DNA of 64,000 nt from Curvularia clavata (Eukaryota). Below are positions 1 to 64,000 of the stretch, in pieces; position 1 is the first letter of the stretch; every line of letters begins with the position of its first letter. The notes below the pieces were generated by a model. The model searched no databases. It was not told where the DNA came from and saw only the letters and a list, made by a program, of their open reading frames with translations. Both the position numbers and the translations under genes were made by a program. The stretch spans positions 3,596,001-3,660,000 of the forward strand of contig CP089275.1 of NCBI GenBank assembly GCA_023920165.1, read 5' to 3'.

Positions 1-1
1 T

Positions 2-1816
2 CCGGAAAGCAACACTAGTGGCACTGAGGCTGCCTCGAAGGCGCTTCCTGTCTCGAACGTTTCGGAGAACTTCCCTATTGTCGGGCAGACACCACCGCAG
101 CCGCAGTATACACCCGAGCAGACGCCATCAACCTCTGAAGAACATCCCCCAGCGTTACCGCCGAGGAAGTCCCATGAGGAGAATCCGCCTGCTATGCCTC
201 CAAGACCCATCGACACCGGAGTAGGCTCTAATGTTCCTCCTGCGTTAGAGTCACCGAACACTGCGATGAACCGACAGAGAAAAGAACACTATCAGATAAA
301 GCATGTTCGCTGGCTCGACGACAGTATCAAGGAGATGCGTGTCTCACCTATTCTTACCCAAAATTTGAATGGACCCTGCCCATTACTTGCTCTTGTGAAT
401 GCGCTTGTCCTCTCTACTCCCGCAAACATCGAGACTGCATTAGTCGAAACTTTGCGCACACGCGAAACAGTCAGCCTAGGGTTGCTGCTGGATGCCGTAT
501 TCGAAGAGCTCATGTCTGGGAGACGAGGTGATGCAGCCCAGGAACTTCCGGATGTGAGCGAACTGTACAAGTTCCTTCTTGCATTGCATACTGGCCTCAA
601 TGTAAACCCCATGTTTGTCCCAGATCCAAATTCTGCGTCCAATCATGCTGCTCTTACGAATCGAGCTGGAGCGTTTGAGGACACACGCGACATGAAGCTA
701 TATCGGACATTTAATATTCCCCTGATGCACGGCTGGTTGCCAGAGGCTGATACGGATGCCTTTGCTGCCTTTAATCGCGTAGCTCCTTCTTACGAGGCAT
801 CGCAGTTGGTTCAATTTCAAGAAGAGGAACTCAACACAAAGCTGAATGCAGGCGACTCGTTGAATGACGAGGAGCAACAATTGTTTACGGACATTCATGC
901 CATTAAGGAATTTCTAATGCGATGGCCGACACAGCTTACTGATCATGGTCTTAAGGTTATCAAGGACAACCTCCAGCTTGGTCAAGTTGCCATTCTCTTC
1001 AGGAATGATCACTTCTCTACGCTATGCAAAAACCCACGCAATGGCCAGCTTGTGACTCTTGTTACCGATCAAGGCTATGCAACTCACGATGAGATTGTGT
1101 GGGAGTCGCTCATTGACGTTAACGGACAGGGAAGTCAGCTTTACTCAGGCGACTTCCGCTCGGTCGATAACAGCAGCTCAGCCATGGGAACCCAAGACCA
1201 GCAGCCCGGGAATCTCGTCGACATGGACGATACTCAAGGGTGGACCACGGTGCAAGGCCGCCGAGGAAATCAACAGCAGTCGGGTGTTGTAGGAACTAAT
1301 GCCCAGGATGAGACTACCTCACCGACTGGTCTCAGTAGGGCTGAGCAAGAAGACCATGATCTCGCACTAGCACTGCAATTGCAAGAGGAGGAAGAGGATC
1401 GCCAAAGGCGTGAGACTGAGCAGCGTGCACGGAATAACCAAGCCCCTCCATCTCGACCCGAACAAACTCCAGCCATACCCCCACGCCGGAACAACATCAC
1501 AGGGCATCGTCCTGCCGCCGAACCTGCTCCACCACCAACATATGAGGAAGCATCGTCGGCACCACGATACAACCCGCCGGCTGGCCATCCCGCCAACCCT
1601 TCGGCCCCAATGCCCCAGCACGGCAGCGCATACCAGGCTATGAATGGCGGCCCCCCGCTGCCTCCAGGCTCTGTCGTGGGGGGCCGTCGCCCCGGACGCC
1701 CAATGGCTTCTCCAAACATGATGCCTGGTCGACCTGGCAGAAGACAAAGCGCGGGCGCGAGCGGTACCCCTGGTCCCAACGGAAATGAGGAAAGAGATAA
1801 GTGCGTTGTTATGTAA
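2..1816 (+). CDS. MINDY-family (DUF544) K48 deubiquitinase, MIY1/MINDY1-like; 5' end lies outside the window
   Basis: The frame is open from nt 2 into the 194..1816 ORF. Catalytic motifs NGPCPLLA (Cys) and FRNDHFST (His), MIU-like EQEDHDLALALQLQEEE, and C-terminal CaaX CVVM. Confidence 0.9.
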   Translation, partial: PESNTSGTEAASKALPVSNVSENFPIVGQTPPQPQYTPEQTPSTSEEHPPALPPRKSHEENPPAMPPRPIDTGVGSNVPPALESPNTAMNRQRKEHYQIKHVRWLDDSIKEMRVSPILTQNLNGPCPLLALVNALVLSTPANIETALVETLRTRETVSLGLLLDAVFEELMSGRRGDAAQELPDVSELYKFLLALHTGLNVNPMFVPDPNSASNHAALTNRAGAFEDTRDMKLYRTFNIPLMHGWLPEADTDAFAAFNRVAPSYEASQLVQFQEEELNTKLNAGDSLNDEEQQLFTDIHAIKEFLMRWPTQLTDHGLKVIKDNLQLGQVAILFRNDHFSTLCKNPRNGQLVTLVTDQGYATHDEIVWESLIDVNGQGSQLYSGDFRSVDNSSSAMGTQDQQPGNLVDMDDTQGWTTVQGRRGNQQQSGVVGTNAQDETTSPTGLSRAEQEDHDLALALQLQEEEEDRQRRETEQRARNNQAPPSRPEQTPAIPPRRNNITGHRPAAEPAPPPTYEEASSAPRYNPPAGHPANPSAPMPQHGSAYQAMNGGPPLPPGSVVGGRRPGRPMASPNMMPGRPGRRQSAGASGTPGPNGNEERDKCVVM

Positions 1817-2331
1817 ACTGCGCAAAATCATCTTTTTGAAATTTTCCTGGTCATTTTCTGGAGATGCTGACATGTTTATGGGCGTGTTTAGCAATCTCTC
1901 AGGTGCATTTTGTGATTGGTGCAGCGTCAGTTAGTGAAGTGCTCAGTTGTTGGTAGACCTGGCGTTTCGGTTGGTGGGCTATTATTATACCCGGGTTCTT
2001 TGGTTTTTGCGATGTGTAATGCCGAGGAAAGAATCCATGTGCAAGATGGATCAAGATGAGAAAGAAATGACAAATGAAATGACCCGTATTTACGTATCAA
2101 TCCCTATTCATTGGAGCTTGCCTCCATCTCTGTAACTTGAAAGTAATCATCTCGTTCCCTTGTTCTACGAAAAAATCAAAATTCCTATCAAGTTCTTAAA
2201 TATACATAGAGGTTTTCTGGCTCCGTACTCAATTTAGAAACAAGACACCAGCCTCATTCTCAATCATGCAATCGCAGTCTCATCCCCCTTCCTAACCTTT
2301 CTCTTCCCCCCATACTACCCTTCCCTTGATC

Positions 2332-4506
2332 CTACAAAAACCGCCCCATCTGCCTCACCTTCTCCCTACTCTCCATCCTCTCCAACTCCCTAACCCACTC
2401 CTGCACATCCTCAGCCTCCCTCAGCCTTGGGACACAATGATCAAGACTAATCGAGCGATTTACCCGAAGACCCGCCTCTCTGTTTTCCAGCGCCGCTTGA
2501 CCCGGTACCAAGTCACTGTGTCGCTGAACCAAGCACGGCAGGCGTCTTGGTGGGGAGATTCGAAGTGGAAAACGAGGATGGTTGCCTTGACGTGGTGTGG
2601 TTACTTCATCTTCGCTATCTTGCTGCATCACGTACGGCGAACGGCGGTGCGACTCTAGCCGAAGCGCAGCACGAAGATTGTATCCATTTCGGAGGCGTCC
2701 CGTTACTTGTTCGCTGTCCTGCGGCACCAAATATGGGGGACGGCTAGGCGGCTCAAGTCGAGGAAAAGAACCAGACATGGTGTCAAGACGAGGCGTGGTT
2801 GCTTCTTCACCTCTATCGCCATCGTAGTCGTCAAGGAAACGCCGTAACATAACGTCTTCCATGCCTCCAAGTAACCCCACTGTCCCACACAGCTGAGAGG
2901 GCGTACTATCACCAGTCGTCCTCTTCCGTCTTCTACTTCCGCTTCCGCCTGGAGACAGAGACGGCGTACTACTAGCCGCTGGGGAATGCAATGCACCTTC
3001 CAAAATCATCCCAGCCCGCTTGCGCTCCATGTTCTTCAGCTCGTCGGCCCAACTATCTAAATCAGCCATACTGGGGCCCTGGTGGCGGTAGAAGCGCTCT
3101 TCGGGGCTGAGTTCGGTGGGGGAGACGGCGTTGCTGGAAGAAGTGTTGATAGAGAGGGTTCTACGGTGCGGGAATGGTCTACGTGCTGGCGAAGGCGAAG
3201 CAGTGAGGGACAAGGAGGAAACCGCGCGTTTGAGAGGGCTGCTACTGTGGCGGGCGCGAGGTTGCTTGCCGGGTACTTTGGCCCCGGTATGGCTGGGGGA
3301 TGATATGGCGCTTCCTACGCTTGCTTCGCTGAGTGTACTTTCACTGCGTATATTGCGCAAGAAATTCTCATAGCTGTAGCCTTCGTCGCTATCTGCGCTA
3401 TCGGCGTCCGCTCGGCTGTCAGCGATGTGCTCCAGGTCACTTAATATCTTGACGGCCCACGCACATTGCACTGCCGTATCACGCATGCTCAGATCCTGGT
3501 CCTTGCGCAAACTGCGGTTCAGACGCAAGAGGTCGCGTTGTGCTTCGAGAATCGTTGTCATTTCGCCGGTGTTCTCGTCAATCAGCAGCCAGGAGTCAAT
3601 ATCTGAAAGTTTCTCGGCGGCGGGGATGCTATATTGAAGCAGATAGCTTGCTTCAGTGTCCGCGAACTGCTCAATTTTAACAGGTAGATTGGGGTCGGGG
3701 ATTTGAGTGAGATCGAGCTCGAGCTCGAGAGATTCCAAGGTCATTTCGGCGGCGACAATTTCGTCCTTGGGCTTGACCATCGAGGGATGGATGACATCTT
3801 GGCCGCCGGAGGAGGAGCGACGCAGGCCGAGTCGGTTGGCGCAAGCTCGAAGAGCTATCTGCTTGATTTCTTTCCGGACTTTGTCGTATGCGGCTTTGGC
3901 TTCAGTATCCTGAGGCGGTTCTGGTGTCCAGGGCTCGGCTGGTATAGCGGTGATTGGCGTAGGTGAAATAGAAGATGCGCTCACAGGTGTCTTGGGCGAG
4001 AGAGAAGCCCAGACGCCACCTTCAGCAAAGGCGTTCTTGATACTGGAAGTAGCTGATAGCGGAGTTGCAGGGCCAGAGTTCACAATGTCCCATCGTGGCC
4101 GTGTTGTCGTGGGTGTTGAGCTAGAGATACGCCGGAGGCGTGGCGGGCACAATGGATGCGCGTTCGTGGGCGAAGTGAGTGACGAAGAGCTGCGAATCAG
4201 TCGCCTGCGATCTATTATGGCCGTTGCTGGATCGATAGGCTGTTGCGTCGCATGCCATCCAAACATGATAACGTTGTCTTCTTTGGCGGCCCGCTCGATA
4301 CGGCATACAACCTGCTTCCACTGGGGTTCTGAAAAGCGCACCCTACACCAGTATGCAGCATGCTCCCAAAACCTTGTGTGCTGCTCTTTGGACAGGCTTT
4401 TCAACCCCCATTTTTCGTGTTTCTTCATGGGCTTGCCTGAGAGTGGTGATAATTCTTGCTCTGTGTCGTCATTCACCACGCTTGCGGACAGGGCTTGGCA
4501 AGCCAT
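2332..4506 (-). CDS. Hypothetical 724-aa Ser/Pro/Arg-rich protein with degenerate internal repeats
   Basis: Long uninterrupted ORF, ATG in CAAGATGG context. No family recognised. Confidence 0.7.
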   Translation of the reverse strand: MACQALSASVVNDDTEQELSPLSGKPMKKHEKWGLKSLSKEQHTRFWEHAAYWCRVRFSEPQWKQVVCRIERAAKEDNVIMFGWHATQQPIDPATAIIDRRRLIRSSSSLTSPTNAHPLCPPRLRRISSSTPTTTRPRWDIVNSGPATPLSATSSIKNAFAEGGVWASLSPKTPVSASSISPTPITAIPAEPWTPEPPQDTEAKAAYDKVRKEIKQIALRACANRLGLRRSSSGGQDVIHPSMVKPKDEIVAAEMTLESLELELDLTQIPDPNLPVKIEQFADTEASYLLQYSIPAAEKLSDIDSWLLIDENTGEMTTILEAQRDLLRLNRSLRKDQDLSMRDTAVQCAWAVKILSDLEHIADSRADADSADSDEGYSYENFLRNIRSESTLSEASVGSAISSPSHTGAKVPGKQPRARHSSSPLKRAVSSLSLTASPSPARRPFPHRRTLSINTSSSNAVSPTELSPEERFYRHQGPSMADLDSWADELKNMERKRAGMILEGALHSPAASSTPSLSPGGSGSRRRKRTTGDSTPSQLCGTVGLLGGMEDVMLRRFLDDYDGDRGEEATTPRLDTMSGSFPRLEPPSRPPYLVPQDSEQVTGRLRNGYNLRAALRLESHRRSPYVMQQDSEDEVTTPRQGNHPRFPLRISPPRRLPCLVQRHSDLVPGQAALENREAGLRVNRSISLDHCVPRLREAEDVQEWVRELERMESREKVRQMGRFL

Positions 4507-4860
4507 CTTGACGGTACTGAGAGTATTTGAAGTTGTCTAGATGATATCTGGTATCACTAGCTGCTGTCAGTGTTTTGATGAGCGATCGCGCTAGTAGTAC
4601 CTGTGTGGCTGCCAAGACTAGAGGTGAAAGGGAAAGCTAATAAATGAGCGTTAGATGGATGGCGAATTGACAGTGTGTAGCTATTGTGCGTTTGCGCGTC
4701 ACATTAGGCTTGGACCCTGTGCAAAATCACGAACATGCAACTCAAGACGAAGAGAGACAGTGAGAGAATGTCGCATGCGAGTAAGACAGACAACACGACT
4801 ATGAAATTAAATGGAAAGCATCGTCCGAGTGGTATCTAACTCCACTAATGCAAATAAGAC

Positions 4861-6552
4861 TTATTCTAAGAATGTAAAGAGATTCGTATGCACGACGTTA
4901 AGAGCGCGATCGGCTTCACGCTCCTCAATAACACAAGAGATGTTAATCTCGCTGGCGCCTTCATTAAATTAGCGAATAAGTCCCTCAACACAACACATCA
5001 AATACTGCTTACCTTGTGAGATCATTTCAATGTTAATGTTATTCTGCCCCAAGACGCTGAAGAACTTGCCGGAGATACCAATCATGTTCTTCAACTGCTT
5101 ACCGACCAAGCTCACAATAGCCATATCGGGTACAATATCGATTGTGCCGAGGGAGCCAAGATCATTGACGGCACCCTGGAGGTCCTTGGACTGGATCTTA
5201 TAGTCGTCTTCGCCGCCACCGCTAAGAAGAGCCGACTCGGAGTGCAAGGCCATGGAGACGTGGACCTCAGATGACGAGATGAGATCGACCGAGAGGCGCC
5301 AGTTGTCGAGAATGTTGAAGATGTTCATCAAGAAGCCATGGGCTCGAGTGCGCTTGTTGCTATGCACGTTAAGCACAACAATGTTGTGCTTGATGGTCAC
5401 TGCAGTCGGTCGCTTTGGACCCTCGAGCTGATTGAGCAGACTCGAAGAACGAGTACGGAAGAGGCCAGCTTCCTTAAGAGGCGCATGGTTGTCAATATCC
5501 CTCAAGTTGTCCGGGAAGATGACGGTTCCGGCATTCCGCGGGTTCATAACGTTCTTGATGCGAATGGGGATGCGGGCGCGGATGACCTGCTCCATAGTGA
5601 AGGGATGAATGACCTCGGATCCATAGAAGGTCAATTCGGCAGCCTCTGCCGGAGTGACGGTAGGGAGCAGTGCAGCCGTGGGGACCTTGCGCGGGTCCGC
5701 CGTGAAAATGCCATCCACCTCCTTCCACACTTGAAGTTCCTTGGCCTTTATACCGACGGCCACCAAAGCAGCGCATAGATCGGTGTACCCGCGCCCAATC
5801 GAGGTCAAAAGGCCGCCAGGCACGTTTCCAAAGAAGCCGGTAATGACGGGAACTTTGTCTCCACATTCTTCGACCTGTTTGGCGAAGTCGGCAGCCAAGT
5901 CCTTGTAGAATTTTTCCTGCAGTCCGCCTTTTACGGGCGCGTTGGGTTTGATGATGTCGCTGAGATCGACAAATTGGGCAGGTGTACCGCGGTCGTTCAA
6001 TATAGCAGCCATGTAGCGACAGCTCAATTTCTCGCCCTTGCTGATGATCTTGTCCTCGGTATGGTTGGTAACCTCTTCCAAGTGTTGGGCCGACTCCAAG
6101 ATTTTGATCAGACTCTCGCATTCGGCGTTGACCTCTTCGGTGTAAGAAGCCAGAATGTCCGGGTTCTTAAGGATATCCTTGCCGGCCTGGATGTGGTCGG
6201 TACGAATGGCTTCGACGATTTCGTCATAGGCGCGGTGGTTAGGTCTCTCAGCAGCTCGGGCGGCGCGAAGGAGACGGTTAGTCGTCCCCTCGAGCTTGGT
6301 GTTGCTGCTGCGCGCAGAGCAGACTATAGCGGCACGGTTCGACTCATTGCCAGCTCTGCAAACATTAGTACTTTGCGCCCATTGTCTACGAGCTGGATTG
6401 GATTCGTACTTGACAATGTCCGCTATATTTTCCGGAAACTTGCCGACGCTTGTACCGCCGAACTTCAGGACAACCCATCCTCCGGGAAGATGCTTCTCTT
6501 CCGTGTGAGCTATCCGCTCCGACTCGGTGTGGCCGTTTGTGTATGCTGACAT
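4861..6552 (-). CDS. HOM3: Aspartate kinase (exons 6552-6410, 6355-5013, 4958-4861)
   Basis: VLKFGGTSVG, GRGYTDL, DGIFTADPRKV and C-terminal ACT domains. In-frame 54-nt intron 6409-6356 and intron 5012-4959; last exon GASEINISCVI...FTFLE*. Confidence 0.96.
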
Positions 6553-6740
6553 ATTGAAGAAGGGTGTTAAAGTGTTGAACTCTGGTCAATTGGCTGCGCA
6601 GAATTTATTTGTGGGAGTTTAGATGGCAAAAATGCTATCGAGTGAGGTTTGCTAGCAGGTGGATGACGTGTGGTGGGCGAAATATGGGGTTGTGAAGGTT
6701 GAGCGAATTCTTGGGCGGTTTTAGCGGGGAGAAAGGCGCC

Positions 6741-6747
6741 TGAGTCA
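6741..6747. promoter_or_regulatory. Gcn4/CpcA recognition element TGAGTCA upstream of HOM3
   Basis: Perfect TGA(C/G)TCA about 190 bp upstream of the aspartate kinase ATG. HOM3 is a classic general-amino-acid-control target. Confidence 0.7.
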
Positions 6748-8787
6748 AAAGTTCGCGCCCGCAATCGGCTGCAGGCGTGGTGCTCCTATGGCGCGCAGGT
6801 CGCCGCACTGCATGTGCATGCCACCCACGCCGCGGCCGTACCGGCAAAAGAAAGAAACCGGCCGGCATGGCTCGGTGCCTGCATGGCCAGTAGATGGCCT
6901 AAGCCCAGAAAGACTTTTATCTTGCCTATGCAGCTCTAGTGTAGTGAGCTTCAATCGACGACTAATCGGAACAACTAATAATCGGCTCGAGATACAGCTA
7001 AATAAGCGTGCGTCGTACATAGATGAAAGCCGAAATTAGTCAGAGTAATACACAGGAATACGTACTGAGCTATTAAGCATCATTTCCCCGTGTGTAAACG
7101 GATACCTACAAGCCTCGGCAGTTCGCAATGGCGAGAATGGAATCACGTGCTCTAAGATATATGCATGTTTTCGACACCACGACCCAATGTCAGCTCATGT
7201 TTCCTGTTTCACTGAAGACCAACACCAGATCTTTCAGACAACTGTGGTCATGGTCACACAGAATCATCTTATCTGAGATGACCCGCCCTCGTTACGAAGA
7301 CATGCATGTGTGCTATTGATTGCAACACCAACATCTCGGTGTCTACATATCACTGGACAGGTCATAGCCCTGTGTCCCCGTTAATGATGCTGCATCATTC
7401 GTACTCTACCCTTGGTGCAAGCGTGGCTCCATTCAAAGAGACCCGACGGCCTCGACTTGATTATTTCTGCGCCTAGAAAATCCCAGGCGCGTCATATTAA
7501 GCCATGGCAGGAGTGAGCAGCTGATCCCATCTGCACCAACCAGGAGGCTTTGAATGAATCAGTAAGTCGGCGTGTGCGAAAAGGCTTCCTTTTCCACGAC
7601 AGGAACGAACTCATCACCAAAAGCAACACAGCTACTCTAAACACACCTTCCACCATCACAACGCACGTATTTACTACTCCGTCTTTTCCTGAGTTGGACA
7701 ATATCCACGTCTCCACTCAAAACATTGCTGGCATGAAATCACTCAAATTGTATCGTTAATCTTCTAGCATTCGAACTTAGATTCTGTTCATGCACGGTTA
7801 CTTGCTGGAAGACTGCCCATCGACTTCACGCCGAAGGCAATCAAAAAATACAACCTCTGGCAATAGAGTTCATAGGCAGAAGTATCCCGGTTCCAGCGAC
7901 GCCAACTGATTCATCCAAGCATGTAAGGACAAGGAATGCGGCGAAACCAGGTCTCAGCACCAGGCCCCAAGCTGGCATAAGTCAGAGCTGTGATTGGCGC
8001 AATGCTATGTGGATTACCAGCTTGTTGCTCTAGGGAATACTACAGGAAAAGGCCAGATTGGACCGGGCTGCAGCTTTGCAAACAGGGGATCAGAACTGGT
8101 AACGACTGTTGCAGGGTAGGCATCGACATAACGCACGTACATGGGAAATATTGGTAGGGATACACTAGCATCTGCGCTTTTCCGTCGAGGGGAGAGACAT
8201 AGTCTAGTCAACCAATACCTCGAACACAGATCTCAGATACAGTGGATCATTTGAGAGTCTTTTTGCAAGAATAGCCTAAAAACTGCTAACTAGCAAATGG
8301 TCAAAAGCAAAAGCTAACCAGACGCAAATGCTAGAATTCTCATATACTGACCGCCCACTTTGCCACCCCCTACCTCCCCACTGGGTCTAAATGCCTTGTT
8401 ATTAGTCCTGAAACATTATTGGTCATTCCATGCGCTCATCCCGCTTGCCGCAGCACATGACTCTTGATTGGTCAATTCGCAACTTAGTAGAATACATACA
8501 ACCAAGACATAACTCACAAACATTCAAGACAACCAAAACCGCTGTTGTTGGCTGTCTACAACGTCTTAATTGTGCCGAACGGCCTATTCCATTTAATCGT
8601 TGACGTCACCAAGCGCTTCGCTAAGCCGTATTAGGCGCACTACGAAACCCGTTTCACGTTGCACCACATTGCAGCTATGGACCGACAGCTTCACGTGTCC
8701 GAGCCATATAACCTTTGTTTTTCTCTCTTGTATCGATAGGTATCCTCAATTGCGTCCAAGCGATCATAGCCCTCAGCCAATCTCACC

Positions 8788-10012
8788 ATGAACTATATAT
8801 CAAGTACACAAGCAGCCGCCTGAAGCGCATGCACATGCCCCGCTGACTTGTTACCAGATCTCGTCAACTCGGACGCAGTCATTAATCCCCTCATTGACAA
8901 TGGCTATCTCCCCCACGCGGTCATCCGCGCAGGAATCCGCCGCCAGCTGGCCGATCGCCTACAGTCAATAGCTACGACCTCGCTGGAAGAGGCGTACAAG
9001 ACCAAGATGAACTATGTTAAGCTTCTGCGGGAGCGGCCGATTGCAATTGAGACTGCAGCGGCGAATGAGCAGCACTATGAAGTCGGCACGAACGTTTTGA
9101 AGGGCATGTTGGGCCCCCGCATGAAGTACTCGTCTTGCTTGTATGAAAAGGGCGGGGAGACGCTGGCGCAGGCGGAGATCGCTATGATGCGATTGTATGT
9201 TGAGAGGGCCGAATTGAAGGATGGAATGAGTATCTTGGATCTGGGGTAAGTTGTCAAATCTCCTTTTCACGCTCTTGATGCGTTTGCACGATGAGATCAC
9301 GTGAATCCTAAAGCCAATCAAGCAATCATGGAATATAAGATAGCTAACAAGGACTAGCTGTGGATGGGGCTCAGCATCGCTCTTCATGGCGGAAATCTTT
9401 CCCAACTCCAAAATCACCGGCTTCTCCAACTCGAGGACGCAAAAGCAGCACATTGACAGCGTTGCCGAGTCAAAAGGGCTGAAGAACTTAACCATCATCA
9501 CCGGCGACGTGGTAGACTACGAGTTCCAGTCTGAAGCATACGATCGCGTCATTTCTATTGAGCTCTTTGAGCACATGAAGAACTACCAACTTCTGTTGCG
9601 CAAAGTCAGTTCTGCGCTGAAGCCCGGTGGTAAGCTCTTCGTCCACATCTTCGCGCACTGCACTACGCCGTATGATTTCGAAGAGGGATGGATGACGGAG
9701 CACTTCTTCACCGGTGGCACGATGCCTTCTGCAGACTTGCTGCTGTATTTCCAAGACGACCTGAGACTAAAGAATCAGTGGTGGGTGTCTGGCATGCATT
9801 ACTCTAAGACTTGTGAAGACTGGCTGGTGACCATGTTGAAAAACAAAAAGAGTATCTGGGAAGGACTGGTTGAGACGTATGGAGCAGACGGCGCGTTGAC
9901 GTGGTGGAATAGGTGGCAAGTCTTCTATCTGGCTTGTTCTGAGCTGTTCAGGTGGGATGGCGGTGATACGTGGGGCGTCAGCCATTACCTTTTTGAGAAG
10001 CCTGCCGCTTAG
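8788..10012 (+). CDS. SAM-dependent methyltransferase, cyclopropane-fatty-acid synthase / coclaurine N-methyltransferase-like family (2 introns)
   Basis: ANEQHYEV, LGPRMKYSSC, spliced ILDLG|CGWG SAM motif, ELFEHMKNY, FFTGGTMPS. Spliced N-terminus reads MNYISNLVNSD. Confidence 0.9.
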
Positions 10013-10335
10013 GTTGCCGACGGCTTGAAGTGTACATAGTTAAAAGGGAAGAGCAAACTATCCAATACGGAATGTATGTCCTTTTGTCTAACAATCGGAC
10101 ATCAATTTTTCGAAAATCATGCAAGGTCAACCAAATTGCACAAAGATGAGATAGCATCTGAAGTGATTGCTCTAGTTGTTGTGTTGATCCGAAGTTCTTG
10201 GCATTGGCTGCATGCAATATTGTAGCGGTCAGCCCTGCTGTCTATCTCCAGTACCCCAGCGCACATGCAATTGACCATGACCTTTGTCATTTCCGCTACG
10301 CCCTTTCCATTGTCTACGCCTACGATGCTAGTTGT

Positions 10336-10580
10336 TCAGTGATCCCATGGGTGCTTCCAGCCCAGAAGGGCGGGGCCGTCCTGCTTCGCGCGGTACATCA
10401 ACTGTCCCTGTCAGCATTTACCTTCCTCGAGAGGAATCCCCAACGTACAAAGAACCACATTGACGCGCCGAGGCCAGTCGCCATAAATCGATATAGCGGT
10501 CGGGCTGGGTGGATGTGAACGGGGTGGTTCGGGTGAGGCGCATATTTGGGCGGACCCATGCGGGAGCGTGTGGGTTGCAT
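10336..10580 (-). CDS. NDUFB2: NADH:ubiquinone oxidoreductase subunit NDUFB2 (AGGG)-like small protein, 1 intron
   Basis: Spliced product ...HIHPARPLYRFMATGLGASMWFF|LMYRAKQDGPALLGWKHPWDH* matches the family C-terminus. The start could be the second ATG (MGPPK). Confidence 0.85.
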
Positions 10581-11016
10581 TGTGAGAGGTGAGCCTGGAG
10601 ATGTCTCAGTACGGGTGCCAGCTCGTGATGGTGTCGAACGGTGCCTACCAGCGGTATCCGGGGTGCAATGGCTCTGCGACGCTTTTGGTGGGTGAGGTGT
10701 GATTAAGGTCGATCGCGGATTACGCTAACAAGTCGGCGCCAAGATCGTGCCATCAACTGTCAATCGCGACTTCTGCTCCTTCACTCACGACAATCCCGAC
10801 CGCCACCGTCATCCTCCCACACCAGCTTTTGCCTCGAGCCACCGGCCCCGTGCAAGCGCCCACCATCGCGACCACATTTTCTCCGTTGCATCAATCCAAC
10901 ACGACAGCCTGCCCTGACCCTTCTAACTCACGCTTGCGTCGCGGCCCACTTAGCCCGGACTGGGAAACGTACCTCCGGACCCTCGAGCACCAAGTATCGC
11001 CCACACAACGGTCGGG

Positions 11017-12774
11017 ATGGCGACTCCGGCGGGTGCTCCGCCGTCGCGCACCCTTAACCGTCAGTTCAAAGGGTGCTGCAAGATTGGCGAGTACGAAATG
11101 ATGCAGAAGCTGGGAGAAGGCACTTTTGGTGAAGTTCACAAGGCGCGTCAACGATCGACCGGCCACGTCTTTGCGCTTAAGAAGATATTGATGCACAACG
11201 AAAAAGATGGCTTTCCGATTACAGCGCTACGAGAAATCAAGCTGCTCAAGATGCTATCGCACGACAACGTGCTGAAACTAGAAGAAATGGCAGTAGAACG
11301 GCCCAAGACGGAGGGCAGGAAACGGGCGATACTGTACATGGTTACGCCATACATGGACCACGACCTCTCAGGCCTCCTCGACAACCCCGAGGTGCAATTC
11401 AAACCACCACAAATCAAGTGTTACATGCTCCAGTTGTTCAAGGGTCTGGCATATCTGCATGACAATCACATCCTACACCGAGACATGAAAGCCGCCAACC
11501 TCCTCATCAATAACCGCGGACGATTACAGATAGCCGATTTTGGTCTCGCCAGACACTACGACGAACCGGTACCACGACGAGGCAAGGGCAACGGTGAGGC
11601 GAAACGTGAATACACTTCATTGGTTGTCACTAGGTGGTACCGACCGCCAGAGTTGCTCCTGCAGCTCCGCAGATACACACCGGCCATCGACATGTGGGGC
11701 GCAGGCTGTGTGTTTGGTGAGATGTTCAAGCGCAAGCCCATCCTCACTGGTCAGAGCGACATACACCAGGCGCAAATCATTTTCGAGTTGGTCGGGTCGC
11801 CGAACGATGCAAGCATGCCAGGCTGGAACGAACTGCCGGGAGCAGAGCCAGTCCGCTCATTCCCACAAAGCACAGGCAACATTGCGCAAAGATTCCGAGA
11901 ACTTTCGCCCCTAGGGCTTTCGCTCATCAAAGATCTCATGAAACTGGACTGGCGGAAACGTATCAACGCCCTTGATGCTATCGACCATCCATATTTCAGA
12001 GAGGAGCCATTACCCATGCGGGAAGAAGATATCCCTCACTTTGCCGACTCGCACGAGCTAGATCGACGCAACGCACGAGGACAGAGACAAGCGCTTCCTC
12101 CAGCACCACAAGGCGGTACCGTCGGCGGAGGTCCAAACGGAGAATGGACAGGTCAGGGACCACCAACACAGTCGTGGCAGAATGGCGATCGAAGATACGG
12201 TGGTCCGCAGGACCGAGGGCCACCTGGTGTCGAACGCGGTATGAGAGGTGGCTATGACCGGCGTGGATATGAACACCGACCTCCACCACCTCCGCCGGGC
12301 GAGCGACGACCGCAATGGGGTGGCGGTGATCGCGGCCACAACGGTCTGCCCGCTCCACCTTCGGACGGTCGACACCCTCTTCCACCCGTCCCCCGCTACG
12401 GCCCCGATGGCGCAGACCGTCGCCGGGGCCCTGTCCCACCAGGTGATACATATATACCCAGCTATGGCGGTGACGGACCCCGTCGCTCACGCGAGCCAGA
12501 CGACCGCCCTCGTCGTAACTCCCGTGACTCTGCCAATTCGCGCGAAGGATACCCAGACGACCGATCTGATCGCAACCGCGCTTACCGCGATCGGGAGCGC
12601 GACCACCGAGGCGGCAACCGGGGCAACTTTGCCCAGGACAGGCGTGATGGCCGAACGCGCTCGAGGAGCCCGGAACGCAGAGACACTAGTAGCATGAATA
12701 GCAGTGCTAATAACAGAGGAAGGGATGGCGCGGGCAGGGACAGAGACGTGTCTGATATATACAGGAGACGGTGA
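11017..12774 (+). CDS. BUR1: CDK9-like Ser/Thr kinase Bur1/Sgv1 with RG/RD-rich C-terminal tail
   Basis: [15 protein letters not shown] cyclin-binding helix, [28 protein letters not shown]. Confidence 0.95.
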
Positions 12775-13742
12775 TGAAGATTTTGCAGACCCTGCTCTTG
12801 GTGTTTGTATGCTGAGTGGAAGTGAGGCGCATATCTCTTGCACTTATCCATTTTCATCCATTCATCCATTCTTACGGGAAGCAAGCACCGAACCAGAGGG
12901 ATAACGAGTATGAGTAGGAAAAGAGAACAGGATATACCAAGACTGGGACTTTTAAAAAAACGTTTTGACACTTAATTGTTTGTTCACTGGACGGCGAGTC
13001 TGGGAACAACGCACACACACGCACGCAAGGACGAGGGAGCATTATTCTCATATTTCTCTTTCGGAAACATGTGTTGGCATGGCATTTTAAGGCGTTTTTG
13101 ACTCTTCTTCCTACTCTTTTTTTTTTTTTGCTTTCAACAGAGACATGGTTTTTTATGGCGTCGAGTCGAAGCCGGTTCTGATGCGGTTTAGACTTGTGCT
13201 TGCTGGATGTTGCCCACAGAAGCATATTCTGTTATTACCTTTTCGGTGTCTTAGCGTAGATTATGAATGTTGCGTTTGGCGCTGGCAAAGGTGGTTTGAG
13301 ATACCATGGTATATCATCAGGACGTAGCATAGCGAAGTAGAGTGCGGCTATGCACACAATAAATTGATTCGGTTGCCTGTGTTCCTTGACGTATGGCTTG
13401 TGTTACTAGTGCGCAGTATATTTTGGACCCGGACGGACGAATCCTGAGATCGATTCTGTCTTGAGTGATCTCTCTTCTCTCGGTAAGGATACTAGTTCCG
13501 TCTTATCTCTCCCTTCTTCCCCGATACGTTTCGTTCCTCTACTCTTTCGTCTCGACAGCGTTCTGATGCGAAGAGGGCGACATTTAAACACTCTCTCTTG
13601 AGCTGCCCTTCGCGTCTTGCCATGGAAGGCTTCACGCCAGCACTTTCTAATCATGCTGCAGCGCTGTCGCTCGAACTCGGCAGAGACTCAAGTGTCTTCA
13701 AGCCTCCTTGTTTCGAACATTCTTTGACTCTTCCCCAACCTC

Positions 13743-14816
13743 TCACTCTGGATCCCAGTCCGGACGGCACGTGCATCCCTCACTCCTCACATGCATAACT
13801 CCTGTCTTGCTCGCCTCGACCAGCCACTCAGCCCACTCAATCTCATGCTCCACAATCGTGCGATGCTCGCCCGTCTCGATTCTTTCTTCTTTAACTTTGA
13901 CGAGGAAATCACGTAGCTTGACTGCACACTTTGCTATGGAGTTTGCCTCGCATGTGCTTTGCTGTTGCTGCTCCACGTACATCATGCGTTCCATGCGGGT
14001 TAGCAGTTGCGCTTGAATTTCGCTCGATTCCTCGAAGCGTGCAACAAGTGACTTGGCACGGACTTTGAGGCGCAATGTGTCTTCGCGGGTGGCGGGGGTG
14101 CAAGATAGGTTGCGCTGGGGTCGCGCGAGATGAAAGGAACCGACGTCGCGCAGAACTACCATCTCGTTGAAGGAATCGTCTTGGATGGTACTAGTGCTGA
14201 GCCTGGATGATGGGCGCGAGATATGCTCGAGTGGTTCACAGTTCAGGTAGTGGTTGCGATGCGCAGGATAGTCGGTGGCTGGTTTTGGTTTTGGTGAATC
14301 CTGGTCTTCGGGCTCCCACTCGCACTCTGTGTCTGGGTACTCGTCTGAGTCGCACATGAAAGTTTCTGAGTAGCTAAAGCCATAACCTTCTCGCTTCTTC
14401 TTTGGTTTTTCTAGTTGGGGGGCTTGATAGATAGATTCTGAATGTCGGCGTGGTTCCTGTACCGAAGCTACCTTGGTGTGAGATGGATCAGCGGAAACCG
14501 ATCGGTTTAGACTGCCAGTCATGGAAAGTCCAGAGAAGCTTTGGGCGATGGTTTCCTCACGGCCTCTCCGGCTAGGGGGCTCATCGGGTCCCACTGAGAA
14601 GGAGAATCTTAGCTCAACATTCTGCGGCTTTGGCGCATGGTTCTCGGGCTTCTCTGTCTGTTTGTGTGCTGATCGCACCACTGCTTGTGACTGTACAGCA
14701 GGTGCTGTGTGTTCCATCCATGTTTTCAGAGAAGAATCGTTATTCTTCTGTGCGCAATTGTCAATTTCACACCTCAAAGTCAAAAGCAGTCTATGCGACT
14801 TACTGGTCCTCGCCAT
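13743..14816 (-). CDS. Hypothetical 357-aa protein
   Basis: Single long ORF with a helical, Cys-containing C-terminal block (EIEWAEWLVEAS...CTCRPDW). No family recognised. Confidence 0.65.
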   Translation of the reverse strand: MARTSKSHRLLLTLRCEIDNCAQKNNDSSLKTWMEHTAPAVQSQAVVRSAHKQTEKPENHAPKPQNVELRFSFSVGPDEPPSRRGREETIAQSFSGLSMTGSLNRSVSADPSHTKVASVQEPRRHSESIYQAPQLEKPKKKREGYGFSYSETFMCDSDEYPDTECEWEPEDQDSPKPKPATDYPAHRNHYLNCEPLEHISRPSSRLSTSTIQDDSFNEMVVLRDVGSFHLARPQRNLSCTPATREDTLRLKVRAKSLVARFEESSEIQAQLLTRMERMMYVEQQQQSTCEANSIAKCAVKLRDFLVKVKEERIETGEHRTIVEHEIEWAEWLVEASKTGVMHVRSEGCTCRPDWDPE

Positions 14817-15413
14817 CTGGTTGGTCGTTTGGTTTTGCCACTCATCAGCCGTCGCTCCTGCAGTGTGACAGTCTCCTTGGATACCTGGAGAGGTATGGGA
14901 TCAAAACTGCGGCGCGTACTCAGCCGCTTTCTTGTAGGGCCTTTTCCCTTCTGCTCTGCCTCAGCCACAGCCTATACATGGTTTGCAAGTGTACCTACGT
15001 TGACTGGCATGTTAAGATGTTTCGAGTAGTGTTGAGACCAAAACGATGCCTTACTGTGTACCGGACGCAGCTACCAAATATGTTCAAATTGAATCAAAGA
15101 CAAGGGGAGTGAAGAACAATGCGATTGTTTGTTGATGTGGGGGTGTTTGGGGTATACTTTAGCGACGTCAGTAGAAGGTCGCGTTGGGGGTCGCGTGAAG
15201 GCTGACTAGCGTGGTTAGCGCAGAACGCGGCCCTCCTATCACCGCAGCAATGCTCACTGTTTTGATACACGGAATGCCCCACTATAGTCCGTTCACGACT
15301 GGGATAGTATGAGTGGGGGTGCACTGCCATTGCGACAGTCAAATGGTATCATTTTGAACATTTCGTTACTTTTGCTTGCTATAAATACGATCACTTCCTT
15401 GAGCCTGTAAGCA

Positions 15414-16689
15414 TCACCTCTTGCCATTTTCGAGAAGCTCCACCCCTGTCCTCACTACACCAATTGCTGCACCGGTTTGAATCGCTTCACTACCACCCCC
15501 GCTCAGTCTGTACTCGATATCCGCCAGGCCAGACATCCAGGTCACCATGACTTGCGGCGGAACGTCGTTCGTGACGAGCTCCTCGCTTACCGCTGTCAGA
15601 ATATCTGCGAGAGCCAGACCCTTCAAGGTCTTGAGATTGTTTATGGTTCGCAGACATTCTGTCATGTCGTTCTTGGAAAGCAGGGTTTCGATAATGTACT
15701 TGATGTCTGAAGGATGTGGGGCTGCTATGCAATCGTAGATGGTAGTCTGGGTAATTTGATCACGCACGATCGAACTCGGATCTACTGCAGGCTTGCCTGG
15801 TGGCTGGAGCGGCGTGCTGGAAGCATGGCAGGCCTGTAATACGTTGAGTGCTCGTCTCATGTCTCCCTTGCTTAGTGTGACCAGCGAATCGGTGGCTTCT
15901 TGCGTAATATTGACATTCTCTTCCTCAATCACCTTATCAACCAGATGTCGGATGTCTTGGTCCTTGAGCGGCGAAAATCTAAACCTCGTACAACGCGAGA
16001 GCAGAGCGGGTGAAAGTTTGTGTGTGTAGTTTGCGATGATACAGAAACGAGTATTTGCCGTATACTTTTCCATGATTCGTCTCAGCGCCATTTGAGCGGT
16101 GGCGGTCATGGCATCCGCTTCGTCAAGCACAATGAGCTTGAAAGTCGCCAGCGAAGAATCTCCTGCTTTGGGTGCGGCGGAGAAGATCTGCTTGGTGCTA
16201 CTGAATGTCTTGATCTGCTCTCTGACCACTTCGATACCTCTGTCATCTGATGCGTTCAGCTCGAGAACCATCTGCCGCATGTTCTTGTTTCCGTATATGC
16301 GCCGTGCGAGCGCCAAGACAGTAGACGTCTTTCCGGTTCCTGGGGGTCCATAAAGGAGGAGATGCGGTAATCGCTGCTCATGTCAGCATTGGGTCGCCAT
16401 ACAGGGCGGAAGTCTTACGTTCGAGTCGACGAATTTGTTAATTGTCGCTATGATGTCTTTGTGGCCCTCTACGTCGTCCAGAGAGGATGGTCTGTATTTC
16501 TCCACCCTATGCAAGCTTTAGCAGTGGCTCAATCGTGGTGCGTTCTGATACGTACCATGGCAATGTATCCTCAGCTTCTACGGGCAGATTGGCCGCACTC
16601 CGCTTGCCCTTTTTCGAATCTCCGCCAAAGCTAATGGAGTTGTCCACGGCGGGCGCATCCACGTCCATTTCATCTTCAATGTCCGACAT
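15414..16689 (-). CDS. RFC3: Replication factor C subunit 3 (yeast Rfc3 / human RFC5), 2 introns near the 5' end
   Basis: Spliced LPW|VEKYRP, PHLLLYGPPGTGKT, LELNASDDRGI, LDEADAMT, SRC motif. Confidence 0.93.
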
Positions 16690-16807
16690 GGTGAGATTCT
16701 GAATTCAATGCACTCGTAGGCTCGTTTGGTAGATTTTCAGACCAAATGGGGGCGGTGAAGGCCAGGATGGTGATCTGCGTAGGCGGCTGCTAGTAAAATG
16801 GAGGTAG

Positions 16808-16830
16808 ACGCGCCGCGCGCAGAGACGCGT
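16808..16830. promoter_or_regulatory. MCB-like elements (ACGCG, ACGCGT) in the RFC3/ARC18 divergent promoter
   Basis: ACGCG at 16808-16812 and ACGCGT at 16825-16830, about 120-140 bp upstream of a DNA-replication gene. Confidence 0.6.
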
Positions 16831-16979
16831 TAATGGGCTGCGGTAGCTTAGTCACCCCCGCCCCATCGATCAGCCCTACGAGCACACCTCAGCCGCCAGC
16901 GGAGCTACGCCGTCACCTCCGCCGAGCTCCAAGCACACGACTCTCCAGCACAGCAATTTGCGGGCAACCACATTCCAAG

Positions 16980-17741
16980 ATGCCTGTACGTCTTCGATCA
17001 CTGCCAAAAGACTCACTATGTTGAGCAGATGCCTCACGTAACACAACAGCTGACCCCACCAGGCCTACCACTCAGTCTTCCTCGATGAGCCCAACCAGCA
17101 ATTGATTGGTAGGGCTACGTAGACAGACTGAATGCGTGCATCATGATTGACGGCTACGACAGGCAACTTTGCACTCCTCCCTCTTCGTACACGCACCCGC
17201 GGACCGGCCATCCAATTGCCTGCCCTGCCCGCAGATGTCACCGAGCTTACCATTGATGCCTCACACGAATCCTACGACCCGCTAGACGAGATCCTGGCCC
17301 TCTTCCGTGCCAACACATTCTTCCGCAATTTCGAGATCAAGGGCCCAGCCGACCGCGTGCTCATCTATGGCATCCTCTATGTGAGCGACGTACTGGGCAA
17401 GATCAAGCCGGGCATGACCCGAAGAGAGGCTGAGAAGGTGTGTGATCGCTTTGTTCTTGGGAGAAGATGAGGCTGAGGCTAATCTTGCGAAACAGGCCGT
17501 TATGAACTCCGCCCTCGATACCAACTTTGCAATCCCCGGCGATGCTGGATTTCCGTTAAACCAAGCTTTCGAAGCACCCCCAGACAGGAACTCGGCCGAA
17601 GTGCTACGACAGTACATCATGCAGATGCGTCAGGAGCTGGCAACACGGCTACTGAACAGAGTGTATGCAGATGAGACCAACACTCCTAGCAAGTGGTGGC
17701 TAAGCTACACGAAGAGAAAGTTTATGGGCAAGGCTTTGTAG
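16980..17741 (+). CDS. ARC18: ARP2/3 complex 21-kDa subunit (ARPC3), 3 introns
   Basis: Spliced MP|AYHSVFLDEP...IG|NFALLPLRTRTRGPA; FRANTFFRNFEIKGPADR; PSKWWLSYTKRKFMGKAL. Confidence 0.95.
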
Positions 17742-18393
17742 TGTTGCAGCGTAAAATTAGAAGTCTAAAGCCGTTGAATCAAGCATCGATTGAAAGCTGG
17801 AAAAATACGCAGATACCTTATTTCAAGCTCTTACGGAGGGCGTTGCTACCGCAAGATAAACCGTGCTTTCTCTTCACATGGGTGATATTGCCTTGCCGAC
17901 GTACTGAGTTTAAACGATTGAAGCTGCACATTTATTTAGGCAGGTCCGAACGACTGTTAGTTGGTACCAACATCCGCTTCTCTCCATTCTCAAAACATAT
18001 TGTACCCCGACCCAAAGCCGCGACATTCTCATCATTCTGAACACGACAGCATTATTCTTCCAGAAACCATCGCTAGGCATGACTCGGACACCTTCGCTTG
18101 TAGGAGGCAGTCCCGCCGCCTTCAATGCGTGGCCATATGTACAAGGGGGTATCAAACTTTTCTGAGAATCAAATAGCCTGAGGAGACTGACAAGCTGACA
18201 AAGGTGTCTCAGGCTGGCACGGAATGATCGATGACAGTACAAGGTTTACCTCTCACAATGGCAGGGAGCCATGTTTCGGCGCCCAGTTAAGCCTTGAGGA
18301 GGCGGTATCTGACTTACTACCACTCAGTAGGTTGACAGTTCATTTCTTGAGGCTTCACAGTATCTGTTTCGTGCACTACTAATACTAAACTTA

Positions 18394-18903
18394 GTGCCGC
18401 CGCTTTTCGACACTGATCTTCCGCCATGCGATCCCATATCCCAAAAGGCGTACGAAAATGTTGTCTGGCGCCTGTGCATAGCATGGATGCAAAAGGCAAG
18501 ATATGGCCTTATCCCCATGCGTCTCAGTAGCATTCAACACATGTTTGCCCTCGTCCTGCGAGAGTTGGAATCTATCCGCTGGTCAGACAACGAGCTCTTT
18601 AAGGAACAGCTCTATTGGGCCGCGTATTTTGTTCGCGAGGCAGAGTGACTTCATGAGAGGGTGTTCCTGTCCCAACGGGACCGAGAGTGGCAGGAGACGA
18701 TCTTAGAATACACGTATCCCGTACCGAAAGAACTGTATATTCGTGTTGAGAGGTGTCCAGAGAACAGGATGCTATGGAGGGAGTGGAGGGCATGACAGAG
18801 GAAGAAGAGGCAGCCAGTGCCGATGCTGGATCAAGGGATGCAGCAGAAATTGATCAGGTTTTTGAAGGTGAAGAATAGGACTAGGGAGATGGTCCAGGGG
18901 TGA
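18394..18903 (+). pseudogene. Probable decayed gene of unknown family
   Basis: A 3' splice-like signal (CTAAT/CTAAAC..TTAG) precedes protein-like frames broken by two in-frame TGA codons (EAE*LHERVF; LWREWRA*QRKKR) and one frameshift. Confidence 0.35.
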
Positions 18904-19614
18904 TGAGAGGCGAAGCGGTGACCATGGGATGACGTAGAATGTGTTGTTCCTGGCCCGGTCGGAGCGGGCAGTTCTGTACAGCGATATCTAGTAACAACCG
19001 GACTAGTCAGGCAATTGCTAATCCTGCTTGAAAGTTCATCATCATGATTGTATTCTGTAGCAATGAGTATACAGTTTGCTTCAGGAAATTTTCACTCTAA
19101 CTTCTATGCCTTGTAGCTCTCTACATGGCAGAAAAAAGCCTATCGATTGTTGATGTCATCACGGCTAACATGATTGCACTGTGCAGTTAGCTGGTTCTAC
19201 CCTCTGCCTCTTAGAAAATGTGTCTTCTGTTCCATGGGCCAAACAATTGTCTTCGCTTTCCTTCCTAGATTGCAAAGCAGATGAAAGGTGAGATTGGGGT
19301 CCTAACATTTTGATAGTACAGTGAACTCACTTTATCAAAAAGTTTTCGCCTCACCTCACTCCTCACCGCGCCGCTCCGGGCACACACACATATGAAGCCA
19401 CGCCACCCGCCCAAACCTCACTCAGCCTCTTCAACCTTCCTATTGGTTCTCCAACCCACCCTTAAATTTGCCTTTTTCTAGCCTGCCCTACCTGCATAGC
19501 AGTGTGCACTTCAACTACCACAGCAACTTCACAGCCATCAGTGAGTGGTTCGACTACCATATGCCGTGTTGCATCTGCTAAGTAACCAACAGGTTTACAT
19601 TGTCCAAAGTCAAA

Positions 19615-20353
19615 ATGCCTAAGTGGACTCCCGAGCTGGACGCGATCGTAAGTAGATCTTGCACCTGACTGCCATCCGCCATAGCAACTAATTTGCATCC
19701 TAGCTCCTCCACGCTGTCTTTGAGGAGTGCAACATCAGCTTCTCCAAGCCTCTCTGCACCAAGATTGCCGAGCGCGTTCAGCAAGCCACCGGAGAAGGTA
19801 TGTTTGCTCCCATTGCCCTCACGTGGGCGTGAGTCGTTTCAGACTCCGTTACGTCACAAGCTGTTCCAGAAGTTCATGCCGCATCTCGCTTCTATCCTCA
19901 GTATTAACCCATCCTCCAGAATGCACCTACAAGGCTATAGAGAACCGCCTCTACTCTTGGAAGAAGAAGAATACCTCTGGCAACACGGGCTTGAACTCTG
20001 CCACCAATTCGCCCATGCCCAAAGCCCCTAAATTGCCCAAGACCCCAAAGACTCCCAAGACGCCTAAGACGCCCCGCTTCTCCAACAAGAAGGCGTCCGC
20101 CAAGAAGCAGCTGTCTGATATCGAGGAAGATAGCGATGGTCCGGAGGGCCTGGCCGACGAGGAACACCTTCTTTCGCCAACTCCCGCTCGCCGCAAGCGC
20201 AAAGCAGCTGAGCTTTCATATGCGGAGTCTGACTTCGAGGACGGAGATGATGAGGAACTTTATGTTCCCAAGAGCAAGGTCAAGACCGAGCATATAGAAG
20301 AAGAAGAAGAAGAAGAGAAGCCCCTTCCGGAACTGAGCGAGGAAGTCGCCTGA
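19615..20353 (+). CDS. Small Myb/SANT-like nuclear protein with PKT/TPK repeats and acidic tail (2 coding introns, 1 probable 5'UTR intron)
   Basis: Spliced MPKWTPELDAI|LLHAVFEECNISFSKPLCTKIAERVQQATGE|ECTYKAIENRLYSWKKK, then PKTPKTPKTPR and RRKRK NLS. Canonical GTAAGT/GTATGT introns. Confidence 0.75.
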
Positions 20354-21526
20354 GTGTCTTCCTTTGGTCGCTGGTATGTTTTTGTGTGTTGGCCGCTCCC
20401 TTCAGCCACTGAGAAATAAGGTTTCTAAGTTGAGGAGTGGGCGGAGTTTGATAGTGATTACGGGGCATGTACCTAGCGTGATATGGCGAACTACTTGCAT
20501 GGCGACATAGCTGGATAACCATGCAAGACGAATCAAAATTACGATAATTTTTCGAAAGTGTCTTTCTTTCTTTGCTATTAAGCTTTGTCGCTGACGTGCT
20601 TCTATACACCGGTACGTGTGCATCACAATAGCGTGGCTGTTTCGAGAGGTAACTATCTGGATTCCGAATAAAGAGGAATGCAAGGAATATTGCTACCGCA
20701 TGGAAAATTCTGCAACAACATGATGCTGTTGCGCTGTTGCGTGAGATGTGTTGAGATTCACGCGTTCTGTCGACTAGCTTCCTGATCGTTTCTGTGCTGC
20801 AACGTTCCATTACAAACATGAGTCGGATAATCATCTTCACGACGAATACGAGAAATTGAGAGCGTTCAAATATGTATCCAAGAGGCAAATGATGAAGTTC
20901 CAGAGATAAATACGCTTTTTGGAATGCTAAGACAGAAATGGATGGCCGTCAAAGACCCACTCCAAGCACAGTGATCACAGATGTCTGCACATTTTGAAGA
21001 TAAACCTCGACGTACAACACACAATTGCGCTATATTGGCATAGCAGTCCCTCTGGCCTGCTCTACAGACGCTCGTTTTCGTGTACAATGGACCTTGGATT
21101 AACAAGTTCCATGCGATTGGTGGATGGCACCTACAACAGAACGCCGAACGAGGCTGTGACTGTGGCTTGACATCGATGCCTGAGGCTAAGCAGCAATTAC
21201 CAATACGGCCCCCGCATCACTAAACTCACTCCAGTCTCTTTCAAGACGCCATACGCGACTGCCGATTTAATAGTTTTGTCATCATATGTGGGTGGCCCTA
21301 GTTAGTTTACGGCTCTGGCCGCTCAGCCGCACTTTCGAGCGGGGCTGTGCTGCCATCAGATGCGTCCGCAGACTGCAGTCATCACGACGAACTTATTGGG
21401 CGGCTGTGCAGTGCAGGCATCCGCTAGCCGACGTCTCTTTGAATCAGCACCATAACGCCTTCGCTCCCTATTTCCTCTTTCTGAACATCATCCACCGAAG
21501 CTTCCATCAGCACAATAGCAAACACG

Positions 21527-22935
21527 ATGGCCAAGACGAAGAAGCCAGGAAATAAGGAACCAAATCTCTGGAGGGAAGCGTACAAGTCGCTGTATGCTGA
21601 CAATGCGGAGAAGGACCACATGCAAAAGGTTCAGGCGAAGCTGAGAAAGAGGCTCAACCAGCCGGATTTGGATCTCAAGACTGATGAAGGGCATAACGTC
21701 ATGCTCTCTTTTATTGTTAAACAGGGGAGCAAGATGGAGTCGAAGAAGCGCCCGGAAAGATTTAGCAAGGTGGCGCACAACATGCTCGTAATCAAAGAGC
21801 TGTTTGGAGCAGGCGCAGCTGTTGGTGGGCCGTACGTCGCAATACCAGTCGCCGCCTTGTTTATGGTTTTCTCTGTAGGTTGAGTCGCTGTTGTTTCGAG
21901 GAGCCACAGTGACGCTAACATTCTCGACAGATGGAGGAAATCTACAAATCAGAAAAAGACGCCATGTTAGAATTGGCAGAAGTTGTGTCTGACTACTATG
22001 TTCTCACCGCCAAAAGCCATGAACGTATCAGAATCAGGTCCGAAGATGACGAGGACATGCAACGACTCAAGCAAAAACTGCGTGTTGTATATATTGGTTT
22101 GTTCAAGACAATCACGTTCGCGTCGGCGCAGCTGGCAAACTTCCTATGCGATGACTCGGGAGCGAAGAAATGGTTCAAGAATGCGATGAAGCTGTACAAC
22201 TGGAGCGAGCAACTCGAAGAACTCAACAAACGCTACGAGACGATTGAAAAATGCTTGAATGAGATGGCCTGGCGCCTGACACTGGGCCCAAAACCAAAAG
22301 TAGAGGGACCAGCACCAAAAGCAGCGGCGAAAGTGTCAATGGGTCCTGGGCCACGCAATGCTCTACACTGGGCCGTGGCGGACAAGCTGTACTCCAGGAT
22401 TGACGAACTCGTGTCGAGCAGCGAATGTCCCATCAATGCGCTTACACCGAAAAGCTGGACGGCGCTCCATCTCGCTGCTGAGCATGGCGATACCAGAATC
22501 CTGAGGACCCTGCGTTCGGTTCCAGGAATCGATGTATACATTAAAAATGTCGACGGACGTACTCCTCTCCATATTGCTGCGTTGAACAATCGAGTCGGGG
22601 CAGTAAAATTTCTTCTCGGCTGGGACCACAAGCTGCTGGCCGTACGTGACTCAAAGAGTCGAACTGCTTTCCTGATCGCCGCTGCTAAGGGTCACATAAA
22701 AGTGCTCGAGGTCCTCATGAACAAAGGACAGAATGTGAACGAGTCAACTCCCAAAAATGGCTGGATGGCACTACATCTAGCAGCAGAGATGGGACATGCT
22801 GAGACTGTGAAATGGCTTTTGGCCCACGGCGCTCGCAAGAACGCCTGCGTAACGGGCGGCGGCGCAGCAGGACGCACTGCAAAACAAATCGCCGAATACA
22901 AGGGCAAGACAGAAGTTGCCGAAATCCTTCGATGA
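21527..22935 (+). CDS. NLR-type N-terminal helical domain (NACHT_N/NWD-N-like) fused directly to ~5 ankyrin repeats; no NTPase domain (intron 21875-21930)
   Basis: LWREAYKSL...PYVAIPVAALF|MEEIY...LRVVYIGLF...YNWSEQLEEL pattern. Ankyrin motifs NALHWA, TALHLAAEHG, TPLHIAALNN, TAFLIAAAKG, MALHLAAEMG. The intron keeps the frame. Confidence 0.8.
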
Positions 22936-24659
22936 GGCTCGCACTCGGCCGACGAACATAATCAATGCCTTTGTTCCTTGCATGATGTTCGGAATGGACC
23001 GAGGCTTGAGAGATGCAGGCCTCGGCGGTCCTGCGGAAGATGACACTATGCTAGCTCCCGTCGGCGCAACCTTGTAGACCACTCTGTCGCCCTGGCTGGC
23101 GCAGTGGGTAGACACGTCTAGGCTTGTAATCCATGGACATTGACAGACCAATGCCAACCCTTGGCGATGTAACGCTCGCTTTTGGCTGCGTCTTGATTGG
23201 CAGAGTGTGTGTCGATGCACTGTACTTCAAACAGTGCGCCACGGCCACAGGACCGACATGGCGGTACCTCGTTGTTGAATGATACGAGATGTTCAGTCCC
23301 GCCGAGGATCTATCGCGGCTTGGTGATCAAACACGATAATGACGTTCTTCGATATGTCTTATTTTAGAACCACAATGAGAATTCTACAGACACAAGTATT
23401 TCTTGCAGTATACAAGGTCTGTCTTGCTTGTACTCATTTACCCCTGCATGCCACTTTCCCGTGCGACACCATCCTTGTGCTGCGGGTGTACTCCACCATG
23501 CTGCATAGTGACACGACTAGACTTCGGTCTACTTGACGTTTCAATCATGGCGTGCGGAAAAGATGTTCATCAAGGATGGCTGCCGGACCCGGACGCCGTG
23601 CCCGAAGATCCTGCCGTCGGAGTGCACGACAGCATAGCCGTCAGAGCATCATGCAAGGTTTGTACATATGCTTGATATGTTGACATAGTATAGAGCGGTG
23701 CGATTAAAGGGGTCAGGGCGAGGTAGAATTCTGGTTGGCCAGGACCTCTCTAAGAATAAAGCGCCAACTAACTACGAACTACTGGAGTTGTTGCATGATG
23801 GGGTTTACTCAACGTCGAGTTTACCATTCTCTTCTCTCAACTCGGTCTAGTGTGGCGTAATCTCCGATCCCTGAGTTGCTTCCTCCTAGTTCCAACACGA
23901 ATCCATCACACACACACACAAATCCCGTTCAGCAACTGTGGCGTTACTGAGCCTCCTGCGCCTCTAGAGGTTTTACACTCACCTGTTTCTGCCTAAAGGT
24001 TGGTCAGCAGACGCGTGCTTAGAGCAGAGGGCACGAGGATAACAATGCAGTCATGCGTGAGACGATGATGGAAGTGCGAAGGTCAGCATGGGCAAAGGCA
24101 TAGCCAGGTTATCCCTGGTGGAGGCGCATACGAGTCAGTTTACTTTGACGTTATGTCGCGCGGGCCGAGCAAAAGGACGCCCTTTTCCTGCATGCTACTA
24201 GATCCCCCGCCACTAACAAAGACAGGGGTCACTGCGAACCAACCTGGGGTCTGGTGTCGACGAATTCGAACCATTCGTCTGTTTGGGCATGTTTAATTCC
24301 AGGGGATTTGAGAAACTGGCGGTGACCTTGCAGCGCGGACCGGTCGTGTGGAGTATGCAGGCCCGTCTCTGCATGAACTAAACACCGGTGGCACCGCGCG
24401 AAGGGGGAAACGGCTTGTGAAGGAGTACTGTGAATACCTCCGAACATACGCTAAGCCGTGAACCTTACCTTATTTTCCTTCGCTCTTGGGTCAAGGTAGC
24501 CTTGTACGCATGTAGAGTAATCTGCGGTGGCGCTGGTCTTTTGACCGGGGCGCAAGAGTATAAGAGACTCGTGGAGACTCTGGAACCTGCCTCTATCCCA
24601 CGCCACTCGCTCCAGCAGATCCCCACTTCGACTTCTCTACGACTTTTTTAATCGACAAG

Positions 24660-25566
24660 ATGCGTGTTTCTTCGGTACCTGTTGTTGCCCTTGCGGCTGT
24701 TGGCCTTGTCAGCGCCCAGGGTTCTATGGAAGACTGGCACCCAGCTGGAACGGGAGATGGTATGCCAACCTACTCAGGGCGATTCCTCTCAAATACTGAC
24801 ATGTCCAGTTCGTGGTCCTTGCCCTGGCCTCAACGCGCTGGCCAACCATAACTTCCTTCCTCATAGCGGAAAGAACTTCACCCTTGACAATGTCAAGTAT
24901 GCCCTGAAGACGGCCTACAACATCTCTGAGGATGTTAGTCTGCTGCTCAACAGCGCCGCCCTTGGTACCAACCCCGGTGGCTCAACCTGGGGTCTCGATA
25001 CCCTGAGCAAGCACAACGTCCTTGAGCACGACGGCAGCTTGACGTACGCTCCTGCAAATCCCTATCATCTGACTTCGTGACTGACACTCGCCAGCCGTTC
25101 TGACAACGCCCTGAGCGGGGACTCGACCACCTTCAACCGCACCATCTACGAGCGCACCCGCTCTTTCTGGACCGCGGAAGATATTACCTTCAAGATGGCT
25201 GCCAACGCCCGCCTCGCCCGCATGCTCGACTCGCTCAAGGCGAACACCAAGTTTTCCATTGCTGAGCAGGTTGTGGGCTTCAGCCACCTCGAGACCGCAG
25301 TCTACATGATTGTGTTTGGCGATCGTAAGACCAAGACGGCGACGAAGGAGCATGTCGAGTACTTTTTTGGTAAGTTTTATATTCCCCAGCTATATGGCTT
25401 AAGATGTGGTTGGACTGGGGCTGATGATTGTGCAGAGAACGAGCGCCTGCCTGTTGAGCTCGGCTGGAAGACACCCGATACCGTTATTACCGGTACGGAT
25501 GTGAGGGAGTACCAGGGCTTGGTTGTTGCCAACACCCAGTATGATCCTGAGATTATGGGTCCTTAG
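24660..25566 (+). CDS. Secreted heme-thiolate peroxidase / short unspecific peroxygenase (chloroperoxidase family); introns 24760-24808, 25044-25094, 25370-25435
   Basis: Signal peptide MRVSSVPVVALAAVGLVSA; proximal RGPCPGLNALANH; distal EHDGSLTRSD; C-terminal ENERLPVELGW. Confidence 0.92.
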
Positions 25567-27499
25567 ACGCATAGTAGCAGCTTTTTTTTTTTCGGAAAAC
25601 GTACTATTAAGCATGGGAACCGGCGTTATTGCATGATTTAGATGTATATACGAACTAGCAGAACTTGATGATAAAGTTTTACACTCCCCTGGTACTGCTT
25701 CCAATCTAGATGTCGTACGCAGCAGCAAGTCCATCGCATGCTATTAGCCTGACGTGAACGATTGGTCTCGTGCTTATTGCAGAGAATACTTCACTGGTGT
25801 GTAATCATGTAAATTACAAGCGGCGAGGAAACGCCTTGTTGAGAAGGTCGCTTGGCTAAATCGTGCGACCTACCAAGTAGACTGGCTATTAGGAAGTACG
25901 AGACATCGAAGACGCGACTGACAGAGATCATTAGCATTGCCTTGCGCTTGTAGCCATAACCACTTTCTCTGCACTGGTAAACAATGATTCAAAACATGTC
26001 AGTCAAGGTAAGGAAAAAGACTGGATTGTGAATTCATTGTTGTGAAATTGCCCTATATTCATATTGTTTCCTCCTGTATATCTATCCTTACATCCTTAGA
26101 ACCTTCCCTTTTAACTCAACTGTCGTTGGCTAGCTGCTCTCAACAGCTGTAGGCGGTAGATCAGGTCTCATAGGAGCATCCATATTTCAACTTTGACTTC
26201 TGCGGTGAGTGCTACTAGGGCACTGCACGCACTGTCGATGCATTAAGTGCCGGCTTTAAGCCTACCAATATCTGTCCAACTTTGAGTAAGCAAACAGGTC
26301 CTGTTCGCTCCTTCGGCTAGGATTAGCCTGGGTGGCCTCGTCGCACGGAATTGGAGAGCTGATGCTGTTATCGTCGTAGCGGTATTGAAACTGTGTTAGA
26401 ATGATGTGTCAATATGTTGGCGCATTAAACGAAGGATGAGTTGCGATGATAAGCTAGTGGGCTTTCAGTATCTAGTCTCCCGAAGCTGTGCGAGCCTCGA
26501 CTGAATTGCCTTTAGTATTGACTTCCAAACAAGTAAGCGCAAGATTAAGTGGGTGAAGCAGCGGGCAGGCACAGGGGCTTTACCCAAATAATCAAGTAAG
26601 CAGTGATGGTGCCGCACCACGATACAACTCACCTTCTTGGTTGTATGTAACAAAAATATCTTCTTATATTTTCTTTGAGCTCATTAGGTTAATTTCGTTC
26701 GGTGCCCTAACCAGCAAACCTCAATCCAGTCGGTACTCTTGAGGGTTTGTGGAATGTATGCGATCATGTCTGCCGCTCATATAGTCCAGTGGGGATATAT
26801 AACTTTGAAATTGTAGTTGAAAATGATAGTTGTTTCCAAGAAGATTGGTCTGACGATTGCGCGGTCGAAATATCTATTATAAGTTGTGGCAGATGCAGCG
26901 AATTTTGGCAAATACAATGACTTACCTCCGTTTTTTTGTTCCTCACCTTCTTCTCTTCCCTACCCGTCCATCTCTTTCGCTCGCTGCAACCAGCACAATC
27001 ACTGGGTAGGAGGTTGAGTGGTGTTCTTACTGCGACTTTGGCTTGACAGGAAGTCACTGCTGCAGCTAGAGAAACACCGCCAATATGAGTATGGGGCAAA
27101 TGCATAAATTTCAGTACTGTGTTTAGAAACCGCATAATTAGAAATGCTTTACGTTGATAACCTACGGTCGATTTTGGTCACAATCCTCTCTTATGGCCGG
27201 TTGACTTTACCAGTTAATTGGTCATCCCAAGACCCGTTTGCACCTTCTCCGCCTGTTTGTCACCTTGCCAGCCTGCGCTCGAGCCACGACTGATGTCACC
27301 AGCACGCTGCTGGTTAGTATCAAGAGTACCTGTCTGCTCCCCTCTCCCGGCACTCAACCACACTTCTCCTTCTCCAGAGGCACAACCGCATAAAGGCTTC
27401 ATATGTTATTGTTACGATACCGCTGGGGCTGGGAAACACGCCCGAAAAATGATAGACGTACTTTCAGCATCCCTTTTACTTGTTTTGGTATGCGCTAAC

Positions 27500-28150
27500 A
27501 GTGCATCTAGCTGTGGAAACAATCTCTGCACTGAATGCCGCAAGAACGCAGAGGCCGCTCCGTCTACCAATCCCCAACGCATATGCCAGTCGTGAGGTTT
27601 CCTTTGCCTTTGCCTTCATGTGTTTATTCTCATGCTAACACCTAATAGTAGCTGTTTGATGGCCATAGACGGTGTATGCGATGAGCTGTTCCTCCTCCGC
27701 TCGTACCACTATGAGCATAACCTACACAACCTCAGCGACGACAACAAGTGGATCAATCCCTACAACACCGGTACTGTCAAGATGAAAATCTGGCAAGCAG
27801 CCAGATCGACGTCAGCCGCTCGTGCTTCCCTGTCTTAATCAAATGCTTGGGCGCGATTGGCAACATATCCTCTATGGGTTTGTCACCACCATGGCCAATC
27901 TGTTCGGAGATGTGCTCACAGAAACCATGTCTGACAAACGTAAGTTTTCTGAGCATGTTCAAGGACGTGTCAAGTGGGATGCTTGTTCTATGTTGTAGTT
28001 TGGAACTCGCAACTGAAACCAAATCCGGCACCACTTGACAAGTCGCGAGACGAAGCGCAGAAACTAGCACAAACTGATTCCCTTTGGGTCAGGCTCTGTG
28101 TCAATGTTGTATATCGCATTTCAAATTTTGCCATTGGAGCTTCTCAAGGC
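27500..28150 (+). pseudogene. Patatin-like phospholipase remnant
   Basis: DELFLLRSYHY...KWINPYNTG...KIWQAARSTSAA resembles the patatin LFRSY...IWQAARATSAAP block. It is followed at once by a stop and frameshifts, with ML*FGTR at the expected SxGTG position. Boundaries approximate. Confidence 0.65.
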
Positions 28151-28893
28151 TACTACGGCTGTTCACCACCTGAGTGTCCCTGAATGGTGGCATTTTCTCG
28201 ATGGGAGAAGATGAAGAAGGCGCCTGGGAAGTGCAGGTGGAAGGAGAGGATCAAGGGAGCTGTACGAGAGCGGTCTTCACGACCTGATATAATTCTAATA
28301 AAAGAGCCGAAGCATCTCTTGATAAGGCTGGCAAGCATTTTGTATCGTTAAGCAGATTGTATATAGCACTTTCGAAGAAACGAAGAAAACCTTCCATCTA
28401 ATATCTCTGCAGTGCCTGAAGTCTACCAAACATCAAGTGAGGAAGTTACCACGTGAAACACACTTCTCCCTCAAAACAAGGTTGCCGAAAAGGTACTTTG
28501 TCATGCATAGAAAATGCAGGCTCACTGAGCGATTACAACTACCTTTGAACATATCTGGATTTGCGTAAAAGACATTTGGAAAGAGACTATGCGTACATAA
28601 AGTGACGCACTTTCAACGAATTTCTCCAGAACACTCTTCACCAGCCTTGAGAGAAATGCTGAAAAAGATACAGCTAACTGTTGGAAAACATCGACATAAA
28701 GTCCACTTTCACTTCAACTACCTACACTCGAAGGTCTAAGCTAGACTGAACAGAGAGCACCTTGACTACATCTGAGTAAGACATCAGAATCACGCATCCA
28801 GGAAACAAAAGTCGCAAGTAAAAGAAAAAACGAAAATCCAGTTCTATCGCCTGCCATCTATCTACAAAACGCCTCCCTCTCTCCCTTTTCCCT

Positions 28894-31105
28894 TTACCTC
28901 GGCCCTCCCCCAGAACCTTCCACCCCATCCCCCGCTTCACCTAACTGTGGTCCTCTCGCGCCATCCTCACTCCGCCCACTAATCCCCTTCCAAAGCTCAT
29001 TCAGCGTGCCACTCAGACTCCTGCCTCTCCCCGTCTTAGCACTCTCCTCCCCAATCTGACTGTCCCTCGTCTGCCGCCTACTTAACGGCTCACTTGTCGT
29101 CCCCAACATACCATCATCTTCCGCGCCCAGACCAAGCACACTCGCACGTCTCCGCACCGCATCCTCCGTCTCGCGATACCGTATGCTGCCTCCACGCTTG
29201 AGATCCTGGACCATGGTGCTCAGGCTCGTGCTAAGAGGGGACGCGAGAAGCGGGCCCGCGATACTATTCCTCGCGGTTGGGGCGCGCTCCGTGGTGCGGA
29301 GGCGGCGGAGCTGCGAGCCAGGGGTGGTGGGGACTTCGGTTTGGGATTTACCGCGTGTAGGGGTCCACGGGAGATCAGGATCGGAGGTTGAGGCTATAGG
29401 GGCGGGTGCGACTTCAGAAGGGAGAACGGGGGTTGAGGTGTGCCGGTTTAGAGGCGGGGTGCTGGGGTCTGGGTCGTTGGGTTGCGTCCAGGGGTTTGCG
29501 ACGAGCGAGGACATGATGTCGGCGGAGGCGGAGCGGGTGGCCTGTGGTGGGGTCACGGGGTCGTCGGGGATGAGTCTGATTGTGGGTGTTGAGGGTCGCG
29601 AGTCGTCATCACGGTAACGAGCGGTGATGTTGATGGGTGGGGAGAGTGGACGTGTTCTCGATGAGTGTCGTGTGCTCCTAGACACCTCGTCTGTTTCGTC
29701 CACATCGTCGGTATACCGCTCGCCGTCCAGATACATAGCATGTTCGGGCTCGTGCTCATGGTCATCCTCATTATGCTGTGGAGGCCGTCCGCTTGTGATC
29801 AACCAAACACCAAAGAAGGTCAAAGCGCAACCCCCTATAAACTTTCCTGCATCTCCCGCTGACGTCCTCTCAAAGTCTCGGTAGAGAACTGCAGATCCAC
29901 CGATAACCGACAAGGTGAAAAGAACAAACTGAACGGGAATGACCTGAGTGGCATCGAAGCGCTGGAGCGCACGGTTGACGTACTTGATCTGCATGATTGC
30001 AGTACCGACGAGGATGGCAACCAGAAGGTAGAACACAGGAAAGGTGATGGCACGCCACAGGGTATATGAAAGCAGCGATGCGACACCTTTTGTCGAGAGG
30101 GCTGTGTATCCACCTAGAAACGGAGTCAGTCAACGACTATCGAAATGACCAAAACGACATACCAAACAACCCCACAAGCCCCAAATCAATCAGTATGTTC
30201 TTCTCTCCATACCGATTACTAGCAATCATCAACAGGACAATCACCCCAACCGTGATGCCAAGATACGTCTCAAACTCCCATCTTCTAATCAGATCCCAGA
30301 TCTCGCCGGGACCCAGCTTCGGGTTATTATCGTTGGCTGAGAGCACGACAGTCACGGCACCCCCGACTGCGATGATGACGCCAAGCGCGTCCCGCTTGCG
30401 AAACGGCTCCTTGAGCATAAAAGGCGCAATGATGCAGTTTGATATGAGCGCCACAACGCCCAGCGGCGACACAATGGACGCCGGCGCAAATCCATATGCA
30501 AGAAAGTTGCCAGCCTCTCCAACCGTCATTAGAATTATACCGAGCCACCAGTAGGGCGACTTGAGATATGATTTTTGCTTGTACGCGCCCTCCTCTGGTG
30601 TCGATGTCGATCCCGTGCTGTCGTCGCGCTCAACGCCAGGCCTAGTCTCCGACGGCGATTGGGTTATCAGTGGATCCGACTCGGTCGCCTCGAAGATATT
30701 CGCATCGGGTTCGTGTCTCTGCTCAGGCGCACCGTTGGCATGTTGATCTTTGCCTCTCCCGCCAAACTTTGTCACCTCTTCGTTCAGTCTGTTCAAGCTC
30801 AGGCTGGATGCGTTCCTCTTCTTGCGCTGCCGCTCCTTGGCCTGCCACTCTCTGTCCAACCGAATATGCGCGTACCGCTGCATATTGAGCGCGAAGGATA
30901 TAAGCACATTTCCTATTATCGCGGTAATAATGCCTATAAGACTGCTCCAGTTCTCCGGATATCTGATGCCTCCGCCGCCGCCGCCTTCGCTCCCATCCGT
31001 CTCTTTTGAAAACCACGATAGGCCATTGAAGGGTATTATGCTCGATGCGTATGCCGGTACAGGTGTCGCTGAGCCAGCAGTGACGTAGCTGGGGGGTATA
31101 TGCAT
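28894..31105 (-). CDS. NIPA-family (DUF803) magnesium transporter-like membrane protein (intron 30162-30114)
   Basis: IGIITAIIGNVLISFALNMQRYAH, SYLKSPYWWLG, GEAGNFLAYGFAPASIVSPLG, spliced GLFG|GYTALSTK, NRALQRFDATQVIP. First ATG is at 31105. Confidence 0.92.
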
Positions 31106-31785
31106 CGCGTCGGTAGAGTCGGGGGTTGCCCAAAGCAAGAGAACGCGGATCGAGAGGGACCAGCCGAGCGAGCAGCCGGCCGTGGGGTCGCAGGCCGTAT
31201 GCTGTAGAGCGTGGGGAAGGAGCGCGTTCAAATATTATACCGGTTACATGGACATATGATACAAGGTGACATGATGTTTCCGGCCCGAATGTTGGCGGTC
31301 GTCTGCATTTGCTTTGGTGCCGCCGTATCCCGCAAGGGTCTTGGGTAGATCTTTCACATGACGAAGCTGCGGTCCGAGCTCCCAGATGCGCCATATCTTG
31401 TGCGCTAGCGGTCACCGTGCATGTCCGCGTCGTGGCTAGCGCTGACAGCAAAACATTATGCTCTTTACGATAGGGTGTGCCAGTCCAAGGAACGGATGGC
31501 TTTTGTTCCTCTTCCGAGAGCGCCTCAGCCGGCTGCCGAACCTTAGATATCGAGGTCTTCAAACTCAGGAGACAAGAGACATGTACTCTGTTCAGACAGA
31601 TTCAAACTACATAATATGATACACAAAATCGAGCAAAACGAGCTCTTGTTTCCGCATAATTCGCGCTTTACGCGCCATCGCGTGCTGGTCATGTTGATTA
31701 CCCCCCAATACGCCGTTGTGAATGTAGATGCTTTCACCCGCATGCTTTTGCTAATCGCCCATATCGTACTCTGATCCTCCTTGCT

Positions 31786-34709
31786 CTAGGCAGCTTCCAT
31801 CTGCACGTCGCCGTTGGCCGTCTCCGCGACACCGTTGCCGTCCTGCTCCAAGCTCTCGGGAACGGGTTCAGGTTGAGACGCAAGAAGCTTGATCCTCGCC
31901 TCTACGGCCTCCTCGCCAACGATGGACTCTTCGACCTGAGCTTTGCGGATGAAGACAGTATGCCAGCGCTTGCCCCAGGCCTTAATCAGCTCAACCTCCT
32001 CCTCTGTTAACGCGCCGTTGGTGGACTTCTCAATCATCGTATCCGCAGAACCTTCGGCAACGCCGCGCGTAGAGTCTTCGATGTACTTGAACAACTCTCG
32101 GGCGTTGTGCCTGTCCTTGGCTAGCGTAGCTTCGACCATCTCCATCTGTTCTTGTGGAAGGTTCTTCTCGAGGCGGGCAGACGCAATCTGGCGGTTGCGG
32201 TTGGTGACCTTGGCGACTGTGTTGGACACCATCTCGAAAACCCAGCTTTCGGTCAAGGCCTCGCCAGCACCCATGTGGCTGCCAAAAACCCATTGCACAA
32301 CCGTCATAGGCGCAAGGATGTTGTAGTTGATCAGGATATCGATGATGCGAACAGCGACACCAGGCTGGTCCTTCCAGTACTCAACCACACTTGCGACAAT
32401 CTGGCGGCGTGCGGTCTCGTTTTGCGAGATTTCCAGAAGGCGGTCCTTGCCTCGCTCAATGCAAGACAGGACGTGAGACAGAGATTTGGCACCCAAACGG
32501 CAGATGGCGGTTACAAAGGCATCAGTTGAAGGCACGAGCACTTCTGCAACGCCTTGTGCAAGAGCCTTCTCATGGATACTGTCAATTGTGACTTGTATCT
32601 CCTCTGGTGTGGCCTTCTTCCTCAGATGGTTAAGCAAAGCCTGACCTTCATCAGAATAGGGGGTTTCTAAGTAACATTAGTCAAGTTCACATTCATGTGT
32701 AGTAGATACATACCCTTGTTGTCATATTTGAAGTCAGGACTGTTGTCAGCATCAAGGCGCTCGGGAATCAGGGAGTGCATCGGCTCTGGTAGGGTCGAAC
32801 GGATGCGCTTCGCAAACGACAACCTGATCTCTTTGTCCAAAGTAGCAAGAATGAACGCCTTTTTCGGATGCAGATTTGAAAGCTCCAGGTCATCGAGCCT
32901 GCGATGTTGTTAGCAACCTCTCTTCCTTGAGTGGTTCTAGACTTACCATTCAGTCCATCTCCATCTGAACTCAAAGTTGCTGAGATGATGAGAGAACCAG
33001 TCCAGGAATCGGTATCCAAGCTCAAGATCCATCATAGGCAGGTTCTTGTACACGGTACGGATAGCCCTACCAAGTGATGGTGCAATAGCCGCAGGCGCGA
33101 TCTTGCAGCACTGAGTGATAAGAGAGTGGTAGTAGACAAGCTTGTGCTCAGCGCTGGGTAGCTTGAACAGTTGCGAGAAGATGGCATCGATAATCATGTC
33201 TTCAGACTTGTACTGGATCCTGTCACCGACCAGCTCCCGGAATTTATCAAAAGGCGTGCCACGCTTGGCAAATATATCGACAGACCAGTAGCAGTCCACA
33301 TCGACAAGGAACTTGGCAACCATTTCACGGTTGAAGTCGAGTTGGTTGATGGTGTCAACGATGGCATCGCGTACAAGCGAGGATGCAATATCAGTCGTCT
33401 TGGGCACCGTGTCAATTTCCTGGTTGGCGAAGAGGGAGAAATAGGCCTCGGGAAAGACGGGTCGAGGTCCTGGGTTAACGGGAGAGGGTATGGTGAATGA
33501 GGGGAACGCGTGAGTCTGAGGAGCGGTTGGTAGAGCGTCTTCTTCCTTGGCATTCATGATGCGCAGAGCCTCGGGGTCAATGCGTGGAATGCACCTGAGC
33601 TCGAAGCCAGATTCTGCTTCGGCTGAAAGTTGCGCCTGGAGGAGGCCAATGACGCTGTTGTAGCTGACCGGCTTCGACTCAAAATCGCCAACGTAGGAGT
33701 GGATAAAACTCTCAATAGGAACCGTGTTGCTGGCCACGATACCAGTGTTGGTGAGCAGCTCCCGTGCCTGTGCATGGAAGCGTTCTCCTCCAGCAACAAG
33801 TGCGTAAGGGATGGTGAGGAGGATGATCTTGACAAGCTCGATACCGACAACCTGGGCATGTTAGCATTGGGAAGAGTTGTGTGTTCTGGGCCACCTACGT
33901 CGTTCTCGGTGGCACTCTGCAGATCAACCACTGTATCAAACAACTGGCCGAGGAAGGTAAAAATGCCGTCACCTTCGTAGAGCGATTGTAGACAAGCAAA
34001 GAACCTCAAAAGCAGCTTGAACTCTTTCCACTCTCCGGCGTTGAGCGCCTCTTGTGCTCTGTCTGAAACGCGCTTCATGGCTTCGGTTGTGATCTCTGGC
34101 TTGACATCGTTCGCATAGTAGGCGACGGCTGCTACAAATGGGATTTTGAAAGGCTGTTCAATGATACTACAACGTGTCAGTGGAGTTGCGAACGCAAACC
34201 ATGGGCATGCTTACAGCTGGACCATGACATCGAAAAAGTCTGAGCGGAGACGCTCGTCGTCAAAGCGCTCGCCAAAGTACTTTGCGATTTCAATGGCTTC
34301 ATCTTGTGGTAGCTTGGTGGAGCTGGCAATGTTGAGGAGCAACCTGCGCAGCTTTGGAAAAGCTGGCTCTTCATATCGGCGGCGGGGGCCATCGTCGTAA
34401 CGACGACGCTGGTTACCCCGTCGGTCGTCGCCGCGGTAGTAGTTGTCGTCGTCATCTACACAATCAGATCAGTACTGTCAAGTAAAGACGATGAAGCATT
34501 TGCACGACTCGATCCAGCCTAATGGGATCAACGGCAGAAACACGTAAAACAGTAGGCTCAGTAAGCCTATGTAGAAGCTGTCCATGTTTGCCAGCCAAGT
34601 AAAATGTAAACCTACCATCACGACGGCGCTTGTTGCCTCGATAGCCACCGCGGTCGCGTCTGTCCTCGCGCCTGTCGTCGCGCTCCTCCTTGATATCAAT
34701 GTCCGCCAT
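31786..34709 (-). CDS. STO1: Nuclear cap-binding complex large subunit CBP80 (MIF4G repeats), about 5 introns
   Basis: EQPFKIPFVAA, EWKEFKLLLRFF, YYHSLITQCCKIAPAAIAPSLGRAIR, FLDWFSHHLSNFEFRWRWTEW, LGAKSLSHVLSCIER. Confidence 0.93.
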
Positions 34710-36208
34710 GGCTGTGCCAAACTTCGATTGGGCCGTTTGCTTGACTGTCTCCGGTGAGTTTACTGTGTCGCGACACCCTCAAAGTACGGGTAGCGCGTCG
34801 GTCGCGGTCGCGGTCGTCGTATGCGGGATTATGTGGAGCGTAGCAGTCACGTTTGGAGTACGCAGAGTCGTGTGTCACGGTAGCCAGCGACTCGTGAGTG
34901 ATGTTTGGGGATGGGTCGCGAAAGTGGACAGTCGAGGTTGCTGCACGGAAGCCGTTCTGGAGCTTGTGGTCCGAACGGGTTAGCGCCGCTCGAGCTCTTG
35001 TCTTGGCGCCCCGCCCATGCATCTTCGACGTCAACGCACATGGAATGCCGTCGGGTGACCAAACTGCCGACGACTGGGTATTGAAAGTACGCACCTGGTT
35101 CTGCGAGTAATTGGTGTCTGCACGATGATGCGTGTAGTTGTTTTCGGAAGCAGGCTCGGTTTGCCCAGTGTTGATCCTTAAGTCGATGGTCCTATCGAAT
35201 TATGATGATGATGAACGTTGTATTCAGCGCTTATATGTTGAGATATCAGGTTGAACGGAAAGACACCGCTAATTTGGCACGACAGTCCTGGGCCTTACTT
35301 TACTTTGTCAATTATCATTCGGATAAGTTCAAGAATCAGGAACGAGGCCGAGGCGATATTCAATCAGCTTCCCTGACAAACTTGGAGAGACAATATCTTC
35401 TATCCGCACGTAAAAGTCGAACATCACAAGTAAGACAATCCACACAAAGTACATAAAGGAACTTGTATCCATTTAGGGGGTATGTGCAAAGGCGGGTAAA
35501 ACAGCAGGGTAACCGTTGCCATGTGAGCACGCGCTACATGGCAAACATGCAATCCTTTGCTCTAGTAGTATTCCAGTGCTGGTGCCGAGTTCGCCAGTCC
35601 AGATGCTCGCAGCGCAAGGCCATTTTCCACATAGAGTCGCCATTCCGATGGAGCAGAATAAAACCGTCCAAATTGTGAAATGAGCCTCAGCGCCCGGCTT
35701 GCAGCCCATTGAATAGATCTTGAATAACAAAGAAAGAAGAAAACTCCCGCATGCAAGGCAGGGGACGCATCTGAAGCGCCGGAAATCCGACGAGCGAGAC
35801 CCTTGCTCAGCTTTCCATACTCAGTACATCCCAAATTTTGCTAGGCCCCCATTCCTTTGATTGTGCAACCCTTTTGCGCCCCTTCATCATGTCCATATGC
35901 AACTGAGGATTTACGATCTGCAGTGCCGACCCACCATTATTTCGTGAGAACGAAAAGGCCAGTTAGCCCCGAAAGAAAAGCAAGCCAGTTCATTCTTTGT
36001 AAATGTGAATGTCGGTATCATTTCAGACGCGCGCAGATAAAGCATAAAAAGGGTGCGCTCCTCCTAGTATACACCTGATAAAACCGATGCCCATTCGAGA
36101 CTCCTTTTTGCATCTCTCCGGACGGAATAGCTTTGTGCTCAGGAGCGGAGAGGATCAAAAGTCGCCGCATGAATAAATAGTATCGTTTCGAGTGATGGTG
36201 GGCAGGGT

Positions 36209-37773
36209 TTAATCCAGCCTGGCCATCATCTGCTCCTTGGTTAATGGCTTGAAGCTGGGCGATTCGAAGTCAAGGCCACGGGCAGCCAATGTCGCGCGGT
36301 GGTGCGGTGGTATGAGCTGGCTGTTGAGGTGGGGAGCAATGGAGAGTTCTGCGGGGATTAGCTACTGCGTGGCAAAGCAAGCGGACCGGGCAGGCTGGAC
36401 TCACCATGATGCGTAAAGTTGTACAGCTCTGGAAGGTCGCGTGTGGCACCGTTAGGGTGACGTGAGTCGGGCAGACGGGTGTTTGGATCCCTCAGCTCGT
36501 CAAAGAAGGGGTGAACCATGGCATCGATAGCGGAGAGACGCTGCGTGGGTGTGTATTCGAGCAACTTGGAGATGAGATCGATGGCATTAGGATCGGCCTT
36601 GCGGAAAACCTGAGGCAGTGGTGTGAGTAAGATGTGTCACATGTGCAAGAGCGAGGGGTGTGTGTGTGAAAACCCTGACGTACCTTGCTGAAGGGATGAG
36701 GCTTGATCTGTGGGAACTTGTGCTCCATGTAGTTGGGGTTCATGGTACGGATCTGGTCGCGAGTAGGCGTTCCCAGGACCTTGATGATCTCTACGAGCTG
36801 ATCAATACCCGACTCGCCTGGGAAAAGCGGCTGTCCGAGCATCAGCTCAGCCATGACGCAACCTGTGGACCAGACGTCTAGACGCACAGAATTAGCACGC
36901 ATTTTGTCACGCAGCGGAGCATGTGCACATACCGATTTTGGTGGTGTAGTTTGTGGCTCCGAAAATCAATTCAGGGGCACGGTAGTACCTGGAGCAAATG
37001 TACGACACGTTGGGCTCATTCTCGACCAGAATCTTTGCGCTTCCGAAATCGCACAACTTCAATACACCTGTCGAAGGATCCAGCAACAGGTTCTGGGGCT
37101 TGATGTCCCTATGGCAGATGCCCTGGGAGTGGATGTAGGCGAGCGAGCGGAACAACTGGTAAATGTATAGCTTGACCTCGAGAATGGGCATCACCGTCTT
37201 CATCTTGTTGAAGTAACGTGATGCGCGGTAGACGGTCTCGGGAACAAACTCGAGAACCAGGTTGAGGTAGACTTCGTCCTTCTGTGGCTGGAACGATTAG
37301 CTACACGACAAAGTACAGACAGGGTTTTTGCTTGCAGACACGTACCCGCTCACCGTTGTTGTAAAAGAAGGCTTTGAGCTCAACAATGTTGGGATGTCGG
37401 ACAATGCGCATGATTTGTAGTTCACGGTTCTGTTGAAGTCAGCGATGGATGCGCAGGGGGGACAAAGGCGCGAAACTGACCTTGAAGCGCTTGTCCTGGA
37501 GAACCCGCTTGATGGCCGCATCCTCACCACTGGGAGACAGCTTCGTCTGAAAGACTACACCAAAGGAGCCGTTGCCGACAATTTTACATTGCGTGTAGGC
37601 GAGGTCCTTGTAGTCGCCGGTCAGGCCGTCCTGGACCTTTTCGCGGATAACTTCTGCATGGGCGTGAGCATGTTGGGATGAGAAGGGGGGCCCAATTGGG
37701 CTAGGGGGAGGCGTGGACAAGACTTACCACCCATTCTTAGTGAGGAAAAGGCCGATGGCCGGTTCTGGCTCAT
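36209..37773 (-). CDS. GSK3: Glycogen synthase kinase-3 (multi-intron)
   Basis: [72 protein letters not shown]-terminus EQMMARLD*. Confidence 0.96.
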
Positions 37774-38550
37774 TGTTTGGTGTTATGCGTAGGGGAGAGG
37801 GGTCCGCAAGCGCTGCGCGGATTGCTATCGGGAGTGGGGCGGGCTGTAGCTGAGCAGGGTGTGGCAGGGTTTCCGAGGCGTGTGGGGGAGAGCCGTAGTG
37901 GATGGGAAAAGGGATGGCGGTGGAGTCGAGGTTGACGGGCGAAGGGGTAGCAGCGTTGGTGATGGTGTTTGTAGGCGCGAGAGTCGAGTGTCAAGAGGCG
38001 TGGTCCCGCGTGCCGTCTGTGCAGTACCAGGTGACGCTGGTGTGGCTGACGGAGCTAGTGAACAGGGAAGGCGCAGATGGTGGCCGGAGCAACGATGCTC
38101 AGACACGGAGGGCAGCAGGTGGGTTGAGGAGAGGAGAGAGAGCAGAGGGAGAATTGAGGCGAGGATATGCAGCTTGTGAAAGAGCGAGGAAAGGCGACGA
38201 TGGGGTTGAGTGACGGCAGTGCTGGGGATTAAGGGCGGGGCACTGCTAGTGCGAAATTGGGTGCCAACGTGATCAAAAGGCCTGCAATTCACGTACTTGT
38301 CAGCGCGCAGACCAGTAGCAGAGCGGCTGGGTCCAAGGGAACCATACAGTAGTGAGCCAGTCTGGTGCAGGAAATATGGACCTGCAGGAGCGAGGCGGGC
38401 GCTGCAGACGATGGGAGGGCCGGGTGGGGAGAGAGTCAGTACACGAGGCTGCAGTGTGCAGGGCCGGACGATGGGTAGCACAAGCAGAAGAAGCGATGGG
38501 ACGCAATATTGAATGAGAAGGCGAAGAGGCGGAGCGGAGCAAAGCAGAGC

Positions 38551-38580
38551 AGGGCAGGGCAGGGCAGGGCAGGGCAGGGC
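38551..38580 (+). repeat. (AGGGC)6 pentanucleotide microsatellite, with (CA)n/(CACAG)n tracts at ~38700-38765
   Basis: Six perfect AGGGC units read directly from the sequence. Confidence 0.9.
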
Positions 38581-41500
38581 AGAGCAGGAACAGCGGCAGC
38601 GGCAGGAGGCTTAGTTGGAGACAGGAGCAGCTAGAGCTGAAGTAGAGTAGAGACAGGGACGCGAACGGAGCAGCAGGCAGGAGCAGTAGGCAGGCAGGCA
38701 CACACACCTCTCACACACACCCACACTTCACAGCACAGCACAGCACAGCACACACACACACACCCCTCTACACAAGCAGCATGCGCGTCGGTCGTTCTTG
38801 AAACAGACGTCAGCGGCCGGTCGCGGCTGCTTTTTTCTGGTTACGACTGGACACCACACAAGACACCGCACACACACACAAGACAAGACCAGACCAGACC
38901 AGCCAGACGGGAATGGCCCGCGGCGAGTGGTCGAGGGCGAGAGGGGAGCCTGCCTAGCGTCCGCCTGCCCAGTACACAGAACAAGGAGATCCGTGATGAT
39001 GCTCGTGGTCGTGGTAATGATGATGCTGACGGAGCTGGCGGTGCTGGTGTTGGTGCTGGTGCTGGTGCTGCCGCTGCCACACGATGCTGGTTCAACATGA
39101 CCATTGCGTCTGCATGCGGGCGCGGGCCTGCACGTGAGGCATCAGATTTCTTCGCAGCGCATAGTAAGACGCTGCCGCCCACTGGCTCGCCGCCGCGCGG
39201 CTGAGACGCAATCCAGCCGGCGCCGGCGTGCGCTGGCCGCCTTCATGGCAGCCCTGGGCCTCGCCTCGCCTCGACAAACGGCACCCGTTGGTGAGGATGC
39301 TGCTTGCACGGTGCCAGACACGACCGTTACCACGCCCGCCCTGCTGCCACGGCCTGCACCCGACGAGCCTGCGGCGAGGGGAAAAAAACCCTGGTATCCA
39401 GCCCAGGGCTCCCCTGCCCCGGCCCTTGACCCTGCCCGTGCTTTAGCGAGCCAGTCCCTCAACACTCGCCCCATTGTCCGCCTGAGCTGTGAGCATCGGC
39501 TCCATTCCATGCACCACCGCACCCCAAACAGCTCCCCTCGTACGCTGCCTCTGCCAAAATGCTCCAGAATAAACAAACACGACCAAAAAAATTTCTCTTG
39601 CCCGCCGCTCACAGCCACAGCAGCCGCCCCGAGGAGCAAAGGGCGCCAGACACTGCCTCTAGACGCCATCCGCCTCCTCGCCCTCTCCCAACCATGTCCA
39701 AGGCCGGCGCCAACCCCTCGACGACATCACATCGCAGCGTCGTGCATCGCCAATCGCCTCATAGCCATGGATGCCCGCCGCCCGCCGCCTCGCCTCCGGC
39801 TTCGTCATGGTCGTCGTTGCTGAGGGCCCCGGCGCCGCCCTCGTGGTCTGCAGCTCCACTCGATGGCCAGCTGATGTTCTCTCGCGCCCCGGTCCTGGCG
39901 CCCCTCTTCGTCTACAGCCGAATGCCCGGGCATCCCAGAGCCATGGCCTCTGCTGCTCTGCACATCCTCCCTTCCCCCCTCTGATCTGATCACTCCCAAG
40001 TCCTTACCTACTCCGCCTCGACTCAGCCCGACACCGCTTTGCACCCATGTCCACGGCCCACCAGCCCGTGTGGGAACCACTGCTCGGTGCGGGTTACACG
40101 CCGAGCCTTTGTCGCCTGGCGTCTTGATACCCAAACCGGCCACTCATGCAGCATCCGACGTCGTTATGTACATGAAATTCATGGCCCGCTCGTCGTGTCC
40201 TGCAACACCCCCCTCCTCGCCTTTCCCGTCCCATGCTGCTGGCTGCATCTACTGCAAGGCACGTGCAATTTGCGCCTCACAGCCTGCCCTCTTCTCCACT
40301 CCCCTCGTGCCACAACCGTCCCTTTTTGCTTGTAAACTGCACCGCTAAACTGTACCTACAACTGTACCTACACCTAGCGCGGCTGAAACTGCGACTACTC
40401 TACAGTTTTTTTTCCTCGCATATTGGCGCATGTTGTGTGGGTACGCCAACACCCAAGCTGCGTCCATTAGCGCGCCTTTTTTTTACCATCCATCCCATTG
40501 GCTCCCGTCATGTGACTATGCTACCACCCGCTCCAGACAACATTGGCAGGCCCGGTGGGGCTCGGTATTTCTTATGCCGGCTCTGCTCTTACATCACCAC
40601 CTGGCTTGTACGGCCAGTCTTCATTTTCGTTGTTGTTGTTGTTTTTTCGCTGCTCGACGTCGGACATTGCCTGTGATGATTGCTCGCCATCGCCGATAGC
40701 TCAAAAGAAGTATCGTTGTTGGGCCTTCAACCAGAGCGTCGTGTGGCTACACAACGACTCGGTGCCACCAGCCTTCCGCTCTGTCTCAGATCTTGCGACC
40801 GCCGACCATGCCATGCACGAATGAGTGTCCCCGAAGCCGATTTAAGCATTCTCAACGCTTTACTCGCTCACTAAACTTAGATGCCACTTCACCCCAACGC
40901 GGCTGGTGTGTGCTCCCATCAGCCTTTGAGCAACGTAAACTTTTCCCTTCAGCCTTGTGGACTACCCGGCCGCGTTGCACCTACGACTTGACTTGACGAG
41001 AATTGTGAACTAGCCCGTTATGCAGTCGAGCGCAAGGCAATTTTGCAACCTCAACGTTCTAACGTCCAGCACCGGTTTTGCAGATGCAGTCTAGATCAAG
41101 GCACTAGATGTCGTTGCACCGCTTCTGTTTGGTTACCGACATCGGGCCGCACTCCTCACACCCGTACCTACGGCTACCATGTTTGACCATCATGATACCA
41201 TCAAAGACTTGGTTGCATTCTCACGGCTCATCACGCCATGCTCATTTGTTCGTTCGAAGCAATGTCAATTACAAAAGTTCGTCATGGTAGCGCTGCTTTG
41301 ATATCCGAACAGCGGTTGTTGGGACAATGTCCCGGACTGAAGCCGTATAATTGCCCCCAATGTTCATGGTTTATTTCCTATGTTGCAAATCTCACAGTTG
41401 ACTACGAGCCATGTCACCTTCTAACTGTCTTGGTTTCAACGCCAACCGCTAGCCTAACCCTCAACACTTTCGTCCTCCAAAGCCACTGTGCTCCATGCCG

Positions 41501-43584
41501 TGTCCACGAAATCCTAGTCTGCGCGCCGGGACAGGTACTGTTGTACAAGCAAACTTGTCTTGAGCCCCACGAACCTACCAATGTCCGCTCCTCAACGAGC
41601 AATCCTTCCGCATCCTGAGTTAAGAGGGTGCAAGGTTGCCATCATGTCACCTTGGACCTCTGTGTGACTTCGTAGTTGCCGCACGAAGTATACCAACTAC
41701 TTCTCTCGCCATAGCACTGGGAAAATGTTACAGTACTAGTAAAGTCTTCTACAATGACACAACATCCATCATCTCCGTTACTGCCATTCAAGTGAAATCT
41801 TGAGTGATGTCTTACTTTTTCCGTATTGGATCAAGTGTCGTGTGGTCACAAGATGAGTGTCGTGTCGTCATGTTCCAGCCGGCTGCTATACTGCCGCCTT
41901 GGGAGAACCCGCCAGTGACATTGACTCTAGGTTTGGTCTGAACTTAAGCCTCCGAAGCTTTCAGAGACCAACAACGCAATACTGGTTACGACTTTGGGTA
42001 GGTAATTAAACTCCGGTATTAGTGCACCACGTTCCCACTCCGCGAAACGTCTGCCGCAAGACTAGCGGCGTTTCAAACCCTCAGCGTGCATTAGGTTAAG
42101 TGACCATTTCTTGCGATTGACCCTGACGAACAATGATGTTGCTCATCCGGCTTTTCTCCCAGTTGACTTTGATTTGTAGGACCACGTTTTCATGCTTTCC
42201 AGATCAATCAACGTTCTCAGCAGAGTGCAGGACTGAGACCCTGATCAACACACCAATCAGCTCGTTCCTACTGAGCGGTTTGTTTCCCAAAGACATTCCT
42301 ATTCCTCGAACAACCTTCTTACATTCTGACGATTGTGTCTTTTCATCCTCCATATTTGTTGGACGCAACAATACGATATTGACGCCAGAAGCATGACAAT
42401 CGTCGATCCCAGCCCTGATGACGCGGCCCTTCATCTCTTTGCCTTGTCGAACTCTAGCGCTCAAAGGGCACTTGGAAGTCCAGAACAACGACTCATTCTC
42501 CATGCTGAAAAGGCCCACTTCATGGCCTCTTAGGCGCTTCACTTCCGTTTCTTGAAATTGCTTCGCCATTCACACCAGCCTTTTCGCTAGCATGGTCATA
42601 CATGGCTGCCTGCACAACGATAATGTGCAGTCAATCAGGCGTCAGCGCTTGGAAAATGCACGAATGAGGGGTTCGGTCGCGGCGTCTTTTGCTGCAATCG
42701 ATAGAGTCAGTCTATTCAAATCAAAGAAGAGTACAACCTATCAAGAACAGGGTATGAACATGGCCTGAAGACTATATCCTTTTTATTTCCGTACAGCCAG
42801 AAAAGTTGGAAGCAACGGCTTAAGGATCAACGTACCTCTCAAAGGTGCGACAGGTGATCACACTGGCAAAGGTACCCGGCCATCGAAACCAATCATATCT
42901 GCGTTCCTATCCGAACCATCCACCAAGCCACTGTGCTGTGTCGTTGGCCCCCAAAATCTCCCCGATATATCGCCGACACAATGCAGGTGAGGTCACTTCG
43001 TCACCCGCGCCTGGTGAACAGACAATACTTTGCAAAAACTGTTTCCACAAGTCCATAACGGCTGCATCACAGTCGCCTGACAAGTTCTTGACCTTTGGCC
43101 CCAAGTACACTTGATAGGTCTTTGAGCTGCCACAAAACACCATGCCACGCGAGTCGAGAAGGCTGCATTGCCAAGCCAACATCTTCGCTTACCCTTGAAA
43201 CCAGAACCAAAGCCCCGGGCGGTTATGCCCGTCTGCGAGCCGTCTGTAGTATACCTATCTCAGCCTTGCCCCACGTTTCCTTCGCCGAACAACCTGAAAG
43301 ATACGGACAACTGTATCCCCGCTTAACCTTTGACAGACAATATTTGGGGGGGGGGCTGTGTTGAGGCGCGGGGAATTAACTATGCAGGCAGATTGATTCG
43401 GCTGCTGGGCTTGATGCCTGGGGCATCTTTCTCAGAATGGGGGTTTAGCTGTAGACAAGGCTGTGGGGGAGTGTAGGTACTTAAGTACCGCCTGTTCGGC
43501 AATTATGGCGTCTTGGTTGACGTAGCGGTATCCGGATTCCCCTTGAACGAAGAAACGTATCAAACAGGACTGGAGCCTTTCAAG

Positions 43585-44908
43585 ATGGGTGTATTCAATC
43601 TTCTCCGTTCCTGTTGCTTGGGGCGACCCAAACAATACAAAGAATCTTTGGTTGAGTACTCGTATGGTAGGCTTATCACCTCTCCCTGATAACGTTGAAC
43701 TAAAGACTATCACAGTGCCATATGGTCCGCCGGTCAACGAAGTTGCAGACACTTCGGTAAAGGCAAATTTTGTAGAGTCCAAGCAGCCAGCTAAAGAGCC
43801 TACGCCTCCACCACATTACTCTGTAAACTCTCTATCCAAAGTACAGACGATAGTCTCCTCTGCTCCCACCAACGCAAGTCCTGCCCCCTCTTCCACAAAA
43901 GACAATGAGGAAAACAGCGAAGCCGTGTTCCGAGTCATTAAGCCGTTGCCCCAACGCCGTGACAAAAGAACAAGTGTAGCAGAGCAGAAGAGTCTGCTGC
44001 AGACACCTTTGCCTCCAAGCTTGTATGAGAAGTCAGCGGAGCCAGTAGCTCAGCAGGTCAAAGACGGGAAAGACGACGAAGCAGTAACTTCCAAGCCGGT
44101 GCAGCTGTTCGTCTTTCCAAAGTCGGATATCAACGTTGAAAACAATGTTGCGGTGGCTTCTTCGTCCACTACAATGACTACTACAACGACTCAGACGACA
44201 ACAACAGAAACGGCAACAGCATCGATAGCACTTGGTGCAAAAACTGCTGGAACTACCACCATCTTCGACCGGCTTGCCGCCAGCAACCCTCATCCTGTGT
44301 CTACTTCTACTCCTGCCACTCCGGTTCCTGTTCCTAATCCAACTCCCGCACCTATTCCCACACCCGCTCCCACACCTCCGAGAGGTAACCCTTATCTGAA
44401 CCTCGCGCTTCGCCCCGCTCCCACTAATCCCACCACACCCGCCAACACCTCTGCTCCCCTCCCCACCGCCAAATCAGTCATCCTTCGTCCTGACCCTCCC
44501 AAAACCACCACCGACATCACACCACCCAAGCCCGAGCCCCAAGCCGCCCCTTCCCCAGGCGTCCTCTGCCCCAAATGCTCCTCTCCCAACACCCCCCTGA
44601 TAACCCAAACCCGCAATCTCAACCACCTACGCCCCTACCACCTCTGCTCCAACACCTCCTGCCGCTCCTGGAACGGCTTCACCGACACTCGTGGCCTAGA
44701 TCGCCATCAACAATGCGACTGTAGCCCCTCGTACCCGATGCGGCTCGTGGCCATGAATAAGACAGACCAGTGGGGCAGGAGACAAGCGTTTTGGAGTTGT
44801 CAGTACAAGGCGTGTAGTGCATGGGGAGTTTGTCTAGATGACGAGGGAGACGAGAAGTGGTTTTCTAGGGGAGAGGTGGAGGCGATGGTGGAGGACGGAC
44901 GAATTTGA
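43585..44908 (+). CDS. Protein with two C-terminal GRF-type zinc fingers, Pro/Thr-rich linker and MG...CC N-terminus (intron 43667-43715)
   Basis: CPKC...NHLRPYHLCSNTSC and CDC...GRRQAFWSCQYKAC. The spliced N-terminus MGVFNLLRSCCLGRPKQYKESLVEYSY|VPYGP joins the 439-aa ORF frame. Confidence 0.75.
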
Positions 44909-45196
44909 ATTGTCGTCTTTCTTATGAGAGGGTAGGTGATAGGGGGAGCTGAGGATGAGCATGAGGATGGGTTGGCTTTGTGGTGGAAAGATGGGGATGT
45001 TAGAGAAGGCTGGTCTAGTGGTGGTGTGCTGGATACTGAGTATCTTACTCGGTCAATGTGGCTTCGAATTCTTACGATTCTAGACAAGGAGGCATTTCTT
45101 TTATTCTTGGATACTGCAGCAATTACCTTATGAACCTGGATTTCAAAGCCCCAATGATAAACTTCGTTAGACAGTTGCTTAGCATCTACATATCCC

Positions 45197-46342
45197 TCAC
45201 CACTCCCAGAACATCTTGGTGTTCAATTTAATCGACGGACCCCTTAAGTACTTCTCCAGCGCCGCCTCACTCTTTTCCTTTCTACCTTTTGTGTCCTCTT
45301 CAGGCAGACGCCGATCCCTGTAGTACCACTCCTTAGGACTCTTCCTTTCCTCAACAATATACTCATCCATGAGACGCAGCTGCGCCAACTGGCGCATACT
45401 CCACGTTTCCCATCCGGGCATTTGGAATACAATACTCTGTTCGGTACTCGTGTTGGTCATTGCACTGTCATAGCATCTATGCAGCGAATTCGCCACCATT
45501 AGTGGTGGCTGATTTAAGAATGGCGTTATATCGAAAGAGTCTGCATGCGGATCTAGAGACTGACGCGGTCGACTATCAGCACGACGAACACGTGATTCCC
45601 AGGCGACATGACGTCGAAACGCCGCTAGCAGCAACCTACGACGACCTAAGTAGTGGCTGCGTAGGAACATGTAGATGGCCGCGTTCCTTTCTTCTGCGCT
45701 CTTGTTCGCTTCGATCTTTGGTAGAAAATCTTCCAAGAGTTTGTCGCGAAACTTTCGTGCCAACATTTCCTCTCGGAAGAGCCAGCTGAACAGTCTCCGC
45801 CACTTGAATACCAACAGCCAGGATTCGGGCCCGGTGTGCATACGGGCATAGGGAATCACGACATCGCTCACGATACCACCTTTTGTGAAGCCTTTGCTCA
45901 TTGTGCCTTCGCCCAGGCGAACGATGATTTGTTTTCCGCGGTCGTGTTTATATGGTGGTGAAGACTCAGGCGATATGACCTGGTCAACCCAATACTCCGC
46001 ATCGTCGCCAAGACGCATTCTCAAGGTATCTGCGCCTTGATCTGCTTCGAACGCTACGAATGCAGGAAGGCCATCCTTGTGCTCTTTTTCAAGCTCGTCG
46101 GTTCTACTTGAAGCAGACTGAAAATGGACAAAGTCGTCGAAGTCAACGTCGCCGATGCATACGGCGAACGAGAGCTTGGGAACCCAGAAGCCGTGGAAGT
46201 GCTGCTCGATTACAGTTCTGTGATAACGAGTAATAAAGCGGAGCTGAGTCCATTGGTAAGCGGGATCATCGTTGTGCAAGAAGATGAGAGATGTGATGAT
46301 GGTATCGATTAGCTCACGTGGTAGCTTGGAAAACAGTGACAT
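45197..46342 (-). CDS. F-box-like protein, lineage-specific
   Basis: N-terminal FSKLPRELIDTII F-box-like start; 381-aa intronless ORF. Confidence 0.65.
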   Translation of the reverse strand: MSLFSKLPRELIDTIITSLIFLHNDDPAYQWTQLRFITRYHRTVIEQHFHGFWVPKLSFAVCIGDVDFDDFVHFQSASSRTDELEKEHKDGLPAFVAFEADQGADTLRMRLGDDAEYWVDQVISPESSPPYKHDRGKQIIVRLGEGTMSKGFTKGGIVSDVVIPYARMHTGPESWLLVFKWRRLFSWLFREEMLARKFRDKLLEDFLPKIEANKSAEERNAAIYMFLRSHYLGRRRLLLAAFRRHVAWESRVRRADSRPRQSLDPHADSFDITPFLNQPPLMVANSLHRCYDSAMTNTSTEQSIVFQMPGWETWSMRQLAQLRLMDEYIVEERKSPKEWYYRDRRLPEEDTKGRKEKSEAALEKYLRGPSIKLNTKMFWEW

Positions 46343-46551
46343 TGCACAAAATATAAGAAGTTGAGTACAATATTGGGTTGAATATAGAGCTGAGTATAGG
46401 TAGGCGTTAATCTGTCCTTGTAACCCGGGAAAGTCTAGCCGGTTCCGCCATTTGCTAGACAGTAAACGCGTGACTATAACCCGCTAGGCCAATAGCAATT
46501 GTTGTTATTTAGCAGCATGGAAAGCAGACTCCTAACAACACCCTACAGCAG

Positions 46552-46663
46552 CCTCGGTCTAAGCGAATCCTTCTCAGGTTTCATCGGCAATGCATTGCAT
46601 GTTCGTGGTGTGAGACGTTGAGCGGGCTTGGACCAAAGCGGAGGTGATCTGAACGTACCTCGG
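46552..46663 (+). promoter_or_regulatory. Two FarA/FarB-type CCTCGG sites upstream of the acyl-CoA dehydrogenase
   Basis: CCTCGG at 46552-46557 and 46658-46663, within 250 bp of the ATG of a peroxisomal fatty-acid catabolism gene. Confidence 0.65.
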
Positions 46664-46800
46664 CAACTTTGGACGCGGAGTAGCGTAACTGCACCCTTCA
46701 TAGCCGCCAATGCGTCGCCTCCACACAAGCTATTCAAGTACCCCGGATTCCCCTCCCCTTGTTGTTCCAGGAGTCCAGTTTCTTCATCACATTCACAATC

Positions 46801-48337
46801 ATGTCTGTACCATACGACCGAGCCTTTGACCTGCTGAGCAATAGCCAGAATGGCCATATCCCAGCATCCAAGCGCATTCCCGCCATTGCTCGGCCATTCG
46901 TCAGCGAAAGAGCTGCGAAGACGCTCGATATCGTAAGTAGCTAAAAAAAGGAGACCGCAAACACATGCTTACACTCTGTCCAGGTAGAGAAGTTTGTCGA
47001 GGAGGAATGTATCCCAGCCGATGCTGTATACGTACGCCAGCTCGGCCAGACTGTAGAGGAGCGCTTTTCCGCACACCCATCGATTATCGAGGACCTCAAG
47101 AAGCGGGCACAAGAGCTCGGGCTGTGGAACATGTTCCTGCCCAAGGCACACTTCAAGGAGGGTGCTGGCTTCAGCAATCTGGAATACGGACTCATGGCCG
47201 AGTATCTGGGCAAGAGCCGAACTGCTTCCGAGGCGGTCAACTGCGCTGCCCCAGATACTGGCAACATGGAGGTTATTGCCAAGTACGGCAGCGAGGCACA
47301 GAAGAGACAGTGGCTTGATCCTCTGCTTCAAGGCAAGATCCGGTCAGCTTTCCTGATGACCGAGCCTCAGGTGGCATCGAGTGATGCTACCAACATTGAG
47401 ATGAGCATCAAGCGCGATGGCGACCACTATGTGCTCAACGGCCAGGTTCGTATTCTTTTTCTCACGTGTTCCCCTTTACATAGCTAATTCCGTCCAGAAA
47501 TGGTGGTCCTCCGGCATTGGCGACCCTCGCTGCAAGATTCTCATCGTTCTTGGAAAGACTGACCCCAACAACGCCGACAAGTACAAGCAGCAGTCGGTCA
47601 TTCTTGTCCCCAATGACACCCCTGGTGTTACCGTTCACCGCATGCTTTCGGTCATGGGTTTCGATGATGCGCCCCACGGTCACGGACACGTTACCTTTGA
47701 GAATGTCCGTGTGCCTGCCAGCAATATGGTGCTCGGCGAGGGTCGTGGATTCGAGATCATTCAAGGCCGTCTCGGCCCTGGACGTATCCACCACGCCATG
47801 AGGAGCATTGGCTCTGCTGAGAAGGCATTGGAGTGGTTCTTGGCCCGCATCAACGACGAGCGCAAGAAGCCTTTTGGACAGATGCTCAACCAGCACGGCA
47901 TCATGCTGGAGCGTGTGGCCCGAGCACGTATTGAGATTGACGCGGCCCGTCTTGCCGTGTGCAATGCTGCTATCCAGATTGACCAGACCAACGCCAAGGG
48001 CGCGCTCAAGGAGATTGCCGAGGTCAAGGTGCTTGTGCCAGAGGTCAACCTCAAAGTCATTGACTGGGCGATACAAGCATATGGTGGTGCTGGTGTTAGT
48101 CAAGAAACACCACTGGCGCAGATGTGGGCGTCGGGCAGGACAATGCGCATTGTCGACGGCCCAGACGAGGTTCATCTCCTACAGCTCGGCAGGAACGAGA
48201 ACAAGAGGGGTCCGGCACACAAGCAGAGGCTCGAGGCGCAGAAGAAGAAGGGCGAAGAGCTGTGCCGCAAGTACGGCATTGAGCCTAGGGATCCGCTGTA
48301 TCTTAACAGGAAGAGCGGAGAGGCCAGCAAGTTGTAG
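46801..48337 (+). CDS. Peroxisomal acyl-CoA dehydrogenase (ACAD10/11-like), 2 introns
   Basis: NCAAPDTGNME, SAFLMTEPQVASSDATN, KWWSSG, GRGFEIIQGRLGPGRIHH, RIVDGPDEVH; C-terminal PTS1 SKL*. Confidence 0.93.
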
Positions 48338-49129
48338 ATAGTTTCTTATCATACCATGTCTGGTAAATAAAATCCCATTAGCGCTGCATCATTATTCGAG
48401 AGAATATGCAATGACGTGAAGGTTGGTCTTGAGTCTGCTTCGGAACGGTTCCGAAGTTAGCGCCGAACGCGGAATTGTGAGCTAGTCTAGGAACGATAGG
48501 CGGTTGTATTCTTCTACTGAGCATTTTAGCACGATAAAGGAAAACGAAATATTATAACTAGTGTGATTCCTAAGAGTATCGTGAGCTATGCCTGCTACTA
48601 TGCGGTTCATGCCGTCGTGACTCCGCAGTTAAGACTGTCTGCTGCTTCGTGTTCAAGTCCGCAATGTAATAGCGGCACCGTACGTCTGTGCATAAACCAA
48701 CACCACCCTACGGACATCGTAATACACTCCTATAGCAAACAACAGTCTGTAGACAACGTTTTCTGCACGATCAGATCGCATCTTTAACACAAGGACCGCT
48801 TCTCGGTTTGGCTGTCGCACGATCATGCAATGTCAGTCTTGGCCCGTCAGCCTTGCGCTACTAAGCAGGTGGGCTGCGCCTCCTGCCGTGGGTGTTGGAG
48901 ATGCAGCCTGGCCCAACGTCCAGCCTGCTGCACTGCAACTCCTAGACTCTACCACTCCTCCTCATCTCTGAATTTTTAACCCGTTGTTTGACGTTTGCAA
49001 TATACCCAATAGCTAAGGCCTCTCTGCCCTGCGTGAGTGAGTCTCTAGTTGCCCTCGATTCCCTCAGCCTGCTTTGAAGCTTCGACGCTTGCCTCTAGCG
49101 CTCACACATACATACGCATACACATTCCG

Positions 49130-52100
49130 ATGCGACTGCTATACACTACGAGCGATGGGAGGTTTCAATGGACCGGGGATTTAATCGGGAAAAATATTCC
49201 CTCTTATGCGATCCTGTCGCACACCTGGAAAGAAGGGCAGGAGGTGACATTTGCCGACCTAAAAGATCTAGACAACGCTGCAGGTGATGAGATACGAAGC
49301 AAGGAGGGGTATCAGAAGCTTCACTTCTGCGCTCAACAAGCTAAGCAGGACGGTCTAAACTACTTCTGGGTGGACACCTGCTGTATCGACAAGGCAAACA
49401 ACACAGAGCTCTCAGAGGCGATTAACTCTATGTTTCGTTGGTACCAGAACGCAAAGAAGTGCTATGTCTTTCTTTCAGATGTTGAAAACGACACTCTCGA
49501 GTGCGAATTGGCGTTTAGAAAGAGCAGGTGGTTCAGCAGAGGCTGGACGCTCCAGGAACTACTAGCACCACATTCTGTCGAGTTCTTCTCTAAAGATGGA
49601 GCGCGACTGGGAGACAAGGAGTCGCTTAGGCAGACTCTACACGAGATTACTGGAATACCTATCAAGGCCCTATCAGGGAGCGAGTTGTCTGAGTTTGACG
49701 TTGCTGAGCGGTTCTCTTGGGCAGCAAATCGCCAGACGACACGCGAAGAAGACGGTGCATACTGTCTACTAGGCATATTCGACATTCATCTACCTTTAAT
49801 CTACGGTGAAGGCAGAGAGAAGGCACTAAAACGATTGAGAAAGGAGATCGAGGTTGCTTCCGTGGATGTCAGAGGTGCTGAGATTCGCAGCCAAGATCAA
49901 GAGAAGAGGCTGAGCAAAATCCACAGCTGGCTTTCGGCTCCCGACCCATCCACGAACTACCAAAAAGCGCACAAGCAGCGGCAGGCTGAGACTGGACTCT
50001 GGCTGTTGGATAGTACATCCTTCGCTCAATGGAAGGCAGGTGCAGCGTCGCGACTATGGCTGTATGGGATCCCAGGATGTGGAAAGACTATCCTAAGCTC
50101 TACAGTCATCGAGCACCTACTACAACATTGCGAGAGTGACGCTAGTATAGTAACAGCGTTCTTCTACTTCGACTTCAATGATACGCAGAAGCAGGACCCA
50201 GAGCTAATGCTCCGCTCGTTGCTCCGCCAACTCTTCCAGCGTTTGGCTACAGTACCTAAGGGCATCGACGCATTACTCTCAGTTTGTGAAAACGGACAGC
50301 GACAGCCATCACTGCATGCGCTTCTGGAGCTGACACCGGAGGTGATGCGGCAGTTTACGCATGTCTATATTGTTCTTGATGCGCTTGACGAATGCACACA
50401 ACGTCAAGAATTAATGGACATACTTGAAATGGTAGCTGCGTGGCAGCTAGATAACGTACATCTACTCATGACTAGCCGGAAAGAGCGGGATATTGAGAGC
50501 TCTTTAGAGAGTTACATCAAAAAGGAAGACACTGTCTGTCTTCAAAGAGATGTTGTGGATAGTGATATACAACGATACGTTCGACAAAGACTATCTAATG
50601 ATAAGACTCTGGCAAAATGGAACAAAGATGCTGCCGTCAGGCAAGAGATTGAGAATGCATTAATGCAGGGCGCCCACGGGATGTACGTGCAGACATCTAG
50701 TGACGCCCGAAGCTAAAGCTAATAATAGTGTAGGTTTCGATGGGCGGTATGTCAGCTTGACATGTTAGCACAGTGTCGCAATCGAGCAATGCTGCGCAGG
50801 TCATTGGCTACTTTACCACAAACACTAGACCAAACATACGACCGTATTCTGTCTAGTATAAGCGACCAAGATTGCGACTTCGCGACGCGCATCTTGCAGT
50901 GGCTGGTATTTTCTACGCGGCCGATGTCAGTTGAAGAGATTGCTGAGGTTGTCGCTATCGATGTGGCGCGCGACCCAGCGTTTGACCGCGATGAAGTGCT
51001 AGAAGACCCGCTAGAAGCGTTGAACATCTGCTCTAGTCTTGTCTCTATCACGAAAAATGAAGAGAGCGAAAGTATTATCGCGCTAGCGCATTATTCCGTA
51101 CAGGAGTATCTTGTATCCGAGAGAATCAAACAAGGACAGGCAAAACAGTACAGTATGGAAGAGGTCAAATGCCACAATACAATAGCAGAAGGCTGTTTGA
51201 AATATTTAATGCAGTTCCAGCAACCAATATCAACGCATATTATTCAGACGTACGCACTTGCAAGATATGCAGCAGAGTTTTGGAGCATCCATCTTCAAAA
51301 AGCAGGTGACGAGACAGATGGGGCGAGTCAGGTAGCAATGAGCTTGATGTCAAAAGAACAACCCGCATATCTCAGCTGGATCCGGTTATTTGATCCAGAT
51401 TCGCCATGGGACAGCCCCCGCCTAGACAGACGTCTAAATGGTATGGCTACGCCGCTTTATTATGCTGCATTGCTGGGCTTGAGCACAATTACGGGAACAT
51501 TGCTAGCTGAAGGCGCCGACGTCAACGCCCAGGGTGGAGCGTACGGCAACGCACTATCCGCAGCTTCATCTTGTGGCCACGAGCAAGTGGTCAAGATACT
51601 ACTTGACGCGGGCGCCGACGTTAACGCCCAGGGTGGATGGTACGGCAACGCACTATCCGCAGCTTCATATTATGGCCTCGAGCAAGTAGTCAAGATACTG
51701 CTTGACGCGGGCGCCGACGTCAACGCCCAAGGTGGAAAGTACGGCAACGCACTATCCGCAGCTTCATATTATGGCCTCGAGCAAGTGGTCAAGATACTGC
51801 TTGACGCGGGCGCCGACGTCAACGCCCAAGGTGGAAAGTACGGCAACGCACTATCCGCAGCTTCATATTATGGCCTCGAGCAAGTGGTCAAGATACTGCT
51901 TGACGCGGGCGCCGACGTCAACGCCCAGAGTGGATGGTACGGCAATGCACTATCCGCAGCTTCATCTCGTGGCCACGAGCAAGTGGTCAAGATACTGCTT
52001 GACGCGGGCGCCGACGTCAACGCCCAGGGTGGAGAGTACGGCAACGCACTCTACGCAGCTTCATATTATGGCCACGAGCACGTGGTCAAGATACTGCTTG

Positions 52101-52747
52101 ACGTGGGCGCCGACGTCAACGCCCAAGGTGGAGAGTGCGACAACGCACTATCCGCAGCTTCATCTAGAGGCCACGAGCAAGTGGTCAAGATGCTGCTTGA
52201 CAAGGGCGCCAATATTCAAGTCCCGCAAGGGCGCTACGGCAATGTATTGCAGCTACCTGCATATATGTGCAAAGTTACTATGCTCAAACTTTTGCTATCA
52301 AAAGTCGATACCACACACCTCCAAGATCCATATAATCGGACGCTAATCTGGTGGGCTGCAGCTGGTGGCAGGACTGAGAACATTGAACTCCTTGTTACCC
52401 AGTTTAATCACGACCCTCGAGTCCCTGACAAATTTGGGCGTACGCCATACTGGGTTGCTACGAAGAAAGGGCAAAGTGCAGTATTGGAACTCCTGTCGGA
52501 AAAGTATGGAATAACTGGTCCTGGGGAACCAGTGTTGCCTGTTGATAGTGATGATGATAGTGATGGTGATGAGTGGCTAAGTTGTGACGTCTGTACCTCG
52601 CATATAAGTGCAAGGAGCTTGGCTTACCACTGCCGATATTGCCTTGACGGGGATTGGGATGTTTGCCAAGACTGTTGGGAAAGAGGTGCCAGATGTGCGG
52701 ATGATGCGCACACTTTGGTCAAGTTTACAAGAAAAGATCGAGAGTAG
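49130..52747 (+). CDS. Fungal NLR: HET effector - NACHT - ankyrin repeats - C-terminal ZZ-type zinc finger (intron 50683-50733)
   Basis: HET: YAILSHTW, YFWVDTCCIDK, WFSRGWTLQELLAP. NACHT: GIPGCGKT Walker A, IVLDALDEC Walker B, spliced GM|FRWAVCQL, LPQTLDQTYDRIL, LAHYSVQEYL. ANK array, then CDVC..YHCRYC..WDVCQDC..C..H. Confidence 0.95.
51512..52204 (+). repeat. Seven near-identical 99-bp tandem repeats encoding ankyrin units (GADVNAQGGxYGNALSAASxxGxEQVVKILLDA)
   Basis: Units start at 51512, 51611, 51710, 51809, 51908, 52007 and 52106. Units 3 and 4 appear identical at nucleotide level. Confidence 0.95.
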
Positions 52748-52825
52748 GTTGAGACAACGGACGAGACGGCTGACGATTAGCCACTGCTCAGAGGCAGCAC
52801 CCACTGTTTTTTATGTGCAATGGGA

Positions 52826-53127
52826 ATTCCGTGGACTTACGGCGCCCTCGCGCATGACGTCCATACTAGCAAGATAGACGTTACAAGATTCGAAAAAATA
52901 GAACTCAAATCCTGCACGACAACAGAATATTTATAGCCCAGGCAGAGGCAAAACATATAAGATGGCTTACTAGAGACTCAACTACAAAACCTGCGTCAAC
53001 TATCATAATTGAGTTCACCAGACCGGTAGATGCAAACAAGATTATCGACAAAGGGTTGATCTGGGAAGGCGAAGTCCTCCGGTGCGAACCATATGAAAAG
53101 CAGTGCTGAATGGAGGAATACTTCAAG
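52826..53127 (+). mobile_element. Decayed non-LTR retrotransposon (Tad1-like LINE) gag/ORF1 fragment
   Basis: Translates with a frameshift as TYGALAHDVHTSKIDVTRFE / QILHDNRIFIAQAEAKHIRWLTRDSTTKPASTIIIEFTRPVDANKIIDKGLIWEGEVLRCEPYEKQC*MEEYFK. This matches the fungal LINE ORF1 region just before the CCHC knuckle; it has an in-frame stop and the knuckle is lost. Confidence 0.75.
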
Positions 53128-53514
53128 TCCCTCGCGGCGAGCACCTTGGCGATAAAGGAGACACAAAGAACGTCTAAGTAACTCCAAGTAGTTGACGCAG
53201 CCTACATACATAGCGGTTCTAAATACGCATATTTATAAATACTTCTAGAAATCTATTTGTATACCCTACGCCAATTTTTATTATAATAGAATATAGTTAC
53301 TCGTCTTTATATTCTACTCGTCTATAGGGTACGGTAACCTGTAAGATAGAAAGAGGATTACATTTTCTACTCACTGACTAATAGAACATCAGTAGCAGGC
53401 TATGCTGATTTACAAATAGTATAGATTTTGGAGTTGGGCTAGTCCGTTTAATATCACGTGACAGAGCTCACAAACCAACAATGCGGCTCCAACTGCACCA
53501 GACGACTCCACGCC

Positions 53515-54639
53515 ATGTCGTCTCACAGTAGGGGGGGCTCCATTGCCTCGGGCCTCTACTCCAAATCGACGCCCAATCTGCCGACCCTGCAGACGTTTGA
53601 TGGAGACGGTCAGCAACAACACAAGGTTGCATCCCCCCTGCGGTCCGCTGCCCGCTCCGTGCCGGATCCGTTGTCGCCTACCTCTAACAGTGCTCTGTCT
53701 GAGACGGCTTCTGTAGAAGACTACCAGGATGATTACGATGACGACGAAGACGAGGAGACTTTCGTGGTAGAAGGCATGGACGGCGAGTCTTCCGACGACG
53801 ACGAAGAGCGCGCGCCTGTGTCTCGCGGCCTCTACACATCCAAGTCGTATACGCATCTTCCACAGCACGCACAAACAGGCACTGCTCTCTTCCCGCCCTT
53901 TTATAATCGACCGCCGAACCCTCTCCCACCGTCGCCGTCGCTCACCTCACTGCTCCGCCCTGCCTTCAGCCGACCGACGTCGAGGCCTACGACACCAGAC
54001 TCGTCCGATGTAGATTCATCCACCAGGGCTGGCTCACATAATGGCACCAGCACGCCCACATCCAACACGACGAACCTAGCCAACTCGGCACGGCATGCGC
54101 CGACGGTACCGCGGGCGTCGCCGAAGGTACCCACGTACGAATACTACGGCTTTGCCCTGTACCTAGGCAGTTCCGCCGCCTTCCTGATGTACATCCTATG
54201 GGCGTACGTGCCAGCTCCAATGCTACATCAGATGGGTATACACTACTATCCCAATCGGTGGTGGGCGCTCGCTGTGCCCTGCTGGCTGGTGGTGCTAGTC
54301 ATCTACATTTATGTTGCGCTTGCAAGCTACAACACGCGCTACCTCACGCTTCCCATGAGTAGCTGCGAGAATCTCGTCGATGAATGCGCTCAGATTGCGG
54401 CAGTGGACAAGAGGACAGGCCAAATAGTACGGGACGCTAGGTTGCTGGTAGAACAGCTGCAGGAAAAGGACGGTAGCAGAGCAAGCGCACCTCCCAGCCG
54501 CAGAGGTTCCTTGTTTGGGTACCAGTTCGATGCATCAAGCGAGGTAGATTGGAAGAGCCTGTGGAGCATCGGTACGGACGCCGTGATGGACGTGCCGATA
54601 GGTGGGGTTTGTGAAATCTTATACGGAAGCGATGAGTAA
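53515..54639 (+). CDS. GPI19: GPI-GlcNAc transferase subunit P (PIG-P) with long disordered N-terminus
   Basis: PKVPTYEYYGFALYL...YILWAYVP...GIHYYPNRWWALAVP; C-terminal DAVMDVPIGGVCEILY. Confidence 0.88.
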   Translation: MSSHSRGGSIASGLYSKSTPNLPTLQTFDGDGQQQHKVASPLRSAARSVPDPLSPTSNSALSETASVEDYQDDYDDDEDEETFVVEGMDGESSDDDEERAPVSRGLYTSKSYTHLPQHAQTGTALFPPFYNRPPNPLPPSPSLTSLLRPAFSRPTSRPTTPDSSDVDSSTRAGSHNGTSTPTSNTTNLANSARHAPTVPRASPKVPTYEYYGFALYLGSSAAFLMYILWAYVPAPMLHQMGIHYYPNRWWALAVPCWLVVLVIYIYVALASYNTRYLTLPMSSCENLVDECAQIAAVDKRTGQIVRDARLLVEQLQEKDGSRASAPPSRRGSLFGYQFDASSEVDWKSLWSIGTDAVMDVPIGGVCEILYGSDE

Positions 54640-55098
54640 AAAGCATGCAATTCGTCATTCTTACCACTTGACAGTCATCAGGCCATTGGATGAATTGATT
54701 CGCTATCTGGGCCGTCGCCGTCCCTGGACAAACATGGTTTTGCGCGGAAAAGCTTGTCACGCCCTAGGACTCAACCCCACTTGTATGCCCCTCTCCAACC
54801 TCCCACAGCAGCATGTAGTATCTGCACATTGGGAAAGCGCCCCGCTCCGTTGCAGGCAGATGTTGCTTGGATTGGACGGGCTGATAGCTGGTGATATCCA
54901 AAAAACGTCCGGAGCTTACCTTATGTTTACTTAGCGGCGTGCATATGACAAGACAGTAGTATAAGATTGAGGCATATTCCCGTGGTTGTTTCCGTATCCC
55001 ACCTCTTCCCACGAGGCTCGCCACTTTGCTCTGGGTTCAATTGCTTCATCTATCTTCTCGTGCAGCTTCGTTGGTCGAAAAGTCTCCAATTGCCCATC

Positions 55099-56555
55099 AT
55101 GAAGTCTGTCGTTGCTTTCTCCGCCCTCTCCATGCTTGCTGGTGCCGAGGCTGCCGAGACTGTCCTGGGAGCTTATGTCTTCCATCGCCATGGTGACCGT
55201 ACACCAAAGGCTCTTGCTCCCACTAACTTGACTACGCTTGGCTACGAGCAGGTCTACTCCTCTGGCCAGTACTACCGGTCCCGCTATCTGTCCGGCGACT
55301 CCAAAATTCGCGGTATCAACGAGGACGAAGTCAAGCTGTCCCAGCTCCAAGTTCAAGCTCCCGTGGACAATGTTCTCCAGAACTCGGCGATGGGCTTCCT
55401 CCAGGGCCTGTACCCACCCGTACAGACTGTCCAGACTCTTGCCAGTGGTCAAAACGTTCAGGCTCCCATGGACGGATACCAGCTCATCCCTGTCAACACC
55501 ATTGAGACTGGTGCTGGCTCAGAGGACTCTGGCTGGCTCCAGGACGCTTCCAGCTGCCAAAACGCAAAGGCGAGTTCAAACTCGTACTTTGATAGCAAGG
55601 AATACAAGGACCTTGCTTCCAGCACCACCGACTTTTACAAGTCTCTCGTTCCTTCCATCAACAACGTCATCAGCAATGATCAGGTGAACTACAAGAACGC
55701 CTATGTCGGTATGTTGTGATTCCATCTCGCGACTTGCTATGCATGCTAACCGCACCCCAAGTCTACGACATCATCCACGTAGCTGAGATCCACAACTCCA
55801 GCATCCCCAACTCTGATGTCCTTGACAACTCGACTCTGCATCAGCTCACTGCCCTCGCCAACGCCCACGAATGGGGCCTCGCCTATAACGCGAGTGACAA
55901 CGTCCGCGCCATTGCGGGTATGCAGCTCGCCGGCGAAGTCCTCTCGTACATGAACAACATCATCAGCTCTTCCGGCTCCAAGAAACTCGGCATCCAATTC
56001 GGCGCCTACGCCACTTTCCTCTCCTTCTTCGGCCTCGCCGATCTGCCCCGTGCCAGCGTCGACTTCACCGGCATCGTCGACTATGCTAGTTCCATGTCCT
56101 TTGAGCTCTTCACCACCGCTGACGTGGGTACCGCGTTCCCTGCTGAAAAGGACCTGCAGGTACGCTTCTTGTTCCACAATGGAACTGCGAGCAACACAAG
56201 TGAACCGACTGTCTACCCGCTTTTCGGTGGCAATGCGAATGCCCTGGCGTGGACTGAGTTCAAGGAGAAGATGGGCGAGTTCGCGGTTACCTCGACGCAG
56301 GAGTGGTGCGGAAAGTGCGGAAACACGGCTGGTGCTTGCGCGGCATTTGTGAAGAACGATGCCCCTGCTACTCAGCAGCATGCTAGCAGTCATGAACTGT
56401 CTCCTGCTATTGGTGGTGTTATCGGTGCTTTTGTCACTCTCGCAGTTGTCCTGGGCTCACTGGCGGCGCTCATGTTGCTTGGTGGGTTCAGGCTCGTGAG
56501 CAAGAAGGCCCTGCAGAATCGGGCGACTGACGTTAACGTTGAGCCTAAGGCTTAG
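55099..56555 (+). CDS. Histidine acid phosphatase, signal peptide plus C-terminal TM anchor (intron 55709-55761)
   Basis: MKSVVAFSALSMLAGAEA signal, HRHGDRTP catalytic motif, AIGGVIGAFVTLAVVLG TM segment. Confidence 0.9.
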
Positions 56556-56850
56556 AGTGAGCGTGGAAAGGGCAATATGTAAGGGTTATGTGTGTTGGTA
56601 AAGAACAGGTGTATATATTATGACGTTGACGAATGAACGAAACAATCAATACTATACCACTTTTGAAAACCCTCAGTGCCATGAGTTCACTCAGCCCAAG
56701 GATAGATGAATAAATCAAAATGTGCGCATCATCTCGTTCGTTAAAGTCTCATTTCGACATGCCATGTATCTACGTAAATAAACCTTACCCTGCCATTTTC
56801 CCATATATACCCACACCCCCTAAACGCCATCCCATGCAAACGTACACACT

Positions 56851-58361
56851 CTAGGCCTTCAGCACACTAAAGTGATCCTTGGGCTTAACAATCGGCGCAC
56901 CCAAGCCCTTCCTGACCTCCTCAAGCTGCTCAATCCCACTCTGCTGCTTTCCGCGCTTAACTCTCCGCTTACCCTGCGTGTGGTGGCTACCCAGGAAATC
57001 GTCCATGATGCTGTCGAAATCAGAGCGAAGGAGAGGTGGGGCCTGGCTGCTGGTAGTAGACCACTGGCTGATGCCTGTAATACCGCTGACTTTGCTCATG
57101 CCAGAGACCATGGAGGCATCGTCGGGGAAGTCGAAGGTATCGTCGGCGTATTCTTCTTCGATTTTATCGAAGCGCTGGTCAAGGAGGGTGAGGCCTTCGG
57201 TGCGGTGCAGGGCTGAGGACGACATGGAGTAGCCCGAAGTCGAGGTCAAGGCGCCTTTGCGCTTCTTCTTACGGCCGCCAGAGGTTAGGGCAGAAGCGCC
57301 TGTGATGAAGGATTGTGCGTCGCTGGGCGCGGCGGGCTTGTTGGGCTTGGCGGCTTTGACGTCTTCTTTGAATTTCTTGAATTCCTTCAGGTACGCCATA
57401 TCATCTGCGTCTGCAGGTGCTGGCGCAGCGTCGGGCGCAGGAAGGGATGAAGGGTCTGTTGGGTCTTCGGATGACTTCTTCGCCTTTAGTTTGGGCGAAG
57501 ATGCTTTAATTGTGTCGTCACTTTCCCAGCCGGCATCTTCTTCGTCGAGGAAGCGGTCCATGGTGTCTCTGTCGTCGTCGTCAAAGTCGACACTGGCATC
57601 CCATTCCCTTTGGTCGACTTCGTAGCCGTCTTTGGCCAATTCGTTGAAAATGTCTTCCTCGTCGTCAACATATGCTTCGTCCTCGAGCGCCTCGAGCACT
57701 TCGCGCAGCCTAGGGTCCATGTCGGGCTGGAAACCTGCAATGGCGTCTGGGATGTTCTGCTGGTCCTGGTACGTTGTTTTTCGTACAAATTCCGAGGGTG
57801 CCATGTCCTCGCCAAACAAGTCGCTCACGCTGCTAATGTTGCTGCTCACACTCATATCCGCCTGGCTTCTACTGTCGTTCAGCGAGGCGTCGCGCAGCAT
57901 GTCGGCCAAGTCCATCTTTTGCTTTCCCTTCTTCTCAGGCTTGGCCTCGACAAAGTATGCATCGCCTCCGCCAGTACCCAAGTCGCGCATGTGTTGCATG
58001 TAGTCGTACTCAGTGTCATCGTAGAAGATGCCATAGTTGGCTGCTTCACCCTCGTTGCTCCGCACTTTGGACCCATACTCGCTCTCTAGATCGCGTCTTG
58101 ACTTAATCTTGCTCCGCCCTGTCGCAGCCGAATACTGCGACGCCCGCGAACTTCCTGCAGGCTCTGATACTTCGCGCTGGTTTGGCGCAATGGTCTCGGC
58201 AAAGACCATCTGCGGGGCATCTTCATCGTGGATGCGCGGGTCATTTTGGGCACGGTGGACGAGGCGGAAATTGGTCGCGGTTTTCTTATCGCTGTCGCGG
58301 GGTCAGTGGGGTATCGCAACAAGCGCAGTTTGTGTGCGTACATGAACTTTCGGCGAGGCAT
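56851..58361 (-). CDS. LTV1: Low-temperature viability protein Ltv1 (pre-40S assembly/export factor), 1 intron
   Basis: Spliced MPRRKFI|DKKTATNFRLVHRAQNDP, GEAANYGIFYDDTEYDYMQHMRDL, GFQPDMDPRLREVLEALED, SMSSSALHRTEGLTLLD. Confidence 0.93.
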
Positions 58362-58607
58362 TTTGCAGAATTTGGTATAACTCGAGACGTGTGTTTTGGG
58401 AGTGGCAACTGTTGGCGGTGGAAGTCTGGGGAATCGCGCTTACAAACGAAAGGGTCTTTGGCGTCGGGCGCTCAAAAAATAATTTAGGCGAGTGGAACCA
58501 GTGAATGACGTGGGGCAACTGTTGGTTCGCAACTTTCTCCTCCGACTCACAACCCCTCTTCTGGGACAAAACACCACAATCACAAGTTATTGGAGTTACC
58601 AGCAAAC

Positions 58608-60720
58608 ATGGTGCTCGCAAAATCCAAGAAGAGCGTCGGGCTGGGCAACAGCCTGATGAACGACCGGTTCAGCAAGGGTAAAGGCGCTGACATGCGGAGG
58701 GGCAACTTTAACCAGGGAATCGAGCGGACAGGCCAAAATGGCGAAAAGGTATGTGAAGTCCAGGTTTGAGTCTGTCGCGAACTCTAGGAAAATAGATTGC
58801 CATTCAGAAGACTCACGAAATATCGCATGCTAACTTCCATAGTACATTACCAATGAGAAGAAGGAGGCGTCGTGGGTAAAGATGCGCTCTGTGACCGAAC
58901 AGGGCGCTCTTGACGACTTTCTTTCGACCGCAGAATTGGCTGGTACCGACTTCACGGCTGAAAAGATGAATAACGTCAAGATCATACATAAGGACCAGAA
59001 GAACCCGTATCTCCTGTCAGCGGCTGAGGAGCGCAACGTCACTCGGAAACACAAGGAGAACAGGAATAGGTTGACTGTACCGAGGCGACCAAAGTGGGAT
59101 GCGCAGACCACTCCGCAAGAGTTGGATGAATTAGAGAGAGGAGCACTGCTACAGTGGCGAAGAGGCCTGGCGGAGCTGCAAGAGAATAATGACCTGCTCA
59201 TGACACCGTTTGAGCGCAATCTCGAAGTCTGGAGGCAGTTGTGGCGAGTCATCGAGCGATCTGATCTGGTGGTTCAAATTGTGGATGCACGAAACCCGCT
59301 GATGTTCCGATCCGAGGATTTGGAAGACTACGTCAAGGAGGTGGACCCCAAGAAGAACAATTTGCTGCTGGTCAACAAGGCAGACATGATGACGCTTGAG
59401 CAGCGAACGATTTGGGCCAACTACTTCACCGAAGCTGGCATCAACTTCAAGTTCTTTTCGGCTGAATTGGCCAAGGAGATGAATGAGGCTCGTGGATTGA
59501 CAGAGCCGAGCGATGAATCAGGCGATTCAGAGGATTACGACGACGAAGATGATAGTGAGGAGGATGTTGACTCAGAAGACGATAAGCTTGCAGAGGAGGC
59601 TAAGAAGATTGACCTCCAAGACAAGCAAGAAGAGAAGGAAAAGTGGGTGGACGAAGAGACTGTTGATGTGCCTGGCCAAAGCCGCGCTGAAGCAGACGGT
59701 GATGAGCGGACGCGGATACTTACCACAGAGGACCTCGAAGCGCTGTTTCTGCAGCATGCACCAGACATCGACACTGGCCCAAACGGCGAGCCTCGCAAGA
59801 CATCAATTGGTCTCGTCGGTTACCCCAACGTTGGAAAGTCGTCTACAATCAACGCTTTGATCGGCGCGAAGAAGGTATCCGTGTCTGCAACGCCAGGAAA
59901 AACGAAGCACTTCCAGACTATCCATCTCAGCGAGAAGGTTGTCCTGTGTGATTGCCCTGGTCTTGTATTTCCCAACTTTGCGACAACCAAGGCCGAGCTG
60001 GTGTGTGCAGGTGTCCTGCCAATTGACCAACTGCGAGAGTACACTGGCCCTGCAGGTCTTGTTGCCAGGCGGATTCCCCAGCGATTCCTCGAGGCGCTCT
60101 ATGGAATGAAAATTCATCCCCGTCCGCTTGAGGAGGGTGGCACTGGTATTCCTACCTCTGAAGAATTGCTGCGAGCCTTTGCCATTGCTCGAGGCTTCTC
60201 CACCCAGGGTCTAGGTCAACCGGACGAGTCGCGAGCCGCGCGATACATCCTGAAGGACTACGTTAAGGGCAAGATCCTTTTCTGTCACCCACCTCCGACT
60301 GAGCCTCCGATTGACGAGAAGTATTTCAACCGCGAACTCTACGATGCCAACCATCTGCCTGCCAAGCGTCGCCACCACCCCCTTGCTAATGTCTCCGACA
60401 GCATGTCTCTCGCAGGCGCATCTCATGCGGAAGGGTCACTAATGGATGACGATTTTGACGGCGGCGTGCCTATTCAAGGTGAAAAGACGCAGCGCATGGA
60501 CAAGCGTTTCTTCGGTCCAGGACAAGGAATGGCCAAGATCAGCCAGCCATTCCACTACAAGTACAGCGAACAGGGCAAAGAGCTGAGCGGCAGGAAAGCT
60601 AAAATGATGGCAGCACTGGAGCAGGACGTTGATCCCTCAGAGATGAAGATGAACAGCAAAAAGCATTTCAAGGCGAATAAGAGGAAAGCGAAGAAGGTGA
60701 GATCAGAGTACGTTGACTGA
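58608..60720 (+). CDS. LSG1: Large-subunit GTPase 1, circularly permuted (intron 58749-58842)
   Basis: TPFERNLEVWRQLWRVIERSD, VDARNP, NKAD, GYPNVGKSS, TPGKTKHFQT, DCPGLVFP. Confidence 0.96.
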
Positions 60721-60984
60721 GCTAGTCTGGTACGGAATGCTCAACTTATGATTGCATGACTGGCGTTTGGGATGGTGGTGTCGGGGTATTTTTTTCTCCA
60801 ATCAGCTCGCTGCATGTAGTGCAACACCGATGTAAAAATTCAAAAGCTTGTCCTTGTATGTCAGAATCGCTCTTCAATAAAGGATATCGTGACAATCCCG
60901 TGATCAATAATACCAAGAGTGAGTGGGAGTGGGCGGTGGTGATGTGCGTGAGGCGGGGAAAAGGAAAAGGGCCCGAAAACAGGG

Positions 60985-61186
60985 AATCAGAATCGCCGCA
61001 TAATAACAAAGCCGGGCATACGTCAATCCAACCAGGAAGAAAGCACCCGCAAGCAGCAAAAGAACCACCCAGGCGGATGGGGATCCGCCGGGGAACTTGC
61101 GGAAGAGTCCACTGTAATCAACACCTGAAGCTGCTTTGTTACCACTTGCGGCATGTTGGACTTAAATTGCCCGAGTGATTGGTGGA
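60985..61186 (-). ncRNA. Candidate structured RNA (rod-like, nested stems); overlaps a 43-aa sORF
   Basis: Nested complementary arms with G-U pairs that favour the minus strand, and a perfect GGCGGAT/ATCCGCC hairpin. Family not identified. Confidence 0.35.
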
Positions 61187-62210
61187 CAAAAGGGGAATGT
61201 GGGTTGCTTCCTGTGTGTGTGGGTTTTTACTTGATAAGGCTGGTGCAAGATACAGAAAGAAAAAATGGAGAGAGAGGCAGATAAGATGGGCCCCGTGTGT
61301 GGGAAGAGTAGGTGTGCCGAAGGTTGGTGTTTGGTGTGTGTTTTGAGTATGACGACATGGAAGGGTGAGCGTGTAAACACGGGCTGGAAACATGAACTGC
61401 TGTCAAGAACAAGCACGTAGGTAGCTGCGTATGAGATGCTTGTATGTACGGAAGAGCAAGGCAGAAAGGTACGATGGAAGGCTTAGGTAGTTAGAGTGCT
61501 TGTGGCTGATTGCTGCGAGTCGCTCTGCTTTGGTCTGGTGATTCTATTGGCTTTGAGGTTTCAGGACACTCCCACAACTAGCGAAACTGGAAAATGGCAG
61601 CCTACAAAACCACAAATTTTAGAAGGAATGGCAGTCGTCACAGGTATTCATCAATTGCCATACTTACCTCATTGAGAAAATTATCTCCTACACTCCTATA
61701 TGCTGTGTCGCTGAGATTTTGGGTGTTGGAGTACTTTTCTCTGCTTCCTAGGTGATTTAAACATTTATTTGCGATATTGTTCTTGTTAGATTCTAAGCAT
61801 GTGGTATGTAAGTAAGTACAGTGTGCTGATCGAATGTCCATGGTTAGCTACTTTTCAATAGGCTTGTTTTTGACCAACTTCGTCATCAAAATGTAGCAGA
61901 TAATAGAAGCCAATGTATTCCAAAAACTATGTGGAATACAACTACTACTGCGTCACCAACTCAAATGAGCCGTCACAGCTCATTGCACCTGGGGATGGGC
62001 ACAGGAGCAAAGTATATTTTTTACAAATCTATTTCAGCCAAACGCCAGCACTCGTTTCGACAATGAATCTTGCGGCATGGTATCATTACTAACCTTTTAT
62101 TCCTTTGTAAACGCCAATAACCTAACTATGGTGATTATGCGATAAACCCTAATCCTGGTGTTACATTGCGATCATACATGCCCGAAAAGAAGAATAACTG
62201 ATTGCTTATC

Positions 62211-63537
62211 CTATTCCTGATTCTCAGGATTTTCGGCCTTGACCAACTCAGGTCCCCAAAAAGCGTCTGATTCTTTTTCATATCCCTCTCGAGCAAGCTT
62301 CCTTCTTTTAGCTTTGCTCTCCTCTAGCGCATCACCTTGCACAGCGTCTCTCTTTTGGGCCTGATTGAGCTTGACAAGATCAACCTTGTCTGGGTCACGG
62401 CAGTTCTTCAACTTTTGCACGAGAGCTTTGACTTCGGCTTTGTGTTTTGCTTCGCGGGCGTCTCTCTCGGCAGCGGGAAGCGTATTGTTGACATAAAGCC
62501 GATGACTGGAGATGAGTGAGGCGCAGGAGCGCAGAGTAGATATGAGTTTGGCATAGTGGGGATGTGATTGGGGGAGTTTGGTGGAGATGTAAAACAGAGT
62601 GAGAGGTTCGTCAGCGAGGAGATGGGCTGAGAGCCAGATTTGGGATGGCGTATAGAGGAAGTAGGCGTCCGTAAGCACGGCAATGGTACGAAGCGTAGTC
62701 GTCGCAGTACCATATGCGGCATGGATTCGCTCCTCGACTTTCTTCTCTGGCATCTTGATGGCTGTGCCACCAGTTTTGGCGGGCAATGACAAGATCTTTG
62801 CTTGCACATCCTTTGGCGCCATATCTTGAATAGGGCCCTGGTACTTTCCATGCACCATTTCCAACATCTCCATGTGACCAGCTTTGAGAGCGCGGAACGG
62901 GTGTCGCACATCAAGGTTGTATCGTAGTCCCTGCATGATGATGTATTCGGGTGCGAGGACGTCTTCGGCGGTCACATTGCGTCCGGCACCTTCTGCGTAT
63001 TGGGAGACGTGGATGTTGAAGAGCTCAATCTTTGTGGCCATGAACATGATTGTGCGCAGAATGGTGTTGACGTGATAGGTCATGGGCGAGTTGTAGAGGT
63101 AGAAGCGGCGCATGAATTGGATGCATGTTGCCTGAGATTCTGTCAATATCGTGTCTCATTCGCAATGGCGATAGGTGGCGTACGACGACGTTCAGTGGGA
63201 AGCTGTAGTGGTTTCCCAGGGCTATGGCGCGCTCGCAAAACTCGTCGACAATCTTCAGCTCCTCTTCTGCGGTAAGGCAATTCACCTCGGTCACTGTCTG
63301 CATGCCCGGATTGGGCGTATTCGATCCGCTCGCATTCTCTTTGTCGGCGCTGGGGGTCGCGCCATCGTTGTCGGCATCCTGGGCGCGCTGTGCTCGCACG
63401 CGCGCAAGGTTCGCCTTGACGCGCTCGGTGGCCTGGAGATTGATCCTCAGACGCTGCTCGGCAAGCTGCGCGCGGGTGAAGGACCAGTTTCGGTATTGCG
63501 TGGAGCTTCGGTAGAGGTCGTCTTCTGTGAGCTTCAT
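62211..63537 (-). CDS. CCL1: Cyclin H (TFIIH/CAK cyclin Ccl1/Mcs2), 1 intron
   Basis: DDLYRSSTQYRNWSFT, LTAEEELKIV, spliced ATCIQFMRRFYLYNSPMTYH, FMATKIE, DVRHPFR, TDAYFLYTPSQIWL. Confidence 0.93.
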
Positions 63538-64000
63538 GGTTGCGTCGAGGGAGGTGGCTACGTACTCTCAGGGACGAACTTTCGGATAAGCCTGTCCTAC
63601 CACAACATTGCAGCCACCCACTCACCTTGACAAAATATGACTACGACCTCTGAAGCATATGAAATCGACTGCATTATCGGTTTTGAAGACTCTCAGTTAT
63701 TCATATCATTTATTTCATATTATGCAGATTATTTTGGTGATACTGACTATCAATCTATACCACTGTTGAAATTAGCTGTAATTGTCACGACTACTCACTG
63801 TATGCTATGTTCGTAGCACTTATGTATCCACTTTTAAAGGTTGTCGTAGTTGTCACATTTACTATTCAGTGTATTGACAGCGTATTTGAGCTCGATTTAA
63901 TTTTCCAATTTTATTGGTCGTGGAAGAATCAATTGAGCTGCTTTGGTAGCCCGGTTTTACCCCGGTACTACATCCATTCGTCGTGTAACAACTAGTAACA

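What the first reader, a model, noticed from the sequence alone, without database searches (positions are those of the whole stretch)
51512..52204. NLR sensor array with patchwork hypervariable codons: signs of repeat shuffling generating recognition specificity
Seen: seven 99-bp ankyrin units are almost identical, even at silent sites, and most differences fall at a few codons. The position after QGG reads A/W/K/K/W/E/E (GCG/TGG/AAG/AAG/TGG/GAG/GAG). The dipeptide after AAS reads SC/YY/YY/YY/SR/YY/SR, and the next variable residue H/L/L/L/H/H/H. All four combinations W-YY, W-SR, E-YY and E-SR occur, a four-gamete pattern that simple duplication alone does not explain. Known: fungal NLRs with high-internal-conservation repeats (e.g. 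Podospora het-d/het-e WD40) change ligand specificity by repeat gain, loss and exchange. Inference: these sites fall at the beta-hairpin tip and inner helix, the ankyrin binding face, so this looks like an actively diversifying non-self or allorecognition sensor.
Basis: partly seen in the sequence, partly recalled or inferred. Interest (0 to 1): 0.8.

Follow-up and report, generated by a model that had tools for sequence, protein, structure and literature searches.

The report
Fungal NLR with shuffled ankyrin repeats
This is a fungal immune-receptor gene whose near-identical ankyrin repeats differ mainly at three binding-surface positions and have been mixed by recombination, a pattern that is real here but was already described for fungal receptors of this kind in 2014.

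Summary
Seven 99-bp ankyrin units (91% DNA, 85% protein identity) lie in an intact, spliced 1188-aa HET-NACHT-ankyrin NLR gene of a Pleosporales fungus, probably a Curvularia. The codons are as listed. One correction: the four named codons carry 47% of pairwise differences, not most, but 5 of the 6 shared variants. Eight site pairs are incompatible, all between the left and right halves of the unit and three involving a silent site, so crossovers inside units are the best reading. Codons 10, 20 and 21 sit at the hairpin tip and the end of the inner helix, match the positions that vary in a DARPin binder, and are the most variable in eight paralogous arrays; codon 23 is no standard binding position. 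Relatives show repeat gain, loss and reordering. All this was published for fungal ANK NLRs (Dyrka 2014). Allorecognition is not shown, and no recent exchange with paralogs was found. ZZ-tailed fungal NLRs are also reported. Verdict: new member of a known kind.

The parts
49130..52747 (+). NLR gene, 1188 aa, two exons, HET-NACHT-winged helix-ankyrin-ZZ-like; reading frame intact
   Evidence: ORFs, splice and translation, Pfam
49205..49495 (+). HET domain (PF06985 match, residues 26-122), the presumed cell-death effector
   Evidence: E 2e-13, 51.4 bits, cut-off 22.5; covers 93 of 146 model positions
49991..50599 (+). NACHT/NPHP3_N nucleotide-binding domain, Walker A GIPGCGKT at residue 313, Walker B IVLDALDE at 414
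   Evidence: PF24883 E 4.5e-43; PF05729 E 1.7e-11; motifs
50683..50733 (+). 51-nt GT-AG intron
   Evidence: predicted; skipped in contigs of runs X3 and X7 (two studies), not in DNA runs X1 and X2
50879..51130 (+). winged-helix region of the NOD module
   Evidence: PF22939 E 2.5e-5, 25.1 bits, just under the cut-off of 27
51449..51511 (+). divergent first (capping) ankyrin repeat
   Evidence: sequence
51512..52204 (+). seven high-identity 99-bp ankyrin units; variable codons 10, 20, 21 (unit 1: 51539-51541 and 51569-51574) and 23; units 3 and 4 identical
52205..52510 (+). three divergent ankyrin repeats, conserved between species (motif WWAAAGG invariant in 15 of 15 aligned rows)
52540..52575 (+). 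acidic, low-confidence linker
   Evidence: sequence; pLDDT under 50 at model residues 243-254
52583..52711 (+). ZZ-like zinc finger: three CxxC pairs plus Cys and His; three Asp at the places of p62 D129, D147, D149
   Evidence: each match alone is weak (below Pfam cut-off; PDB E 0.02-0.17)
48484..49130 (+). upstream non-coding DNA shared (75-82%) with the closest paralog G000:C2:731k, so the two arose by a duplication that included the promoter region

Best explanation
The gene encodes a fungal NLR immune receptor with a HET effector, a NACHT switch and an ankyrin sensor of the high-internal-conservation class. Shown here: the architecture, splicing, near-identity of the seven units within the gene but not between genes, a left/right mosaic of variants, and amino-acid change concentrated at codons 10, 20 and 21, which lie at the hairpin tip and the end of the inner helix. 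Inferred: misaligned units cross over or convert one another inside the gene, which keeps the scaffold uniform, changes unit number and recombines hairpin variants with helix variants; selection keeps the new binding-face residues; each array is thus a different concave surface. From established knowledge of HET-D/E/R, binding of a ligand would switch the NACHT domain on, oligomerise the receptor and let the HET domains trigger cell death. The ligand is more probably a non-self or modified-self protein in general immunity than a proven het partner. The conserved ankyrin-ZZ tail caps the array and may be a second, invariant binding site.
For: Domains above cut-off; Walker A and B present; intron spliced in two RNA-like runs. 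Scaffold identity (five variable codons left out) 95% within the array against at most 89% to any paralog unit. Eight incompatible site pairs, all between nt 21/28/29 and nt 59/62/68, none within a block, three with silent nt 21; the best of all 945 trees needs 28 steps against a minimum of 25; the shifted register is also incompatible in 6 of 9 pairs. pN 0.49 at codons 10, 20, 21 against pS 0.078 overall and pN 0.047 elsewhere. The same three codons rank first in 8 paralogous arrays (0.81, 0.78, 0.65) and in the mean of 22 homologous arrays (0.72, 0.68, 0.65). Ungapped alignment to DARPin 6MOL puts them on positions that vary between its repeats; AlphaFold model with pLDDT 82 places them in the hairpin turn and the last turn of helix 1. 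Pyrenophora-labelled relatives identical before the array have 14, 15, 18 and 19 reordered units. Same pattern reported by Dyrka 2014.
Against: Only seven units, one allele read in full; whole-array pN/pS is about 1.1 (0.088/0.078) and no likelihood test of selection was run. Three extra steps could be recurrent mutation at selected codons. In only 9 of the 22 homologous arrays were the three most variable positions all among 10, 11, 20, 21, and these arrays include alleles of one gene. No side-chain accessibility was computed. Copy-number change of this gene was not observed. No ligand, cell death or incompatibility was tested.
Confidence: 0.8

Rival explanations
1. It is specifically a het (vegetative incompatibility) gene: the array recognises allelic forms of one self protein, as HET-D/E do with HET-C, and alleles are kept by balancing selection.
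For: HET effector as in HET-D/E/R; a NACHT-ankyrin NLR is part of the Botrytis vic locus. Runs X3 and X7, under the same organism code as X1 and X2, carry an allele 3.6-4.9% different in DNA, with 18 of the 38 listed coding changes non-synonymous.
Against: Only about 5 of 125 HET-domain genes act in allorecognition in Podospora. No control gene was laid for X3 and X7, so the divergence may be genome-wide (another lineage or a loose species label). No linked polymorphic partner was identified; the neighbours are housekeeping genes.
Confidence: 0.15
2. The array is a neutral product of recent slippage: units duplicated and drifted, the variable codons are merely tolerant surface positions, and the four-gamete pattern comes from recurrent mutation.
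For: Whole-array pN/pS near 1; surface positions of ankyrins tolerate change (established knowledge); only three homoplastic steps; the two Arg codons differ, showing that similar residues can arise twice; 3 of the 6 silent columns are C-to-T or G-to-A in CpA/TpG context.
Against: pN at codons 10, 20, 21 is about six times pS, which relaxed constraint alone does not give; codon 10 takes four states with multi-base differences while other exposed positions are invariant; incompatibility includes a silent site and follows position along the unit. RIP indices of the array (TpA/ApT 1.0, substrate index 1.08) show at most a mild signal.
Confidence: 0.1
3. Variants were imported from paralogous NLR arrays by ectopic gene conversion, as for the Podospora WD40 repeats.
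For: At least 15 other places in the genome carry the same 33-residue unit type. The ZZ tail is scattered over the NACHT tree, and P0017 and P0018 share their first 742 residues but end in different tails, which suggests crossovers between arrays in the family.
Against: No unit of 13 paralogous loci is over 84.8% identical to a unit here; the longest identical in-register run is 23 nt; none of four variant patches is found in a paralog and a fifth 9-nt patch only once. The genome search scores only the best candidates, so a donor may be missed.
Confidence: 0.1
4. Unit number and order are an assembly artefact.
For: Units 3 and 4 are identical within a 140-nt exact repeat (from the columns); short-read assemblies of such arrays are unreliable; no listed contig spans units 2-5.
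Against: The assembly is near chromosome level (8 contigs); the frame is intact; one X1 contig carries units 6-7 (E-YY then E-SR) in order with the flank, without differences, and pieces covering the YY-L patch of unit 2 (0 differences in 79 nt) and the SR-H patch of unit 5 (1 in 67) occur in the other allele's runs.
Confidence: 0.05

Closest known systems
Fungal NLRs with highly conserved (HIC) ankyrin repeats, e.g. [quoted passage not shown] 2014, PMC4986451)
   Same: NACHT plus 33-residue ANK units over 85% alike; hypervariable sites in the beta-hairpin and inner helix of the concave face; unit numbers from 7 upward.
   Different: Effector is HET, not PNP_UDP; a divergent-ankyrin plus ZZ-like tail follows the array; repeat-number polymorphism and positive selection were measured there and only inferred here.
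Podospora HNWD receptors HET-D, HET-E, HET-R (HET-NACHT-WD40)
   Same: HET effector, NACHT switch, near-identical sensor repeats with a few hypervariable positions, divergent repeats after the conserved ones.
   Different: Sensor is an open ankyrin solenoid, not a WD40 propeller; no allorecognition partner known; no identical units shared with paralogs here.
Pleosporales HET-NACHT-ANK family (unnamed; database labels such as 'vegetative incompatibility protein HET-E-1' are automatic)
   Same: Up to 78% identity over HET-NACHT; 86 of the 120 best hits carry the same unit type and 42 have five or more units.
   Different: Only 12 of those 120 end in the ZZ-like finger; no allele above 90% was found in the protein collection.
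Sordariales NLRs with C-terminal treble-clef zinc fingers (Bonometti et al. 2025, PMC12258605)
   Same: ZZ-type finger after canonical C-terminal repeats; 17 ZZ cases, 16 treble-clef fingers next to repeats; proposed as extra sensor domains.
   Different: Here in Pleosporales, joined to an HIC array and a HET effector; the finger scores below the Pfam ZZ cut-off.
Botrytis cinerea BCVIC1 (bioRxiv 10.1101/2022.04.03.486892)
   Same: NACHT-ankyrin NLR whose ankyrin region is the variable part, at a mapped incompatibility locus.
   Different: Lipase-like effector; 'internal conservation' does not occur in that text; linked syntaxin partner, of which there is no sign here.

Membership tests
Fungal NLR (NACHT type) | NACHT domain with Walker A GxxxxGK[ST] and Walker B aspartate | tested here: met
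   PF05729 44.7 bits (cut-off 26.7), PF24883 147.7 bits; GIPGCGKT and IVLDALDE
Fungal NLR (NACHT type) | N-terminal effector domain | tested here: met
   HET PF06985 51.4 bits, cut-off 22.5
Fungal NLR (NACHT type) | C-terminal superstructure-forming repeats | tested here: met
   Ank families; ankyrin fold, TM 0.87 to DARPin 6MOI by target length
Fungal NLR (NACHT type) | Ligand-triggered oligomerisation and cell death | not testable with these tools
   needs experiments
HIC NLRs (Dyrka 2014; Ament-Velasquez and Saupe 2026) | Over 85% identity over at least 100 residues, or Psim of at least 0.7 | tested here: met
   87.4% over 198 residues at offset 33; mean identity to consensus 0.905 (own calculation, not T-REKS)
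HIC NLRs (Dyrka 2014; Ament-Velasquez and Saupe 2026) | Hypervariable sites on the concave face (hairpin, inner helix) | tested here: met
   codons 10, 20, 21 by DARPin alignment and model secondary structure; codon 23 is not on a standard binding position; accessibility not computed
HIC NLRs (Dyrka 2014; Ament-Velasquez and Saupe 2026) | Positive selection at those sites | tested here: inconclusive
   pN 0.49 against pS 0.078 by counting; no likelihood test, seven recombining units
HIC NLRs (Dyrka 2014; Ament-Velasquez and Saupe 2026) | Repeat-number polymorphism between isolates | tested here: inconclusive
   contigs cannot span the array; seen in Pyrenophora-labelled relatives
HNWD family | WD40 sensor repeats | tested here: not met
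   ankyrin only
het / vic allorecognition genes | Allelic difference causes incompatibility on fusion | not testable with these tools
   needs genetics
het / vic allorecognition genes | Deeply diverged, balanced alleles | tested here: inconclusive
   second allele 3.6-4.9% different; no control locus
ZZ zinc finger (PF00569) | Pfam score above cut-off | tested here: not met
   12.7 bits against 21.4; ZZ_ADA2 16.4 against 27.5
ZZ zinc finger (PF00569) | Three CxxC pairs with D-aromatic-D-hydrophobic before the third, and likeness to solved ZZ domains | tested here: met
   invariant Cys pattern; 20 of 22 PDB hits are KCMF1, p62, HERC2 or a fission-yeast ZZ protein, at E 0.03-0.17 (that KCMF1 and p62 hold ZZ domains is known, not read from the call); Atlas top clusters carry PF00569, score 0.90

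The most novel reading that the evidence does not exclude
The receptor has two sensors of opposite kind: a fast-shuffling ankyrin surface and a fixed ankyrin-ZZ cassette whose finger keeps the three aspartates that bind a free N-terminal amine in p62 (D129, D147, D149), so it could detect new N-termini made by proteolysis or arginylation. The ankyrin array would also serve as the crossover point at which whole C-terminal cassettes are swapped between paralogs, which would explain why the ZZ tail is scattered over the NACHT tree and why two records with an identical N-terminal 742 residues end differently.
Probability: 0.12. Interest if true: 0.6.

Novelty: new member of a known kind. Interest (0 to 1): 0.22.

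Why it matters
As it stands it is one more clean example of a known diversity generator: a natural DARPin-like library in a fungal immune receptor. It widens the case to Pleosporales HET-NACHT-ANK genes, and with only seven units and three variable positions it is a handy model for finding the ligand of an ankyrin NLR; I saw none named for an HIC ankyrin NLR in the sections read. If the ZZ tail proved to read free N-termini, it would give a first concrete ligand class for an integrated domain of a fungal NLR.

Tried and rejected
Paralog donor for the variant patches: none found among 13 paralogous loci; one further locus gave no intact unit and one match had no locus. Heavy RIP as the source of variation: array indices near neutral. 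Single-sequence AlphaFold model (pLDDT 54.5) did not form the hairpins and was set aside for the alignment-based model. Foldseek of the model returned only ankyrin proteins in the rows shown and says nothing on the finger. An alternative 42-nt intron (50687-50728) also keeps the frame but the RNA-like contigs show the 51-nt one. No run is on record as RNA; X3 and X7 are taken as cDNA only because their contigs lack the intron. Contig depth over the array was not used as copy number. The joint 52212 to 51575 in X3 and X7 may be an extra unit type of the other allele or a paralog; not used. The differences of X3 and X7 inside the array were cut from the listing (40 of 198 rows shown), so their units could not be read. 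The protein search found no allele above 78%. Paper search for a ZZ-type finger with NACHT and ankyrin as exact terms found nothing, but a looser search found Bonometti 2025, which reports it; Dyrka 2014 does not mention zinc fingers in its main text. A search with Curvularia listed 15 papers, none of which holds that word. Two DARPin papers gave no numbered list of randomised positions, so the mapping rests, (randomised positions lie on the concave face) and on recall. Earlier findings: nothing for this genome or sequence. No complex prediction was run, as no partner is known.
Full report
Verdict. The array is the sensor of a fungal HET-NACHT-ankyrin NLR with high internal conservation (HIC). 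Dyrka et al. 2014 described near-identical ANK repeats, repeat-number polymorphism and selected sites on the hairpin and inner helix in such receptors (PMC4986451; abstract and sections 12, 13, 17 read).

The gene. It runs from 49130 to 52747 on the + strand with one 51-nt intron (50683-50733) and encodes 1188 residues. Pfam gives HET (E 2e-13), NPHP3_N/NACHT (E 4.5e-43 and 1.7e-11), a weak winged-helix match and ankyrins. Walker A and B are present. Contigs of two runs from two studies (X3, X7) skip exactly this intron, and the two DNA runs laid (X1, X2) do not, so the gene is transcribed and spliced in at least the allele those runs carry. The best protein hits are labelled as Pleosporales genera. 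A paralog in this genome matches a protein labelled Curvularia clavata at 100% over 932 residues, so the organism is probably that species.

The observation. The seven units and their codons are as stated. Mean identity is 91.4% in DNA and 85.1% in protein; 87.4% over 198 residues meets the published HIC rule of 85% over 100. Of 21 variable columns, 6 carry a variant shared by two or more units, and 5 of these lie in codons 10, 20, 21 and 23; the sixth is silent (nt 21). The four codons hold 83 of 178 pairwise differences, so 'most' overstates it. The two SR units use different Arg codons.

Recombination. Eight pairs of sites are incompatible, all between the left block (nt 21, 28, 29) and the right block (nt 59, 62, 68); none of the six pairs within a block is. 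Three of the eight involve the silent site. The best of 945 trees needs 28 steps against a minimum of 25. Reading the units in a shifted register does not remove the conflict (6 of 9 pairs). Unequal crossover or conversion with break points inside units is the simplest cause; note that duplications in shifted register belong to the same process, so this is not a separate mechanism from repeat gain and loss. With seven units and three extra steps, recurrent mutation at selected codons is not excluded.

Selection and structure. pN at codons 10, 20, 21 is 0.49, against pS 0.078 over the unit and pN 0.047 elsewhere; over the whole array pN/pS is about 1.1. These are counts on non-independent pairs, not a test. 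The three codons are also the most variable in the 8 paralogous arrays of seven or more units (0.81, 0.78, 0.65; codon 23 fourth with 0.51) and in the mean of 22 homologous arrays chosen from 143 proteins (0.72, 0.68, 0.65; codon 23 ninth with 0.28), though only 9 of those 22 have their top three all among 10, 11, 20, 21. The array aligns without gaps to DARPin 6MOL, where positions 10, 20 and 21 differ between repeats and position 23 is the constant His; DARPins bind through randomised positions on the concave face (PMC8229355, passages). An AlphaFold model of units 4-7 and the tail (15 sequences, pLDDT 82) puts codon 10 between the hairpin strands, codons 20-21 in the last turn of helix 1 and codon 23 in the turn between the helices. 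Accessibility was not computed.

Paralogs. The DNA search gave 31 matches, which fall in this gene and 15 other places; 13 of these gave intact units. No paralog unit exceeds 84.8% identity and the longest identical run is 23 nt. With five variable codons left out, units are 95% alike within the array and at most 89% to any paralog unit, while the flanks of the closest paralog are 75-82% alike. Homogenisation thus works within the gene; recent exchange between genes was not found, in line with the three Podospora ANK genes (PMC13449251; abstract, first parts of sections 6 and 7, passages). The closest paralog (C2:731k, 82% over HET-NACHT, shared upstream DNA) has 22 units and a short tail.

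Variation between isolates. X1 and X2 show no difference in their long listed pieces of the gene, and either may be the source of the assembly; one X1 contig spans units 6-7 with the flank. X3 and X7, under the same organism code, differ by 61 of 1702 and 40 of 820 bases before the array (X3); 18 of the 38 listed coding changes are non-silent. Their array pieces include one identical over 79 nt to the YY-L part of unit 2, one with 1 difference in 67 over the SR-H part of unit 5, and others with 5-6 differences in 68-115 nt. No control gene was laid and no contig spans the array, so neither balancing selection nor copy-number change is shown. Short-read assemblies of HIC arrays are unreliable (PMC12222747, abstract). 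In relatives the change is visible: four Pyrenophora-labelled proteins with 0-1 differences in the first 790 residues carry 14, 15, 18 and 19 units in different orders, and P0018 and P0065 share their last 250 residues with 8 and 10 units; two of the four are partial records on 8.6-kb contigs.

The tail. After the array come three divergent ankyrins, an acidic linker and a Cys-rich domain. The 170-residue tail has 26 relatives, most at 43-55% identity over its whole length, and one paralog here, whose six units are not HIC. The finger is ZZ-like: below the Pfam cut-off, but the best PDB hits are ZZ domains (20 of 22 with a profile, E 0.03-0.17) and the top Atlas clusters carry PF00569. It occurs in 12 of the 120 best HET-NACHT relatives. 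On a NACHT tree of 78 of those 120 (rows with WD40 or TPR sensors, partial cover or low rank left out) plus this gene, the 13 ZZ-bearing rows are rejected as one clade (p-AU 1e-81, quick tree); repeated loss explains this as well as swapping. P0017 (ZZ tail, one record) and P0018 (short tail) are identical for 742 residues, which may be a swap or a misassembly. In p62 the N-terminal Arg is bound by D129, N132, D147 and D149 (PMC6197226, passages); by the alignment the three aspartates are kept here and in 32, 30 and 30 of 32 relatives, while N132 is mostly Thr. These aspartates are common in ZZ domains generally (recalled), so this is a lead. ZZ fingers next to C-terminal repeats of fungal NLRs are already reported and proposed as sensors (PMC12258605, passages).

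Mechanism. Shown: architecture, splicing, HIC, mosaic, location of the variable residues. Inferred: unequal recombination within the gene keeps the scaffold uniform and recombines hairpin and helix variants, and selection keeps new binding faces. From known families: ligand binding activates NACHT and the HET domain triggers death; the HET domain suffices for death and is remotely TIR-like, but only about 5 of 125 HET genes act in allorecognition in Podospora (PMC10197012, passages). A NACHT-ankyrin NLR does lie at the Botrytis vic locus (bioRxiv 10.1101/2022.04.03.486892, passages). General non-self sensing is therefore more likely than a proven het role.

Limits. No supplements were read; those of Dyrka 2014 and Bonometti 2025 may list HET/NACHT/ANK counts and ZZ architectures that bear on how rare this layout is. 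Earlier AI notes on ZZ-bearing fungal NLRs in other genomes were not checked and are not used as support.

Scores. Interest 0.22; new member of a known kind. Most novel reading not excluded: a two-sensor receptor whose ZZ cassette reads free N-termini and is swapped through the array (probability 0.12, interest 0.6 if true).

Noticed in passing
window 52963-53110: A 48-codon open stretch 215 bases behind the NLR stop, followed by AT-rich DNA (GC 0.40, TpA/ApT 1.22), looks from recall like a scrap of a LINE ORF1. No Pfam hit, no second copy in the genome, Atlas hits only 0.76-0.81 (DUF4780, PRE_C2HC): a lead only.
   Followed up: partly
G000:C2:727800-733200 (L003-L006): Closest paralog: 82% over HET-NACHT, shared upstream DNA, 22 ankyrin units with two interleaved unit types and four identical units near the end, short tail without the finger.
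   Followed up: partly
G000:C4:873900-877000 (L019, L022): An array of 31 units of the same type, the longest seen in this genome.
   Followed up: no
G000:C1:578749-582157 (L032): Paralog with the same ankyrin-ZZ tail (50%) but six units that are not near-identical (59% DNA): a low-conservation sister of this gene.
   Followed up: partly
runs X3 and X7 on window 48900-53100: A second allele 3.6-4.9% different across the whole gene, with 6-7 gaps in the 3' part, under the same organism code.
   Followed up: partly
L035 (G000:C3:3402743-3402925, - strand): A non-NLR protein with several ZZ-like fingers and an SH3-like end (labels by eye) matches the NLR finger at 33% (E 5e-6); a possible source of the integrated finger.
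   Followed up: no
window 45197-46483 (-): Open frame of 428 codons without any Pfam match, between a GRF-like zinc-ribbon gene (43547-44908) and an acyl-CoA dehydrogenase gene (46801-48337).
   Followed up: no
window 53512-60720: Downstream neighbours are housekeeping genes: PIG-P, a histidine phosphatase, LTV1-like and an MMR_HSR1 GTPase; no NLR cluster or obvious partner gene.
   Followed up: partly
PDB 6NE1 chain B: A designed Frizzled binder is filed under the name 'Pfs, NACHT and Ankyrin domain protein' and matches this array at E 1.7e-35.
   Followed up: no
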